This document shows, in pieces, positions 1 to 64,000 of a DNA stretch of 64,000 nt. Within the stretch, counting starts at the first letter, position 1. Each line of letters begins with the position of its first letter. The position numbers and the translations under genes are program-made. Origin of the DNA: Myxococcota bacterium (GTDB lineage Bacteria > Myxococcota_A > UBA9160 > UBA4427); NCBI GenBank assembly GCA_965250285.1, contig OZ252299.1:3360001-3424000 (forward strand). The letters run 5' to 3'. The notes under the pieces are model-generated. The model was given only the letters and a program-made list of their open reading frames with translations, was not told where the DNA came from and made no database searches.

Positions 1-690
1 CGACGGCTCGGGTACGGCCGTCACCAGGACGTTGTCGAACTTGCCGAAGTCGTGCTCACCGTTGTCCAACCAGAACGCAATGATGATGTTCTCTTCGTTG
101 GACGGCAGTGCGTAGCTCGCGCTCTGGAAGGTGTTGTTCTTGCCTTCCAGCAGCTCGGTCCAGTTGGACCAGGCCTGACTGCCCGATCGGAAATCGGCAG
201 ACCCATTCGATTTGAGAACCGGAGAGGGGCCCACCAGATATCCGACCCGGAGTCGATCGGCGTTCGTTGCGGAGAACGTGCGCCAGTCGAACTCGAGCAC
301 GACGTCTGTGAGGCCGAGCGTGCTGATCTCGAAGTACAGGCCCGCGTCGTCTTCGATGAAGCCGACCGGGGTGTCATTGCCACCCCCACCGAACTCCTGG
401 ATCCCGACGTCGTACGCCGGGTTCCCGAAGAAGAAGCCCTCGAACCGGGCTGAATTCCAGCCCGGCTCATCGGCGTCCGGCGGAACCGGGACGCCATACT
501 TGCGAGGATCGATGCCCGGCGGAAACCCCGACGCATTGTCGAAGGTCTCGCTGAACAGGGTGATGGCGAACGCAGGTGCGCTCACGAGCACACCGAGCGC
601 CATCACCAGCACGAGCAGACTCACTTGGACGAGCGGATTGCAGCCACGCCGCCGGGTCACGCGCACCCGTTCGGATATGGGTTCGCACAT
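1..690 (-). CDS. PEP-CTERM sorting domain protein (3' end runs off the window)
   Basis: Not in the ORF track; hand translation. ATG at 690 with AGGGAG upstream, MCEPISERVRVTRRRG...LLVLVMALGVLVSAPAFA (signal peptide) ...FGKFDNVLVTAVPEPS at the window edge; the frame is open throughout. Confidence 0.85.
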   Translation of the reverse strand, partial: MCEPISERVRVTRRRGCNPLVQVSLLVLVMALGVLVSAPAFAITLFSETFDNASGFPPGIDPRKYGVPVPPDADEPGWNSARFEGFFFGNPAYDVGIQEFGGGGNDTPVGFIEDDAGLYFEISTLGLTDVVLEFDWRTFSATNADRLRVGYLVGPSPVLKSNGSADFRSGSQAWSNWTELLEGKNNTFQSASYALPSNEENIIIAFWLDNGEHDFGKFDNVLVTAVPEPS

Positions 691-744
691 TGCAGCTTCT
701 CCCTTCCCAAAGAGTTCCAGAGCGAACACTGGACTGCGGGGATC

Positions 745-774
745 ACCATACGCTGTAGGCTCAATCAAAATCAA
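745..774 (-). promoter_or_regulatory. Putative sigma70-type promoter for the PEP-CTERM gene
   Basis: Minus strand TTGATT-18 nt-TATGGT in a locally AT-rich patch about 55 nt upstream of the ATG. Confidence 0.35.
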
Positions 775-1286
775 ACGAATTCGACGTCGTCACGGGATGT
801 CCACCGGGCCGACACACTCGGTGGTCACCCCACCGATTTCAAATCGGGCCGCACGGTTTTCGAATGCGAACGCCGAACGGGCCTCTCCGGCGCCTCTCGG
901 CCGCGACCGCGGGGACCCACCCCATACGGGGGGGCTGCGGGCGCAGCGGGGAAGCGGAGGCGTGGCCCCGGGGCGGCCCGCGGGCCGCCGGGTGATGCGA
1001 GCTCCCGCGCTCGCTCGGCTCGGGACCGACCCCGGCGACCCGCCGGGTCGACGCCGCCCGGGGCCCGCGCGACCGTGCTGCAGGCTCTGCGCCGGGCGCA
1101 GCGGCCGCCCGCGTCGGGCGACCCCGGCGGTCGAGCGGCGTCGAGCGTTCGGCTTCGGCGCCGACGGCTTCGGGCGCGAGCTGCTCGTCTGCGTGCGCTG
1201 CGCTGGAAGTCGCCGGGAACTCTTTCGTCGCTTCAGTGTCTGTGCTCTCCAGAACACGGCACCGCAGTGCGAGGAGCGCCCGCTCG

Positions 1287-2255
1287 ATGCCCGACGTCGA
1301 CTCGTCCGCAGAGGATGCGCAGCCCGACCCGCCCCCCGCACGCGCCGCACGACGAACCTGGCCGCGGCGCGCGATCGACTTCTCGCAGGATGCGCGACAC
1401 CTGCAGATCGCCGTGCTGTCGGCGCTGCTGCTCTACGGCGCGGTCGCGCTCGACTTCGAGGTCGATCCACGCGTCGCTGCGCTCGTCATCATCGCGGCGC
1501 TGGCGACGCAGCTCGGCTTCAGTCGTCTCGGCGGCCAGCGCTTCGATGTGCGCTCACCGCTGATCTCGGCGCTCTCGCTCTGCCTGCTGCTGCGCGCAGC
1601 CGATCCGATCTGGCTGTGCGCGGCGGCGGCGCTCGCCGTCGCGAGCAAGTTCGTGATCCGACGCGCCGACAAGCACGTCTTCAACCCGACGAACTTCGCG
1701 ATCGTCGTGCTCCTCGCCACGACCGACACGGTCTGGGTCTCGCCCGGTCAATGGGGCACCACCGCGGTCGCCAGCGCGGCGCTCGTGCTCGCCGGCTCAC
1801 TCGTGCTTCGCCGCGCCGAGCGCGCGGACGTGACGTTCGCGTTCCTCGCCGCCTGGGCTGGCCTGCTCGTCGCGCGCTCGGTCTGGCTGGGCGAGCCCTT
1901 CGCGATCCCGCTTCATCGAGTGCAGAACGGCGCGCTGCTGATCTTCGCGTTCCTGATGCTCTCCGATCCACGCACGACCCCCGACTCGCGGGCGGGCCGC
2001 GTCGCGTTCGCCGTGCTCGTGGCCTCGATCGGTGCGGGCCTGCGCTTCGGCCTCTACGAACCCAATGCGCTGCTCTTCGCGCTCGCGCTCTGTGCGCCCT
2101 GCGTGCCCCTGCTCGACCGCTGGCTGCCCGGGCGTCGCTTCACGTGGCGCGGACCCTCTCACGCGGCCGCGTCGCGCGCGCCCGCGACGCCCTGCGCCGC
2201 CACGCCCGGGGCGCGCATCTCGCACCCGATCCTTCCCATCAGGAGCTCTCCATGA
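1287..2255 (+). CDS. RnfD/NqrB-like integral membrane protein (stand-alone)
   Basis: Very hydrophobic; motifs SKFVIRRADKHVFNPTNF and FLMLSDPRTTP are typical of the RnfD/NqrB family; GAGGAG before ATG 1287. Confidence 0.75.
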   Translation: MPDVDSSAEDAQPDPPPARAARRTWPRRAIDFSQDARHLQIAVLSALLLYGAVALDFEVDPRVAALVIIAALATQLGFSRLGGQRFDVRSPLISALSLCLLLRAADPIWLCAAAALAVASKFVIRRADKHVFNPTNFAIVVLLATTDTVWVSPGQWGTTAVASAALVLAGSLVLRRAERADVTFAFLAAWAGLLVARSVWLGEPFAIPLHRVQNGALLIFAFLMLSDPRTTPDSRAGRVAFAVLVASIGAGLRFGLYEPNALLFALALCAPCVPLLDRWLPGRRFTWRGPSHAAASRAPATPCAATPGARISHPILPIRSSP

Positions 2256-3571
2256 ATCGACCCCTCGGCTTCGCGCTCGCGGTCTTCGCCGCGACCTGGC
2301 TCGGCACCTCGTCGGCCCACGCCTTTTGCGGCTTCTACGTCGCCAAGGCCGATACCCAGCTCTTCAACGAGGCTTCGCAGGTCGTGCTCGTCCGAGACGG
2401 CGACCGCACCGTCATCACGATGGCCAGCGACTACCAGGGCGAGCCGAACGAGTTCGCGCTGGTCGTTCCCGTGCCGACGTTCATCAGCCGGCAGCAGATC
2501 CACGTGGCCGACCCCAAGGTCGTGGCCCACCTCGACGCGTACACGTCACCGCGCCTCGTCGAGTACCACGACCCGAACCCGTGCACGGTCTACCCCGAGG
2601 CCGACGGCGTGCTCTACAGCATGAGCGCGCGCAGGGCCAAGGCCGTCGAACAGGCCGATTCGCTCGGCGTGACCATCGAAGCGGCCTACACGGTCGGCGA
2701 GTACGACATCCTGATCCTCGCCGCCGAGCAGAGCGATGGGCTCGTCACGTGGCTCGACGACAACGGCTACCGGATCCCGAAGGGCGCTCGGCCCGTGATC
2801 GACGGCTACCTGAAGCAAGGCATGCGCTTCTTCGTCGCGCGCGTGAACCTCGGCCAGCAAGAGAAGCTCGGTGTACAGAAGCTGCGGCCGATCCAGATCG
2901 CCTTCGAGAGCCCGAAGTTCATGCTGCCGATCCGCCTCGGCATGGTGAACGCCGCCGGCGCGCAGGACATGTTCGTCTACACCCTGACCCGCCGGGGTCG
3001 CGTCGAAACCACGAACTACCGCACGGTGAAGCTGCCGACCGGCAGCGAGCTGCCGCCCTTCGTCGAGGCCGAGTTCGACGACTTCTACCGCACGATGTTC
3101 GATCGCCAGGTCGCTGAGCACGATGGCCGCGCCGTCTTCCTCGAGTACGCGTGGGACATGGCCTGGTGCGACCCGTGCGCCGCCGATCCGCTCTCGCCCG
3201 ACGAGCTCCGCGAGCTCGGCGCGTTCTGGATCGACCGGAGCGACACCCGAGGCGGCGCGCGCAACGCCTTCGTCACGCGCCTGCACGTGCGCTACGACGC
3301 GGAGCACTTCCCCGAAGACCTCGAGTTTCAGGAGACGCGCGACCGCAGCAACTTCCAGGGGCGCTACGTGCTGCGCAAGCCCTATGAGGGCGAGGCGAGC
3401 TGCGAGCAGGCCGACGCGTACTACGAGCGCCTGGCCGAGCGACAGGCCGAGGAGGCGCGCACCCTCGCATCGCTCACGGGCTGGGACGTCGACGAGCTGT
3501 TGCTGCGGGTGGGCGCGACGGGGCAGCCGCAAGGGCCCGACCCCTGGTGGTCGCAGCTCTGGGGCAACTGA
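2252..3571 (+). CDS. DUF2330 domain secreted protein
   Basis: True start MNRPLGF (AGGAG upstream, ATGA overlap with the previous gene). Signal peptide ending AHA-FCGFYVAKAD, plus EYAWDMAWCDPCAADP and FVTRLHVRY. Confidence 0.8.
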   Translation: MNRPLGFALAVFAATWLGTSSAHAFCGFYVAKADTQLFNEASQVVLVRDGDRTVITMASDYQGEPNEFALVVPVPTFISRQQIHVADPKVVAHLDAYTSPRLVEYHDPNPCTVYPEADGVLYSMSARRAKAVEQADSLGVTIEAAYTVGEYDILILAAEQSDGLVTWLDDNGYRIPKGARPVIDGYLKQGMRFFVARVNLGQQEKLGVQKLRPIQIAFESPKFMLPIRLGMVNAAGAQDMFVYTLTRRGRVETTNYRTVKLPTGSELPPFVEAEFDDFYRTMFDRQVAEHDGRAVFLEYAWDMAWCDPCAADPLSPDELRELGAFWIDRSDTRGGARNAFVTRLHVRYDAEHFPEDLEFQETRDRSNFQGRYVLRKPYEGEASCEQADAYYERLAERQAEEARTLASLTGWDVDELLLRVGATGQPQGPDPWWSQLWGN

Positions 3572-3611
3572 TCCCGGTCGGCTCGGACGGCTGCGAGGGG
3601 ACGCGACGCCG

Positions 3612-4418
3612 CTAACGAAAGTGCCAGTCCTCGGCATAGAGCACGAGGCCGAGCTTCGCCGCGACGCGGCGAGAGGCGCGGTTCGACCAGGCCGTCGAGT
3701 AGAGCGGGCAGCCACCCAGCGACTCGACGGCCCGCGCCCAGGCGACGACGCAGCGCGGGGCGTGACCGTGCCCGCGCGCCGACTCGGTGGTCTCGAGACC
3801 GGCTTCGACGAAGCCGCGCGGGTCGCCTCGCGCGACGCGGCACGACGAAACGACGCGGTCGCGATGCAGCGACACGGCGACCGGGAGCGTCGCGATCACC
3901 TCGTCGACCGGCTCGCCCAGCTGCTCGGCCCAGCGCGCGAGGCGCGGATCGCCGGGGTTGGTCGCGACCTCCCCGCCCGCGGCCATGGCGTTCCACTGGG
4001 TGCGCGCCAGGGCATCGGGGAACCGGAAGGCGGGCCCCGGATACGCGCGATCGTGCTGCATGCGGTCGGCGATCACGCGGCGCATCGGCTCGATTCGGTC
4101 GGGGGGCGGTGGCGGCTGCGCTGCGTCGAGCGCGACCCCGGGCTCGAGGGCGGCATAGCGCGCCAGCTCCCGAATCGCGTCACCGGGCAGATCGGCCGCG
4201 AATCGCCAGACGGCACCCAGCTGCGTTCGCACAAAGTGAAAGCACGGGGCAGGCCCGTCGCTCGGCGCCGCGCGCCCGATCAATCGATCGTTCGAATCGG
4301 TCGCGTAGAGCGCGACGAGATGGGCATTGGCCCATTCGAGATCGTTTCGAGGGGGATCGAACACGTCGATGGGCCACTCCCGTGCGACCGTCGGCTCAGG
4401 CGAGTCCCGTGCTCGCAC
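3612..4418 (-). CDS. GNAT family N-acetyltransferase
   Basis: C-terminal EAGLETTESARGHGHA and YSTAWSNRASRRVAAKLG acetyl-CoA-binding pattern. Confidence 0.7.
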   Translation of the reverse strand: MRARDSPEPTVAREWPIDVFDPPRNDLEWANAHLVALYATDSNDRLIGRAAPSDGPAPCFHFVRTQLGAVWRFAADLPGDAIRELARYAALEPGVALDAAQPPPPPDRIEPMRRVIADRMQHDRAYPGPAFRFPDALARTQWNAMAAGGEVATNPGDPRLARWAEQLGEPVDEVIATLPVAVSLHRDRVVSSCRVARGDPRGFVEAGLETTESARGHGHAPRCVVAWARAVESLGGCPLYSTAWSNRASRRVAAKLGLVLYAEDWHFR

Positions 4419-4641
4419 GCGGCACCGGACACGAACGCCGCGGCTGTCTCACCCGCAACGATCGCCGTCGATTCTCCCCCACTCGGGGACACAGAGCGAA
4501 TAAGATCGAGCGGATCGGTGCATCGTTCAGACGCACGACACCGGGGCGCCGACGCAGCAAGCTGGCGCCCGCCACTCGATCGGCACCGACCCCCGCGCCC
4601 ACGGGCCATTGCCCCCTCGGCCCACGGAGACAACGAGCCAC

Positions 4642-5043
4642 ATGTTCGACCACCCCAACGCCATTCTCTTGAAGCAGGCCTGGCAGGCCGTCGCCGACGG
4701 CGATGGTGAGACGCTGCGCGCCCTCTTCGCCGACGACGTCCAGTGGCACGTGACCTCGGGCAGTCCCTGGCACGGCACGCACGTCGGCACCGACGCGATC
4801 CTCGAGTACCTCGCTCAGGTCGGCGACGCCGGCGAGACATACGAGACGAGTCTCGAAGAGCTGCTCGTCGGCGATCGTTTCTCGGCCATGGTGTGTCACG
4901 TCCACGCCAAGCGCGGGAACCGGGTACTCGAGAACGGGCAGGTGCTGCTCGCTCGCATCGAAGAGGGGCGCGTCGCAGAGGTCTGGACGCTGACCCTCGA
5001 CCCCGACGCCAGCCACGCCTTCTGGATGGGCGGCGCGGACTGA
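4642..5043 (+). CDS. SnoaL-like / NTF2 family protein
   Basis: AWQAVADGDGETLRALFADDVQWHV...GTHVG, RIEEGRVAEVW; GGAG upstream of ATG 4642. Confidence 0.75.
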   Translation: MFDHPNAILLKQAWQAVADGDGETLRALFADDVQWHVTSGSPWHGTHVGTDAILEYLAQVGDAGETYETSLEELLVGDRFSAMVCHVHAKRGNRVLENGQVLLARIEEGRVAEVWTLTLDPDASHAFWMGGAD

Positions 5044-5126
5044 GGCGCTGCGCCGAGGTCCCGGCGCTGAAGTTCGCCCCCGACGCCCGTCACACCGTCT
5101 CGCCGGCCGGTCCGGACTGGTGCGCT

Positions 5127-6557
5127 TCAGCCCGCCGCGCGCTCGAGCGCGGGGAGCAGCTCGTCGAAGAGGCCATCGAACGCGCCGTTGCTCATCACGA
5201 GCAGCACGTCACCCTCGCGCCGGTCGAGCAGCAGCGACTCGGTGATGGCCCGTGCGCTCGCGAAGTGCGCGGCGTCGGTCTCTCGCGCCGCCAGATCATC
5301 GACCAGCTCGGCGGCCGAGAAGAGCTCGGTGACCTCGCCCGTTGCGCTGTAGATCGGCTCGTCCGGCACGTCGAGCACGACGACGCGGTCGGCCGTCGCG
5401 AGCGCATCCGCGTACTGCGCCTGAAAGAGCTTGCGGCGGGACGTGTTCGAACGGGGCTCGAACACGGCGACCACACGCCGACCGTCGTACCGCGCCTTCA
5501 CGGCTTCGATCGTGCCGCGCACGGCCGTGGGGTGGTGTGCGAAGTCGTCGAGGACCGTCACGCCGCCGATCTCGCCCCTCACTTCTTGGCGGCGCTTCAC
5601 CCCCTGGAAGCCCGGCAGCGCCGCGACCAGCTCGCTGACCGGGACGCCCAGCGACGCGCACGCAGCGAGGGCCGCGAGCGCATTCTCGACGTTGTACGCG
5701 CCGTGCATCGGCAGCTGAGCAACGCACGTCTCGCCACCTGCCGAGCGCAGCGTGAAGCGCGTGCCGCCGCCGTCGGCGACCACGTCGCTGGCCTGCCAGT
5801 CGGCGTCGGCGTGCTGCAGGCCGTAGCGAACGAGCCGACACGGGGCATCCGCGACCACGTCGCGCACACCGGCGTGGTCCCAGGCGGCAATGATGGTGCC
5901 GTCGCTCGGCATGCCGGCGACGAGCTTGCGGAACATCGACTTCACGTGATCGAGATCGCGGTAGATGTCGGCGTGATCGAACTCGACGCTCGTCACGATC
6001 AGCGTCTTCGGGTGGTAGTGCAGAAACTTCGGCGTCTTGTCGAAGAAGGCGGTGTCGTACTCGTCGCCTTCCACGACGAAGTGCTCGCCCTGCCCTTCGC
6101 GGAACGACCCGCCGAAGTCGAGGCTGATGCCGCCGACCAGCAGAGACGGATCGCGCCCGGTCGCGAGCAGCAGGTAGCTCGTGAGCGCCGTCGTCGTCGT
6201 CTTGCCGTGGGTGCCCGTCACGGTGACCGAGTGCTTGTGCGCCATCGCCAGCTCGTAGAGCGCGTCGCTGAACGAGCGATACGGGAGCCCGGCGTCGATC
6301 GCTGCCTTGGCTTCGGGGTTGTCGCGGCGCACGGCGTTGCCGATCACGACGAGATCGGGTCGCCGGCCGAGCACGTGCTCGGGGTCGAAGCCCTCTTCGA
6401 CCGGGATGCTCCAGTCGGCCAGGGCCGTGCTCATCGGCGGATAGAGCTTCTTGTCCGAGCCGGTGACCTCGATGCCCCGCGCCTTGACGAGGCCGGCGAG
6501 GCTCCCCATGCCGGTGCCCCCGATCGCGATGAAGTGCACGTGGCGAAGCTCGCTCAT
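5127..6557 (-). CDS. mpl: UDP-N-acetylmuramate:L-alanyl-gamma-D-glutamyl-meso-DAP ligase (murein peptide ligase)
   Basis: HFIAIGGTGMGSLA, GTHGKTTTT, EGDEYDTAFFDKTPKF, DDFAHHPTAV, FEPRSNT, MSNGAFDG. The start may be GTG 6569. Confidence 0.9.
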   Translation of the reverse strand: MSELRHVHFIAIGGTGMGSLAGLVKARGIEVTGSDKKLYPPMSTALADWSIPVEEGFDPEHVLGRRPDLVVIGNAVRRDNPEAKAAIDAGLPYRSFSDALYELAMAHKHSVTVTGTHGKTTTTALTSYLLLATGRDPSLLVGGISLDFGGSFREGQGEHFVVEGDEYDTAFFDKTPKFLHYHPKTLIVTSVEFDHADIYRDLDHVKSMFRKLVAGMPSDGTIIAAWDHAGVRDVVADAPCRLVRYGLQHADADWQASDVVADGGGTRFTLRSAGGETCVAQLPMHGAYNVENALAALAACASLGVPVSELVAALPGFQGVKRRQEVRGEIGGVTVLDDFAHHPTAVRGTIEAVKARYDGRRVVAVFEPRSNTSRRKLFQAQYADALATADRVVVLDVPDEPIYSATGEVTELFSAAELVDDLAARETDAAHFASARAITESLLLDRREGDVLLVMSNGAFDGLFDELLPALERAAG

Positions 6558-6565
6558 GACACGGC

Positions 6566-7732
6566 TCACCCGGCCAGCAGCCCTTCCAGGATCAGGTCGT
6601 GGATCTTCGGGCGCAGCGTGAACTTGCTCTTCTTCGCGATCAGGTGAACCCGATTCGTCAGCATGACGACGATCGCCTCCTGCTCGAGGTCGATCCATAC
6701 GGAGGTTCCCGTGAAGCCGAGGTGCCCGACCGACTTCTCGCCGAAGTGCTGGCCCGCCGAAGAGGCGCCCGCGGTGGGCGTATCCCAGCCGAGGGCCCAG
6801 TCACTGCCTTCGGGAATGTTCTGACGCTGGCTGAACGTGCGCACGAGTTCGCCGGGCAGGACGTCGCTGCGATCGTGCCAGGCGTCGAGCCACGCCTGGG
6901 CGAAGCGCAGCACGTCGGGCGCCGTGCCGAAGAGGCCGGCGTGGCCCGCGACGCCGCCCATCGCGAAGGCGTTCGGGTCGTGCACCTCGCCCCAGATGAT
7001 CCGCTCTCGCCACGGGCAGTTCTCGGTCGCGGCGATGCGTCGCTTCAGCGGCTCGGGCAGCGCGGCGTCGTCACTGCCATCGATCGCGAGCGGAAAGAAA
7101 CGCGTGTCCTTCATGCCGAGCGGCTCGAAGACGCGACGCTCGCAGAAGCGGTCGAAGGGCTCCTGGGCGACCTCCTCGATCAGCGCGCCCAGCACGATGA
7201 AGTCGAGGTCGCCATAGACGGCCGCTTCGCCCACCTCGTGCACGAGGCCGCTGCGCACGACACGATCGATGATCCACTCGCGGCCCTCGGGCGTACCGAT
7301 CAGGCGCTCGCCGGTCTTGCGCTCCTTCTGGATCAGGTTCTCGTGGAAGCCACGCCAGGGCTTGAGGCCGGCCGAGTGCGTCAGCAGATGTCGCACCGTC
7401 ACTTCGCCCTTGTCGCGCTCGCCGAAGGCCGGCAGGTGCTTTGCCACCGGGTCGTCGAGCCCGATCGCCCCGTCGTGAACGAGCCAGAGCACGGCGGTCG
7501 TGGTCGCGATGTTCTTGGTCAACGAGGCGAGATCGAAGATCGTGTCGGGCGTCATCGGGATGCGCTCGGGGCGCACCACGGCGAGCCCGCGCGTCCAGCC
7601 GTATTCGAGCAGCTCGCCCTCGCGCGGCATGCGCGCGAGCACGACGGCGCCCGGCATCTCGGCCCCCTCGATCGCCTTGTCGAGGGCACGCTCGACCTTG
7701 CCGAGCTTTCGCTGGATCAGACTCCGCTTCAT
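6566..7732 (-). CDS. Beta-lactamase-fold serine hydrolase (cytoplasmic, AmiE/YbbE-like)
   Basis: FDLASLTK (SxxK), LLTHSAG, YGD, VHDPNA..MGGVAGHAGLF, GHLGFTGTS; no signal peptide. Confidence 0.8.
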   Translation of the reverse strand: MKRSLIQRKLGKVERALDKAIEGAEMPGAVVLARMPREGELLEYGWTRGLAVVRPERIPMTPDTIFDLASLTKNIATTTAVLWLVHDGAIGLDDPVAKHLPAFGERDKGEVTVRHLLTHSAGLKPWRGFHENLIQKERKTGERLIGTPEGREWIIDRVVRSGLVHEVGEAAVYGDLDFIVLGALIEEVAQEPFDRFCERRVFEPLGMKDTRFFPLAIDGSDDAALPEPLKRRIAATENCPWRERIIWGEVHDPNAFAMGGVAGHAGLFGTAPDVLRFAQAWLDAWHDRSDVLPGELVRTFSQRQNIPEGSDWALGWDTPTAGASSAGQHFGEKSVGHLGFTGTSVWIDLEQEAIVVMLTNRVHLIAKKSKFTLRPKIHDLILEGLLAG

Positions 7733-7936
7733 CGTACGAACCAACTCTCCGGGCCCGGCGCAGCGCGCGGGGGCCGATCGACGACCTCGACCCGATGCGG
7801 GCCGCGGTCGGGCGAGCGGGGTCCGAGTGCGACGGGGGCGCAGGACACGCTCGCCGATACGAGAGGGGGGATCTCGGCGGGTGACGCCCCCGACTCTAGC
7901 AACTCACCCGCGTCTGGATCAGGCGGATCGCGCCGA

Positions 7937-8854
7937 TCAGCGCGTCGCGACCGGCGCCTCGAGCAGCTCGATCTCACCCCGGGCCCCGTCGATGGCCGCG
8001 CGCCCCCCGACGGGCCAGGCGAGGTTCGGCAGCGCGTGACCGAAGGGCAGCCCGGTGACCACGGGCACACCGAGCGGCTCGAACACCTCGCGCAGCAACG
8101 CTTCGAGATCGACGCCCTGGTACTTGCGGTCGTCGCAGTCGACCAGCTGACCGACGCCGACCCCGACGAGCGGAGCGAGCTTCCCGGCCTGGGCCAGCTG
8201 CTGCAGCATGCGATCGATGCGGTACGGCGCTTCGCCGGTCTCTTCGATCATCAAGATGCCGTCGCGAGTGTCGAGCTCCCACGGCGTCCCCAGACTCGCG
8301 ACGAGCAGCGACAGACTGCCGCCGACCAACCGGCCCTCGGCCCAGCCGTCGACGAGCGTCTCGCCCTCGAATCGCGGCAGCGCGCCGGTCCCGGTGAGCG
8401 CCCGCGCCAGGGCCTTTGCCGTCTCGTCCGACGGCGAGTGCGCGCGCTCGAACATCGGGCCGTGAATGCCGATCAGGCCGGCTGCCCGCCGCTGCCAGAG
8501 GAGCAGCGCGGTGACGTCGCTGTAGCCGACCAGCGGCTTGGCCGCGCTGCGAAACGCCTTGGCGTCGAGCCGGTGCAGGATGCGGGGTGTGCCGTAGCCG
8601 CCCCGCGCACACACGATCGCGCCGACCTCGGGGTCGGTCACCAGCCCCATCAGCTCGTCGACGCGCCGGTCGTCGTCGCCGGCGAGATAGCCGCGTCGAT
8701 CGAGCAGATCGGCCCGTCTGCGCGGCTCGAAGCCGAGCTCGCGCAGCAGCTGCTCACCGGCCTCGACCAGGTCGGCGTCGATCGGACCCGCCGGAGCAGC
8801 GATCCCGACGACGGCCCCTTTGCGAATGGCGCGGGCCTTACGAAGAGCAGGCAA
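7937..8854 (-). CDS. ldcA: LD-carboxypeptidase (peptidase S66)
   Basis: CARGGYG, GYSDVTAL (catalytic Ser), IEETGEAPYRIDRML, FGH. Confidence 0.88.
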   Translation of the reverse strand: MPALRKARAIRKGAVVGIAAPAGPIDADLVEAGEQLLRELGFEPRRRADLLDRRGYLAGDDDRRVDELMGLVTDPEVGAIVCARGGYGTPRILHRLDAKAFRSAAKPLVGYSDVTALLLWQRRAAGLIGIHGPMFERAHSPSDETAKALARALTGTGALPRFEGETLVDGWAEGRLVGGSLSLLVASLGTPWELDTRDGILMIEETGEAPYRIDRMLQQLAQAGKLAPLVGVGVGQLVDCDDRKYQGVDLEALLREVFEPLGVPVVTGLPFGHALPNLAWPVGGRAAIDGARGEIELLEAPVATR

Positions 8855-9018
8855 GTCGTACGGACTCCTGGTGGGTGGCCCGCCGAGACGGGGCGGGCGC
8901 GCAGTGCGGCGCCGAGAGTAGACGAGGAAGCCGCAGCAACGCGACCCTCACGCGCGCCGAGATGCCCCGACCTCAGCGATCGACCAAGCGGTCGAGCCCA
9001 CCCTGCGGCGGCAGCGGG

Positions 9019-11169
9019 CTAGTCCACCCACCCGAGCACGTCGCGGATCACCGACCAGCGCGGGCCGTTCTCGCCGGCCCCGCGGCCCAGGATCCAGTAG
9101 TCGTAGAGCGACTCGACGGTGCCGTCCTTCTTCTTGAGACCGACCCAGTCCGAGACGAAGCGATCCCATTCGAGGTCGCCCTTCTCGATCGGATAGCCCT
9201 CGGGCATGACCTGGATCACCGGGTGGGGAACCGCCACCGCGTAGGAAGGATAGACGAGCGTCCACGCCGAGCCGCCCTCGGCCGAATAGACGACCGCGTC
9301 GATGTCGGTGCGCTGACCGCGCAGGAACCCGCGCGGCGAATCGAGCAGCTCGATCTCGGCGTTCGGCACCCGCGAGCGCACGGTCTTGAGAAAGGCCCGA
9401 TCGTCGACGACGACGCCGAGGGTCAGTGACTCGAGCTCTTCGATCGTCTCGAACGACTCAAACTCACGCCGGCGGTAGTCGGGCACGAGGAAGCCCATGG
9501 TGAGATCCATCGGCGACGCCGGGATGTCCCACCAGAGCAGCCGCTGCGGCGTCGTCGCGAGCCCACTCATCACGATGTCGATCTGGCCCTGCGCGAACCG
9601 CTCGCCGATCTCGTCGTACTCGACGCGCACGAGTTCGGCGTCGACGCCGAGGTCATGCGCCATTCGCAGGCCGAGCTCGAGGTCGAAACCGACCAGCTCA
9701 CCGGCCGAGTTCGTGAACGCGAACGGCAGTGAATCCTTCAGGTAGCCGATGCGCAGCGTCTTTCGCGCTTCGATGGCGGTCAGCCGCCCCACCTCGCTCG
9801 CTGATGCGTCGGGGGGCGGCAGCTCGGTGCGCCACTCGGTCACGTCGACGAGCGGCTCCATCTGGTGCATCCGCACCAGCTCCTGATCGGCGGTGTACGA
9901 GTTGGCGAGCGACTGAGCGAGGTAGAACCGCGCGCCCAGCAGGCCGACGAGCAGCATCAGCAGAGACAGCGCCGCGGCGCGGACGAAACGCACCGGCTGC
10001 CACGAGACGAGCCCTCGCTTGTACGCGACCGCCACGATCGTGAGCGAGAGCAGGTGCATCGCGCCGAGCACCACGCGGATGCGGTCGGTGTAGACGGTCG
10101 AGACGACGAAGAGCTCCATCATGTCGGCCGGCAGGCGCTGTACGTCGAGCAGAAAGGGGATGCCGACGACGGGGGCGACGAAGCTGCTGAGCAGCGATGC
10201 GCCCTGGAACACGAGCTCGTCGGCCCAGTTCATCTCGCGCCCCAGATACCAGGCCGAGAACGGAATGAACATGAGGATCACGTAGGTGCCGATGTTCGGA
10301 AACGGATACGCGAGCGGCATCAACACTTCGGCGCTCGAGTCGACGTCGTCGTGGGCCGCGTCGTAGCGCGCGAAGAGCGCCTTCACGTCTTCGATCAGCT
10401 GTGGCAACACGACGATGATCTTCGCGGTCGCGAAGATCGTGATGAGCGTGTCACGCGGGATCAGGATCAGATCGCGCACCTTGAAGGGCGTGACGGCGCT
10501 GACGAGCAGCGGCAGCACGCCGAACGTGAGCAGCACGGCGAGCACCGTGTACGTGATGACGTACGCCTGCAGGCGGCTGACCTCTTCGAGCGACATCGTC
10601 CCGGCCGTGCCCGCCGCGATCGCGAAGATGCCGAGTGGCGTCAGCCGGATCACCAGCTTGTTGACGTTGTTGAGGGCCGCGGCCAGGACGTCGAGGTTGT
10701 GGAGCAGGCCGCTGCGATCGCTCACGCGGCTCACGCCGATCCCGACCAGAATGCTGAAGAGCACGACCGCCGGAACGACGTTGTTCGCGAGCGAACCAAA
10801 CGGATTGGCGGGGACGTAGAGCCCGACGAGATCGAACTGGGTCGGCGCAGCGACGAGGCTCGACGAGAAGAACGACGCCGTCTGCCAGGGCGGGAACGCG
10901 ATCGGGGCGATCCACAGCACCAGGATGCCGATCGAGAGCAGCACGACCAGCACCGTGATCGCCGAGACGAGCAGCTCCTTGCTCTCGTCCCACGAGATGC
11001 GGCCGAGGTTCGCGATGAGCGAGACGACGATGTAGGGCAGCACCGTCATCTGGAGCAGCCCGATGTAGATCTCGCCCCCGACCGAAAGCGGCGCCGCGAG
11101 CTCTCCCAGGAAGAGTCCGGTCGCCAAGCCGAGGAACAAGCCGATCAGGATCTTGGCGGTGAAGGACAT
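9019..11169 (-). CDS. Dicarboxylate/amino acid:cation symporter fused to a C-terminal periplasmic substrate-binding (SBP_bac_3-like) domain
   Basis: N-terminal hydrophobic SDF-like region (LLQMTVLPYIVVSLI, PANPFGSLA, TPLGIFAIAA); C-terminal LRIGY..DSLPFAF...GELVGFDLEL, DIVMSG. Confidence 0.8.
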   Translation of the reverse strand: MSFTAKILIGLFLGLATGLFLGELAAPLSVGGEIYIGLLQMTVLPYIVVSLIANLGRISWDESKELLVSAITVLVVLLSIGILVLWIAPIAFPPWQTASFFSSSLVAAPTQFDLVGLYVPANPFGSLANNVVPAVVLFSILVGIGVSRVSDRSGLLHNLDVLAAALNNVNKLVIRLTPLGIFAIAAGTAGTMSLEEVSRLQAYVITYTVLAVLLTFGVLPLLVSAVTPFKVRDLILIPRDTLITIFATAKIIVVLPQLIEDVKALFARYDAAHDDVDSSAEVLMPLAYPFPNIGTYVILMFIPFSAWYLGREMNWADELVFQGASLLSSFVAPVVGIPFLLDVQRLPADMMELFVVSTVYTDRIRVVLGAMHLLSLTIVAVAYKRGLVSWQPVRFVRAAALSLLMLLVGLLGARFYLAQSLANSYTADQELVRMHQMEPLVDVTEWRTELPPPDASASEVGRLTAIEARKTLRIGYLKDSLPFAFTNSAGELVGFDLELGLRMAHDLGVDAELVRVEYDEIGERFAQGQIDIVMSGLATTPQRLLWWDIPASPMDLTMGFLVPDYRRREFESFETIEELESLTLGVVVDDRAFLKTVRSRVPNAEIELLDSPRGFLRGQRTDIDAVVYSAEGGSAWTLVYPSYAVAVPHPVIQVMPEGYPIEKGDLEWDRFVSDWVGLKKKDGTVESLYDYWILGRGAGENGPRWSVIRDVLGWVD

Positions 11170-11460
11170 GGGCTCGGTGCGTGCGCCTCCGGGGCGGGGT
11201 GGACGTCGTGTCGGGGCAGCAGCCTAGGCGAACGCCCCGCCGGTCGCCGCTTCGCCTCCGGGCGCAGCTGGGCCAGAAAGGTGACGGAACGCGCGGCGCT
11301 GCTCGCCACCCCGTGCCCGAAACCGCACGCATGAGATCCAGTCGATCGGCCCCTTGACGAAGCAGCGCGCGCGCTTCCTGTTTGGTCGGATCGAACGGGA
11401 GTGGCTCTGCTGGCATCCATGTCCAGGACAGGCCCCCCCAGAAAACTCGAGGGCACCTGC

Positions 11461-13206
11461 GTGGACGAACCGCACCAACCATCCGAACCCCCCGACCCAG
11501 AGCCGACTTCCTTCTTCGACGAGCTTCAACGACGCGTCGTCGTTCGGACGGCCATCGTCTACGCGGCCAGTGGCTGGGCCATGCTCCAGGTGTCCGCGCT
11601 CGTCCTGCCGCTGATCGGTCTCAACAGCAGCGCGATCCGCTGGGTGCTGTACATGCTGATCGCGGGGTTCGTCCTCGCGATCGCGCTCGCCCGGCTGAGC
11701 GAGCTGCGAGCCGAGCGCGGCGAGCCGCCGCTGCGCGTCTTCTCGAACCACGCCGTGGTGATCGTCCTGCTCATGCTCGGCATCGGCGCACTCGCCGGAG
11801 CGGGCGTCGACCCGTGGTTCGACGAAGACGAGCAAGCAGCGCAGCCGATCGTCATCGCGGTGGAGCCGTTCGACACGCGCGGCCAGACCGAATCGGCACC
11901 GACGCTCGGAGCCGATCTGGCAGACGAGCTGACGGATGCGCTCGCGCGATTTCGTGGCCTGACGGTGCGACGAGCGCCGGAGATGCCCGAAGACGGGGGC
12001 TTCCTGGGGCTCGAGTCGCTCGCGATGCGCGACCGGTTCCGGCTGACCGGCAGCGCTCAGGTCGACGGCGAGACGGTGCGGGTGCGCGCCCAGCTCGTCG
12101 AGCCCGACTCGGGGGTCGTGCGGTGGTCGGAGAGCTATGACCGCGAGCTCACGACCGGGCCGCTGCTCCACATTCAGACCGACATCGCGAGCCACATCGC
12201 CGCGACGCTCGCCGACCATACGGTCAATCACAGCCTCTTGTCGCCCGCGAAGCGCTTCACGATTCGGCCCCATCATCGGTCGATGGCCGAGTGCATCGCG
12301 ATGGCCGACCGCTACTTCGAGGTTCACACGGACGAGCAGCATGCGGCCGCGCGCGAGTGCCTCGAAGCGGCCGTCCAGCGCGAGCCCGACGACGCCGAAG
12401 CGTGGGCCCACCTCGGCTACCTGTACCGCGAGGAGTATCTGCACCGTCGAAACGAGCGATCGGCCCCGCTCGACCGCGCGCTCCGCGCGGCGCACCGTGC
12501 AGTCAGCCTCGATCCGACGAGCGCCATGGCCCACTTCGCGCTGTCGACCGTGTACTTCAGCCGCGGTGCCCTCGACGCCGCCGCGATGACCGCCGAGCAT
12601 GCCATCAAGCTCAACCAGAACGACGCGACCCTGCTCGGCCTGCTCTCCACCCAGCTCGCGGCGGCCGGCCGCTGGGAACGCGCCATCGAGGTGGCCGAGC
12701 GCGCGGCGAGCCTGAGCCCGCACCACCCCGTCACGCTCCACAACGTCGTTGCGCTCGACCACTACATGAGGGGCGACTACGAAGCGGCGCTCGACGCGCA
12801 CCGTCAGATCGCACCCCTCGACAGCATGCGCGGTGTCACGCGGGCCGCCGTGCTCGCCCAAGCCGGTCGGACCGATCAGGCCGCCGAGGTCATGAGCGAG
12901 CTCGAGCGCGACGACCCGCATCTCGCGCAGGATCTGATGGCCGAGCTCGAGCGCATCTATGTCGACCGGGGTCTCGTCGAAGCGCTCGCAGACGGCCTGC
13001 GGAGTGCCGGCATCGAGCTCGAGCCGCGTGCCCGCGCCGGGACCAGGAAACACTCGTACTCGACCCGATCGCGCGGGTACCGCGCTCGGCGCCAGACCGC
13101 GCTGTCCGCTTCGCCCCCCGAGCGCTCGGGCGCGCCGCCGCGAGGCGCGACAGACGCACCCGAACCCGAGGCCGAGCACCGCCGCGGTCCCATCTCGTCT
13201 CCCTGA
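11461..13206 (+). CDS. Membrane-anchored TolB-like/TPR protein
   Basis: N-terminal FFDELQRRVVVRTAIVY with TM helices, IAVEPF...ELTDALARF..RVRAQLVE...WSESYDR module, then TPR-like repeats. Start uncertain (11401-11461). Confidence 0.7.
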   Translation: MDEPHQPSEPPDPEPTSFFDELQRRVVVRTAIVYAASGWAMLQVSALVLPLIGLNSSAIRWVLYMLIAGFVLAIALARLSELRAERGEPPLRVFSNHAVVIVLLMLGIGALAGAGVDPWFDEDEQAAQPIVIAVEPFDTRGQTESAPTLGADLADELTDALARFRGLTVRRAPEMPEDGGFLGLESLAMRDRFRLTGSAQVDGETVRVRAQLVEPDSGVVRWSESYDRELTTGPLLHIQTDIASHIAATLADHTVNHSLLSPAKRFTIRPHHRSMAECIAMADRYFEVHTDEQHAAARECLEAAVQREPDDAEAWAHLGYLYREEYLHRRNERSAPLDRALRAAHRAVSLDPTSAMAHFALSTVYFSRGALDAAAMTAEHAIKLNQNDATLLGLLSTQLAAAGRWERAIEVAERAASLSPHHPVTLHNVVALDHYMRGDYEAALDAHRQIAPLDSMRGVTRAAVLAQAGRTDQAAEVMSELERDDPHLAQDLMAELERIYVDRGLVEALADGLRSAGIELEPRARAGTRKHSYSTRSRGYRARRQTALSASPPERSGAPPRGATDAPEPEAEHRRGPISSP

Positions 13207-13310
13207 AGCCGGAAGCCGGAAGACGGCCGCGCTTCGCCGCGTTTCTTTTGCCGCGCGGTGGCGGCCTCGATTAGGCTGGAGCTCTCGCTCCGACCGAACT
13301 CGAGGTCCCC

Positions 13311-14852
13311 ATGAAGCACGCGATCCCCACTCGCTCCACCCGGCTGCTGCCCCTGCTCGCGCTCCTGACCCCGCTCGCTCTGACCGCGTTCGCCCTGCCC
13401 GCGGTCGCGGGCGGCGAACGCGGGCGCGCAACGCGGTGCGAGATCGTGATCGTCGGGGGCGGCGCTTCGGGCCTGTACACCGCTTACCGGCTCGGGCCCG
13501 AGTACGGCGCCCGCGTCTGCGTCTTCGAAAAGAACGAGCGACTCGGCGGACGAATCAAGGACGTCGCGAACGAGCCGGGCGGGCCCGTCTTCGGCCTGGG
13601 CGCGCTGCGCGTCGTCGAAAGCCAACGGGTCGTCATCGACCTCGCGGCCGAGCTCGGGATCGAGCTGCAGTTCGCCCCCAATCGCGAGAGCATCATCAGC
13701 ACGCGCGGCTTCCTCGCGGCCGACGCCCAGACGCTCAACGAGCAGGCCTTTCCCGTCGTGCCCGACGACGTCACCGAGGGCGACCTCTACGACGAGCTGC
13801 AGTTCGGCCCGCTGCGCCGCGAGGCCGACCAGTACCCCGACTTCCGCTCGTACGCGCGCGCGGCGATCGGTGTCGAGGGCTACCAGTTCCTGCGCGACCT
13901 GTCGCGATTCCGGGGCGAGTTCACCGACCCGATCGATGCCCGCAGCTTTCTCGACTGGCTCGACGAAGAGTCGACGGTCTGCTGCATCGCGGGCTACCCG
14001 GTCGGCGGCATGTCGCAGTACATCGATCGGCTTGCAGACGGCGCCAGGGCCGCGGGCGTACGCATCTTCACGGGCGAGCCGGTGCTCGACGTGTCTCGCG
14101 CACGGCGCGGCAAGGGGGCGAAGCGTCGCTACGAGGTGACGACCACGAAGCGCCGGCTGCGCCCGCGCTTCGTGGTCATCGCCGCATCGAAGCGGGGCGT
14201 GGGCTTCATCGAGGGCGACGTCATCGACGACATCCGCCGCCAGACCGAGTTTCAGGACATCGAGGCCGTCAAGGTCGTGACCGTGACGCAGTGGTGGACG
14301 AGACCCTGGTGGCGAAGCGCCCCCGAACGCGAAGAGGTGAGCCGCGTCTGGAGCACCGAGGCCGCGCTGAACTTCATCGAGATTCCGGTCTGGCCCTACG
14401 CCGAGGCGCAGAACGTCACCCGCAGCGTGTACGACGACGACCCGGCGACCGTCGCGTTCTGGGAGAACACGGCGTCGCGCTCGACCGAGGCGGTCGAAGC
14501 CGAGATTCGTCGCGGCCTCGAGTATCTCTTTCCCGGCGCACGCATCCCCGACCCCGAGCGGACGGTCGTCCAGATCTGGCCGGATGCCTGGGCCTGGCTG
14601 CGGGGCGGGTCGAGTCTGCGCAACGTCGATATCGCGCGCTGGGCCATCGAGCCGCTGCCCGGGGAGGCGGTGGCGCTCGTGGGTGACTCGTACTTTCCGC
14701 AGCGCGCCACGTGGAGCGACGCCGCGTACAAGTCGGCGATCAACATGCTGAACGAGCGATTCGGGTTCGAGCTCGAGGGACAGACCGTCGGTCTCGACGA
14801 CGAAACCGAAGCGCCCGAGCCGATTCGTCCCTACCCCGGCACGCTGCGATAG
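13311..14852 (+). CDS. Secreted FAD-dependent oxidoreductase (flavin amine/amino-acid oxidase family)
   Basis: Signal peptide, IVIVGGGASGLYTAYRL, FEKNERLGGRI, GGMSQYIDRL, LVGDSY; GAGG RBS. Confidence 0.75.
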   Translation: MKHAIPTRSTRLLPLLALLTPLALTAFALPAVAGGERGRATRCEIVIVGGGASGLYTAYRLGPEYGARVCVFEKNERLGGRIKDVANEPGGPVFGLGALRVVESQRVVIDLAAELGIELQFAPNRESIISTRGFLAADAQTLNEQAFPVVPDDVTEGDLYDELQFGPLRREADQYPDFRSYARAAIGVEGYQFLRDLSRFRGEFTDPIDARSFLDWLDEESTVCCIAGYPVGGMSQYIDRLADGARAAGVRIFTGEPVLDVSRARRGKGAKRRYEVTTTKRRLRPRFVVIAASKRGVGFIEGDVIDDIRRQTEFQDIEAVKVVTVTQWWTRPWWRSAPEREEVSRVWSTEAALNFIEIPVWPYAEAQNVTRSVYDDDPATVAFWENTASRSTEAVEAEIRRGLEYLFPGARIPDPERTVVQIWPDAWAWLRGGSSLRNVDIARWAIEPLPGEAVALVGDSYFPQRATWSDAAYKSAINMLNERFGFELEGQTVGLDDETEAPEPIRPYPGTLR

Positions 14853-14907
14853 CCCTCAGGAGAAGCGGCGTCGCGACGCCGCAGCCGATCGACCGCGAAG
14901 CACCGAC

Positions 14908-15846
14908 TCAAGCTTCGAGCGCGTCGCCCTCTTCCGGCGAAGCCGCCGGATCGGCCGGCGGAACCGCCATGACGCTCGACTGAACGCCGCGCAGCACCAT
15001 CTCGGCCGTGGCGCCAAGGCGGTCGCCGATCTCGCCGGGCCGACTCAAGGTGCCCATCACGATCAGGTCGAAGTCGTGCTCCCGGGCGAAGCGAGGCAGC
15101 GCTTCTCGGGCTTCGCCCTCGACCAGGTGGACGTGCTCGCTCGGCACCGAACCGTCGAGCTGCGACACCAGACGATCGAGCCCCGCTCGCGCGAGTGTTT
15201 CGGACTCGCGGCGGTACGCCTTCCACTCGTCTTCCTGAATCGACTGCTCGAGCAGCTCCGAACCGATCGCGTGCCAGGCGGTCACGAGATGCACCTCGGC
15301 GCCCGAGAGCCGCGCGACCTCTTGCGCCCGTTCGACGATGCGGCGGGCCGCCCGCTGACGCACCTCGTTGCCGGTCGGGTCGACCGCGACGAGGATTCGG
15401 CTCGGCAGAGCGCCTTCACCGCCCACCACCCAGACCGGACACGCCGAGCGACGAAACAGGTGGAGCGCGGTGGAGCCGAAGAACACGCCGCCTTGCCGCG
15501 TGAGGCCGCTGGCGGGCTTCACGATCAGGTCGAACCCGCTCTGTCGACACTCCTCGAGAACGACCTCCCAGGCGACGCCCCAGCAGACGCGCGCCGTCAC
15601 GTTCGGCACCGAATCGCGCAGATCACGCGCCATCGCCTCGAGCTGCTCGGTCTCGACCTCGAGCAGGAGGTTGCGAATCTTGGCGGTCTGCTGACAGAGC
15701 TCGGCGCTGGCCGCGGGGCCGACGTTCTCTTCGAGGACGCGAAGCAGCGTCACGATCGCACCGGCGCGCTGCGCCAGATGGCGGGCCAGGGACAGCGCGC
15801 GACCGGCGCGATCTTCGGCCGGTACGAGAACGAGGATGTTCTGCAT
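14908..15846 (-). CDS. Universal stress protein, tandem Usp domains (UspE-like)
   Basis: NILVLV...DLIVKPA...FGSTALHLFRRSACPVWVV, then RILVAVD...DLIVMGT...GATAEMVL. Confidence 0.85.
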   Translation of the reverse strand: MQNILVLVPAEDRAGRALSLARHLAQRAGAIVTLLRVLEENVGPAASAELCQQTAKIRNLLLEVETEQLEAMARDLRDSVPNVTARVCWGVAWEVVLEECRQSGFDLIVKPASGLTRQGGVFFGSTALHLFRRSACPVWVVGGEGALPSRILVAVDPTGNEVRQRAARRIVERAQEVARLSGAEVHLVTAWHAIGSELLEQSIQEDEWKAYRRESETLARAGLDRLVSQLDGSVPSEHVHLVEGEAREALPRFAREHDFDLIVMGTLSRPGEIGDRLGATAEMVLRGVQSSVMAVPPADPAASPEEGDALEA

Positions 15847-16069
15847 GTCGACGCCTCCGAACGGAATGGGTCAGTCGCTGAATCGACCGCCCCGATCGGA
15901 AACTTGAACCCAGACGCCAACGGCCGCGTGATCGAAGCGCCGCGCCGGCATGGCGGGCTCTCGCGGGCATCCCCGATCTCGGGCGGTGGGGGCGCCGAGC
16001 GCGCCGTGCGGATACCGGCACACATGCCCGGGCGTGCGTCCGCGCCGGATCGGGCGGGCAAGGACGGCG

Positions 16070-16387
16070 TCAGCCGTGATCCTGCGGCAGCACCACCCAC
16101 TCGGGGTCGTCGAACTCACCGACGACCCGGATCTCGACGTGCTCGGCCTGGGTCTCGATGATCGACTGCACGCGCGGGTCTCGCTCGGCTTCGGCGGCGT
16201 CGCGCTCGGCCTTGCTCTCCCAGCTCGCGATCGCGAGCAGCACGCCGTCGCGCCCGATGGCCCGGTGCAGGCGCGTGCCCCGTGCCCCGGGCGCCGATTG
16301 AATGATGCGGCTCGCCTCGAGCCAGGCCGCGGCGTAGGCCTCAGCCGTGTGGCCGGCCCGCACGTGGACCTCGAAGACGAAGATCAT
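16070..16387 (-). CDS. Antibiotic biosynthesis monooxygenase (ABM) family protein
   Basis: 105 aa; APGARGTRLHR...LAIASWESKAERDA dimeric alpha/beta barrel pattern. Confidence 0.7.
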   Translation of the reverse strand: MIFVFEVHVRAGHTAEAYAAAWLEASRIIQSAPGARGTRLHRAIGRDGVLLAIASWESKAERDAAEAERDPRVQSIIETQAEHVEIRVVGEFDDPEWVVLPQDHG

Positions 16388-16425
16388 CGGTGAGCTCCCG
16401 TTTGGAGCGCGATGCGAACCGGGTC

Positions 16426-18045
16426 TCAGAACGCGCCCGAGTCGCCGCCGTCGAAGCCGTCGCCCCCGCCGAACGCGTCGCCGCCGCCACCGAAGCCGCT
16501 CGTCGGATCGAAGCCGGGCCCGTCGCCGCCGCCCCCGAACGGTCCGCCCTCCATGGATCCGAAGCTGTGACCGCCGGGCGCCGCGTCGTAGGGATCGTCG
16601 CTGAGCGTCCAGTCGCGAAACTGCGCGTAGCGGCCCTCGAACTCGAGCTTCACGGTGCCGGTCGGGCCGTTTCTCTGCTTGGCGATGATCAGCTCCGCGA
16701 GGTTCTCGTACTCGGTCTCCTTGTTGTAGACCACGTCGCGGTAGATGAACGCGATCACGTCGGCGTCCTGCTCGATGGCGCCCGACTCGCGCAGATCGGC
16801 GAGCATCGGGCGCTTGTCTTCTTTGCGGGTCTCGGGGCCCCGGTTCAGCTGCGAGAGCGCGATGACCGGAATGTTCAGCTCTTTCGCGAGGCCCTTGAGC
16901 CCGCGGCTGATCTCACTGATCTCCTGTTCGCGGCTCGGTGTGTTCGAATCGCCGTGGGCGAGCTGCAGATAGTCGACGATCACGAGGTCGAGGCCGTGCT
17001 GCGCATGCAGGCGGCGGCACTTGGCGCGCATCTCGAGCACGGTGGCGGCGCCGGTATCGTCGATCCACATGCCGGCTTCGGCGAGGTTGCCGGCACATTG
17101 AATGATGCGTGAGTGCGTGTCGGGCGTGATGAGCCCGGTGCGCATCATCGAGAAGTCGACCTGGGCCTCGCTCGAGAGCAGGCGCAGCACGAGCGAACGG
17201 GTCGTCATCTCGAGCGAGAAGATTGCGATGTGGGCATTCGCGTCCATGGCGGCGTTGCGCGCCACGTTGAGCGCGAAGGCCGTCTTGCCCATCGAGGGCC
17301 GCGCCGCGAGGATGAACAGGTCGCCCGGCTGCAGGCCGCCCGTCATGTCGTCGAGCTTCTTGTAGCCCGTCGACAGCCCGGTCAGATCGCCGCTTCGGTT
17401 CATCAGCTGGTCGATGTGATCGACCGCGTCGTGCATCTCGTGGCCGATCGAGCTGAGGCCACTCGCCGCCTTCTCGGTCGACAGCCCGAAGATGCGGCTC
17501 TCGGCCTGGTCGAGCAGCTTGTCGGCCTCTTCGCTCGGGTCGTAGCCGAGCGCCACGATCTCGCTCGCCACCGCGATGATCGATCGCTTGATCGACTTCT
17601 CGCGCACGCGCTTGGCGTAGAAGACCGCGTTTGCCGGGGTCGCCTCGTAGTCGGCGATCTCGGCGAGCGCCACGGCACCGCCGACGCTCTCGAGCAGATG
17701 CTCGTCCTGTAGGTACGCGGCCAGGGTCACGAGATCGACCGGCTGGTTGGTATCGCGCAGCTGCACCATCGATCGGTACAGGATCTGATGAGCCGGGTGG
17801 TAGAAGTCGTCTTCCTTCACCTCGGTGACGAGCAGGTGGATCGCGTCGTTGTCGAGCAGAATCGACGACAGCACCGCCTTCTCGGCCGACAGATCGCTGG
17901 GCGGGACCCGCCCGAGGATCTCCTCGTCGGCCATCGGCGGCCGATCATCGCGGTCACCGCGTCGACCGCGCCGGCCTTCGCCTCGACCCCGGCCGCGCCC
18001 CGCGTCGCCGCGTCCGTAGCTGTCCGGTCCACCATCGAGCGACAA
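16426..18045 (-). CDS. dnaB: Replicative DNA helicase
   Basis: AARPSMGKTAF, FSLEM, IVDYLQL, LSQLNR, DLRESGAIEQDAD, KQRNGPTG. Start TTG 18045 (GGAGG 8 nt upstream) or ATG 17934. Confidence 0.95.
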   Translation of the reverse strand: MSLDGGPDSYGRGDAGRGRGRGEGRRGRRGDRDDRPPMADEEILGRVPPSDLSAEKAVLSSILLDNDAIHLLVTEVKEDDFYHPAHQILYRSMVQLRDTNQPVDLVTLAAYLQDEHLLESVGGAVALAEIADYEATPANAVFYAKRVREKSIKRSIIAVASEIVALGYDPSEEADKLLDQAESRIFGLSTEKAASGLSSIGHEMHDAVDHIDQLMNRSGDLTGLSTGYKKLDDMTGGLQPGDLFILAARPSMGKTAFALNVARNAAMDANAHIAIFSLEMTTRSLVLRLLSSEAQVDFSMMRTGLITPDTHSRIIQCAGNLAEAGMWIDDTGAATVLEMRAKCRRLHAQHGLDLVIVDYLQLAHGDSNTPSREQEISEISRGLKGLAKELNIPVIALSQLNRGPETRKEDKRPMLADLRESGAIEQDADVIAFIYRDVVYNKETEYENLAELIIAKQRNGPTGTVKLEFEGRYAQFRDWTLSDDPYDAAPGGHSFGSMEGGPFGGGGDGPGFDPTSGFGGGGDAFGGGDGFDGGDSGAF

Positions 18046-18196
18046 GCGCCCCGCCTCCCACACCCCGAAATGCGTCGTCGAACACGTTGGCTCGAAGCGC
18101 GATCGGCCGATGCAGACGTCGTCGCCTCGTGTCCGGCCGCGACCTCACTCTACCGCGACTGTCCGGTCCCCGGATTCCAATCGCGACATGCGCCCG

Positions 18197-18240
18197 AAAA
18201 AAGAGAACGGCCCCCGATCGCGCGAGGCGATCGAGGGCCG
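18197..18240 (-). terminator. Rho-independent terminator after rplI
   Basis: Minus strand CGGCCCTCGATCGC-loop-GCGATCGGGGGCCG followed by TTCTCTTTTTT. Confidence 0.7.
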
Positions 18241-18268
18241 GGGTCCGTTCACGAACGACGTTCGGAGA

Positions 18269-18856
18269 TCAGCTCTCCGGGGTCTCGTCTTCGTCCGGGG
18301 TCTCTTCAGCGTCGGTCTCCTCGGCCGGTGCATCCTCTTCGGGGGCGCCACCGAGATTGCCGGGATCTTCTTCGACCTCTGCTTCGGCTTCGGGAGCGGC
18401 TGCCGCCGTGCCGATCACCGTCAGCTGGATCGTTGCGCGCACGTCGCCGCGCACCTTCAGCGAGACCTCATGATCGCCCACCATCTTGATCGGATCCTTC
18501 AGATCGATCTTGCGACGGTCGATCTCGACGCCCTTCTCGGCGAGCTGCGCAGCGATGTGCGACGACGTCACCGAGCCGAAGAGCTTGCCACCCTCGCCCG
18601 CTGCCGCCTCGAACTCGAGCTTGAGCTTCTCGATCTTCGTCTTGACGGCTTCGACGTCCTTCATCTCCTTGGCGAGCTTCTCGGCGATCACCGCCTTCTG
18701 GTGCTCGAACGCCTTGACGCGGCTCTCGGTCGCGATCTCGGCCTTGCCCTGGGGAAGGAGGTAGTTGCGCGCGTAGCCCGGCTTCACGCTGACGAGATCG
18801 CCGGCGTCACCGAGGCCATACACCTCGTCCTTCAGAATCAGTCTCACCTGAGCCAT
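18269..18856 (-). CDS. rplI: 50S ribosomal protein L9 with acidic C-terminal tail
   Basis: VKPGYARNYLLPQGKA, KLFGSVT. Confidence 0.96.
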   Translation of the reverse strand: MAQVRLILKDEVYGLGDAGDLVSVKPGYARNYLLPQGKAEIATESRVKAFEHQKAVIAEKLAKEMKDVEAVKTKIEKLKLEFEAAAGEGGKLFGSVTSSHIAAQLAEKGVEIDRRKIDLKDPIKMVGDHEVSLKVRGDVRATIQLTVIGTAAAAPEAEAEVEEDPGNLGGAPEEDAPAEETDAEETPDEDETPES

Positions 18857-18872
18857 GGGTTCTCGACCTCGC

Positions 18873-19355
18873 TCACATGTGGTTCGGCGCGTAGGGCAGC
18901 AGCGCGAGGTGCCGCGCGCGCTTGATCGCGACGGCCAGCTGGCGCTGATGCTTCGCGCAGGTGCCCGAGATGCGGCGCGGCGTCATCTTGCCGGTCTCGG
19001 TGATGAAGAGGCGAAGCGTCTTGACCTCCTTGTAGTCGATCTGGAGGTTCTTGTCGGCGCAGAAGCGGCACACCTTGCGGCGCTGGAACATGCCCTTCTG
19101 CTTGCGCTGCTTCCTCGCCTTCTTGCGCGCGGCGGCGCGCAGGCGCCCCTTCGGGCTCATCGGCGGCCGGGGCGGCCGATCGGGGCGGTCACCGCGCGGG
19201 CCGCGGGGACCGCGGTCGAAGCCGCCTCCTCCTCCGCCGCCGCCGGGGCGATCCCCACTCGGGCGATCACCGCTCGGGCGGTCGCCGGCCGGTCGATCCG
19301 TCGTCGGCGCGGAAGCTTCGGTCTGGGGCCGCGGGGAATCGATGGTCTCGCTCAT
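18873..19355 (-). CDS. rpsR: 30S ribosomal protein S18 with Gly/Pro/Arg/Asp-rich N-terminal extension
   Basis: RRKVCRFC...IDYK...[38 protein letters not shown] overlap with rpsF. Confidence 0.96.
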
Positions 19356-19939
19356 GCCGAGGCCTCCTTCGTGCTGTCGTCATCGCCGGCCGTCTCGGCC
19401 GCGGGCTCTTCGGCCGCGGTCTCTTCGGTCGGGGTCTCGGTCGCCTCGCCTTCGGCGGGGGCCGCGGCGGCAGCCTCTTCCTCAGCGGCCTTGGCCGCCG
19501 CCTCGGCAGCGGCCTTCGCCGCGGCCTCGGCCTCGGCGGCCGCGCGGGCCTTCGCCTCTTCGGCTTCGCGCGCCGCCTTCTCGGCGAGGCGCTTCTGCAG
19601 CTCGGCTTCCTTCTCGCGGGCCGCGGCGACGCGCCCTTCGACGTCCTGCACCTCGTCCTCGACCTTCACGGTCAGGAAGCGCAGGACGCTCTCCTCGATG
19701 CGCAGCGTGCGCTCGAGCTCGTCGACGACCTTGCCGTCATCGAGGAACGACAGCAGGTAGTAGTGACCCTTCTGAAACTTCTGGATCGGGTAGGCGAACT
19801 TGCGCTTGCCCTGATCGTCGAGCAGCAGTCGGGTCGAGCCCGCGCCCTCGAGGATCTCATCCAGCTTGGCGAGCAGCGTCGCGGAGCCCTCTTCCGAGAT
19901 CTCCGGCTGGATGATGAAATTGAACTCGTATTCCCGCAC
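19352..19939 (-). CDS. rpsF: 30S ribosomal protein S6 with Ala/Glu-rich tail
   Basis: [49 protein letters not shown]. Confidence 0.95.
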
Positions 19940-20146
19940 GAACGACTCCTCCTGGACGGCCCGGTGAAGGCCGGGCCCACGCGGTTCTCTCGTCGGAGGG
20001 TTCTCTCGTCGAGAGTCGGCGCGCCGTCGGGTGGACGCGCCGCGCGTGGACCGAGGTTGGGATGAAGGGCCGGCGAAGCGACCCGTTGGGATCCGGGGGT
20101 TTACCTCAGATCCGGGGCGGCTGCCAAGCCAAGCCCCCGGGGCCGA

Positions 20147-20716
20147 TCAGCCTCCCAGCCAGGCCGCGTGCACGCGCAGGTCGTCGGTCAGCTCGGGGTG
20201 GAACGTCGAGGCCCAGACGGCCCCCTGCCGCACCAGTACCGGCTTCCCCTCCACCCGCGCGAGCACCTCGACGTCGGGGCCCAGGCCGGCCAGCACGGGC
20301 GCCCGGATGAAGACGCACTCGAGGCCGTCGAAGGGCGTATCGGCGTCGGCATCGGCCGGCGCGATGAACGAGTCGAGCTGGGTGCCATAGGCGTTGCGCT
20401 CGGCGACGGCGTCGAGCAGACCGAGCGTGCGCACGGGGTGGTTGCGGCTCTCGCGCGCCAGCAGGATCGCGCCCGCGCACGTGCCGAACACCCGACCACC
20501 GCCGGCTACGAAGGCCTGGATCGGCTCTTCGAGGCCGTGCCGTTCGAGCCCCATCGAGATCGTCGTGCTCTCACCGCCCGGCAGCACGAGCCCGTCGAGG
20601 CCCTCGAGATCCTCCTTGCGGAGCACCGGGCGCACCTCGGCGCCGAGTCGCTCCAGGGCGCGGCGGTGTTTCTCGACCGCGCCCTGAATCGTAACGATGC
20701 CGATACGCGTCTTCAT
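20147..20716 (-). CDS. pdxT: PLP synthase glutaminase subunit
   Basis: LPGGESTT, GTCAGAILL, RNAYG.Q.DSF, FIRAP, FHPEL. Confidence 0.95.
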   Translation of the reverse strand: MKTRIGIVTIQGAVEKHRRALERLGAEVRPVLRKEDLEGLDGLVLPGGESTTISMGLERHGLEEPIQAFVAGGGRVFGTCAGAILLARESRNHPVRTLGLLDAVAERNAYGTQLDSFIAPADADADTPFDGLECVFIRAPVLAGLGPDVEVLARVEGKPVLVRQGAVWASTFHPELTDDLRVHAAWLGG

Positions 20717-20746
20717 CGATCCAGCCCCATCCAGCCGACGGCCGGC

Positions 20747-21676
20747 CTACCAGCCGCGGTTCGCGAGGCGCTCGCTCTCGTCGAGGGTCGACATCTCGAT
20801 GCCCTCCATCGCCGAGCCGAGGCCGCGGTGGGCCGCGAGGATCTCACCGGGATCCTCCCAGTGCGTATTCGCGTGCACCACGGCCTTCGCGCGCTTCTCG
20901 GGGTCGCTGCTCTTGAAGATGCCGCTGCCCACGAACACTGCCTCGGCGCCGAGCTGTCGGCAGAGCGCCGCGTCGGCGGGCGTCGCGATGCCGCCGGCCG
21001 CGAAGTTCGGCACGGGGAGCTTTCCGTTGTCGTGGACATAGCGGACGAGGTCGTAGGGCGCGCCGAGATTCTTGGCGACCGTCATCAGCTCGTCGGGGCG
21101 CATGGCCTGAATCTGGCGCATCTCGCCGACGACGCTGCGCAGGTGCCGCACCGCCTCGACGATGTTGCCGCTGCCCGCCTCGCCCTTGGTGCGCATCATC
21201 GCCGCCCCCTCGCCGATGCGCCGCAGCGCCTCGCCCAGGTTGCGCGCGCCGCACACGAAGGGCACGGCGAAGGCGTGCTTGTCGACGTGGAACTCGTCGT
21301 CGGCCGGTGTCAGCACCTCGCTCTCGTCGATGAAGTCGACACCCATGGCTTCGAGCACCGACGCCTCGCTGAAGTGCCCGATGCGGACCTTCGCCATGAC
21401 CGGGATCGACACCGCGCGCTGGATGCCCTCGATCATGTCGACGGCGCTCATGCGGGCCACGCCGCCGTCCTTGCGGATGTCGGCGGGGACACGCTCGAGG
21501 GCCATGACGGCACAGGCCCCGGCCTGCTCGGCGATCTTCGCCTGCTCGGGGTCGACGACATCCATGATGACGCCGTTCTTGAGCATCTCGGCGAGGCCGA
21601 TCTTCAGCTCGAAGGCCTCGGCGCCTCGGCGCCCCTGACCGTTTCCACCACTTCCGTTGGTTCCTTCTCTGGACAT
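20747..21676 (-). CDS. pdxS: PLP synthase lyase subunit
   Basis: [58 protein letters not shown]. Confidence 0.97.
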
Positions 21677-21771
21677 CTCGTCCCTCCTAGCCAGAGCGCG
21701 GTCGCGCTCCTTCGATGCGTTGCGAACCAGCGCTACAGGTGCAGGCTCGCCCGATGCAATGCGTGCCGGCG

Positions 21772-23256
21772 CTACAGGTGCAGGCTCGCCGGCTGTCGTG
21801 CACTCGCGCCGGCGTCGACGTGGGCACGCACCACGCGCCCCAGCGCCTCGACGCCCGCGCGAATCTGCTCTTCGCTCGTCTGCGCGATCACGATGCGCAG
21901 ACAGGCCGAAGCGCGCCCGTCGGCGTTGAACTGCGAGCCGGGCGCGAAGACCACGCCGGCGCGCGTCGCGTCGGCCAGCAGCTCGCGCGTATCGATCTCG
22001 TGGGGCAGCTCGACCCAGACCTGGTAGCCGCCTTCGGGCTTCGTGAAGCGGGTGCCCTCAGGCATGTGCGCCGCGAGCGCTTCGGCGAGCGCGGCGTGTC
22101 GCTTGCGCAGCTCGCGGCGAATGCGGCCGAGGTGGCGATCGTAGGCCCCGCTTGCGAGGAACTCGGCCATCGCCGCCTGCAGCGGCGCCGAGTCGGAGAG
22201 ATCGGTCGCGTGCTTGAGCGCGACGAGCCCGTCGAGGGCGCGGCCACGGGCAAGGATCGAACCGACGCGAGCGCCCGGGAAGAGCGACTTCGACAGCGAG
22301 AAGAGGTGGGTCACGATGCCGCGCTCGTCGAGCGCCGCGAGCGACGGCACGGGCCGACCGCTGCAGCGGAGATCCATCTCGAAGGCGTCCTCGATCACGG
22401 GCTTGCCGCAGCGCGCCGCGACCTCGAGCAGCGTCCGGCGAGCCGCCACGCTGGTGGTCGTCCCCATCGGATTGTGAAAGGTGGGGATCGTGTAGAAGGC
22501 CTTCACGTCGGGCCGACCGAGCACGCGCTCGAGCGCGGCGAGATCGGGCCCGTCGCCGGTCATCTCGACCTCGACGGGGCGCACGCCCTGCCCCGCCATC
22601 GTCGCCAGGACGTTGTGGTACGTCGGCGCCTCGACCGCGACGGCGTCGCCGGGCTCGGTGAAGAGCCGCAGGGCGAGCGAGATGCCCTGGCTGGCGCCGT
22701 GGCACAGCACGAGGTCGCGCGCGTCGACCTCGATGCCGGCCGCACGAAACCGCGCGGCCAGGGCCTCGCGGAGCGGCGGATGCCCCTGGGGCTCGCCATA
22801 GAGAAAGAGCCGCTCGCCGCCCTCGGCCACCGCGCGGTTGAACGCCTTGCGAAAGTCGTCGACCGGATACAGTGCGGGATCGGGGATCAGCGAGTGGAAC
22901 GGCACGAGGTCGCCGGCCGCGCCGAAGCGGGGCCGAGCCTTCTCGATCTCGAGCAGGCGATCGACGCCGTCGGCGAGCGTGACGGCGACAGGCTCGCCCG
23001 CGGCCGCCGGGGTGCCCCGCACGAACGTGCCCCGGCCGACGACCGACTCGACGAGGCCCTCGTCGGCCAGGCTCTCGTAGGCGAGCGCGACGGTGTCACG
23101 GTTCACGCCGAGATCGCCGGCCAGGCTTCGAATCGGGGGGAGGCGCGCGCCCGCGCCCAGCTCACCGCTCGCGATCTGCTCGCGAATCGCGTCCGCGATG
23201 CGCCGGTAGACCGGCCCATCGGCCGCCGGATCGATCTGAAAGGCCCCGGTCGCCAT
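21772..23256 (-). CDS. MocR/GabR-family regulator (GntR HTH + PLP aminotransferase domain), PdxR-like by context
   Basis: [26 protein letters not shown]...[35 protein letters not shown]; directly upstream of pdxS. Confidence 0.88.
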
Positions 23257-23373
23257 GGTCGGCAAGGTAGACGGGGGCCTCGACCCGTTCAATGTCGTTT
23301 TGTCGGGACAATCTGGGAAAGATCGGGCGCCTCTTTGCGGCCCGATCCGGACAATTCCCGGGACACCCGGGGG

Positions 23374-24714
23374 TCAGTCCGGGAGCGGATCCTCGCTCGC
23401 GCGCGCCTCTTTCGAGGCGCCCGACGCGGCGAGCCGCGCCTCGTCATCGGCGGCCTCACCCACCCCGAGGAGCCGCCCGAGGACGAGCGCCGCCATCCCG
23501 ACGAGGCCGGACAGCAGGGCGCCCATCTTCGCCTGGCCCTGCATCACGAGATCGTCCGAGAAAGCCGCGTCCGCCACGAAGAGCGCGACGGTGAGACCGA
23601 GCGCGGCGATGAAGCCGCTCATCACGAGGTCATTCACGTTCATGCCATTCGGCAGCTTGAGCCCCACGGCCTGCGCGAGCAGCCCGGCCCCGGCGATCCC
23701 GATCGTCTTGCCGACCACGAGGCTGATCAGCACGAGCCACGTCATCGTGCCCGCGCTCGTCAGCTCGACGCCGGCGTTGCAGAACGCGAAGAAGAAGAGG
23801 CCGAAATCGACGAAGAACTTCGTCTGATGCTCGTACTTGTCGAGCGTCGAGTGCTCGACGTGCAGCTCGGCGGCGAGCTCGGGCCCCATCTGCTTGTACT
23901 CGTCGCGCTGATCGAAGAGACCGAAATCGCGACGCGGGGCCGGCAGGAACGGCACGACCACGGCGAGCGCGAGCGCGGGATGCAGGTGCGCCATGATGAG
24001 ACCGCTCCACGAGAGCGGACCCGCGACGAAGATGTACGGCTGCCACGCCTTGACACCGAAGCGACGCATCAGAAAGGCGACCAGCATGCCGCCGAGCGTG
24101 AGCAGCAGAAAGATCGGCTCGGCCGGCTGATCGGGGTCGCCGTAGAACGCGGCGATGATCACCAGACCGATCGCGTCGTCGGCGACCGCCAGCAGCAGCA
24201 GGAAGGCGACGGCGGGGTGCCCCTTGCCGAAGACCGTGCGCGCCACGAGCCACGCGAGCGCGATGTCGGTGGCCGTCGGGATGCCCCAGCCCCGCGCCAG
24301 GTGATCCCAGTCGTCGACGACCGGGTCGTAGAGTCCGAGCTGAAAGGCGCCCCAGAGCCCGAGGAAGAAGACGCCGACGGGGCCGACGACCCCACCGATC
24401 GTCGCGATCAGCGGCGTGACGGCCTTGGCCGGCGGGTTGAGCGCGCCGCCCGGCAGGCAGCTCTCGGTGATCTCCTTGGCGGCGATGCCGAAGAAGAACA
24501 CCATGAAGATGTCGTTCACCAGAAAGTGGAAGTCGAGCGTGTGCTTGAAGAGCTCGAGCCCGGCAACCGGCTCCCAGTGCAGGATGCGCTGATAGGCCTC
24601 GGGCGCTGCGTTCGCGACCATGAGGGCGACGAACACGCCCGAGAGCAGCGGGATCGAGAACTCCTGCAGGAGTTCGAGCACGCCGCGTTCCTGGTTGTCC
24701 TTCGCGCTGGACAC
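23374..24714 (-). CDS. nhaA: Na+/H+ antiporter NhaA
   Basis: VNDIFMVFFF, GWGIPTATDIA, LLLAVADDAIG, GKTIGI. Confidence 0.9.
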   Translation of the reverse strand: MSSAKDNQERGVLELLQEFSIPLLSGVFVALMVANAAPEAYQRILHWEPVAGLELFKHTLDFHFLVNDIFMVFFFGIAAKEITESCLPGGALNPPAKAVTPLIATIGGVVGPVGVFFLGLWGAFQLGLYDPVVDDWDHLARGWGIPTATDIALAWLVARTVFGKGHPAVAFLLLLAVADDAIGLVIIAAFYGDPDQPAEPIFLLLTLGGMLVAFLMRRFGVKAWQPYIFVAGPLSWSGLIMAHLHPALALAVVVPFLPAPRRDFGLFDQRDEYKQMGPELAAELHVEHSTLDKYEHQTKFFVDFGLFFFAFCNAGVELTSAGTMTWLVLISLVVGKTIGIAGAGLLAQAVGLKLPNGMNVNDLVMSGFIAALGLTVALFVADAAFSDDLVMQGQAKMGALLSGLVGMAALVLGRLLGVGEAADDEARLAASGASKEARASEDPLPD

Positions 24715-24980
24715 TCGCCGCCCCTACACCGCTTCTACGATTGCCGATGATCCCTGGGCCGCTGTTCGCGACACGCTGATGCGGACGACATCGAGCGGAA
24801 CCCCGTGCGCATCGCTCACGCGCGCATGCGGGTGGGGACCGGGGTGTCGACCGAGATCGGAGGCTACCGGGATTCGCCGCGCCTGGCTGCACCGTCGCGT
24901 GCCGAAGTGTTCGTGCCGCGGGGGCGCGCGCTCGCGCCGTGTCGGCTCGAGCGCACCGGGCCACCGCACCTGCGCCGAGT

Positions 24981-25583
24981 TCAGCCGGCCAGGTCGGGGC
25001 CGCCGCGGTTCGTCTCTTCCATCGCGCGATCGAGATCCCGCCCGAGCCAGGCGTCGATTGCTGCGACCGCTCGCCCGATCGTGCCCCTGAGGGGCTCCGT
25101 TTCCTCGGGTCGAAAGTCGCTGAGCACCCAGTCGACCACCGCCACGCCGTCGGCCGGGCGTCCGATCCCGATGCGCAGCCGCGGAACATCGCGGGTGCCC
25201 AGCCGATCGATCACGTCCGCGAGCCCGCGCTGCCCCCCGGCGCCGCCCGAGCCGCGCAGCCGCAGGCGGCCGAGCGGCAGGTCGAGATCGTCGTGCACGA
25301 CGAGCACGTCCGCCGGCGAGAGCTCGGGGTGCTCGGCGAGCGCGTCGGCGAGGCTGGCGCCGGAGCCGTTCATGAACGTCGTCGGCGCGAGCACGCCCAC
25401 GACGTGATCCGGCCCGCCTGCGTCGGCCTGCGTCGGGGTGTGAATCTGAGTGTAGAGCCCGTGGTGGCGCGGTACCGGCGCGGGCGCGCCCGCGCGCTGC
25501 GCCCAGGCGCGCACGGCCATGAACCCCACGTTGTGGCGGTGGGCGGCGTACGCGGGGCCCGGATTGCCGAGCCCCGCGATCAA
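24981..25583 (-). CDS. pth: Peptidyl-tRNA hydrolase
   Basis: GLGNPG, RHNVGF, PTTFMNGSG, HDDLDL, RLRIGIGRP. Confidence 0.95.
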   Translation of the reverse strand: MIAGLGNPGPAYAAHRHNVGFMAVRAWAQRAGAPAPVPRHHGLYTQIHTPTQADAGGPDHVVGVLAPTTFMNGSGASLADALAEHPELSPADVLVVHDDLDLPLGRLRLRGSGGAGGQRGLADVIDRLGTRDVPRLRIGIGRPADGVAVVDWVLSDFRPEETEPLRGTIGRAVAAIDAWLGRDLDRAMEETNRGGPDLAG

Positions 25584-25597
25584 CCGGGTGAGACGAC

Positions 25598-26266
25598 TCA
25601 GTCGTCGCTGCCGCCGGAGTCGGCCTCGGCCTTCTCCTCGCCGCCCTCGGCGGCTTCGGCGCCCTCTTCGCCCTCGGCGGCCTCTTCTTCGTCGGCCGCG
25701 ACACCGCGCGGAATCACGATGGCGGCGACCGGCAGCTCGGCCGGCGTCACCATCTCGGCGCCGTCGGGCAACGTCAGCTCGTTCACGTGCAGCGATTCAC
25801 CGAGGTCGAGGTGGCTCACGTCTGCGACGAGCTCGTCGGGGATCGCGCCCGCCTTGCAGCTGATGTCGACCTTGTGGAGCGAATGATCGAGCAGGCCGCC
25901 CATCATCACACCGTGGGGCGAACCGGTCAGGTGCACCGGCACCGAGACCGAGACGCGCGCCTCGGTGTCGACCTCGAACAGGTCGACGTGGCGGATGCGG
26001 CCCTTCAACGGATCGCGATCGAGATCCTTGACCATCACGGTTCGGCCGCCGACGCCGCTGTCGCCTTCGAGGTCGATCAGCGCGTTCAGGCCCGCGTGGT
26101 GAGTATGGATGATGCGGTCGAGGGTGCTCGGATCGAGGCTCACGGCCACGGGATCCTTGCCACCCCCGTAGACGACAGCGGGGACGCGGCCGGCGGCGCG
26201 CATCTTGCGCGCTGCGCCCTTGCCACGGCTCTCGCGTGCTTCGACGGCCAGGGATACTTCGCTCAC
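25598..26266 (-). CDS. rplY: 50S ribosomal protein L25 / Ctc
   Basis: GKGAARKMRAAGRVPAVVYG, HVDL, C-terminal Ctc domain. Confidence 0.95.
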   Translation of the reverse strand: MSEVSLAVEARESRGKGAARKMRAAGRVPAVVYGGGKDPVAVSLDPSTLDRIIHTHHAGLNALIDLEGDSGVGGRTVMVKDLDRDPLKGRIRHVDLFEVDTEARVSVSVPVHLTGSPHGVMMGGLLDHSLHKVDISCKAGAIPDELVADVSHLDLGESLHVNELTLPDGAEMVTPAELPVAAIVIPRGVAADEEEAAEGEEGAEAAEGGEEKAEADSGGSDD

Positions 26267-26300
26267 GACTTGACTCCCACGGCGCGGATCGCGCCGACTT

Positions 26301-27239
26301 CTAGAACAGAGAGCTCACGCTCTCCTCGTTGTTGATGCGCCGAATCGCCTCACCGAGCTGTTGAGCCACGGAGACGACGTGAATCTTTTCGCTCTCGACC
26401 GCCTCGGGTCGGAGCGGGATGGTATCGGTGACGATCAGCTCACTCAGGTTCGACTCAGCGATGCGCTTGATCGCGGGCCCCGACAGCACGGGATGCGTGA
26501 TCGCGGCGTAGACGCCCGCGGCCCCCGAGTCGAGCAGGCTGTCGGCCGCGTTCTTGAGCGTCCCTGCGGTGTCGACGATGTCGTCGACGATCACGCAGGT
26601 CTTGCCTTCGACGTCACCGATGATGTGCATCACCTCGCTGACGTTCGCCCGCTCGCGGCGCTTGTCGATGATGGCGAGACCGACGTCGAGGCGCTTCGCG
26701 TAGGCACGAGCCCGCTCCACGCCCCCCGCATCGGGTGAGATGATCGCGATCTCGCCAGGCACACGCTCCTTGATCGCATCGATCAGCAGCGGGGTGGCGA
26801 AGAGGTTGTCGACGGGGATGTCGAAGAAGCCCTGAATCTGACCCGCGTGCAGATCCATGCAGAGCACACGATCGGCGCCCGCGGTCGTGATCAGATCGGC
26901 CACGAGCTTGGCCGTGATCGGCACGCGCGGCTTGACCTTGCGATCCTGTCGCGAGTAGCCGTAGTACGGGATCACCGCGGTGATGCGCCGCGCGGAGCTG
27001 CGCTTCAGCGCATCGATCATGATGAGCAGCTCCATGATGTGCCGGTTGGCCGGCGCGCACGTCGGCTGCAGCACGAAGACGTCCATGCCCCGCACGTTCT
27101 CGCCGATGTCGACGTTGCACTCGCCGTCGCTGAAGGTCGAGACCTCGCAGGTGCCGACCTCCATGTCGAGGTAGCGCGCGACGGCGTGGGCGAGCTTCGG
27201 ATTCGCGTTGCCGCTGAAGAGCTTCATGCCGTACTTCAT
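26301..27239 (-). CDS. prs: Ribose-phosphate pyrophosphokinase
   Basis: True start [55 protein letters not shown]. Confidence 0.97.
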
Positions 27240-27418
27240 GCGCCTGTCTCTTCTGCCTTGGCCACCGCGGCCGCCTTGCTCGCCCGATGCGCGCTCTGCG
27301 CTCGGCGTTTCGAGCCTCGGATCCACGCGCCCGTCGGCCCCGAACCGGGGCCACGCAGGCTCACGTCTTCCGCTTCGTCGGTCCGAGATCGTCGGCCCAC
27401 GCTCCGCCCCAGCGACCC

Positions 27419-27494
27419 TGGTTGGGGCGGTAGGATTCGAACCTACAAATGGCGGCTCCAAAGGCCGCTGCCTTAACCATTTGGCGACGCCCCA
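27419..27494 (-). tRNA. tRNA-Gln (TTG)
   Basis: Minus strand TGGGGCGTCGCCAAATGGTTAAGGCAGCGGCCTTTGGAGCCGCCATTTGTAGGTTCGAATCCTACCGCCCCAACCA: 76 nt, anticodon TTG, GGTTCGAATCC T-arm, encoded CCA; usual position between ispE and prs. Confidence 0.97.
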
Positions 27495-27676
27495 AGAACG
27501 GCGAGCTCGCCGCCCTGGCCGGACACGTTGGGCCCGTCGCCCCGCGCCCGGTCGCTCCGACCGAAACGATCTCGATCGGCGCATGTCGGGGCCGACCCCC
27601 GCCGCGCCGTAGCCGAAGTGGCCAGGCCTTCGACGGGTGAACCGGCCCCGGAGCCAGGCTCGAGGCGGGCCAGAAT

Positions 27677-28585
27677 CTAACGGGCGCCGGGCGAAACCGC
27701 GACCCGGAACCACCCGGAATCGTTGACCGAAAGCCCCTCGACAGCCCGCTCGGCCGCCGTGCGACCAGCAAACACGCCGAAGACGGTGGCCCCGCTGCCG
27801 CTCTGCGCGCTGGCGAGTGCCCCCTGGCGCTCCAGCGCCGAGCGCAGATCGCGCATCGCCGGGCAGAGGGCCTCGGCGGCCGGCGCCAGATCGTTCTCGA
27901 GCAGCCGAGCCCACGCCGGGCGGTCGGGCCCGAAACCGGCGGCGCGAAGGCCCGCGATGGCGGCGGCCAGATCGCCCTGCGGGGCGAACGCGGTGCCCCC
28001 TTCGGCCCGGCCGCGGAACACGTCGGCGGTGGCGACGTCGACGCGCGGGTTCGCGAGCACGAAGACGAGCTCGGGCCAGTCGCCGAGCGCCTCGCGGTGC
28101 TCACCGATGCCGGTCACGACCGCGGGGCGCGGGTCGAGAAAGAACGGCACATCGGCGCCGAGCCGGGCGGCGACGTCGGCGAGCGCTTCTGGGGCGAGAT
28201 CGTCGGGAAACAGTCGGGCGAGGCCGCGCAGTACGGCGCCGGCGTCGCTCGACCCGCCGCCGAGACCGGCCGCCGAGGGGATGCGCTTGCGCAGCGCGAT
28301 CCGGATGGCGGCGCTTCGCCCCGCTCGGTCGAGGAACGCGCGAGCCGCGCGCACGGCGAGGTTTCGGTGATCGGTGGGGACATCGATGGTGAGCGCCGGG
28401 TCGGCATCGCCCGGCGCGAGCTCGAGGTCAATGGCATCACCGGGGCCGGCCTCGAGTTGCACGTCATCGTGCAGATCGACCGGCACGAACACGCTCTCGA
28501 GCAGGTGGTAGCCGTCGGCGCGCCGGCCCACGATGCGGAGGCCGAGGTTCAGCTTGGCGGGCGCTTCGAGCTCGACCCGGTCCAA
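27677..28585 (-). CDS. ispE: 4-diphosphocytidyl-2-C-methyl-D-erythritol kinase
   Basis: [42 protein letters not shown]. Confidence 0.95.
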
Positions 28586-28635
28586 TCGCTTCTCCGACTC
28601 GGTGGTCGCATGGGCTGCGCGCGCGCCGCGGCTGC

Positions 28636-28947
28636 TCAGTCGGGGGGGCCGAGCTTGAGGAAGTGCATGCGCAGCTCGTAGAGGAGACTCTCGAAGAGCT
28701 TGTCCTCTTCTTCTTCGAGGTTGCCTCGCGTCTTTTCTCGCAGCATGACGAGCGTATCGATCGTCTGGCGCGCAATGGTGCGATCGGGTGTCGCCTTCGT
28801 GCCCGACGCGGGGTCGGGCACGAGCCCCATCTGGTAGAGGGCACTCGTCGAGAGCGAGAGCAGGAACGTCGAGAAGTCGATGGCGGGCAGCTCACCCGCC
28901 TCGTCGGTCCCCTGCGCTTCGTCGCTGGCCCCGTCGTCACTTGCCAT
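28636..28947 (-). CDS. DUF1844 domain protein
   Basis: True start MASDDG (GGAGG upstream); IDFSTFLLSLSTSALYQMG...ARQTIDTL.ML.EKTRGNL.EEE.KL...LYELRM. Confidence 0.8.
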   Translation of the reverse strand: MASDDGASDEAQGTDEAGELPAIDFSTFLLSLSTSALYQMGLVPDPASGTKATPDRTIARQTIDTLVMLREKTRGNLEEEEDKLFESLLYELRMHFLKLGPPD

Positions 28948-29692
28948 GGGCGACCTCCTCCCCGTGCGAGCTCGATGCGTCGGGCGCGCCGTGACCGACC
29001 GGCGCCGCTTCGACGTCTTCCTGCGCCGCGCGCGCGGCGTGCGCCGGCGGCGCGACTTCCGCGACCGGCACGGCCACCTCGACCGATGCGCCGTCGGTGG
29101 CCCGAGCGAGATCGAGCTCGTCGAGACTTCGCCGGGCCACGGTGAAGCGCTGGACGACCGTGATCGTCGCGCCCACCGCGAGTGCCCACAACGCGATCTC
29201 CATGATGCCGAAGACGCCGCCGGCGACGATGATGAAGATGCGCTCACCGCGCTCGACGATGCCGACGTGCAACTCGATGTCGAGCCCTTCGGCTCGGGCG
29301 CGCGTGTACGACGTGAGCACGCTCGCTGCGAGGCCGACGCCGGCCACCCACGCCGTCACGATGTCGCCCGACGACGCGAAGTGGATCGCGAGGCCGGTCA
29401 ACACGGCCATGTCGACCAGGCGATCGAGGGTCGAATCGAGGAACGCGCCGAACGCGGTGCTCACGTCGAAGTGGCGCGCGACGACGCCGTCGACCATGTC
29501 GAACATCGCACCGCCCCAGAGCAGCAGTGCCCCCGTCAGCAGCGCGCCCTGCCCGAAGGCGAAGGCACCGCACAGACACACGAGGGTGCCGAGCACGGTG
29601 AGGAGGTTCGGATCGACCTCATTGCGAAACAGGAAGGGCACGCCCGCCTTGACCCAGCGGTCGAGCTCCTTGCCAAACTTGTCCTTGATCAC
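28937..29692 (-). CDS. CDP-alcohol phosphatidyltransferase (PI/PIP synthase-like)
   Basis: PNLLTVLG, DMVDGVVAR...GAFLDSTLDRLVD signature, SYTRARAE, ERGER; start GTG 29692. Confidence 0.85.
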   Translation of the reverse strand: MIKDKFGKELDRWVKAGVPFLFRNEVDPNLLTVLGTLVCLCGAFAFGQGALLTGALLLWGGAMFDMVDGVVARHFDVSTAFGAFLDSTLDRLVDMAVLTGLAIHFASSGDIVTAWVAGVGLAASVLTSYTRARAEGLDIELHVGIVERGERIFIIVAGGVFGIMEIALWALAVGATITVVQRFTVARRSLDELDLARATDGASVEVAVPVAEVAPPAHAARAAQEDVEAAPVGHGAPDASSSHGEEVAHGK

Positions 29693-29748
29693 GCCCGGAT
29701 CCTCGAGCGCGCACCGGCTGGCCGTGCGGCCAGCGGGTGCGCAGCGGC

Positions 29749-30009
29749 TCAGACGGTCGAACCGCCGAACCCACCTTCGGGTGCGGGCGGTGCGGCCGGC
29801 GGCGGCGCGGCGGCCTCGGGAGCCGGCGCGGCCGCTGCGGCGGCCGGCGCGGCGGCCTCGGGGGCCGGCTCTTCGGTACCGTCGTGGATCTTCTCGGTGG
29901 CGTCTTCGAGGCCCTCGAGATGGGCCTCCATCTCGCCGGGTGCGAGCCAGCCGCGGCGCTGCTCGAGGCGGCGGTCGAACTTGAGCTTGTCCTGATCGTC
30001 GAGATTCAT
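29749..30009 (-). CDS. Small hypothetical protein (86 aa)
   Basis: AAGGAG RBS then MNLDDQDKLKFDRRLEQRRGW...LEGLEDATEK with a Pro/Ala tail; coding-like codon usage. Confidence 0.65.
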   Translation of the reverse strand: MNLDDQDKLKFDRRLEQRRGWLAPGEMEAHLEGLEDATEKIHDGTEEPAPEAAAPAAAAAAPAPEAAAPPPAAPPAPEGGFGGSTV

Positions 30010-30301
30010 GTCGTCTCTCCTTGCCTTCGTGGCCGTGCGTGCCTTGCGTGCCTTGCCTTCGTGGCCGTGCGTGGTCGTGCCTGGCCGTGCGCACGCTCCA
30101 CCACCGAGGACGCCCACGCGCGGGATGGGACCGGGACGAAACCGGCTCCGACAGCGGGCCGCCCTCGGGGCGCCCACCGGATGCGGCTCGATGAGGCGTC
30201 GCACCGGAAGAACCATCCCCGGCGCTCGGTGGTCGAATCGTGTGGATGTGGCCCGGGTCGTCCGGAAGCGCGAACAGTAGCAGAACCGGCGCCGCGTGAA
30301 A

Positions 30302-30330
30302 TTGACACCCCCGCAGCCCGCCTCTAGCCT
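30302..30330 (+). promoter_or_regulatory. Sigma70-type promoter for bamD
   Basis: Perfect -35 TTGACA (30302-30307), 17-nt spacer, -10 TAGCCT (30325-30330), about 40 nt before the bamD ATG. Confidence 0.6.
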
Positions 30331-30369
30331 GCCGCCGCTCCCGCCCGGCGCGTGAAGGACCCCGCTTCG

Positions 30370-31203
30370 ATGAGATCCGCGATCCGCCCCCACCGCCCCC
30401 TGCGTGCTGCGACCGGCGCAGCCGCGCGCGCGCTCGCGCTCGGATGCGCGCTGGCGCTGCTGGTCGGCATCGGCGTGACGGGCTGCAAGAAGGGCGACCC
30501 GAGCTTCGAAGACGTTCCGCCCGCCGACGAGCTGTGGGCCGAGGGGCAGCGCCGACTCGAGGGGCGCAACATCTTCGGCTACCGCTGGATCAACTACGGC
30601 AAGGCGATCGAGTCGTTCCAGGCGATCGTCGACAACTACCCCTACAGCGAATACGAGATCGACGCCGAGCTGCAGATCGCCGACGCGTACTTCAAGGACA
30701 AGAAGTACGAAGAGGCGCTCTCGTACTACCGCGACTTCGCCGAGCTGCATCCCCAGCACCCGAAGGTGCCGTACACGGTGCTGCGCTCGGCGCTCTGCCA
30801 CTACGAACAGATCGAGTCGATCGACCGCGATCAGACGAACACCCGGGCGGCGATGGAGATCCTCGAGGAATTACTGCGGCGGTTCCCCTACAGCCCCGAG
30901 ACCAAAGAGGGCGAGGTCATCCTCTTCGAGCTGCGCACCCGGCTCGCCGAGAACGTGATGGAGATCGGGGACTTCTATCTCGTCCGCGATCAGTATCAGA
31001 GCGCTGCGAGCCGCTATCGAACCGTGCTCGACGAGTATCCCGGGCTGGGGCTCGACGCCGAGGCGCTCTACAAGCTGGGGCTCTGCTACGAGCACATGAA
31101 GCTCGAGGACGAGGCGCTGCGGCTCTACCACGTGGTCGTCGAGAACTTCCGAAACACCGATCTGGCCGCGAAGGCGGCCGAGCGCATCGCGCGCGCCAAT
31201 TGA
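30370..31203 (+). CDS. bamD: Outer membrane protein assembly factor BamD (YfiO) lipoprotein
   Basis: Lipobox VTGC, NYPYSEY, AELQIADAYF, HPQHPKVPY, DRDQTNT, IGDFY. Confidence 0.85.
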   Translation: MRSAIRPHRPLRAATGAAARALALGCALALLVGIGVTGCKKGDPSFEDVPPADELWAEGQRRLEGRNIFGYRWINYGKAIESFQAIVDNYPYSEYEIDAELQIADAYFKDKKYEEALSYYRDFAELHPQHPKVPYTVLRSALCHYEQIESIDRDQTNTRAAMEILEELLRRFPYSPETKEGEVILFELRTRLAENVMEIGDFYLVRDQYQSAASRYRTVLDEYPGLGLDAEALYKLGLCYEHMKLEDEALRLYHVVVENFRNTDLAAKAAERIARAN

Positions 31204-31429
31204 GGCCCCGCTCCCGCACGATGTCGTGACGCCTGCACACTTTTGGGCGGACGGCCGCGCTGCCTCCGATTACAATGCGGCTGGCGGCGCTCGCCGGGGG
31301 GTCGAGCGCAGTCGGGTCGATGCCACCGCATCGACCGACCGGGCCGAACGGGCTCGCGCCGCGAACCGAGGCCGGTTCTGCCTCACGTCTCGCCTCACGC
31401 ACGCAGCCTCCCGGACGGAGCAAGTCCCG

Positions 31430-32188
31430 ATGGCGCAGCCGGTCCCGACGTCCGCGCAGATGACGGCCAACGAGCGCGAGTCGTACTCGCGCGGCCGCGC
31501 TCACTTCGAGCGCGGTGAGATCGATCCGGCCCTCGAGACGTTCGGTGCGCTGCTGCGCACGAAGGATGGCTTCGCGGACGTTCACTACATGGTGGGCGTG
31601 CTCTTCGACCGCAAGGGCGACCTCGACGCAGCCGCGGAGAGTCTGCGCAAGGCGATTCGCCTGAACCCGAACTATGCCGAGGCGCTGCTCGCGCTCGCTT
31701 CGATCCACGAGCAGCGCGGCGACTTCGACCGCTCGCGTGAGCTGGCGGAGCGCGCCGCCGAGGTGTCGCGTGCCGGCGCAGGCGCGCTCGACGCGACGAC
31801 CCAGGGCAAGCTGGCCAACCTGCAGGCGGCCGTCGGCGACGCGTATGCCGAGGTCGGCGACCGCCGCGAGGCAATCGAGGCCTACCGGAAGGCGCTCGAG
31901 CGCTGTCCCGACTTTCACGACATTCGCCACCGCCTGGGCGTCACGCTGCGCGAAGCGGGACTGCCGGCGCAGGCCGCCATCGAGTTCAGGCGTGTGCTGC
32001 GCGCGAATGCCCAGCTGCAGGATACGCGCGCACAGCTCGGCCTCACGTACTACTCGCTCGGGCGGACGCGCGACGCGCTGACCGAGTGGCAGCGCGTCGA
32101 AGCCGAAACGCCCGGTCGCGCCGACGTCGCGATGTATCTGCAGCTCGTCGGCGAGGCGATCGGCGACGACGGCGCGGAGCCCGCGTGA
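31430..32188 (+). CDS. Tetratricopeptide repeat protein
   Basis: Repeated TPR units (FADVHYMVG..., AIRLNPNYAEA, CPDFHDIRHRLG); GGAG before ATG 31430. Confidence 0.8.
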   Translation: MAQPVPTSAQMTANERESYSRGRAHFERGEIDPALETFGALLRTKDGFADVHYMVGVLFDRKGDLDAAAESLRKAIRLNPNYAEALLALASIHEQRGDFDRSRELAERAAEVSRAGAGALDATTQGKLANLQAAVGDAYAEVGDRREAIEAYRKALERCPDFHDIRHRLGVTLREAGLPAQAAIEFRRVLRANAQLQDTRAQLGLTYYSLGRTRDALTEWQRVEAETPGRADVAMYLQLVGEAIGDDGAEPA

Positions 32189-32706
32189 CGCCGCTCGACG
32201 GCATCGTGCTGACCGTCATCCTCGCCGCCCTCGCGCGCGGCCTCTTCATCGGGCTCGTGCGCGAAGGGTTCTCGATGGTCGCGCTCGCCTCGGCCGTGCT
32301 GATCACCCGAGCCACCGCACCCACCGCGGGCGTCTGGCTGAACGAGCGCACCGGCGGACAGATCGGCGAGCTCGCCGCGCCCTGGGTCGCCGGCTTCGTG
32401 ATCGCGCTCGCGACGGCGGCGGCCATGGGCCTCGTCGGTCGACTGGCCCGCAAGGGGGTGCGCCTGGCCGGACTCTCGTGGTTCGACCGCGTCGGCGGCG
32501 GCGCGCTCGGCCTGGCCGAGGGCGTGCTCGTATCGGCCCTCGTCGTACTCGGCGCGGTCTGGATCGTCGGCCGCGACCACCCGGGTGTCGCCGATTCGCG
32601 CAGCCTCGCGACCTACGACGCGATGCAATCGGCCGTGTTGGAGCGTGCGGACGAGCTGCCCGATCTGCCCGAGCTGCCGTCGGTCGCCCTGCCCGGGGAT
32701 CGCTGA
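32185..32706 (+). CDS. cvpA: CvpA family membrane protein
   Basis: GTG overlapping the TPR gene stop; LDGIVL...RGLFIGLVREGFS, LSWFDRVGGGALG. Confidence 0.8.
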   Translation: MTPLDGIVLTVILAALARGLFIGLVREGFSMVALASAVLITRATAPTAGVWLNERTGGQIGELAAPWVAGFVIALATAAAMGLVGRLARKGVRLAGLSWFDRVGGGALGLAEGVLVSALVVLGAVWIVGRDHPGVADSRSLATYDAMQSAVLERADELPDLPELPSVALPGDR

Positions 32707-32710
32707 CTGC

Positions 32711-34972
32711 TCAGTTCGCGAGCACGCGCGACCGGGCCTCGGCCTTCTCCCACATGCGCACGTAGCCTTCCGCACTGCGGAAGAACGGTTCGAGCTCTGC
32801 GTCGGTCACGCCGTCACCGCGGACGTCTTCGATCAGCTCGGGCAAGAGACCGAGGTGAGCGAGCCCTTCGGTGTTGAAGTCGATGCTGCGCTCACCGAGC
32901 GTGGGCGGCTCGAACGTCACGTCACCCGCGTAGGACGTGAATGGGTAGGTGACCGGGTCGCTCTGATCGGTGCACCCGCTGGCAGGGCCGAAACGCGGCC
33001 CACGCGCGCCGGCGAAGCCGTTCAGGTCGAGGCCGAAGCCTTCGGCCGGGTAGCCGCCGTTCGCCTCGATGAGCGCAATGCGCGCCTGCCACCCGTCGTC
33101 GACGGTGGCGGGCTCGGTGCCACGGCACGTGCCGAAGCCCGACTTCGAGACACCGCCCAGGGCATAGAGCGCACCGCCCGCGTTGAGCCCGTGCGTGCCG
33201 GCCGCCGGATAGTCGGCCGCCTCCATCATCTCGAACGCCCGCGCATACGAGCGTCGCGGCAGATGGTCGATCTCGAGGATCATCCCGCGCGCCATCATCT
33301 CCTCGATCAAGAACTCGCCGAGCATGGTGAGACCGGTGCCCTGGCACACGGGACCGGGGTTTGGAGGCGTGACGGTCGGGAAGAGCACGCCAATGACGTC
33401 GGGGCTCAGCACCGTGCCGATCGGGTCGACCGGGAACGCCGAGAGATCGGGCGCCGGCTCGGGCGACGCGACGTCCCCGCGGTTGATCTGCGGGAACGCG
33501 ATCTCACCTCGATCGAAGACCGTATTGATCGACGTGTCGCAGTCGGTGACGAAGTCGTTCCAATCCCCCGTCTGAAAGAAGTTGCCGAGCTCGATGACGG
33601 ACTTGTCGCCGTCGCCCGCCGAGAAGCCGTTGTCGTACTTGTGCACGGGGAAGAGGGCTCGAACGCCGCGGCCGTAGTAGGCGTCGAGCGACGCGACGAC
33701 GTCGGCCTCAGTGCAGGCGGCGAACGGCGGTCGCGGGTTCTCGAAGCAGTCGAAGAGGTTCGACGTCTCGATGCCGAGGATCACGGCCAGCTTGCCCGAC
33801 TCGATCACCGCCCGCGCCTCGGCGGGCGAAGTCACGACGCGAAAGAACCCCCGCCCCGGACCGCCGTACTGGGCATCGATGTAGTCCTGCATCGCCCACG
33901 TTTCGTCGACGATGCGATCGACGCCGACCATGTCGTTGCACGAGTACCGCACGGGTTGGGTGCCGGGCGCGGCCAGGATGTCGCAGATGATCTGGTTCGT
34001 CGTCGCGTGCTGGACGATCAGGCGCAACCCGCCCATCCAGGCGCGCTCGATCCATCGCCAGTACTGCACCTGGTGCGTCGAGCTGAAGGGGGCCGCCGGC
34101 CAATCGGTGAAGGTCGGCCAGCCGTCGGTCGCGTGGCTGTCTTCGGGTGTCTCGCCGGTCGCGAAGCTCGTGAGCAGCACGTTCGGGTCGGCGCTCTCGC
34201 CCTGATCGAAGCCGTAGCCGAAGAGATCCTGGCGCCCATTCACGCCGTGGAATCGCTCGCAGTCGCCGAGTGCGTGCTCGATCCCGAGCGCGTGAAACGG
34301 CGAACCGTGAAAGATGCCGCCACCCCCGAAGCCGAAGTTCGAGAGCAGGTGCGAGTGCGTATCGGCGAAGCCGAAGAGGTCACCATCGGGCCACGTCGTG
34401 CGAGCGACCGCCCCCGTCGCGTTGAGATCGGCCTCGGGGAATGGGGTGCAACCCGCGCGCTCGACGAGATCGATCTCGAGCGCCCGCACCAGCAGCGGCG
34501 TCATCTCGCCGCGCTCGACGAAACGACCGCTCTTCTGGTGGCGCAGGTGGCGCACCGACCGGTCGGCCTGACGCGTGACGAACGTCCACTCGGCCTCCGA
34601 CTCATAGCCGTCGTCGACGAGGGTGATGTCCGACTCGAGGGCCTCGTCGCGAAGCAGGCGTTCGCCGTCGGAGACCACGAACCCGCCCCGATCGTCGCGA
34701 AGCAGAAAACGGCCGATGCCCGAGGGCTTGAGTGAGAACGGCGTCGCCCGGCCCGGCGTCGCACTCGTGAAGACGTAGCCCGAGTCGTCGCGCTCGACCT
34801 CGAGGTGGTAGACGAGCCCCGAGTTCAGATCTTTCCCGCGGACGGCGTAGCACCCGGGGTCGATGCGTCGCGTGTCGACGGCGTCGCCCTCGACACCGCT
34901 CTCGTCATCGCAGGCACTCGCGACGAAGAGCAGGAGGGGGAGGACCAGCAGGAGCCGTAGACGAGAGTGCAT
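32711..34972 (-). CDS. Lipoprotein, amidohydrolase / membrane dipeptidase (M19)-like
   Basis: Lipobox FVASAC; FADTHSH (HxH), VILGIE, PVHKYDN, ILEIDH, GLDLNG, GLAHLGLLPELIED. Confidence 0.7.
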   Translation of the reverse strand: MHSRLRLLLVLPLLLFVASACDDESGVEGDAVDTRRIDPGCYAVRGKDLNSGLVYHLEVERDDSGYVFTSATPGRATPFSLKPSGIGRFLLRDDRGGFVVSDGERLLRDEALESDITLVDDGYESEAEWTFVTRQADRSVRHLRHQKSGRFVERGEMTPLLVRALEIDLVERAGCTPFPEADLNATGAVARTTWPDGDLFGFADTHSHLLSNFGFGGGGIFHGSPFHALGIEHALGDCERFHGVNGRQDLFGYGFDQGESADPNVLLTSFATGETPEDSHATDGWPTFTDWPAAPFSSTHQVQYWRWIERAWMGGLRLIVQHATTNQIICDILAAPGTQPVRYSCNDMVGVDRIVDETWAMQDYIDAQYGGPGRGFFRVVTSPAEARAVIESGKLAVILGIETSNLFDCFENPRPPFAACTEADVVASLDAYYGRGVRALFPVHKYDNGFSAGDGDKSVIELGNFFQTGDWNDFVTDCDTSINTVFDRGEIAFPQINRGDVASPEPAPDLSAFPVDPIGTVLSPDVIGVLFPTVTPPNPGPVCQGTGLTMLGEFLIEEMMARGMILEIDHLPRRSYARAFEMMEAADYPAAGTHGLNAGGALYALGGVSKSGFGTCRGTEPATVDDGWQARIALIEANGGYPAEGFGLDLNGFAGARGPRFGPASGCTDQSDPVTYPFTSYAGDVTFEPPTLGERSIDFNTEGLAHLGLLPELIEDVRGDGVTDAELEPFFRSAEGYVRMWEKAEARSRVLAN

Positions 34973-35090
34973 CGGCGGACGATGTCACGTTCACGGACTG
35001 AAAGGCAACGCCGAAAGGGGCGCCGCGTTGACTTCGCGAAACGCGGAGCCGCCGAAGCACAGACCCGAGAGCGGGCCTCGAATTGCGGTT

Positions 35091-37169
35091 TCAGCTCGAC
35101 TCGGCGTCCATCGGTGGGTCGATCCAGCGACCGTGCTCGCGGATCAGGTCGACGAGTCGGTCGGGCGCTTCGGTCTGCGGCACGGCGCGCTGCACCACCT
35201 CTTTGCCGACGTAGAGGCTGACCTGGTCGACGCCGCTGCCGACGTAGCCGAAGTCGGCGTCGGCCATCTCGCCCGGCCCGTTCACGATGCATCCCATGAC
35301 GGCGATCTTCACGCCCGAGAGGTGTTCGGTGCGGCTCTTGATGAGCGCCGTCGTCTCTTCGAGGTCGAAGAGCGTGCGCCCACACGAAGGGCACGAGATG
35401 TACTCGGTACGCGTCGTGCGCCGGCGTGCGCCCTGCAGGATGCGATAGCAGGCGTCGACGGCTTTCACGGGGTCACCGAAACGCGCGAGGCTCACCATGT
35501 CGCCCACGCCGTCGCAGAGCGAGGCCCCGAAGTCGACCGAGGCCTCGAGCAGAGCGGCCTCGTCGGCCGTGTCCTCAGGCCGGCCGTGGCGCAGCACGAT
35601 CGGGCAGGCGTCGGCCCCGAGGCGCGAGAGCGCGGCGGCGAGCACGCGCACGGCGTGGGTCTCGCGATGCGACTCGACGGAGAAGAGCGGTGTTTCGAGG
35701 CCGGCCTCCCGCGCGACGCGCAGGGTCTCTTCGGCGAGCTTCGGCAGATCGGGACGCTCACCGCGCAGACACCACTCGAGCGCGACGCCGCGATTGGCCG
35801 CGGCGGCCGCTGCGGCGTCGACGGCCGAGGGATCGCTGTTCGACTCGACCTCGGCGATGACGCGCGCAGGTCGCGTCTCGCCCCCGACCACGGCCGGCAC
35901 GAGCGCAGCCGGTGCGCGCACCGCCAGGGGCAGCGAGACACCGAGCGACTCGAGCTGCGCGCGAAAGCGTGGCCACTGCGCGATCTCAGCGGGATCGGCG
36001 ATGCGGATCGCGAGCGACTCGGCCTCGACGTCGGTCTGCAAGGCGAGCGCAGTCGCGACTTTCGCTGCGATCGCCTCGCCGTACGGCAGCGCGCGACCGA
36101 GGTCGATCTCGACGCGCGGAGGCGCATCCCCCCCGATCGTGAGCCCGCCGGCATCCACCCCTTCACTCGCCCGCGGTACGTGCGCGTAGGGGGAAGGCGC
36201 TTCGCCGGCCTCGAGCGGAATCGGACGTGTGTCGAGCTCGGCGGCCATCTGATCGGCCATCCAGCGGCGATGGGCGCGCTCGGCGAGCGCGCGCGCGACC
36301 GGCACTTCTTTCACGGGGTCTTCGGTCAACGACACCCGGATCGTGTCGCCGAGGCCATCCTCGAGCAGCGCACCGATGCCGATGGCGCTCTTGATCCGCC
36401 CGTCTTCGGCGTCGCCGGCCTCGGTCACACCGACGTGGAAGGGATAGCCCGGTTCACCGGGCGCGCGGGCCTCGAGCCGCGCCGCCAGCAGACGATAGGC
36501 GTGGATCGCGACCTGGGTGTTCGACGCCTTCATGCTGAAGACGACGTCGTGGAAGCCTTCGTCTTCGCACACGTCGAGAAACTCGAGCGCGCTCTCGACC
36601 ATGCCCTCGGGCGTGTCGCCGAAGCGGTTCATGATGCGGTCGCTGAGCGAGCCGTGGTTGGTGCCGATACGCATCGCGACGCCGTTCAGCTTGCAGCGTT
36701 GCACGAGGGGACGAAACCGCTCGGCGACGCGGTCGAGCTCTTCGGCGTACTGGGCCTCGCTGTACTCGCGTACCTCGAACTTCTTCTTGTCGGCGTAGTT
36801 GCCCGGGTTGACGCGCACCTTCGCAACGTGGTCGGCGGCGATCAGAGCGGCGTTCGGCGTGAAGTGGATGTCGGCGACGAGCGGCACCGAGACACCCCGC
36901 AACTGTAGCTCCCGGGTGATCTCGGCCAGGTTCTCGGCATCGCGGATCGAGGGGGCGGTGACGCGGACGATCGGGCAGTCGGCGTCGGCCAGGCGCTCGA
37001 TCTGATCGGCCGTCGCCTTGGTATCCATCGTGTCGGTGTTCGTCATCGACTGGACGACGATCGGCCCGGGGCCGCCGATGACGACGTCGCCCACGCGCAC
37101 CGGTCGCGTCAGGCGCCGCCTAGGCGCGAACACGTCGTGCACGTAGCTGAGCGAATCGGGCTTCTTCAT
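35091..37169 (-). CDS. ispG: (E)-4-hydroxy-3-methylbut-2-enyl-diphosphate synthase, long form
   Basis: VQSMTNT, VADIHF, RVNPGN, RIGTNHGSL, HVGVTEAG, TIRVSLT, CPSCGR, VMGCIVNGPGEM. Confidence 0.95.
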   Translation of the reverse strand: MKKPDSLSYVHDVFAPRRRLTRPVRVGDVVIGGPGPIVVQSMTNTDTMDTKATADQIERLADADCPIVRVTAPSIRDAENLAEITRELQLRGVSVPLVADIHFTPNAALIAADHVAKVRVNPGNYADKKKFEVREYSEAQYAEELDRVAERFRPLVQRCKLNGVAMRIGTNHGSLSDRIMNRFGDTPEGMVESALEFLDVCEDEGFHDVVFSMKASNTQVAIHAYRLLAARLEARAPGEPGYPFHVGVTEAGDAEDGRIKSAIGIGALLEDGLGDTIRVSLTEDPVKEVPVARALAERAHRRWMADQMAAELDTRPIPLEAGEAPSPYAHVPRASEGVDAGGLTIGGDAPPRVEIDLGRALPYGEAIAAKVATALALQTDVEAESLAIRIADPAEIAQWPRFRAQLESLGVSLPLAVRAPAALVPAVVGGETRPARVIAEVESNSDPSAVDAAAAAAANRGVALEWCLRGERPDLPKLAEETLRVAREAGLETPLFSVESHRETHAVRVLAAALSRLGADACPIVLRHGRPEDTADEAALLEASVDFGASLCDGVGDMVSLARFGDPVKAVDACYRILQGARRRTTRTEYISCPSCGRTLFDLEETTALIKSRTEHLSGVKIAVMGCIVNGPGEMADADFGYVGSGVDQVSLYVGKEVVQRAVPQTEAPDRLVDLIREHGRWIDPPMDAESS

Positions 37170-37268
37170 CTCTACTCGGTTCGACGCTGCGCGCGTCCTC
37201 GGCGTTTCACGCCAAACGCGAATCCCCGCGGCCTCGCGCGTGCGGGCGCGTGGATCGCGTGCAGCGCC

Positions 37269-39905
37269 CTAGGCGCCGACGATCTCGTAGAAGCGGGTGA
37301 GGGCGTCGTCGATCTTCGATGCGTCCTTGCCGCCGGCCTGCGCAAAATCTGGACGCCCACCGCCGCCGCCGCCGACCATGCCGGCGAGCTCCTTGACGAT
37401 GTCGCCGGCCTTGTACGACCCGATCAGATCCTTGGTGACGCCGACGGCGACCAGCACCTTGCCGCCGTTGTCCGACAGCAGGGCCACCACCGACGACCCG
37501 AGCCGATTGCGGAGGTCGTCGACCATCGAAGACAGCTCCTTGGCGTCGGTGCCCTCGAGCCTCGCGGCCAGGGCCTGGCCCCCCTCGATCTCGCGTGCCG
37601 ACTCGAGCAGATCGCCTGCCCCCTGGCCGCGCTTCTCGGCGCGAAGCTTCTCGAGCTCGCGCTCGAGCTCGCGGCGTTCGGCGATCAGCTTCTCGACGCG
37701 GTCGGGGAGCTCGGCGACCGGCGCCTTCAGCAGCTCGGCCGCGCGGCGTTCGCGCTCTTCGCCGGCGCGCACGTGCGCCAGTGCGCCGTGCCCGGTCAGG
37801 GCTTCGATGCGACGCACGCCCGCCGCCACGCCCGACTCGCCGACGACCTTGAGCAGGCCGATCTCGCCCGTCGCCTGCGCGTGGGTGCCGCCGCAGAGCT
37901 CGGTCGAAGCATCACCGAACGACACGACGCGCACCTCGTCGCCATACTTCTCGTCGAAGATCGCGATGGCGCCACTCTTCACGGCGTCGTCGTACGACAT
38001 CAGAGCGGTCGAGCCGCCGCTGTTCTCTTCGATCCACCCGTTCACGAGATCTTCGATGCGATCGATCTCGTCGCGACTGAGCGGCGAGTCGTGAGTGAAG
38101 TCGAAGCGCAGTCGCTCCGGCCCGACGAGCGAGCCCTTCTGCATCGCCTGGGGCCCGAGCACCGCGCGCAGCGCCGAGTGGAGCAGGTGCGTACCGGTGT
38201 GATTGCGCACGGTGGCCTGCCTGGCCTCGGCGTCGACGTGCAGGCTCGCTTCGGTGTCGACCGCGAGCTCCCCCTCGACCACCTTGCCCCGGTGCACGAA
38301 GAGGCCATCGACGGGCTTCTGGGTGTCCTCGACCTCGACGCGTCCGGTCGAGGTCGTGAGCAGGCCGCGATCGCCCACCTGGCCACCGCTCTCGGCGTAG
38401 AAGGGTGTCTCGTCGGTCACGACCTCGACGGCGTCGCCGAGCCCCGCCCGATCCTTCGGCTCGCCGCCGACGAGCAGCGCCGCGATGTTCGATGTCGCTT
38501 CGAGCCCGTCGTAGCCGACGAACTGCGTCGTGACGTCGGAGGCGATGCGACCGTAGACCTCAGCGATCTGTGTGTCGCCGCTGCCCTTCCAGGCCGCCCG
38601 CGCCCGCTCGCGCTGCGCGCTCATCGCCCCGTCGAAACCCGCCTGGTCGACGTCCATCTCGTGGCCACGCAGGATGTCCTCGGTGAGATCGACCGGGAAC
38701 CCGAACGTGTCGTAGAGCTTGAAGACGCTCTCGCCCGGCAGCGTCGTCTCGCCCTTCTGCTTGAGATCGGCGATCTCGTCTTCGAGCAGCAGCAGCCCCT
38801 TCTCGAGCGTCTCGAGAAAGCGCTCTTCTTCGCGCCGGATGCGATCGGTGATGAAGGCGCGTCGCTCGACGAGGTCGGGGTACGCGCCGCCCATCTCGTC
38901 GATCACGGCATCGGCGACGCTGTGGATGAAGGGCTCGCGCACGTCGAGCAGCACGCCGTGGCGCGAAGCGCGCCGCAGGATCCGACGCAGCACGTAGCCG
39001 CGCCCGGCGTTCGACGGCAGCACGCCGTCGCCGATCAGGAACGAGAGCGCCCGAGCATGGTCGGCCACCACGCGCAGCGAGACGTCGCTCTCGTCGGCGG
39101 CGCCGAGCTGAACGCCCGAGATGTCCTGGGCCCGGGCGAGGATGCCCTCGAAGAGGTCGCTGTCGTAGTTGTTGCGCTTGCCCTGGAGCACCGCAGCCCA
39201 GCGCTCGAGACCGCCCCCGGTGTCGATCGACGGCTTCGGCAGCGGCGTCTGCTTGCCGTCTGCGTCGCGGTTGTACTGCATGAAGACGAGGTTCCAGACC
39301 TCCATCCAGCGACCGCAGTCGCAGGACGGGTCGCACACCGAGCTGGGGCAGTCGTCGGGTCGACCGAAGTCGAAGTGGATCTCGCTGCAAGGGCCGCACG
39401 GACCGGTGTCGCCCATCGACCAGAAGTTTTCGCTCGCACCGAGGCGATAGATGCGCTCGGCGGGGATCCCCATGCGGTCTTCCCAGATCGAGAACGCCTC
39501 ATCGTCGTCTTCGTAGACCGAGATCGCGAGCTTGTCGCCGTCGAAGCCGACCCCGTCGGTCAACAGCTCCCACGCGTACTGGACCGCTTCTTCCTTGAAG
39601 TAGTCGCCGAACGAGAAGTTGCCGAGCATCTCGAAGAAGGTGTGATGGCGCGGTGTGCGGCCCACGTTCTCGAGATCGTTGTGCTTGCCCGAAACCCGCA
39701 TGCACTTCTGCGATGTGGTCGCGCGGCTGTAACCCCGCGACTCCTCGCCGAGGAAGACCCGCTTGAAGGGCACCATGCCGGCGTTCACGAACATCAGGGT
39801 CGGATCGCTGTCGGGGACGAGCGAGTAGCTCTGGATCCGGCGGTGGCCGTTCCGCTCGAAGTAGGAGAGGAACTGCTCACGGATCTCGTTGGCCGCGAGC
39901 GGCAT
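37269..39905 (-). CDS. alaS: Alanine--tRNA ligase
   Basis: HHTFFEMLGNFSFGDYFK, GPCGPCSEI, NHTGTHLLH, ELCGGTH, GGGGGRPDFAQAGG. Confidence 0.98.
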   Translation of the reverse strand: MPLAANEIREQFLSYFERNGHRRIQSYSLVPDSDPTLMFVNAGMVPFKRVFLGEESRGYSRATTSQKCMRVSGKHNDLENVGRTPRHHTFFEMLGNFSFGDYFKEEAVQYAWELLTDGVGFDGDKLAISVYEDDDEAFSIWEDRMGIPAERIYRLGASENFWSMGDTGPCGPCSEIHFDFGRPDDCPSSVCDPSCDCGRWMEVWNLVFMQYNRDADGKQTPLPKPSIDTGGGLERWAAVLQGKRNNYDSDLFEGILARAQDISGVQLGAADESDVSLRVVADHARALSFLIGDGVLPSNAGRGYVLRRILRRASRHGVLLDVREPFIHSVADAVIDEMGGAYPDLVERRAFITDRIRREEERFLETLEKGLLLLEDEIADLKQKGETTLPGESVFKLYDTFGFPVDLTEDILRGHEMDVDQAGFDGAMSAQRERARAAWKGSGDTQIAEVYGRIASDVTTQFVGYDGLEATSNIAALLVGGEPKDRAGLGDAVEVVTDETPFYAESGGQVGDRGLLTTSTGRVEVEDTQKPVDGLFVHRGKVVEGELAVDTEASLHVDAEARQATVRNHTGTHLLHSALRAVLGPQAMQKGSLVGPERLRFDFTHDSPLSRDEIDRIEDLVNGWIEENSGGSTALMSYDDAVKSGAIAIFDEKYGDEVRVVSFGDASTELCGGTHAQATGEIGLLKVVGESGVAAGVRRIEALTGHGALAHVRAGEERERRAAELLKAPVAELPDRVEKLIAERRELERELEKLRAEKRGQGAGDLLESAREIEGGQALAARLEGTDAKELSSMVDDLRNRLGSSVVALLSDNGGKVLVAVGVTKDLIGSYKAGDIVKELAGMVGGGGGGRPDFAQAGGKDASKIDDALTRFYEIVGA

Positions 39906-40187
39906 GGCGATTTCTCCAGCAGGGTCGCGAGGATGCGCGAAGCGGGAGAATACCGAATCCCCCGAGGAAGGGGCATTGCCACGCGCAGCGCGCCGTGTGT
40001 TCGAAGGCCGCTCGGTGCCTTCGGCGGGCGCCTCGCCGGATCGGTCGGGAAGCGGACGCGATCTGACCCGACGCGTCCGGTCGGCCGACCCACGCGTGCT
40101 TCGAGAACGCCGTGACCGATGCCCGACTCGCCGCGTTCGGGTGAGCCGGGGCGGTCGCCGAACGGCTGGGCCGATCGAGCGCCCTGC

Positions 40188-40256
40188 CCGAGAACGACTT
40201 CGAGCGCAGCACCACGGTGGCCGAGAACGACTTCGAGCGCAGCACCACGGTGGCCG
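40188..40256. repeat. Perfect 33-bp tandem duplication
   Basis: CCGAGAACGACTTCGAGCGCAGCACCACGGTGG at 40188-40220 and 40221-40253, then CCG. Confidence 0.95.
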
Positions 40257-40310
40257 CGAGCTTGGCCATGCGACGAGCGGCGCGCGTCGGCACGCCCGGC
40301 GTCGGGCCTC

Positions 40311-41264
40311 CTACGAACGTGCCTCGGGACCCGAGCGGCGGCCGAACAGCAGGACGATGCCCGCGCCGAAGAGCAACGCCGCGGTCGGCTCGGGCACTGC
40401 GGATGTCGGACCGCCCCCCGGCGGCGAGTCCGATCCGACCATGCCTCCTCCGAGACCGTCGCCCGCGCCCGAATCGTCGCCGCCGCCCTGATCGTCGCCG
40501 GCGCCGGGGTCACCGGTGCCGCCCCCTTCGTCGTCCCCCCCTGGCAGAGCCGGCCCGCCATAGTTGCCAGGTTGATCCGGATCGTAGATGCACGGGGACA
40601 CGGGGTGGCCTTGGCCACTCGGCGTGCAGTACCGAATCCAGTCGCTCGACGTCACACCGATCGGGTCACCGAGCGCGACGAGATCCGTGAAGTCGATGCT
40701 GGGGAAGTCCGTCGGGTCGTCGTCGAGCGTGACGATGTTCCCGGCGCCGAAGGCGAGGAGCAAGCCCGCGTCGCCCTGGCCGGACTTCTCGAACACCAGC
40801 GTCGCCAGGAGCTCACGATCCGACGCAACGCCTACGGCCGCATCGGGTCTGTGGAACTGACTCGAGATGAAGTCGACGTTGACCTGGTTGGAGTGGACGG
40901 GCCAGGGTGTGGGCGTCGGCGAGAGCGGCTCGAGGAACCGGGCCGGATCCCCCTTGCCCCCACTCGGTCGGTACAACGGATAGGGGTTCGTCGACGAACT
41001 CGTTTGCACGTAAGACATGACGCCCGGATCGAAGAAGACCCCGACCGACAACGCGAGCGTGCGCGTCTCGTCGGCGGTATCGAGAAAGAGGTCGACCGAG
41101 ACGGCGTCGCCCACCTGCAGCGTCTCTACGCTCTGGTCGGCTTCGAGCCAGAGGCGATAGGCCACCGCGGTCGACGGCAGTACCAGGGAGAACGAAGTCG
41201 CTACGAACAACGCAGCGGCGAGCATCCCCTTTTTCAGAGAAGCACGATGATCAGTCTTCGGCAT
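40311..41264 (-). CDS. PEP-CTERM sorting domain protein
   Basis: Signal peptide (..LPSTAVA), Gly/Asp-rich linker, C-terminal VPEPTAALLFGAGIVLLFGRRS; GGAGG before ATG 41264. Confidence 0.88.
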   Translation of the reverse strand: MPKTDHRASLKKGMLAAALFVATSFSLVLPSTAVAYRLWLEADQSVETLQVGDAVSVDLFLDTADETRTLALSVGVFFDPGVMSYVQTSSSTNPYPLYRPSGGKGDPARFLEPLSPTPTPWPVHSNQVNVDFISSQFHRPDAAVGVASDRELLATLVFEKSGQGDAGLLLAFGAGNIVTLDDDPTDFPSIDFTDLVALGDPIGVTSSDWIRYCTPSGQGHPVSPCIYDPDQPGNYGGPALPGGDDEGGGTGDPGAGDDQGGGDDSGAGDGLGGGMVGSDSPPGGGPTSAVPEPTAALLFGAGIVLLFGRRSGPEARS

Positions 41265-41706
41265 CGGTCCCTCCGTATCTCTTCCTTCATGCGCAGGCCG
41301 CACGGCCAGACCAAACGCTTCGCGTCCGTCGCCACATCATTGTATCTGCGCGCGATGCAGAGCCGACAACGAATCGCGGTTCGAGCAGGCACGGCCGGCT
41401 CACCGCCTCCACGCAAGCGTCACCGATCACGCACGATCCTCGGCGAGTTCGTCCGCAGGCACGGGCTCGACCTCGGCGTACCCGCCGAGGTCCCGGCGAG
41501 ATGATCGCGGCATGGCAGCGGTCACTTCCTCGAACGAGCAGTGGCGTCGATCGCGACGAGCGCAGCCGCCCCACGCGGATAGAGCCGCACCGACCGATGC
41601 GGCCGCTCCCCTACTCCAAGGCTCGCCGCGCGCCGCTACGCTGCGGCCGAGCGCCAACGACGACGTCGGGCGCGATCATGAATTCGAGAGAGCGAGGAGC
41701 CGACCG

Positions 41707-42243
41707 ATGACCGACCCCGAGCCCACACCGACCGAAGCGCCCGTCATCGACCAGGCGCGCTTGAACTACGCGCTCGAGCAGCTGCGAAGCGAAGAGAACT
41801 TTCCGGTCGCCGTGATCGCGGGCGTGCTCGCATCGGCGGTCGGCGCAGCGGCGTGGACGGCGATCACGGTGGTCACGGGGTATCAGATCGGGTTCATGGC
41901 GATCGGCGTGGGCTTCCTCGTCGCGCTCACGATCCGCGCCACGGGCAAGGGCATGAGCACGAAGTTCCAGATCCTCGGCGCGCTGCTCGCCCTACTTGGC
42001 TGCATGGCCGGCAACCTGCTGACGGTGTGCTGGTTCATCGCCGAGAACGAGGGCATCGCGTTCCTCGATCTGCTCGTGCAGATCGACCCCGTCGTGATCC
42101 CCGAGATCATGATCAGCACGTTCTCGGGGATGGACCTCGTCTTCTACGCGATCGCCGTCTACGAGGGCTACCGACTCTCGCTCCGCTCGATCACAGAGGA
42201 CGAGCTGATCCACCTCGGTCAGTCGAGCGCCCCAACCAGCTGA
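41707..42243 (+). CDS. Hypothetical membrane protein
   Basis: GAGGAG before MTDPEP; four hydrophobic segments (GYQIGFMAIGVGFLV, DLVFYAIAVYEGYR). Confidence 0.75.
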   Translation: MTDPEPTPTEAPVIDQARLNYALEQLRSEENFPVAVIAGVLASAVGAAAWTAITVVTGYQIGFMAIGVGFLVALTIRATGKGMSTKFQILGALLALLGCMAGNLLTVCWFIAENEGIAFLDLLVQIDPVVIPEIMISTFSGMDLVFYAIAVYEGYRLSLRSITEDELIHLGQSSAPTS

Positions 42244-42291
42244 CATCGGCGTGCGCGCGGCGCCGCATCGAACCCGGACGCCCCCGCCCCA

Positions 42292-43332
42292 TCAGAGCAC
42301 CAGCTTCGCCCGCTCGAGCATGTCTTCGCCGTGTCGCTGCTCGACCGGCCCCATCTCGCCGCACCACTTGCCCCCGCCCAGCGTCCAGCGATCGCCGGGC
42401 GGGACACCAAGCTGCGCGCGCACCTCTTCGAGAGGCTGCTCCATCAGCGGCTCGGTCTCGAACCCCGGCGCCATGTAGTTCACCGTGACGCCGCGGCCAC
42501 GATGAAAGGCGCTGAACGCGGCTTCGGGGTCGAACTGGTTCTGCCACGTGCTGACGGTGGGATCGAGCGTCACGCCGAACTGAAACTGTGCGGCGAGGAG
42601 CACCGTGTAGTTGGCATAGCTGTCGCTCCCCGTGAGCGCCTCGTCGAAGAAGCCGACGCAGATCTCGCCGAGCGGCGTCGTGTCGTAGCCGGCGAGGACG
42701 TGGTGCAGATCGTGGCGCGTCAGGATGTTCGAAAAGAGCGCGCCGCGTGTGCCGGGCAGACCGAAGTCGTTGTCCTCGTAGTAGTCGACGAGCGTGCGGC
42801 CCAGGGTGCCCGCTGGCAGCTCGGCGTAGCCCTCGAAGCGCTCGAGCGTGTGTTTGTCGCCGTCGAGATGGAGCACGCCGCGTGTCGTCTGCCAGAGCTG
42901 CTTCAGGATCGAGCTGTCGAGCTCGACCCGACTCGCCCGCAGCTGGTGAACGAGCAGCGACACCCGATGTCCCTTCGTGACGGCGATCGCGTCGTGCACC
43001 GCCGAGTCGGCGATGTGCCAGCGGTCGGCCAGGCGCTGCAGCGCGTCGGTGCGCCACTTCACGTTGACCGGCTCGAGCAGCGGGAGCAGCGCGCCGAGAT
43101 GCAGCGTCATCGATCGCTGCTCGGCGTCGGTGAGCGTGTCTGCGTCGTCGAAGACGGCGGGCAGGCTCTCGATCTTGACCGGCGTGTCGAGCACATGACG
43201 TGCGATCGCAGAGATCGTCTGCTCGTGCACGTCGTGCAGCGGCACGCGCCCCTCGTCGGTCGCAATGCCCTTGAGCAGAGTCAGGATCGTCGCCGCCGCG
43301 GTCGGCGAGAGATTCGGAATCGGCTGATCCAT
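42292..43332 (-). CDS. Hypothetical protein with Coq4-like metal-binding domain
   Basis: LPAGTLGR and HDLHHVLAGYDTTPLGE match the Coq4 HDxxH-x11-E motif; GGGAGG before ATG 43332. Confidence 0.6.
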   Translation of the reverse strand: MDQPIPNLSPTAAATILTLLKGIATDEGRVPLHDVHEQTISAIARHVLDTPVKIESLPAVFDDADTLTDAEQRSMTLHLGALLPLLEPVNVKWRTDALQRLADRWHIADSAVHDAIAVTKGHRVSLLVHQLRASRVELDSSILKQLWQTTRGVLHLDGDKHTLERFEGYAELPAGTLGRTLVDYYEDNDFGLPGTRGALFSNILTRHDLHHVLAGYDTTPLGEICVGFFDEALTGSDSYANYTVLLAAQFQFGVTLDPTVSTWQNQFDPEAAFSAFHRGRGVTVNYMAPGFETEPLMEQPLEEVRAQLGVPPGDRWTLGGGKWCGEMGPVEQRHGEDMLERAKLVL

Positions 43333-43541
43333 TGAGCGCGCACCTCCCAGCGTGACTCTTGGGTCACCGAGGCGCAGCGAATCGTTCGCGACCGGTTCGG
43401 ACCCGAGCGCGTGACACGATAGCCGCAGCGCGCCCCAACCGGGCGAAGGCATGCCGCCTGCGCGCGCGAAAGCGCACCGAATCGAAAGACGCGCGGGATG
43501 GGTCGAGCTGCACCGGAGTCAGGCGGGCCGACCCCGACGCG

Positions 43542-44756
43542 CTAGAAGCGGTCGATATTGAAGCCGTCGTCGTCGTCGCCACCGAGCAGATCGTCGATGG
43601 CGTCGCCGCCGCCCTCTTCCTTCACCTCTTCGCTTCCGCCGCCGTCGTCGCCGAAGTTCTCCCAGTCGCTGTCGCTGGTGCTGGCGATGCCGCGGAAGCG
43701 CAGGGCGAAGTCGTCGGGGTTCGAGACGTGCTTCAGTGCCTCGTCGTACGTCACGAGGTCTTGCTTCACCAGGCTCATGAGGCTCTGGTCGAAGGTCTGC
43801 ATGCCGTACGTCGTGTAACCCTTGCTGATGGCGTCGGGCAGCTCCTTGGTGCGGTCCTTGTCGGCGATGAGCTCGCGCACGAGGCCCGTCGACACGAGCA
43901 CCTCGAGCGCCGGCACGCGGCCCTTGCCATCGGCCCGGGGCACGAGGCGCTGGCTGATCACGGCCTTGAGGATCGTCGACAGCTGCAGCCGCACCTGCTT
44001 CTGCTGATACGGCGGGAAGACCGAGATGATGCGGTTGATCGTCTCCGTCGCGTCGAGGGTATGCAGCGTGCTCATGACGAGGTGACCGGTCTCGGCGGCG
44101 GTCAGCGCCGTCTCGATCGTCTCGAAGTCACGCATTTCGCCCACGAGCACGACGTCGGGATCCTGCCGGAGCGCGGCGCGCAGGGCGTTCGAGAAGCTCT
44201 GGGTGTCGACGCCGATCTCGCGCTGATTCACGATCGAGCGTCGGTCGCGAATCAAGAACTCGATCGGGTCTTCGATCGTCATGATGTGTGCGGTTCGCTC
44301 GCTGTTGATCTGCTCGATCATCGCCGCGAGCGTGGTCGACTTACCGGAGCCCGTGGTGCCGGTGACGAGCACGAGGCCGCGGTGCTCGCGGCTGATCGCC
44401 TCGACGACCTTGGGCAGATAGAGCTGATCGATCGTCTTCACACCGAAGGGGATCACGCGGAAGACCATGCCGACCGTGCCGCGCTGCTGGAACGCGTTCA
44501 CACGGAATCGGCCGAGGCCCGGGACCCCGTAGGCGAGGTCGGCTTCGCGCGCCTCGTCGAACCGCTTCTTCTGGATCGGGTTCATGATCGAGAACGCCAT
44601 GTTCTGCAGCTCGTCGGGCATGATGCGCTCGCCGTTCTTGAGCGGCACGAGCGCGCCATCGACGCGGAACATCGGCGGCAGCCCCGACTTCAGATGGATG
44701 TCGGAGGCGCCGCCCTTGATGGCGACCTTCAGGATCTCGTTGAGCTCCATCCCCAT
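43542..44756 (-). CDS. pilT: Type IV pilus retraction ATPase PilT/PilU family
   Basis: ASDIHL, RFRVNAF, GTTGSGKSTT, TIEDPIE, LRQDPDVVLVGEMRD, ETGHLVMSTLHT, GMQTFDQ. Confidence 0.92.
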   Translation of the reverse strand: MGMELNEILKVAIKGGASDIHLKSGLPPMFRVDGALVPLKNGERIMPDELQNMAFSIMNPIQKKRFDEAREADLAYGVPGLGRFRVNAFQQRGTVGMVFRVIPFGVKTIDQLYLPKVVEAISREHRGLVLVTGTTGSGKSTTLAAMIEQINSERTAHIMTIEDPIEFLIRDRRSIVNQREIGVDTQSFSNALRAALRQDPDVVLVGEMRDFETIETALTAAETGHLVMSTLHTLDATETINRIISVFPPYQQKQVRLQLSTILKAVISQRLVPRADGKGRVPALEVLVSTGLVRELIADKDRTKELPDAISKGYTTYGMQTFDQSLMSLVKQDLVTYDEALKHVSNPDDFALRFRGIASTSDSDWENFGDDGGGSEEVKEEGGGDAIDDLLGGDDDDGFNIDRF

Positions 44757-45000
44757 GAGCGATCAGGTCCTCGGCCGCGTGTCGCTGCGGCTCTCGTGTG
44801 AAGGCGGCGGTCTGCAGGCCGGCCCTGCGACGTTTCGGCGCAGCCGACCTGCACCCCTTTCACGGATGCACCCCTCGTTTCGACCTTTCTCGGGACCGGC
44901 TTGAGGCAGGGATGAGATCGCTGTCACAGGTCTCGTTGCGCCCAGATCGCCGAGAGGCCCGGTTCGCCCGACCGACTCGGGCCCCGATCGGCCCCGGAAC

Positions 45001-45045
45001 GAAAGAAGCCCGCGGCCCCCCTCTGAAAGGGAGACCGCGGGCTTC
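45001..45045 (-). terminator. Putative terminator after recA
   Basis: Minus strand GAAGCCCGCGGTCTCC...GGGGGCCGCGGGCTTC followed by TTTC. Confidence 0.6.
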
Positions 45046-45139
45046 GAACCCCACGCATTCGCGCTCGATCGGATGGCTCCGATCCCAGCGGACACACGGC
45101 CGCCGGGCGCCATGGCTGGCGCGGACGGGACGCTTCGGT

Positions 45140-46279
45140 CTAGGCCTCGGCCTTCGCCGCCTTCTCAGCCTTGTCGGACTTGTCGGCCTTCGCGCCGGAC
45201 GCGCCCTCGGCTTCGGCCGCCGGTTCACCGGCGGGCACGGGCAGCTTCAGGCCACGGGCCGCGTAGACCTCCTCGGCAAGGCGGTGACCGATGTCCGGGT
45301 TCTCCTTGAGGAAGCGCCGGGCGTTCTCGCGCCCCTGACCGATGCGCTCCTCGCCGTAGGAGTACCAGGAGCCACTCTTCTCGACGATGCCGTCTTCGAC
45401 GCCGAGGTCGATGAGGTCGCCCTCCTTCGAGATGCCCTCGTTGTAGATGATGTCGAACTCGGCCTGCCGGAACGGCGGCGCCACCTTGTTCTTGACCACC
45501 TTGACCCGGGTGCGGTTGCCCTTGACCTCGTCGCCTTCCTTCAGTGCGGCGATGCGTCGCACGTCGAGGCGCACCGACGAGTAGAACTTGAGCGCGTTGC
45601 CGCCCGTCGTCGTCTCAGGGCTGCCGAACATGACGCCGATCTTCATGCGGATCTGGTTGATGAAGATGATCGTGGCGCCCGACTTCGAGACCGTACCCGT
45701 CAGCTTGCGAAGCGCCTGGCTCATGAGCCGAGCCTGCAGGCCAACGTGGGCATCACCCATCTCGCCCTCGATCTCGGCCCGCGGCACGAGCGCCGCCACC
45801 GAGTCGACGACCACCAGATCGACCGCCCCCGAGCGCAGCAGCACGTCGGCGATCTCGAGCGCCTCTTCACCGGTGTCGGGCTGCGAGACCAGCAGCGAAC
45901 CGACGTCGACGCCGAGGCGCCGCGCGTAGTTCACATCGAGGGCGTGCTCGGCATCGATGAAGGCCGCGACACCGCCCGTCTTCTGCACCTCGGCGATCGC
46001 GTGCAGCGTGAGCGTCGTCTTACCGCTCGACTCGGGGCCATAGATCTCGACCACGCGCCCGCGCGGGTAGCCCCCGATGCCGAGCGCCAGGTCGAGACTC
46101 GGCCCACCGCTCGAGAAGTAGCCGATGTCGCGATTGACACCGTCGCCGTCCATCGTCTGGATCGAGCCCTTGCCGAACTGCTTCTCGATGGTCGACACGG
46201 CCATCTCGATGGCCTTGCGCCGCCCGGTATCGTCCGACCGGTCGACGTCGTTCCTCGTCTTCGTCACTGCCTTCGCCAT
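45140..46279 (-). CDS. recA: Recombinase A
   Basis: True start MAKAVTK (GGAGG upstream); [45 protein letters not shown]. Confidence 0.98.
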
Positions 46280-46325
46280 TGCGTCCATCCTCCGAGGGCC
46301 GTGGCCCTCTGCACCTCGAGTGCGT

Positions 46326-46378
46326 AGTGGGGTGAGTGAGTGGGGTGTAAGTGAGTGGGGTGAGAGTGAGTGGGGTGA
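46326..46378. repeat. About 15-bp tandem repeat AGTGAGTGGGGTGnn with four GGGG tracts
   Basis: G4 runs at 46329-32, 46342-45, 46357-60 and 46372-75 between cinA and recA. Confidence 0.9.
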
Positions 46379-46424
46379 ATCCTGGGTTCTGAAAAACGGG
46401 TTCGTGAAAGAGCGGACCGCCTGC

Positions 46425-47765
46425 CTACCGGGCCCCGCCCGGCGCATTGCCTCCGCCCTGCCTGCGCAGCAGCGACGGCCCGACGAGCTCGTGGCCCTGC
46501 AGGTCGCGCCGGATCCAGTCCAGGCCGACCTGGGCCGTGAGTGCCCGGTGTCGTGTGCGATCGAGGGGAAACGTGAAGTGATCGACGTGGGTCGCGACGC
46601 CGTCCGCGGTCTCGCAGGCCAGCGCCACGTAGACGAGGCCGACGGGCTTCTCTTCGCTGCCCCCACCCGGCCCCGAGATGCCGGTCGTGGCGACGCCGTA
46701 GGTCGAGCCGAAGCGCGCGCGCACCCCCTCGGCCATCGCCCGGGCGACGGGCTCCGACACCGCGCCGTGCTCGGCGAGCATCGCCTCGGGCACGCCGAGC
46801 ATCGCCTGCTTCGCCTCATTCGCATAGGCGACCACGCCGCCCAGGAACCAACCCGAAGACCCGGGCACGTCGGTGATTCGCTCGGCGATGCCGCCGCCGG
46901 TGCACGACTCGGCGGTCGCCACCGTGGCACCGGCGCGCTCGAGCTCACGGCCGACGACGATGGCCATCGTGTCGTCGCCTTCGCCGTAGAGCAGATCGCC
47001 GAGGCGCTCGTCGATCGCCTGTACCGTCTTGTCGATGCGATCGTCGGCCGCCGCTGCGCTCTCACCGCGCGCCACGACGCGCAGGTAGTTGTCGGGGAAG
47101 GTCGTCCGGAACCCGATCTCGACGTCGCCGTCGCGCGCGAGATCGGCCAGCTCGGCCTCGAGCGACGACTCGCCGATGCCGAAGGTCTTGAGCAGGCGAG
47201 CCCGCACGAACACCGCGCCGCGACCGTCCCCGGCCGCGTGCGCCCCGATGCGGGGCAGCACCTGTTCGTCGAGCATCAGCCTCAGCTCGCGGGGGACGCC
47301 GGGCATACAGAAGAAGAGCGTCGTGCGCCCCGATGCACCGGCGTGCTCGAGCATGAAGCCCGGCGCCGTCCCCACCGGGTTGGCCAGCACCTCGGCGTCA
47401 GTCGGGAAGTAGGCCTGCTTGCGATTCACGTCGGCCATCTCTCGGCCGAGCCGGTTGAAGAAGCCACGAATCTCCTCGAGCGACGCCTCGTCGAGTTGGA
47501 GCTCGCGCCCGAAGGTCTCGGCCATCACCTCGGTCGTGATGTCGTCTCGCGTCGGCCCCAGGCCACCCGAGACCAGGACGACGTCGGCGCGCTCGGCGGC
47601 CTGCTCGAAAGCGAAGCGCATGTCGGCCCGGTCATCGCGCACCGAGGTCTGGTAGTGACACTCGATGTCGAGCCCGAGCACGCGCTCGGCGATCAACGCC
47701 TTGTTCGAGTCGACGATCTCGCCGCGGAGGATCTCGTCGCCGATCGTGATGACCTCGGCCTTCAT
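46425..47765 (-). CDS. cinA: Competence/damage-inducible protein CinA (MoeA-like + NMN deamidase)
   Basis: True start [50 protein letters not shown]. Confidence 0.93.
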
Positions 47766-47767
47766 GC

Positions 47768-48538
47768 CTAGCCCTGCGCCCCCGCCGTGGCCGCGCCGGC
47801 GGTCACCCACACGAGGTAGGTCGGCACGATCAGCACGATGGCCCCGTAGATGCCTGCCACCACGTCGTCCGCCATCACCCCTGCCCCGGCTTCGAAGCGC
47901 CGCTCTGCCCACCGCACTGCCCCCGGCTTGCGGATATCGAACCACCGGAATGCGACGAATCCGGTCACGACGAGCAGAGAAAAGAGCGAAACCTCGAAGG
48001 CGCCCGACCCCGAGAGCCCGAAGCTCAGGTCGAAGAAGCCGAGCGAGCGGCCGTGCAGCGGCACCAGCGGCCAGAGCGTGATCAGCTGGCCCGCCACCTC
48101 GTCGATCACGATGCGGCCGTCGTCGTGGCGGGCGAAGTCGCGCTCGGCGGCGGTCGAGGCCCAGACGCCGACGACCGTCACCGCGACGACAAGCACGCCG
48201 TAGCCGAGCCCACCGAGCCCCGCGAAGACCGGGGCGAAGAGCACGACGGTGCCGAGGGCCCCCCATGTGCCGGGGGCCCAGGGCCCGAAGCCGAGCCCGC
48301 CCGCCGTCGCGATCCACACGGCCAGGGTCTTGGGCACCTCGCGCGTCGGCCGCGCGGGCGAGCCCTTCGGCGCGACACCGGCCGTCGCTCCGGTGGCTTC
48401 GGGGCGTTCGGTTCCGGCTTCGGCTCCGGGCTCTCTTCCGGGCTCTTTTCCGGTTTCGGTTCCGGATTCTGTCGCGCTTGCATCCGAGATGAGACGACCC
48501 CGTCCACGATCCGAGTTACCGGGCTGCCTGCGCCCCAC
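47768..48538 (-). CDS. pgpA: Phosphatidylglycerophosphatase A
   Basis: APGTWG, DDGRIVIDEVAG, FRWFDIRKP, GVMADDVVAG. Start uncertain; low-complexity N-terminus. Confidence 0.88.
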   Translation of the reverse strand: MGRRQPGNSDRGRGRLISDASATESGTETGKEPGREPGAEAGTERPEATGATAGVAPKGSPARPTREVPKTLAVWIATAGGLGFGPWAPGTWGALGTVVLFAPVFAGLGGLGYGVLVVAVTVVGVWASTAAERDFARHDDGRIVIDEVAGQLITLWPLVPLHGRSLGFFDLSFGLSGSGAFEVSLFSLLVVTGFVAFRWFDIRKPGAVRWAERRFEAGAGVMADDVVAGIYGAIVLIVPTYLVWVTAGAATAGAQG

Positions 48539-48863
48539 ACTCGGAAATTCTTCAACCCGGACAACGACTTGTGCGCGTTCGCACGAGCCCTTGGCCAGCG
48601 GCGATGATGCCTCGGGCCGCAGGGACGGGGGTGCGGCGCGCGGGGCGGCGATCGGGGGGGGTGATCACGTGCGAGGGTGCCACCACGGCCCTGGAGCGTC
48701 AATCGAGCGAGGCGAAAAAAAGGGAAAAACGCACGGCGTCCAGGGTGTGACCGGCCCCATCAAGCGGGTCGCCAAAGGCGTCGATGAAGGAGGGGCTCCG
48801 ATCGGGAGCCCACGCGGTGGGGGGCCGCGCGGCGCACGCTCGTCACCCGTCCCCCCGGCCAGG

Positions 48864-50735
48864 ATGGACCGTGCGCGCATGACCGAGGCAATGAAGAGCG
48901 AGGCATCGGCGGGCACGCCGACGGCGGCGCGGACCGTGGCCGATGCCACGGGCCTGCTCGTCGAGCTCGCCCGCGCCTGCAAGGGGCTGTCGTTCTACGG
49001 CGAGGGGCACCCGGCGCGCACCGACTTGATCGACCGGGCCTGGATGGCGTGGCGCCTCGAGGTCCAGCGTGCGGGCCGCCTCGACCTCACGTGTGAACGC
49101 GGCGGCCTGCGGATCCGCGGGCTCGACCAGCTCTTCACACCCGCGGCGATCGACGAGCTGCACCACGCGCTCCTCGACCGCGACGTCGAAGCCCTGGCGC
49201 TCGGCGAGGACGTGACGCGCGAGAGCTTCGCGGCCCTTCTCGACCTGCTGGGTCAGCCCCCCGAGTACCTGACCCGCAGCGGAGGCCTCGCGCTCGCCCT
49301 CGCTCAACGCTGCGACCACGGCATCGGCATCAACGGTCAGCCGCTCGGCGGAGCCGCTCCGAGCATCGGCGACGCGAGCGCGACGAGCCTCGGCTCGGGT
49401 CTGCTCGTGTCGACTCGAGACCTCATGCATCGCGGCGGCGATGCCCAGAGCGCGCCCGACAAGCCCGCCGTCGACGACGATCCGCTGGGCGCCCCGGGCG
49501 CCGACGAAGCGAGCGAGACGCTGCGACGCGAGCTGCTCGCCCTCGATGGCCTGTCGGACGACGACGCCTACGAGCAGCACGGACTGAGGCTGCTCGAAGC
49601 GGCGCTCGAGGCCTTCGCGCGCGGGCGTCACGAGGACGGCTACCGCACGGTGCTCGTCTTCTGCGATCACGCAATCGGCGAAGGTGGCCGCTCGGCCCGG
49701 CAGGCGCGGCTCGCGCACGAGGCGACGCAGGCGCTCTGCACCGGCGCTGCGCTCGACGAGATCATCGACCGCGCCTGCGCTTCGGACGTCACGCGGAGCG
49801 TGCGCGCCAGCCGGGTGCTCCTGCAGCTCGGTGCTCCGGCGGCCGACCGCGTGCTGGTGCGCATCACCGACGAGCCGCACGACGGCCGTGCGGGCCAGCT
49901 GCGGGCGATCCTGACCGCGCTCGGCGAGCACGCCCGCGAGCCCCTCGAGCGCGCGCTCGAGGGCGGGGGCCTGCGCGCCGCCGCCACGGCGGCGCGCCTC
50001 TGCGGCGATACCCAGAACCCGTCGCTGGTGCCTGCGCTCGCCCTCGGGCTGCGCCGGCCCGACCCGCCGCTGCAGCGCGCGGCCATCGCGGCGCTCACCC
50101 AGATCGGCGGGACCGAGGCGGGCGACGTCCTGCTCGGCGAGCTCGCGCGGGCCGACTCGCAGATGATCCAGGCGTGCTGCCAGGGGCTCGCCCAGCTCGG
50201 CGAGGACCGCTTCGTGCTGCCGATGCTCGCCGCGCTCGACCGCGCCGAACGCCGGGGCGACGGCGAGCTGGCGGTCGAGCTCGTGCGCGCACTCGGGCGC
50301 CTCGGCAGCGAGCGCGCCGTGCCGCGCCTCGCCTCGATGCTGCGCCGACGACGCCTGCTCGCGCGCAGTGCCCGCCTCGAGCTGCAGGCCCGCGCTCTCG
50401 AGACGCTCGCCGAGCTGCCCGGACGCGAGGCCCGTCGCACCGTCGAATGGACGGCGCGCAGCGGCCCGCGCGGGCTGCGCCAGCGCGCGAAGTCGTTGCT
50501 CGGTCGAGCCGACGTGCTCGACGACGATCCCCCCCGGCTCGACGAGCCGTCGGATCCCGACTCGGCCCCCTCCGACGCGACCGTGGCGACGCCCGGACCG
50601 GCGGGCGACGCACCGGCGGCTTCCGTTCCGAACCACGCGGGCGTCACCACCGGGAACGATCCCGCACACGGCGGAGGTCGCGCGGCGGATCCCGCAACCG
50701 ATCCCGCAAGAGACGATCTGGCAAGAGGCGACTAG
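48864..50735 (+). CDS. HEAT-repeat (PBS-lyase-like) protein
   Basis: FYGEGHP N-terminal motif, then Ala/Leu/Arg helical repeats (AAIAALTQIGG, VRALGRLGSERAVPRL). Start uncertain. Confidence 0.65.
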   Translation: MDRARMTEAMKSEASAGTPTAARTVADATGLLVELARACKGLSFYGEGHPARTDLIDRAWMAWRLEVQRAGRLDLTCERGGLRIRGLDQLFTPAAIDELHHALLDRDVEALALGEDVTRESFAALLDLLGQPPEYLTRSGGLALALAQRCDHGIGINGQPLGGAAPSIGDASATSLGSGLLVSTRDLMHRGGDAQSAPDKPAVDDDPLGAPGADEASETLRRELLALDGLSDDDAYEQHGLRLLEAALEAFARGRHEDGYRTVLVFCDHAIGEGGRSARQARLAHEATQALCTGAALDEIIDRACASDVTRSVRASRVLLQLGAPAADRVLVRITDEPHDGRAGQLRAILTALGEHAREPLERALEGGGLRAAATAARLCGDTQNPSLVPALALGLRRPDPPLQRAAIAALTQIGGTEAGDVLLGELARADSQMIQACCQGLAQLGEDRFVLPMLAALDRAERRGDGELAVELVRALGRLGSERAVPRLASMLRRRRLLARSARLELQARALETLAELPGREARRTVEWTARSGPRGLRQRAKSLLGRADVLDDDPPRLDEPSDPDSAPSDATVATPGPAGDAPAASVPNHAGVTTGNDPAHGGGRAADPATDPARDDLARGD

Positions 50736-50748
50736 ACTCCCGCATCTC

Positions 50749-51228
50749 ATGCGCGTGCTCGGCCTCGATCTCGGACAGAAACGAATCGGCATCGCCGTCT
50801 CGGACGAAGAAGCGTCGATCGCGTTTCCGAGCGGCGCGCTCGAGAGCCGCGGTGCCAAGAAGGATCTGAAGGCGGTGCTCGAGCTGATCGAGAAACGAGA
50901 GATCGGACGCGTCGTGGTCGGGCTGCCCCGCCACCTCGACGGCCGCGAGGGGCCCGAGGCAGAGGCCGCGCGCGCCTTCGCGAGTGCACTGCAAGCAGCG
51001 AGCGGGTTGCCCGTCGAGACCCTTGACGAGCGGTGGACCACCGTCGAAGCGGAGCGCGTGCTGCACGCCCAGGGGCGCAAGAAGAAGAAGCAGCGGGCGG
51101 TCGTCGATAGCGTGGCCGCCTCGATCATCCTCGGCACCTACCTCGACCTGCTGCGCAATCGCGAGGCGGGGCTTGCCGTCGACGCCGACGCCGGCTCTGA
51201 CTCCGGCCCGGGGGTCGACCGGGCATGA
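50749..51228 (+). CDS. ruvX: YqgF/RuvX pre-16S rRNA nuclease
   Basis: MRVLGLDLGQKRIGIAVSD, VVGLP, DERWTT, VDSVAASIIL. Confidence 0.93.
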   Translation: MRVLGLDLGQKRIGIAVSDEEASIAFPSGALESRGAKKDLKAVLELIEKREIGRVVVGLPRHLDGREGPEAEAARAFASALQAASGLPVETLDERWTTVEAERVLHAQGRKKKKQRAVVDSVAASIILGTYLDLLRNREAGLAVDADAGSDSGPGVDRA

Positions 51229-52232
51229 TGCGCGCGCTCGTTCTGGTGACCACGCTCGCCGTCCTCGTCGTGAGCGTCACGGCGGCGTGGGTCGCCAATC
51301 GGCTCGAGCCCGCCAGCGACGACCCGATGGCGCCGACGTTCACCTTCGAGATCTTGCAGGGCGACTCGCTCGGCGCCGTCACGCGCGCGCTGCAGGCCGC
51401 CGACATGATCCGGGACGCGCGGGCGATGAACTGGCTCGCCCGGCTTCAGGATCGCGCCGGGCGCCTCTATGTGGGCGAGTACGAGGTCTCGCCGACGATG
51501 ACGCCCGACGAGATCCTCGACATGATCACCACGGGCAAGGTCAAGCTCCACAGCGTCACCGTGCCCGAGGGTCTGCGCGCGACCGAGATCGCCGCTCGGC
51601 TCGAAGCCGCCGGGCTCGCCGAAGCCGAGGCCTTCATGGCCGTGGTCAACGACCCGGTCTTCACCGAATCGATGGGCATCAACGAGCCGACGCTCGAGGG
51701 GTATCTCTACCCGGACACGTACCGGATGGCCAAGGGTCTGCCGGCGTCCGAAGTGGCGCGGGCCCTCGTCGACCAGTTCATGCGCGTGTGGGCCGAGCTC
51801 GCGCCGCTCGCCGAAGAGCGGGGCTTGTCGATGCACGAGGTGGTCACGCTCGCCTCGATCGTCGAGAAGGAGACGGCGGCCCCGTCCGAGCGACCGCTCA
51901 TCGCGGCGGTCTTCCTCAATCGGCTCGACAAGGGCATGCGCCTCGAGACCGACCCGACCGTCATCTACGGCATCGTCGACTTCGACGGCAACATCAAGAA
52001 GAAGCACCTGCTCGACGCCTCGAACCCGTACAACACGTACAAGATTCGCGGCCTGCCGCCCGGCCCGATCGCATCGCCCGGCGCCGATGCGCTGTCGGCC
52101 GTGCTGAACCCGGCCGAATCCGAGTATCTCTACTTCGTGTCGCGCAACGACGGCACGCACTACTTCTCGGAGACCTACCGTGAGCACGTCGACGCGGTGA
52201 ACCGCTACCAGAGGAGGAGGCGGTCGAGATGA
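51225..52232 (+). CDS. mltG: Endolytic transglycosylase MltG
   Basis: TVPEG, LEGYLYPDTY, LASIVEKET, VFLNRL, TDPTVIY, NPYNTY..GLPPGPI. Confidence 0.95.
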   Translation: MMRALVLVTTLAVLVVSVTAAWVANRLEPASDDPMAPTFTFEILQGDSLGAVTRALQAADMIRDARAMNWLARLQDRAGRLYVGEYEVSPTMTPDEILDMITTGKVKLHSVTVPEGLRATEIAARLEAAGLAEAEAFMAVVNDPVFTESMGINEPTLEGYLYPDTYRMAKGLPASEVARALVDQFMRVWAELAPLAEERGLSMHEVVTLASIVEKETAAPSERPLIAAVFLNRLDKGMRLETDPTVIYGIVDFDGNIKKKHLLDASNPYNTYKIRGLPPGPIASPGADALSAVLNPAESEYLYFVSRNDGTHYFSETYREHVDAVNRYQRRRRSR

Positions 52233-52855
52233 GCGCCCAGGCCGACCCCGCAGTCTTCTATCGCGAGCGCGTCCCCGCGCAGTTCAACCGCACCTTCGAC
52301 GAGCAGCAGGCGCGCGCCGCGAGCGGCGACGCAGACGCAGCCCGTTCGCTCAACGGCATGCGCACCGTCAACGCGACGATCCAGGTCGAAGTTGCGGGCG
52401 ACACCACGTATCACCTGAACGTCGAAGCCGGGCGCATGAGTGCGGGCGACGCCAACGCGCATGCCCCGTTCATGACGATGCAGCACGACCTCGAGAGCTT
52501 CGCCGTGCTCGAGCGAGAGAGCGGCGACTCGGTGCTCTCGTTTCTCGGCGGCCTCGCCGGCATGGGCGACGCCATGCTCCTCACGAGCCAACGCATCCAG
52601 AACCTCGCCGGCCTCGACGGCTCGCTGCTCTTCGAGCTGACCGGCTCGAAGGCGTTCAAGGTGCTCGTGCACTTCGGCGAGAATGAGATCGCCGCCGAGC
52701 CGACTTGCCACATCTCGGTCGACGGCGACAGCTACGACCAGCTGCGGTCGGGCGAGCTCGGCCCCCAGGACGCCTTCCTGGGCGGCCAGATTCAGGTCGA
52801 AGGCGACATGGCCATGGGGATGCAGGTGGCGCTCGCGGCCTTGTCACCCGAGTAG
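52229..52855 (+). CDS. SCP2 sterol/lipid-binding domain protein (probably tandem)
   Basis: C-terminal GELGPQDAFLGGQIQVEGDMAMGMQ SCP2 signature; N-terminal half has a similar beta pattern; ATGA overlap with mltG. Confidence 0.7.
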   Translation: MSAQADPAVFYRERVPAQFNRTFDEQQARAASGDADAARSLNGMRTVNATIQVEVAGDTTYHLNVEAGRMSAGDANAHAPFMTMQHDLESFAVLERESGDSVLSFLGGLAGMGDAMLLTSQRIQNLAGLDGSLLFELTGSKAFKVLVHFGENEIAAEPTCHISVDGDSYDQLRSGELGPQDAFLGGQIQVEGDMAMGMQVALAALSPE

Positions 52856-52879
52856 TCGCCCGCGTCGTCGCCCAAGCAG

Positions 52880-54946
52880 ATGGATCGAGACCGGCCTATT
52901 CGACCGAGCGAGCCCGAGCGGCCGCCGACGGCTCCGGCCCGCGGCCGGATCCCGTATCAGCCCGCCCTCGATGGCCTGCGCGGCTACCTGCTGCTCTTCA
53001 TGCTCTGCTTCCACGCCGAGCTGCCCTTCGCCGTCGGCGGCTTCCTGCCGATCTCGTCGTTCTTCACGCTCTCGGGCTTCTTGATCACCAGCCTCTTTCT
53101 CGCCGAACGAGAGGCCCGCGGCCGCATCGACCTCGGCACGTTCTGGATCCGGCGCATGCGGCGGCTGATGCCCGCCGCACTGTTGACGCTCGCGGCGATG
53201 CCCGTCTTCGGCGCGCTCTTCGCAACGCAGGCGCAGCTCGATCGCCTCTCGAGCCAAGTGGTGGCGGCACTGTTCTACGTGGCGAACTGGCAGCTGCTCT
53301 TCTCGGGCGCCGACTACACGAATCTCTTCGCCGCGCCGTCGCCCGTCCACCACTTCTGGTCGCTCGCCATCGAAGAGCAGTTCTACGTGCTCTATCCGCT
53401 CTGGACCGTGGCGGCGCTCGGGGCGGGCGCTCGCTGGCGTGGCGCCGCGGGCGAGCGGCTCGTACTCGGGGCCACGCTCGTCGCCGGCATCGCCGGTTCG
53501 ATCGGCCTGTCGGTCTGGCTGACGCTCGGCGGCCATGGGCCCGACCGCGTGTACTACGGCTCGGATACGCGCGCCGCCGAGCTGCTGATGGGGGCCCTGG
53601 CCGGGGTCGTGCTGAGCCGGCTCGATCTTTCCGGCCGGCGCTCGATGGTCGTCGCGTGGATCGGCCTTGCGGCCCTCGCCTGCATGACGTGGACGTGGAC
53701 CTGGGTGCCGCTCTCGGCCCGCTGGCTCTACCTCGGCGGCTTCGGGCTCTACTCGATCCTGTCGGTCTGCGTGATCGCAGCGGCCGTGCAGTCCGCCGGT
53801 CCCGTGCGACGTCTGCTCTCGCAGCCGGCCCTCTGCTGGACCGGCCGCGTCTCGTACGGCGCGTACCTGTTCCACTGGCCGATCTTCCTCGTCCTCACCG
53901 AGGCGCGGACCGGGCTCGACACGGCGCCGCTCTTCGCGCTGCGCGTCGCGGCGACGTTCGGGCTCGCGGGCCTCGTCCATCGGGTGCTCGAGTCGCCGAT
54001 TCGGCGCGGGCACACGCTCGCGGGCCGCAGCGGTGCCGGCGCCGTCGTCGCGGCGGCGGCGCTCGTCCTCGTCGGCGCGCTCGTCTGGATCCCCGCCGAG
54101 CGCCGCGCGGGACACGCCGACGCAGCGAACGTCGATGTCGAGGCCCTCGACGCGTTCATCCTGGCGGCGCAGAACAGCGATGCATCGGTCTTCACCATCG
54201 ACCCGAACGCGCCGGCACCCGGGCGCGGCCGCGCCCGGCCCCGCATGTCGATCTTCGGCGACTCGAACGCTCTCTACCTGGGGCTGGCGCTCGGATACGT
54301 GCTCGATCACAAATGGGGCGCGGTGACGGCGACGCCCGGTCTGGCCGAGCCCGGATGCGGTGTGCTCGACGAGGGCCTCTTCCGGTGCCGGGGCGAGCCG
54401 CGCGAGCGCTTCCTCCGCTGCTCGGATCGCTCCGATTGGGGCGACGCGCGTGCCTACGGTCGCCCCGATCTCGTCGTCGTGTTCGTGGGGCCGTGGGACG
54501 TGTGCGATCGCCAGCTGCCCGGGCGCGAGGATTGGCTCGCGCCCGGCGACGCCGCGCTCGACCGCGCGCTCCGCGACAAGGTGACCGAGGCGGTCGATCT
54601 GCTCTCGGCCGACGGGGCGCTGGTCGTCTGGCTCACGCATCCCGAGATCGAAGCGCGGGGCCGCGGCGGCCGCCGGCCGACGACGCCCTACCCCGAGTCG
54701 GATCCCGCCCGGATGGCGCGCTTCAACGAGGTGATCTTCGAAGCCGCGGCGCTGCGCCCGGGTCGCATGGCCGTGGTCGACCTCGCAGCCTGGATGGCCG
54801 ACCGGCCCGAGGGCTCCCTCGACGACACCGAGCGTCCAGACGGCACGCACTTCTCGACCGCGGGCGCGCTGCGCGTCATCGACGCATGGCTGGGCGAGGC
54901 GATCCTCGAGGCCTATCGCAAAGCCGCCCCCCCGCCGCCCGGCTGA
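52880..54946 (+). CDS. Acyltransferase-3 + SGNH fusion (OatA/OafA-like O-acyltransferase)
   Basis: ALDGLRG, FFTLSGFLIT, RRMRRLMPA, HFWSLAIEEQFY, SYGAYLFHWP; C-terminal FGDSN and DGTH. Confidence 0.88.
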   Translation: MDRDRPIRPSEPERPPTAPARGRIPYQPALDGLRGYLLLFMLCFHAELPFAVGGFLPISSFFTLSGFLITSLFLAEREARGRIDLGTFWIRRMRRLMPAALLTLAAMPVFGALFATQAQLDRLSSQVVAALFYVANWQLLFSGADYTNLFAAPSPVHHFWSLAIEEQFYVLYPLWTVAALGAGARWRGAAGERLVLGATLVAGIAGSIGLSVWLTLGGHGPDRVYYGSDTRAAELLMGALAGVVLSRLDLSGRRSMVVAWIGLAALACMTWTWTWVPLSARWLYLGGFGLYSILSVCVIAAAVQSAGPVRRLLSQPALCWTGRVSYGAYLFHWPIFLVLTEARTGLDTAPLFALRVAATFGLAGLVHRVLESPIRRGHTLAGRSGAGAVVAAAALVLVGALVWIPAERRAGHADAANVDVEALDAFILAAQNSDASVFTIDPNAPAPGRGRARPRMSIFGDSNALYLGLALGYVLDHKWGAVTATPGLAEPGCGVLDEGLFRCRGEPRERFLRCSDRSDWGDARAYGRPDLVVVFVGPWDVCDRQLPGREDWLAPGDAALDRALRDKVTEAVDLLSADGALVVWLTHPEIEARGRGGRRPTTPYPESDPARMARFNEVIFEAAALRPGRMAVVDLAAWMADRPEGSLDDTERPDGTHFSTAGALRVIDAWLGEAILEAYRKAAPPPPG

Positions 54947-54950
54947 GCCG

Positions 54951-56084
54951 CTAGGCGTCACCCGCGAGCAGGGCAGGCCGCGCCGGCGACAGCGCGGCGC
55001 GCTCGTCGGGGTCGACCGGCGCGCGCATCAAGAGCGCCGCCGCGAGTCGCCCCGCCTCAGCGCCGCAGACCATGCCGGCGCCCGCGAGCCCGGCGACCCA
55101 GTGAAGCCCGTCGACGTCGCCATCGGCACCGATCACGAATCGACCGTCGGCCGTCAGCGTGCGCAGACCGCACCAGAAGTGTCCGGCCGCCCCATGCAAG
55201 AGCTCGGGCATGAAGCGCGCGGCCTTTCGCGCGATGAGCTCGCGCACGGCGTCGTCGCGACGCAGGCCATCGGGCTCGGCGTCGGTCAGGTCACACGCGC
55301 AGAGCAGCATGCCTCCGCTTTCGGGGCGTGCATAGAAGGCGTCGTCGCCGAGCTGCCAGACAACGGGCCAGTCTGGATCGATCCCCGCCGCCGGGCGAGT
55401 CACCATCAGGTGGCGTCGGGTCGGACGGAGCCGCACCCGCGAGCCCGCGCGGGCGCCGAGTTCGGCGGCCCATCCGCCGCTCGCGATCACCACGCGCGGC
55501 GCGTCGATGCGGGCGCCGGTCTCGAGGCGCACGCCTCGGACACCACCGCGCTCGACCGCGATCTCGGCGACGGGTGCGCTCTTCACGATCTCGACGCCGC
55601 GTGCCCGGGCGCCCCGCGCGAAGCCGAGCGTCAAGGCCGCGATGTCGATCTCGCCGTCGTCCGGCAGAAACACGGCGCCGGCGCCCTGGGGCTGGATCCA
55701 TGGGTGACGTGCCGCGATGCCATCCCGATCCAACCACTCGAAGCGCAGCCCCTCGCCCACCGCCTCGGCCTGGCGCTCGAGTGCCCGCTCTTCGCCCTTG
55801 GCGGCGAGCAACAACAGGCCGCGCGGGCGCACGAGCGGCACGTCGGCAAAGTCGACCGGCGGCGCGCGCAGGAACCCGGCGCTGCGCAGCGCGATGCGGC
55901 TCGTGAGCACGTCTTCGTCGAGCGTGCGGAGGATCGCGGCGTTCAGCGCGCTCGACTCGGCCGCGAGCATCGCGTTGCGCTCGACGAGCACGACTCGACC
56001 CGCATCGCGGTGCGCCGCCAGGTGGTAGGCGGTCGCGAGGCCGGCGACGCCGCCCCCCACGATCACGATCTCGGCCGTCGACAT
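54951..56084 (-). CDS. FAD-dependent oxidoreductase, D-amino-acid oxidase / glycine oxidase family
   Basis: IVIVGGGVAGLATAYHL, WCGLRTLTADGRFVIG, GLAGAG. Confidence 0.85.
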   Translation of the reverse strand: MSTAEIVIVGGGVAGLATAYHLAAHRDAGRVVLVERNAMLAAESSALNAAILRTLDEDVLTSRIALRSAGFLRAPPVDFADVPLVRPRGLLLLAAKGEERALERQAEAVGEGLRFEWLDRDGIAARHPWIQPQGAGAVFLPDDGEIDIAALTLGFARGARARGVEIVKSAPVAEIAVERGGVRGVRLETGARIDAPRVVIASGGWAAELGARAGSRVRLRPTRRHLMVTRPAAGIDPDWPVVWQLGDDAFYARPESGGMLLCACDLTDAEPDGLRRDDAVRELIARKAARFMPELLHGAAGHFWCGLRTLTADGRFVIGADGDVDGLHWVAGLAGAGMVCGAEAGRLAAALLMRAPVDPDERAALSPARPALLAGDA

Positions 56085-56173
56085 AGAGCGAGGGTACCAG
56101 AGCGCCCGCCGACCTGAAGTCGGAGCCCCGCGCGAGCGGCGCTCGGGCCGGCGCGCGCACGGGGCGCGGGGCC

Positions 56174-56212
56174 CAAAACAGACGGGGCGCATCCCGGTGA
56201 GGATGCGCCCCG
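56174..56212 (-). terminator. Terminator-like hairpin after mreB
   Basis: CGGGGCGCATCC-6 nt-GGATGCGCCCCG, followed on the minus strand by TCTGTTTT. Confidence 0.65.
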
Positions 56213-56238
56213 CGCGTCACTTCGAGTCGTTCGGGGTC

Positions 56239-57276
56239 TCAGCCGAGCGCCACCTCGCGCAGCAGCGAGATGTTGTCGAGGGCCTTGCCCGCGCCGTGCA
56301 CGACGGCCGTGTACGGATCTTCGCTGCGCAGGATCGGCAGCTTGGTCTCCTGGCGCAGCACCTGGTCGAGATCCTGCAGCAGGGATCCACCGCCCACGAG
56401 CATGATGCCGCGGTCGACGATGTCGGCGGCCAGCTCGGGCGGCGTCTTCTCGAGGGTGAGGTGCACGGTCTCGACGATCGCGTGGATCGGCTCGACGAGC
56501 GCCTCGCGAATCTCTTCACTGGTCGTCACGACGACCTTCGGGATGCCCGCGACGAGGTCACGGCCCTTGATCTCCATGGTCGACTGCTTCGTGTCGGGCG
56601 AAGCGGTGCCGATCGTCATCTTGACGCTCTCGGCGGTGCGCTCACCGATCAGCATGTTGTACTTGCGCTTCACGTAGTTGATGATCGCCTCGTCCATCTT
56701 GTCGCCGCCGATGCGAATCGATCGGCTGGTGACGATGCCCGAGAGCGAGATCACGGCGACGTCGGTGGTGCCGCCGCCGATGTCGACGACCATGTTGCCG
56801 GTCGCGGCCGTGACGTCGAGGCCCGCACCGATGGCCGCGGCCATGGGCTCCTCGATCAGGAACACCTCGCGTGCACCCGCCGACAGCGCCGACTCGCGAA
56901 CGGCGCGCTTTTCGACGCTGGTGATGCACGGGGGCACGCACACGACGATGCGCGGGCGCGCGAGCGTCCGACGGTTGTGTGCGCGGTGGATGAAGTAGCG
57001 GAGCATCGCCTCGGTGATCTCGAAGTCGGCGATGACGCCGTCCTTGATCGGGCGGATCGCATTGATCGAGCCCGGCGTGCGCCCGAGCATCTCCTTGGCC
57101 GCATGACCGACGGCGAGCACGCGCTGACCGCGTCCATCGGATTTGTCGGTGACGGCGACGACCGAGGGCTCGCTGCAGACGAGGCCCTTGCCCCGGCTGT
57201 AGACGAGGGTGTTCGCCGTCCCCAGATCGATGGCGAGATCGTGCGAGAACCATCCTGCGATGGAGTCGAGCAGCAT
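56239..57276 (-). CDS. mreB: Rod shape-determining actin homolog MreB
   Basis: True start MLLDSIAGWFSHDLAIDLGTANT; EPSVVA, RPIKDGVIADF, EEPMAAAIGAG, VDIGGGTT, GGGSLL. Confidence 0.96.
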   Translation of the reverse strand: MLLDSIAGWFSHDLAIDLGTANTLVYSRGKGLVCSEPSVVAVTDKSDGRGQRVLAVGHAAKEMLGRTPGSINAIRPIKDGVIADFEITEAMLRYFIHRAHNRRTLARPRIVVCVPPCITSVEKRAVRESALSAGAREVFLIEEPMAAAIGAGLDVTAATGNMVVDIGGGTTDVAVISLSGIVTSRSIRIGGDKMDEAIINYVKRKYNMLIGERTAESVKMTIGTASPDTKQSTMEIKGRDLVAGIPKVVVTTSEEIREALVEPIHAIVETVHLTLEKTPPELAADIVDRGIMLVGGGSLLQDLDQVLRQETKLPILRSEDPYTAVVHGAGKALDNISLLREVALG

Positions 57277-57571
57277 CGGCGTGTCCTTCCAGGCAGTCGG
57301 ATCGCTCGGGGGGGCGTCGAGACCTGAAGGACTGATCGGCAACAGCGCGCAGCAGTTGAGGCAAAACTGCGGCGCTGCAGTTGAAACGGACGGGCCGGGT
57401 GATCCGGGACACGCAGTGGGCGGCTCGTGCGCGCGAACGCGCGCATGCGGGGCATTCACCCCCCCAACCGCGACACGATCGGGCAGCGTTTCGCCACTCG
57501 GCTTCAGATGGATCGCCGTGCGCCCTGCGAACCGGGCCGCACGCCCTGAGGTCGCCCGGAGGCTCAGTGCC

Positions 57572-58222
57572 TCAGAAGTCGACGACCCTCGGCTCGGTCG
57601 CTTCGGCCTCGGGCTCGGCCGCGGCGGGCGCCTCGGAGGCGCCGCCGTCCCGTACCTGGGATTCGAGACCGCCGGCCGCGGCCGCCGGCGAGCCCGGCTC
57701 GGCGTGGGCGAGATCGCTGACCGCCTGGGCACGGCTCGCGAGATCGTCGACCGCGCTGCGCACGGTCGCGAGATGGGTGCGGTGCGCGTCGAGCTCGGCG
57801 CCGACGGCCGCGAGCTCGGCTTCGAGCGACTCGATCTGCGCGGTGAGCTGATCGGCCCGCTGCCCCTGCCACAGCGCGAAGACGACGGTGATCGCCAGTG
57901 CGATGCCGAGCAGCAGCGGCAATCGGCTGCGCCGCGGCGGTGCTTCGGTGGGCGCCGGGGCCGGGTTCGGCGGCGGCGTCGAGGCGGAGGGCGCGGGCTT
58001 GGGCGTGGGCGCGGGCGTGGGCGTGGGCGTGGGAGAAGGCGAAGGCGCGGACGCCGACGAAGCGCCGGGCTCAGGGGACGGCGCCGCCTTGGGCGCCGGC
58101 TCGCTCTTCGGCGCGGCAGCGGCGGCGCCGGGGGCCTGGGTGCCCTCGGCGTCGCCGTCGACCACCTTCAGGTCGGGCTTCGCCTCGGGCTGGAGATCAG
58201 TGGAGTCGTTCGATGCGGACAC
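57572..58222 (-). CDS. Pro/Ala-rich single-pass membrane protein with coiled coil
   Basis: GGAGG RBS; PSPSPTPTPTPAP region, RRSR + TM (LPLLLGIALAITVVFALW), heptad segment. Confidence 0.65.
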   Translation of the reverse strand: MSASNDSTDLQPEAKPDLKVVDGDAEGTQAPGAAAAAPKSEPAPKAAPSPEPGASSASAPSPSPTPTPTPAPTPKPAPSASTPPPNPAPAPTEAPPRRSRLPLLLGIALAITVVFALWQGQRADQLTAQIESLEAELAAVGAELDAHRTHLATVRSAVDDLASRAQAVSDLAHAEPGSPAAAAGGLESQVRDGGASEAPAAAEPEAEATEPRVVDF

Positions 58223-58332
58223 GGCGCGGCCCTCCGGTGCGGTGACGCCGGCGGCGCGGAGCGAGTCGTTCGGACGAGTGAGCCGCTTTCGGCTCGGTCT
58301 GGCTGGGCTTGCGCTCGAGGGGCCGGCTCGGA

Positions 58333-59739
58333 TCAGCTCTGGATGACCAGCTTCGAGAGGCTCGTCTTGCGCAGGTTGGTCTTCTGAATCGTCCGCACGA
58401 GCTCCGCCACCTTCTCGGTGTCGGTCTCGAAGGGATTGTTGCAGATCACGCGGACGTTCAACAGGTTGCCGAGCCGGATGTTCGACCAGTCGAGGTCGTA
58501 CTGGATCGAGTTCTCGCGGGCCAGCTTGATGAACTCGCCCCGCATCCGGGCGCGCGTGTCGGGCGGCGGCTCGCTCTTCGCGGCATCGACCTCTTCATCG
58601 CTGAAGACGCGCTCGACCGCGCCCCGCCGCTCGAGCAGGTAGTAGAGGCTGCGGTCGCGCTGGATGTCGTGGTACTGCAGGTCGAGCATGAAGACCTTCG
58701 GATCGCTCCACGACGCGCCATGGCGATCGACGTAGCTCTCGATCAGCTTGCGCTTGATCACCCAGTCGACGTGCCGGTCGAGCTTGTTCGGATCGTCGTC
58801 GAGGCAATCGAGCACGTACTGCCACATGCCAACGGCCTGCTTGTGCTCGTCGTCGACCGGATACTGCTCGATGTACTTCTGCGCCATCTCGCAGTACTCG
58901 CGCTGGATCTCGATCGGGCTGTACTCGCGCCCGTTGTCGAGTCGCAGCTTGCGCTTGCAGGTGACGTCGTAGGTGATGTCCTTGATGGCCTTCACGGGGT
59001 TGCGCAGCGTGAAGTCCTTGTTGATGTAGTTGTCCTCGATCATCTGGAGGACGACCGAGCAGGCACCCACCTTCACGAAGTTGGTGTACTCGCTCATGTT
59101 CGAGTCGCCGACGATCACGTGTAGGCGTCGATACTTCTCGCGGTCGGCGTGGGGCTCGTCGCGGGTGTTGATGATCGAGCGATCGTTGGTCGTGGTGCCC
59201 GAGATCTTCTGATAGATGTGCTGGGCACGCTGGCTGACGCAGTAGTGCACGCCGTCCTGGGTCTGGAAGACCTTGCCCGCGCCCGTGTAGATCTGGCGCG
59301 TCACGAGGAACGGGATCAGCTGCTCGGCCAGGTAGTAGAAGTCGACGTCTCGGTCGACGAGATAGTTCTCGTGACAGCCGTAGCTGTTGCCCACGAAGTC
59401 GGTGTTGTTCTTGAAGATCGAGAGCTTCCCGGGGATGCGCTCCTCGGCGATCTTCTCTTCGGCGTAGTTCTGCAGATCCTCGAGGATCCGCTCACCCGCC
59501 TTGTCGTAGATGATGAGCTGCTTCGGCGAGATGCACTCGGGCGTCGCGTACTCGGGGTGGCACCCGGTGTCCTGGTAGAAGCGCGCGCCGTTCTCGAGGA
59601 AGACGTTGAGAAAGTGCTCGGTGGTGATCAGCTTCTCGAAGAGAAAGCGGATGGCCTTCTCGACCGGCAGGGTCTTCCGCCCTTCGGGCGTGAAGATGAT
59701 CCCGTACTCGGTCTCGATTCCGTAGATCCGCTTCTGCAT
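58333..59739 (-). CDS. pafA: Pup--protein ligase
   Basis: True start MQKRIYGIETEYG; FLENGARFYQDTGCHPEYATPEC, KNNTD..GNSYGCHENY, IINTRDEPHAD.EKYRRLHVIVGDSNM, DLQYHDI, PPDTRA. Confidence 0.93.
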   Translation of the reverse strand: MQKRIYGIETEYGIIFTPEGRKTLPVEKAIRFLFEKLITTEHFLNVFLENGARFYQDTGCHPEYATPECISPKQLIIYDKAGERILEDLQNYAEEKIAEERIPGKLSIFKNNTDFVGNSYGCHENYLVDRDVDFYYLAEQLIPFLVTRQIYTGAGKVFQTQDGVHYCVSQRAQHIYQKISGTTTNDRSIINTRDEPHADREKYRRLHVIVGDSNMSEYTNFVKVGACSVVLQMIEDNYINKDFTLRNPVKAIKDITYDVTCKRKLRLDNGREYSPIEIQREYCEMAQKYIEQYPVDDEHKQAVGMWQYVLDCLDDDPNKLDRHVDWVIKRKLIESYVDRHGASWSDPKVFMLDLQYHDIQRDRSLYYLLERRGAVERVFSDEEVDAAKSEPPPDTRARMRGEFIKLARENSIQYDLDWSNIRLGNLLNVRVICNNPFETDTEKVAELVRTIQKTNLRKTSLSKLVIQS

Positions 59740-59976
59740 CTTCCTCGACCTTCGCTCTTCTTCCTTCGCCCTTCGTCCGCGCGACCTTCCACTCACCACT
59801 CACTGGCCGACTGCGGGCCATCGTTCGACCGAGCGGCTCGGGCGCCGAGCGCCCCTCGAAACCGGTCGCGCGACCGGGTGCAGAGACCCTAGCGCTTCCG
59901 TTGCGAGGCCCGGCGCCCGTGGCGGCGGCCGCCCGGGAATCCGACGAATCTGGACGAAGCTGTCCAGGACACGCCG

Positions 59977-60675
59977 TCAGCCTCCGAGCAGACCACTGAC
60001 CTCATCGGCAGAAAGCCGTCGGAACTTGCGGCGCCCATCCTCGCGGTTGAGAACGCAAACTTCCATGTTCTCCGGAGCCAGCGGCCCGCCGCCATCCCGC
60101 CCCGCTTCGAGGGCGCGCCGCCCCAGGGTGAGCCCGGCCGCCAGATCCATCCCGGCCCGGAACTCGTCGCGGAGCACCTGCTCGACGCCATCGACGTTGC
60201 CGCCGATCACGCAGAAATCGCGGTGATCGCTGATGAAACCGTCGAAGCTGATGCGGTAGAGGGCGTTCTCCTTGTGGTCTTCGTAGCGGTCGTCCCCCAC
60301 CTCGGCCACGATGAGCTCGATCTCGAGCGGCTTCATCTGGTTGGTGAAGACTTCGCCGATCGCCTGGCTGTACGCGTTGGCGATCGCTTTGCCGCGCACG
60401 TCCTCTCGGCTGTAGGCGTAGCCCTTCGTGTCGGCGAAGCGCACGCCGAGCTTCCGCAGCTGATCGAACTCGCTGAACTTGCCGACGCCGGCGAACGCGA
60501 TGCGGTCGTAGAGCTCGCCGACCTTCTGCAGTGTCGTCGAGTTCTCGGCCATCATCAGCACGCCATCCGCACACTCGAGGACGGCGATCGACTTGCCACG
60601 CGAGATGCCCTTGCGCGCAAAGTTCGCCTTGTCCTCCATCACCTGTTCGGGTGAGACGTAGAACGGCATGCTCAT
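59977..60675 (-). CDS. prcA: 20S proteasome subunit alpha
   Basis: MSMPFYVSPEQVMEDKANFARKGISRGKS, YDRIAFAGVGKFSEF, GYAYSREDV, KPLEIELIVAEVG. Confidence 0.95.
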   Translation of the reverse strand: MSMPFYVSPEQVMEDKANFARKGISRGKSIAVLECADGVLMMAENSTTLQKVGELYDRIAFAGVGKFSEFDQLRKLGVRFADTKGYAYSREDVRGKAIANAYSQAIGEVFTNQMKPLEIELIVAEVGDDRYEDHKENALYRISFDGFISDHRDFCVIGGNVDGVEQVLRDEFRAGMDLAAGLTLGRRALEAGRDGGGPLAPENMEVCVLNREDGRRKFRRLSADEVSGLLGG

Positions 60676-60755
60676 CGGGCTGTACCTCCGCCGATGCGTC
60701 GGCGCTGCGTTTCAGATGCGGCCAGCGAGGGCCCGCAAGAGAACGGCATGCTCAT
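60672..60755 (-). CDS. Putative 27-aa coupling mini-ORF MSMPFSCGPSLAASETQRRRIGGGTAR
   Basis: Its ATG overlaps the prcB TGA and its TGA overlaps the prcA ATG; GGAGG 9 nt upstream. It results from a 34-bp duplication. Confidence 0.4.
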   Translation of the reverse strand: MSMPFSCGPSLAASETQRRRIGGGTAR

Positions 60756-61570
60756 CGGGCTGTCCCTCCGCCGGCGCGGCGCTCCATCAGCGCGCGATAC
60801 AGAGACTCGATCTCTGCTTCTTCGACATCGGTGAGGCCCGAGTCGTCGCAGGTCTTGATCACGGGGAAGATGCGGCGCTCGAGATCGACGCCGCCGGTGG
60901 CCCGATCTTCGTCGGCCGCCGCCGTCAGCGCGGCCACGCCGGCAGCGACGGCGTCTTCACGCGACATGTCGGTGCCCCAGTCGTGCTTGATCGACTCGCG
61001 GGCGTACAGACCACCCGAACCGGTTGCATCGAACTCGGCCTCTTCGTATCGGCCACCGGTGATGTCGAACTTCCAGAGACGACCGTGCTTGCGACGCTGA
61101 TCGAAGCCCGCGAACAGCGGCACCACCGCCAGGCCCTGCATTGCGGCCGGCAGGTTCTGGCGGATCATCTGGCTCAGCTTGTTGGCCTTGCCCTCGAGCT
61201 CGAGGGCCTCGCCCTCGATCTTCTCGTAGTGCTCGAGCTCGACCGAGAGGATGCGCGCCATCTCGATCGAAGGCCCCGCCGCACCCGAGATCGCCATGAG
61301 CGAGTGAGAGTCGGTGGCAAAGACCTTGACCACGTCACGCGAGGCCACGCTGTGACCGGCCGTGGCGAGTCGGTCGCCGCCCACGAGGACGCCGCCGGCG
61401 TAGCGCATGGCAATCACGGTGGTGCCATGCGGCACCTGAATCGCAGCACTCGCCTGCCAGGCAGACAGGTCGGGCAGCAGCTGCGGATGTTCGTGCTGGA
61501 GCAACTCGAAGAAGCTCGAGCCCTGATACGTGCCTGTCGCCGTGCTGAGTGACGTGGCTTTCGGAAGCAC
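60752..61570 (-). CDS. prcB: 20S proteasome subunit beta (propeptide + catalytic Thr1)
   Basis: SSFFELL propeptide, PHG|TTVIA processing site, GDRLAT.G, ELEHYEKIEG..L.LEGKANKL, GSGG, AADED.ATGG. Start taken as GTG 61570. Confidence 0.95.
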   Translation of the reverse strand: MLPKATSLSTATGTYQGSSFFELLQHEHPQLLPDLSAWQASAAIQVPHGTTVIAMRYAGGVLVGGDRLATAGHSVASRDVVKVFATDSHSLMAISGAAGPSIEMARILSVELEHYEKIEGEALELEGKANKLSQMIRQNLPAAMQGLAVVPLFAGFDQRRKHGRLWKFDITGGRYEEAEFDATGSGGLYARESIKHDWGTDMSREDAVAAGVAALTAAADEDRATGGVDLERRIFPVIKTCDDSGLTDVEEAEIESLYRALMERRAGGGTAR

Positions 61571-61681
61571 CGATCCCCCCAATCGATGACGCCGCCTCGC
61601 TTGTCTGTGGAGCCTCCCGCAGACCTCGCGGACGCGCCGATGTCTCGAACCAGATGGAGCCAAGGACTCGCCCGTGTCGGC

Positions 61682-61963
61682 CTACTCGCCGCCGCGCTGG
61701 ACGTAGTTCTTGACGAACTCCTCTGCGTTCTCTTCGAGCACGTTGTCGATCTCATCCAGGAGATCGTCCATCTCGCCCTTCAGCTCGTCGCCCTTCTTGG
61801 CGAGCTTCTGGCCGCCGTCGCCCTTCTCACCCGACTCTTCGTCGCTGCCGCCACCCTTGCTCTTCTGCTTCTGGCCGCCTTCATCGGCCGCCATGAAGAT
61901 GGTGGCGTCGCTCCGGGCCTCTCGGCGGGCGAGCTCATTCGCGTTTCTCACGATTCTTGCCAT
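61682..61963 (-). CDS. pup: Prokaryotic ubiquitin-like protein Pup
   Basis: C-terminal DDLLDEIDNVLEENAEEFVKNYVQRGGE; disordered acidic/Gly region; GGAGGTG RBS; sits between dop and prcB. Confidence 0.95.
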   Translation of the reverse strand: MARIVRNANELARREARSDATIFMAADEGGQKQKSKGGGSDEESGEKGDGGQKLAKKGDELKGEMDDLLDEIDNVLEENAEEFVKNYVQRGGE

Positions 61964-62008
61964 GGTGTCACCTCCGGGGTTCCCAGTGCCGCCGAAGCAG
62001 CCGCCGAG

Positions 62009-63493
62009 TCACCCGTTCATGTTCGCCAGCAGATCTGATGCACTGGCGGAACGATCGAGAAGGTCTTCGACCATCGCGCGCGTGCCCTTCAACGGCTCGG
62101 ACATCATCACGCGCTTGATCGGCTCATCTTCGAACCCGAACGAGATCGAGTCCCAGTTGACGCCGAAGACTTCACCCGTGTAGCGGCGCAGACACTCGCC
62201 ACGGAAGTACGCGCGCGTGTCGTCGGGCGGGGTAAAGACGGCGGCATTGATTTCTTCGTCGCTCACGATGCGCTCGACCTTGCCCTGGCGCTCGAGCATG
62301 TAGTAGAGGCCCTTGTCGGGTCGCGTGTCGTGGTACTGCAGGTCGAGCATCTGCACCTGCGGTGACTGCCAGTCGAGCTCCTTGCGCTGCATGAAGCTCT
62401 CGATCAGGTTGCGCTTCGCGATCCAGTCGATCTGCTCCACCAGCTCGTTCGGATCGCGCTGCAGGCACGTCATGACGTGCTCCCACTTCTCGACGACGTC
62501 ACGCGTGACGGCATCGACGCCCGTCTTCGCGACGTAGCGCTGCGCCATCTCGAGGTACTCGCATTGCATCTCCACGGCGGTCATGTACTTGCCGTTGTCG
62601 AGGTGCAGCTGGTGCTTGAGCGACGGATCGTGCGAGACCTCCTTGATGCCGCGCACCGGGTCTCGAAGGGCGAGGTCGCGGTCGATCGCGCCGTCTTCGA
62701 TCATCTGCAGAATCAGCGCCGTGACGCCGTTTCGCAGGTAGATCGTGTATTCGCTCATGTTCGAGTCGCCGACGATGACGTGCAGGCGTCGGTACTTGTC
62801 GCGGTCGGCGTGAGGCTCGTCGCGGGTGTTCACGATCGGCCGTTTCACCATCGTGTCCAGTGCGACCTCGGTCTCGAAAAAGTCGGCTCGCTGCGAGATC
62901 TGATAGTCGCAGGGCTGGACACGATTCTCGCTGCCGACCTTGCCCGCGCCACAGTAGACCTGGCGCGTGGTGAAGAACGGCAGCAGGTGCTCGACGATGC
63001 GCTTGAACGACGTGCGGCGATCCATGAGATAGTTCTCATGGCTGCCATAGCTGTTGCCCTTGCGATCGCTGTTGTTCTTGTGGAGAAGCATCTGCGCGCC
63101 ATCGGGCAGCAAGCCATTCGCTTCGCGCCGACTGATCTCGACCACGCGCTCGCCGGCCTTCTCGTGAATCACGAGGTCTCGCGCATTCGTGACCTCGGGA
63201 CACGAGTACTCGGGATGCGCGTGATCGACGTAGTACCGCGCGCCGTTCACCAGCGTCTTGTTGCGTGCGATGTTCTCTTGCTGATTGGGCGTGTACTTCT
63301 CGCCGTCGACCTGGAAGCCACGCGCATCGGCGAGCGGATTCTCCTGCTCGTAGTCCCAGAGAATCGTCCCATCCGGGTCTTCGCGATACGCGTTGACGAG
63401 GAGGACGCAGCTCGAGATCGGGTCGAAGTCGGGATCGTTCTTGACGATGATCCCGTACTCGATCTCTGTGCCCATGACGGTCGGAATGGCCAT
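62009..63493 (-). CDS. dop: Pup deamidase/depupylase Dop
   Basis: True start MAIPTVMGTEIEYG; NGARYYVDHAHPEYS, KNNSD.KG.SYGSHENY, SQRADFFE.EV.L.T..RPIVNTRDEPH, TRAYFRG.CL. Confidence 0.93.
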   Translation of the reverse strand: MAIPTVMGTEIEYGIIVKNDPDFDPISSCVLLVNAYREDPDGTILWDYEQENPLADARGFQVDGEKYTPNQQENIARNKTLVNGARYYVDHAHPEYSCPEVTNARDLVIHEKAGERVVEISRREANGLLPDGAQMLLHKNNSDRKGNSYGSHENYLMDRRTSFKRIVEHLLPFFTTRQVYCGAGKVGSENRVQPCDYQISQRADFFETEVALDTMVKRPIVNTRDEPHADRDKYRRLHVIVGDSNMSEYTIYLRNGVTALILQMIEDGAIDRDLALRDPVRGIKEVSHDPSLKHQLHLDNGKYMTAVEMQCEYLEMAQRYVAKTGVDAVTRDVVEKWEHVMTCLQRDPNELVEQIDWIAKRNLIESFMQRKELDWQSPQVQMLDLQYHDTRPDKGLYYMLERQGKVERIVSDEEINAAVFTPPDDTRAYFRGECLRRYTGEVFGVNWDSISFGFEDEPIKRVMMSEPLKGTRAMVEDLLDRSASASDLLANMNG

Positions 63494-63588
63494 CGGCTCT
63501 CCGGTCCCCGCTTCTAGTCCGCCTGCGCTCACCGCGGCCGCGAGAGGCTAACCCACCCACCGCGCATCGGCGGGCAGGCGCCTGCGGC

Positions 63589-63619
63589 CGCCCGATGCCG
63601 GCCATGCCGGCATCGGGCG
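63589..63619. other. 13-bp perfect stem-loop between arc and dop
   Basis: CGCCCGATGCCGG-CCATG-CCGGCATCGGGCG 7 nt after the arc stop; no U-tail. Confidence 0.6.
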
Positions 63620-63626
63620 TGAGGTT

Positions 63627-64000
63627 TCAGACGTACTGGCCCTGGCCGGCGGCCACGTTCTCGACCATTTCTTCTTTGCGCTCGACGCCCGTGATGAGCG
63701 TGCGGACATTGATGATCCGCTCGCCCTTCCGGCCCGAGATGCGCGCCCAGTCGTCCGGGTTCGTGGTGTTCGGGAGATCCTCGTTCTCCTTGAACTCCTC
63801 GCGCACCGACTCGATCATGTCGACGAGCTTGATGCCTCGCTCCTCGTTCTCGATGAGCCGCTTGACCGCCTTGCGCTTCGCGCGTGCAACGATGTTCTCG
63901 ATCATCGCGCCACTGGCGAAATCCTTGAAGTAGAAGATCTCGCGCTCGCCCTTGGCGTAGGTCACCTCGAGGAACTTCATCTCGTCGCCGGTCGAGTACA
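63627..64000 (-). CDS. arc: Proteasome ATPase ARC/Mpa (C-terminal part; 5' end outside the window)
   Basis: FLEVTYAKG..E.FYFKDFASGAMIENIV.RAK, EFKENEDLPNTTNPDDWARISGRKGERI, C-terminus GQYV; frame open to the edge. Confidence 0.93.
   Translation of the reverse strand, partial: YSTGDEMKFLEVTYAKGEREIFYFKDFASGAMIENIVARAKRKAVKRLIENEERGIKLVDMIESVREEFKENEDLPNTTNPDDWARISGRKGERIINVRTLITGVERKEEMVENVAAGQGQYV

Follow-up and report, generated by a model that had tools for sequence, protein, structure and literature searches.

The window analysed here, a stretch of 64,000 nucleotides, ends in a locus encoding a complete Pup-proteasome set. On sequence grounds we regard this locus as a variant of a known system, a familiar type of machine to which a sigma-54 promoter has likely been added and in which the unfoldase Arc may carry a membrane helix. 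The genes follow the order arc-dop-pup-prcB-prcA-pafA, as the first-pass annotation had described for six co-directional genes, and all six are intact and lie on the minus strand. The arrangement is as follows.

56239..57276, minus strand: mreB (TIGR00904), conserved neighbour downstream
57572..58222, minus strand: unnamed gene for a single-pass membrane protein with a coiled coil, between pafA and mreB
58333..59739, minus strand: pafA, Pup ligase, 468 aa, without the Dop loop (TIGR03686, 555.6 bits; cut-off 551.3)
59977..60675, minus strand: prcA, 20S proteasome alpha subunit, 232 aa (TIGR03691, 285.9 bits; cut-off 139.05)
60672..60755, minus strand: mini-ORF of 27 codons, a duplicated prcB-stop/prcA-start junction, copies 80 nt apart
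60752..61570, minus strand: prcB, 20S beta subunit, propeptide of ~49 residues from the predicted start codon (TIGR03690, 285.9 bits; cut-off 191.9)
61682..61894, minus strand: pup, 70 aa, GGE end (TIGR03687, 62 bits; cut-off 41.45; PF05639, 70.6 bits)
62009..63493, minus strand: dop, deamidase/depupylase, 494 aa, carrying the Dop-loop insert (TIGR03688, 578.5 bits; cut-off 492.3)
63627..64000, minus strand: 3' end of arc (last 374 nt), proteasomal AAA+ unfoldase (TIGR03689, 737.7 bits; cut-off 504.75)

All six proteins passed the curated NCBIfam cut-offs, and the four motifs quoted in the first-pass annotation (Dop YVDHAHPEYS, PafA HPEYATPEC, PrcB G|TT, Pup GGE) were present. PafA showed the GS/GCS fold and the GhExE motif, and lacked the Dop loop; its predicted structure (pTM 0.91) matched the PafA-Pup structure 4bjr with a TM score of 0.91. 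In Dop, the loop insert was visible in the alignment, and its Trp motif was found in 64/65 Dops of the class. The mature PrcB has Thr1, Asp17 and Lys33, a triad found in 71/71 sequences bearing the cleavage motif, and the solved structures nearest to it, 2h6j and 2jay, are beta subunits of bacterial proteasomes. Pup, a small acidic protein with a GG[EQ] end, aligned to the Pup of 3m9d and 7px9; a second in-frame ATG upstream, at 61963, would give a 93 aa form. The remainder of arc lies just beyond the window edge, the full gene (G000:C1:3423627-3425492) encoding 621 aa. Arc, whose nearest solved structure is 7px9 (E 1e-193), has the coiled coil, the OB domains, the AAA domain and the GQYL-type C-terminal motif of Arc/Mpa, the role of which is described in PMC8142254. 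The motif reads GQYV here, as in 2/66 loci (GQYL in 62/66). The structure model of Arc had low overall confidence (pTM 0.42).

The mini-ORF between prcB and prcA retains ATGA overlaps at both ends. Contigs from both run X1 and run X2 read through it, and it is identical in a genome of the same genus (G001) and similar in locus L026. For the unnamed membrane protein, a profile search returned no family over cut-off, and a comparable ORF occurs in 45/62 loci having mreB nearby. No WYL-domain (pafBC-type) gene was found at the locus, and no Rfam family in the lolA-arc interval. The accessory activator Bpa/PafE, which is not universal, gave zero matches in a search that matched no control genome either.

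The host is a diderm: the single 6.25 Mb contig that bears the locus also encodes LpxA and BamA, both over cut-offs. The organism groups with Myxococcota MAGs of the class UBA9160/Vahlivitia. The Myxococcota-like, Gram-negative host proposed earlier is borne out, and a placement in Actinobacteria or Nitrospirota, the alternative of concern in that annotation, does not hold. The window also encodes a PilT-like T2SSE ATPase (the PilT reported before), RecA, AlaS and DnaB. The suspicion of a chimeric join between mreB and pafA was dispelled: contigs of run X1, possibly the source sample, tile 55500-64000 with zero differing letters, one of them bridging mreB-pafA (56833-58504); the step from the unnamed membrane-protein gene to pafA is covered by a run X3 contig (57452-58473); and the junctions of this region recur in other MAGs, dozens of them. 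In codon usage the six genes, which rank between the 26th and 99th percentile among 2887 long ORFs, resemble mreB, alaS, dnaB and ftsK, again as first proposed.

Within the class the locus is nearly universal. PrcB was found in 55/59 class genomes vs 0/242 other genomes of the phylum and, in a second, larger count, in 96/101 class genomes; the Pup-ligase family was present in 148/151. Loci were taken as the best 80 of 575 PafA matches, a choice that inflates PafA conservation; in this set, all six genes occur in order in 66/80 loci, mreB lies downstream of pafA in 66/80, and the catalytic and other motifs are conserved. Gene order is fixed in the class, as is the ftsK-lolA...mreB setting, and the idea of an old, resident system stands. 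Locus L100 is an exception, with pafA and none of the other five genes within 6.9 kb upstream, and frame breaks were seen in at least three loci (L064, L065, L075). RNA run X23 yielded solely short contigs of relatives. Among four close relatives, all six genes were under purifying selection (pN 0.05-0.24 vs pS 0.30-0.89). The last residue of Pup was only Glu (46) or Gln (25) among 71 sequences, and switches between the two were about as frequent as with shuffled labels (14 on 48 tips vs 15.0). A Gln-ended Pup needs an active Dop, so this free switching argues for a working Dop. Together, the intact catalytic residues and the purifying selection indicate that the pathway likely works.

Three further elements lie upstream, outside the window:

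G000:C1:3425424-3425459, minus strand: Arc residues 12-23, predicted basic amphipathic helix RKGFVRDVMRRI
G000:C1:3425557-3425572, minus strand: sigma-54 -24/-12 box, 80 nt before the arc ATG
G000:C1:3426006-3426033, minus strand: sigma-70-type box TTGACA-16-TACCCT, 461 nt upstream of the sigma-54 box

The sigma-54 box conforms to the GG-N10-GC consensus and has the right strand and position, RpoN and roughly 14 enhancer-binding proteins are encoded in the genome, and a box was found before arc in 59/59 loci vs 3.0 in shuffles. A stricter first pattern matched only 11/58 because it demanded T where the class usually has C. The scan also found boxes before ammonium transporter, cyanase and pilin genes. 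The box was absent from 11 sister loci with upstream DNA (at least 4 mismatches in the best candidates) and from the DNA before two actinobacterial arc genes. The sigma-70 box, by comparison, was present in 52/58 loci vs 0.23 in shuffles and in 11/11 sister loci. A class-specific sigma-54 promoter very probably drives transcription of the locus. An NtrC-like palindrome was present before the ammonium transporter gene (control) but not enriched before arc (1/58 vs 0.8; 12 vs 9.7), meaning that a link to nitrogen starvation is unsupported; no shared activator site, NtrC-like or other, was found upstream of arc. A LexA-like AAAC-N4-GTTT element, which some members of the class have 39 nt upstream of the sigma-70 box, was dropped: it had eight matches in the genome, none at the recA position and one before a tRNA-like sequence.

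The Arc helix, short, basic, amphipathic and located at a flexible terminus, was found in strict form in 44/56 class Arcs; it was present in 11/11 sister loci and missing from the two actinobacterial Arcs whose N-termini were compared. Its hydrophobic moment (0.40-0.51) is close to that of the MinD helix (0.41). Such a shape by itself says little, as 157/3838 proteins of the genome have a basic amphipathic 12-mer among their final 25 residues. PafA, for its part, has a C-terminal basic tail, ..LRKTSLSKLVIQS, which hardly varies across the class; it ends in KLVIQS in 79/80 loci (best 80 of 575 PafA matches) and is predicted with pLDDT <50.

What the two elements do can be read in two ways. Six Arc helices could hold the unfoldase at the cytoplasmic membrane, on its inner side, a prospect that, from sequence, we would put a little short of even. 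About as plausible is an ordinary soluble pathway in which Arc helix and PafA tail dock either onto each other or onto a further protein (an adaptor, Pup or Dop), with nothing membrane-related about them. Both motifs are almost invariant, Asp and Arg included, within otherwise disordered parts, and such invariance is tighter than lipid binding usually demands; the near-invariant polar residues of the helix would fit binding to a protein just as well as binding to a membrane. The two also appear together in the Gram-negative clade, as docking would have it; being both basic, they would be poor partners for each other. However, the helix variant RRGFLRRF, present in four loci, loses the Asp-Val-Met core and comes close to the sequence of MinD (KKGFLKRLFGG at the C-terminal end of the E. 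coli protein), and sister-lineage PafA tails (..FKYGYLL) vary in sequence yet keep basic and aromatic residues, both of which speak against docking. In MinD, a single helix binds weakly and two bind well (PMC8155659).

As to origin, the PafA tree (31 checked rows, rooted on Dop) left out the chimeric database proteins P0091, P0094, P0097, P0099 and P0112 and the broken P0180. The trees had no labelled Nitrospira or Leptospirillum sequences and three named actinobacterial PafAs, and taxon names are source labels. PafA of the class fell in a Gram-negative clade (support 98/99) beside Entotheonella, Nitrospinota and KSB3 proteins, apart from the actinobacterial clade (100/100). All six proteins are nearer to sister-lineage loci than to Nonomuraea. 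Judged in this way, the sampled proteins are an old Gram-negative branch separate from Actinobacteria, and of the label 'actinobacterial-style' the gene order and families stand while the origin does not. All 14 strongly supported MreB splits were recovered in the five-protein tree, with zero conflicts, and the locus is likely inherited vertically; because mreB sits right beside the locus on the DNA, the congruence is also compatible with joint transfer of the whole block.

A transfer from Actinobacteria into the class, as has been proposed in the literature for Nitrospirae and Proteobacteria, would explain the shared gene order and families and the match of Pup to the actinobacterial model, and the 242 other phylum genomes without PrcB require some gain or many losses. 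An actinobacterial origin is also argued in PMC7947786 and PMC3511204. We nevertheless find it improbable, since the AU test rejects class and Actinobacteria as a single clade (p-AU 0.0009), the nearest relatives are Entotheonella, Nitrospinota and KSB3 proteins (61-68% identity vs 48-50% for Actinobacteria) and the Arc helix and sigma-70 box are common to the sister lineage. The genes may instead have entered some Gram-negative ancestor very long ago and then passed between the Entotheonella, Nitrospinota and KSB3 phyla and the class. That the locus is a UBact-type one mislabelled as Pup is very improbable: UBact conjugation-proteasome loci of Gram-negative hosts, which Lehmann et al. are said to have described in 2017, reportedly share the six-gene architecture, but the UBact model NF033388 had zero matches over cut-off in the genome and none at the pup gene, and the tag scores on the Pup family PF05639 and aligns with solved Pup. 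A drop in GC over the locus (62-65% vs about 69-70% nearby) and a contamination estimate of 3.9% could point to an assembly chimera, actinobacterial contamination or a decaying remnant; against the bridging contigs, the recurrence of the junctions in 66/80 loci (best 80 of 575 PafA matches), the purifying selection and the ordinary codon usage, we give these next to no credence.

For the account as a whole (a fixed, probably vertically inherited Pup-proteasome locus that likely works like the actinobacterial one, probably receives input through sigma-54 and has an Arc helix predicted to bind membranes), our confidence is high. The locus would be transcribed from an old sigma-70 promoter and the class-specific sigma-54 promoter. 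By analogy with the known pathway, PafA would use ATP to link the C-terminal Glu of Pup to lysine side chains on its targets, and Dop would strip the tag and, in relatives encoding Gln, deamidate Pup. The coiled coil of the Arc hexamer would bind Pup and the hexamer unfold the target, GQY[LV] contacts passing it into the PrcA/PrcB barrel to be cut by Thr1. Six N-terminal helices might tether the hexamer to the cytoplasmic membrane at its inner surface. In a bolder version, which we offer tentatively, an old Gram-negative branch of several uncultured phyla works at the inner membrane, Arc being held by six MinD-like helices with its intake towards the lipid and PafA drawn there by its basic tail; in the class, the system would be sigma-54-wired and enhancer-controlled and would handle membrane- or envelope-related proteins.

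PMC7947786, PMC3511204 and PMC8142254 regard bacterial proteasomes as characteristic of Actinobacteria and Nitrospirae, other lineages having acquired sporadic copies through transfer; Pup-proteasome genes beyond Actinobacteria, including Proteobacteria drafts, have been published as sporadic (PMC2588565 and PMC7947786). The locus proteins, moreover, are already automatically named in public records. Of the little-studied working pathway first proposed, completeness holds up, and intact residues and selection make its working likely; given what is already in print, the surprise is smaller than thought. What contrasts with the sporadic picture is a near-universal core locus in a widespread Gram-negative class, on a branch common to other Gram-negative phyla; this matters for the question of how bacterial proteasomes originated. 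The class retains HslV (37/41 genomes), and the Pup-proteasome coexisting with it probably does something other proteases do not. A membrane-tethered bacterial proteasome, as suggested by the Arc helix, would be a new idea; should the helix serve for docking alone, the result would be that a well-studied pathway has a wider range of hosts.

Among known systems, UBact is alike in its Gram-negative hosts, the tag here being Pup instead. The Leptospirillum/Nitrospirae system is likewise complete, with a Gram-negative host and the same gene order, and is reported as Acidimicrobiales-derived (PMC3511204 and PMC7947786). The known deltaproteobacterial Pup loci of the Plesiocystis/Rhodopirellula type likewise point to tagging at the membrane, but have a single ligase with a transmembrane insert and no proteasome (PMC2588565); seven matches in the phylum fell outside the class, and the two inspected were of Plesiocystis type, with 26-37% identity to PafA here. 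The MinD helix of E. coli and the Arc helix both start basic-basic-Gly-Phe, are amphipathic and carry a charge of +4; the former is C-terminal with membrane binding shown (PMC8155659), the latter N-terminal and predicted only, and homology is not implied. The closest relatives are the Entotheonella/Tectomicrobia, Nitrospinota and KSB3 (Moduliflexus) loci (source labels). The Entotheonella-type loci compared share the six-gene order, Pup end, Arc helix and sigma-70 box, whereas the sister loci differ in the PafA tail and in lacking the sigma-54 box and the ftsK-lolA and mreB neighbours. With the actinobacterial Pup-proteasome (Mpa/ARC 7px9, Dop 4b0r, PafA 4b0t/4bjr, Pup 3m9d, PrcA/PrcB 2h6j, 2jay), the locus has in common the six families, gene order, catalytic residues, GQY[LV] docking end, GG[EQ] tag and PafA fold. 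It differs in the absence of a pafBC-type gene at the locus and in keeping HslV, which Actinobacteria lack according to PMC3511204; it also differs in the separate branch, the six contiguous genes, the basic PafA tail and, against two actinobacterial arc genes, the sigma-54 box and the Arc helix.

The arc-dop-pup-prcB-prcA-pafA locus is real, intact and old, and by every sequence test it belongs to the known Pup-proteasome system. All six genes lie on the minus strand at the positions given in the first-pass annotation, the last 374 nt of arc falling within the window. In profile searches, PafA, Dop, PrcA, PrcB, Pup and the full-length Arc met their NCBIfam cut-offs. The tag is Pup (70.6 bits) and also aligns with solved Pup; the UBact model NF033388 was not matched by the pup product. 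PrcB contains Thr1, Asp17 and Lys33, and the alignment places the Dop-loop insert in Dop and not in PafA. The predicted PafA structure (pTM 0.91) superposes on the PafA-Pup structure 4bjr with a TM score of 0.91. Arc ends in GQYV, as opposed to the GQYL that PMC8142254 describes as essential for gate opening. One peculiarity was observed between the two 20S subunit genes:

60672-60755: duplication of the prcB stop/prcA start, forming a 27-codon mini-ORF with an ATGA overlap with both genes.

The duplicate recurs in another genome, G001 (80 nt), and in similar form at one of the 80 named loci, L026 (62 nt). The mini-ORF could keep translational coupling at this junction.

The genome, designated G000, consists of a single 6.25 Mb contig (C1) and is 95% complete. 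LpxA and BamA, both above cut-offs, are encoded on the same contig as the locus and bear out the diderm host proposed initially. A chimeric join between mreB and pafA, which would have undone that proposal, is contradicted by contigs from two sequencing runs: those of X1 cover 55500-64000 with zero differing letters, one of them spanning mreB-pafA, and one of X3 spans the unnamed gene and pafA. Codon usage of the locus is ordinary, as judged at first pass. The class name of the host is inferred from genome labels. The best 80 PafA matches (of 575) among species genomes carry mostly Myxococcota, Myxococcales or Deltaproteobacteria titles and include the isolates UBA6930 and SZUA-336; family UBA6930 is assigned to class Vahlivitia, formerly UBA9160, in bioRxiv 10.64898/2026.07.10.737566. 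Other class loci bear record titles such as Spirochaetaceae, Spirochaetales, Geobacter and Gammaproteobacteria (L026, L028, L032, L035, L048, L069, L080 and others).

The Pup-ligase family is present in 41/41 relatives and in 148/151 class genomes, and PrcB in 96/101. In a sample of the phylum, PrcB was found in 55 of 59 class genomes versus 0 of 242 others, and the ligase family in 57 of 59 versus 7 of 242. Two of these seven out-of-class matches were inspected; they are lone ligases with membrane inserts, of the Plesiocystis type of PMC2588565, and proteasome genes were not found within 6.5 kb of either.

L197 (G384:C43) and L198 (G207:C55), in other members of the Myxococcota: lone divergent homologues of the Pup ligase, carrying membrane inserts; next to one of them is a small ORF that ends in GGE.

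Within the class, too, some genomes have extra divergent ligase genes or pairs (additional matches in G038, G087, G045-G051). Among the best 80 of 575 PafA matches, all six genes occur in order at 66 loci; most of the others are interrupted by contig ends, and L100 is a true exception. Of the same 80, 58 have lolA 5' of arc and 66 have mreB 3' of pafA. In 48 genomes with complete genes, a five-protein tree recovered 14/14 strongly supported MreB splits with no conflicts, which fits vertical descent, although MreB is physically linked to the locus. In all six genes pN is far below pS. The Pup C-terminus is Glu at 46 and Gln at 25 of 71 loci, and switches between them on the tree number 14, versus 15.0 for shuffled labels. 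Because a Gln-ended Pup needs deamidation before ligation (PMC3511204), this frequent switching argues for an active Dop. We infer that the locus is functional.

Outside the class, the nearest PafAs (61-68%) come under the labels Entotheonella, Nitrospinota, KSB3/Moduliflexus and Limnocylindrales; actinobacterial PafAs reach 48-50%. In a Dop-rooted tree of 31 rows, from which truncated and chimeric rows had been removed, a Gram-negative PafA clade (98/99) is separate from the actinobacterial one (100/100), and grouping the class with Actinobacteria was rejected (p-AU 0.0009). For each of the six proteins, Entotheonella-type sister loci are nearer than Nonomuraea. The tree, AU test and distances together exclude recent transfer from the sampled Actinobacteria; the tree, having long branches and no identified Nitrospirota in its set, does not settle the deep origin. 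Database proteins P0091, P0094, P0097, P0099 and P0112, whose first half is PafA and second half Dop or actinobacterial PafA, are probably tree-distorting assembly chimeras joined at a shared conserved stretch. An unannotated arc fragment lies amid transposase genes on Streptomyces plasmid NZ_CP108391.1 (L115).

The locus is, on sequence, a variant in branch, promoter and terminal motifs. The likely sigma-54 promoter lies beyond the window:

G000:C1:3425557-3425572: sigma-54 -24/-12 box, 80 nt 5' of the arc ATG.

With up to two mismatches, this box was found in 59/59 upstream regions (58 loci plus G000; shuffles 3.0, reverse strand 0), and with up to one in 46 (shuffles 0.1). A sigma-70 box stands 250-850 nt farther 5' in 52/58 (shuffles 0.23). 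Upstream DNA is present for 11 sister loci: in each, the sigma-70 box stands at a distance of 90-118 nt from the start of arc and the sigma-54 box is absent, so that the latter looks like a class-specific addition. Besides RpoN, G000 encodes some 14 strong enhancer-binding proteins, and it contains 47 near-consensus sigma-54 boxes; the scan also flags an ammonium transporter, a cyanase and a pilin gene. A TGC-N11-GCA-like palindrome lies ~115-210 nt upstream of the boxes of the ammonium transporter, cyanase, ANTAR regulator and circularly permuted ATP-grasp genes, which likely form an NtrC-type regulon; an NtrC-like site was not enriched before arc in the class loci. A/T tracts phased at ~11 nt (G000:C1:3425950-3426080) flank the sigma-70 box on both sides and are conserved across the class, possibly acting as a bending or IHF-like site.

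PafA carries a basic tail, modelled with low confidence, that ends in KLVIQS at 79 of the 80 loci (the best 80 of 575 PafA matches); sister PafAs have basic-aromatic tails, and named actinobacterial PafAs end earlier. Between pafA and mreB, 45/62 loci encode a fast-evolving single-pass membrane protein with a coiled coil (here 57572-58222), whose N-terminal part contains a short LKVV word that we take to resemble the ClpX-binding tail of SspB. Besides the 20S subunits, G000 encodes two relatives, making three proteasome-family proteases in one genome:

G000:C1:6032358-6032873: HslV, found in 37/41 class genomes.
G000:C1:2471257-2471808: a further proteasome-family protease, presumably Anbu-like, adjoining amidoligase and transglutaminase-like genes.

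The disordered Arc N-terminus contains the motif R[KR]GFVRDVM[RK]RI. Of the 56 class Arcs whose N-terminus is readable, 44 match it strictly and the remaining 12 have variants. Among 100 database Arcs, 82 match strictly and 8 nearly, and 5 of the 10 misses have the Met of the motif as their first residue. In 71/101 class genomes there is a single stretch encoding the exact core, with wobble positions free (control matches 0). A sister form, [RKS][KT]GF[IV][KR]DTMRK[FL], occurs in 11/11 loci with intact N-termini (of 33 metagenome loci), and no similar motif was seen in the Nonomuraea or Tsukamurella Arc. The Arc model places an isolated helix at 16-23, with low confidence.

The literature on pupylation, UBA9160, UBact and proteasomal ATPases, covered mostly as titles and thinly for subscription journals, does not describe the locus, its sigma-54 promoter or the Arc helix, and the main text of the Vahlivitia preprint does not mention proteasomes. 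Sporadic Pup-proteasome genes beyond Actinobacteria, some of them in Proteobacteria drafts, have been published (PMC7947786, PMC2588565).

Tight conservation of the Arc helix also suits a protein partner, which fits too in place of a membrane; the membrane reading has itself to be set against comparable helices near the C-terminus of 157/3838 (~4%) G000 proteins. We hold membrane tethering of the proteasome to be a tentative reading, somewhat more doubtful than probable, by which the Arc hexamer would bind the membrane via its six predicted N-terminal helices. Tethering by such a helix has a counterpart in E. coli MinD, whose end (KKGFLKRLFGG) is like the Arc motif in pattern, charge and moment, with RRGFLRRF occurring at four loci. 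According to PMC8155659, the MinD helix binds membranes weakly when single and well as a pair, so that six copies on an Arc hexamer would bind well.
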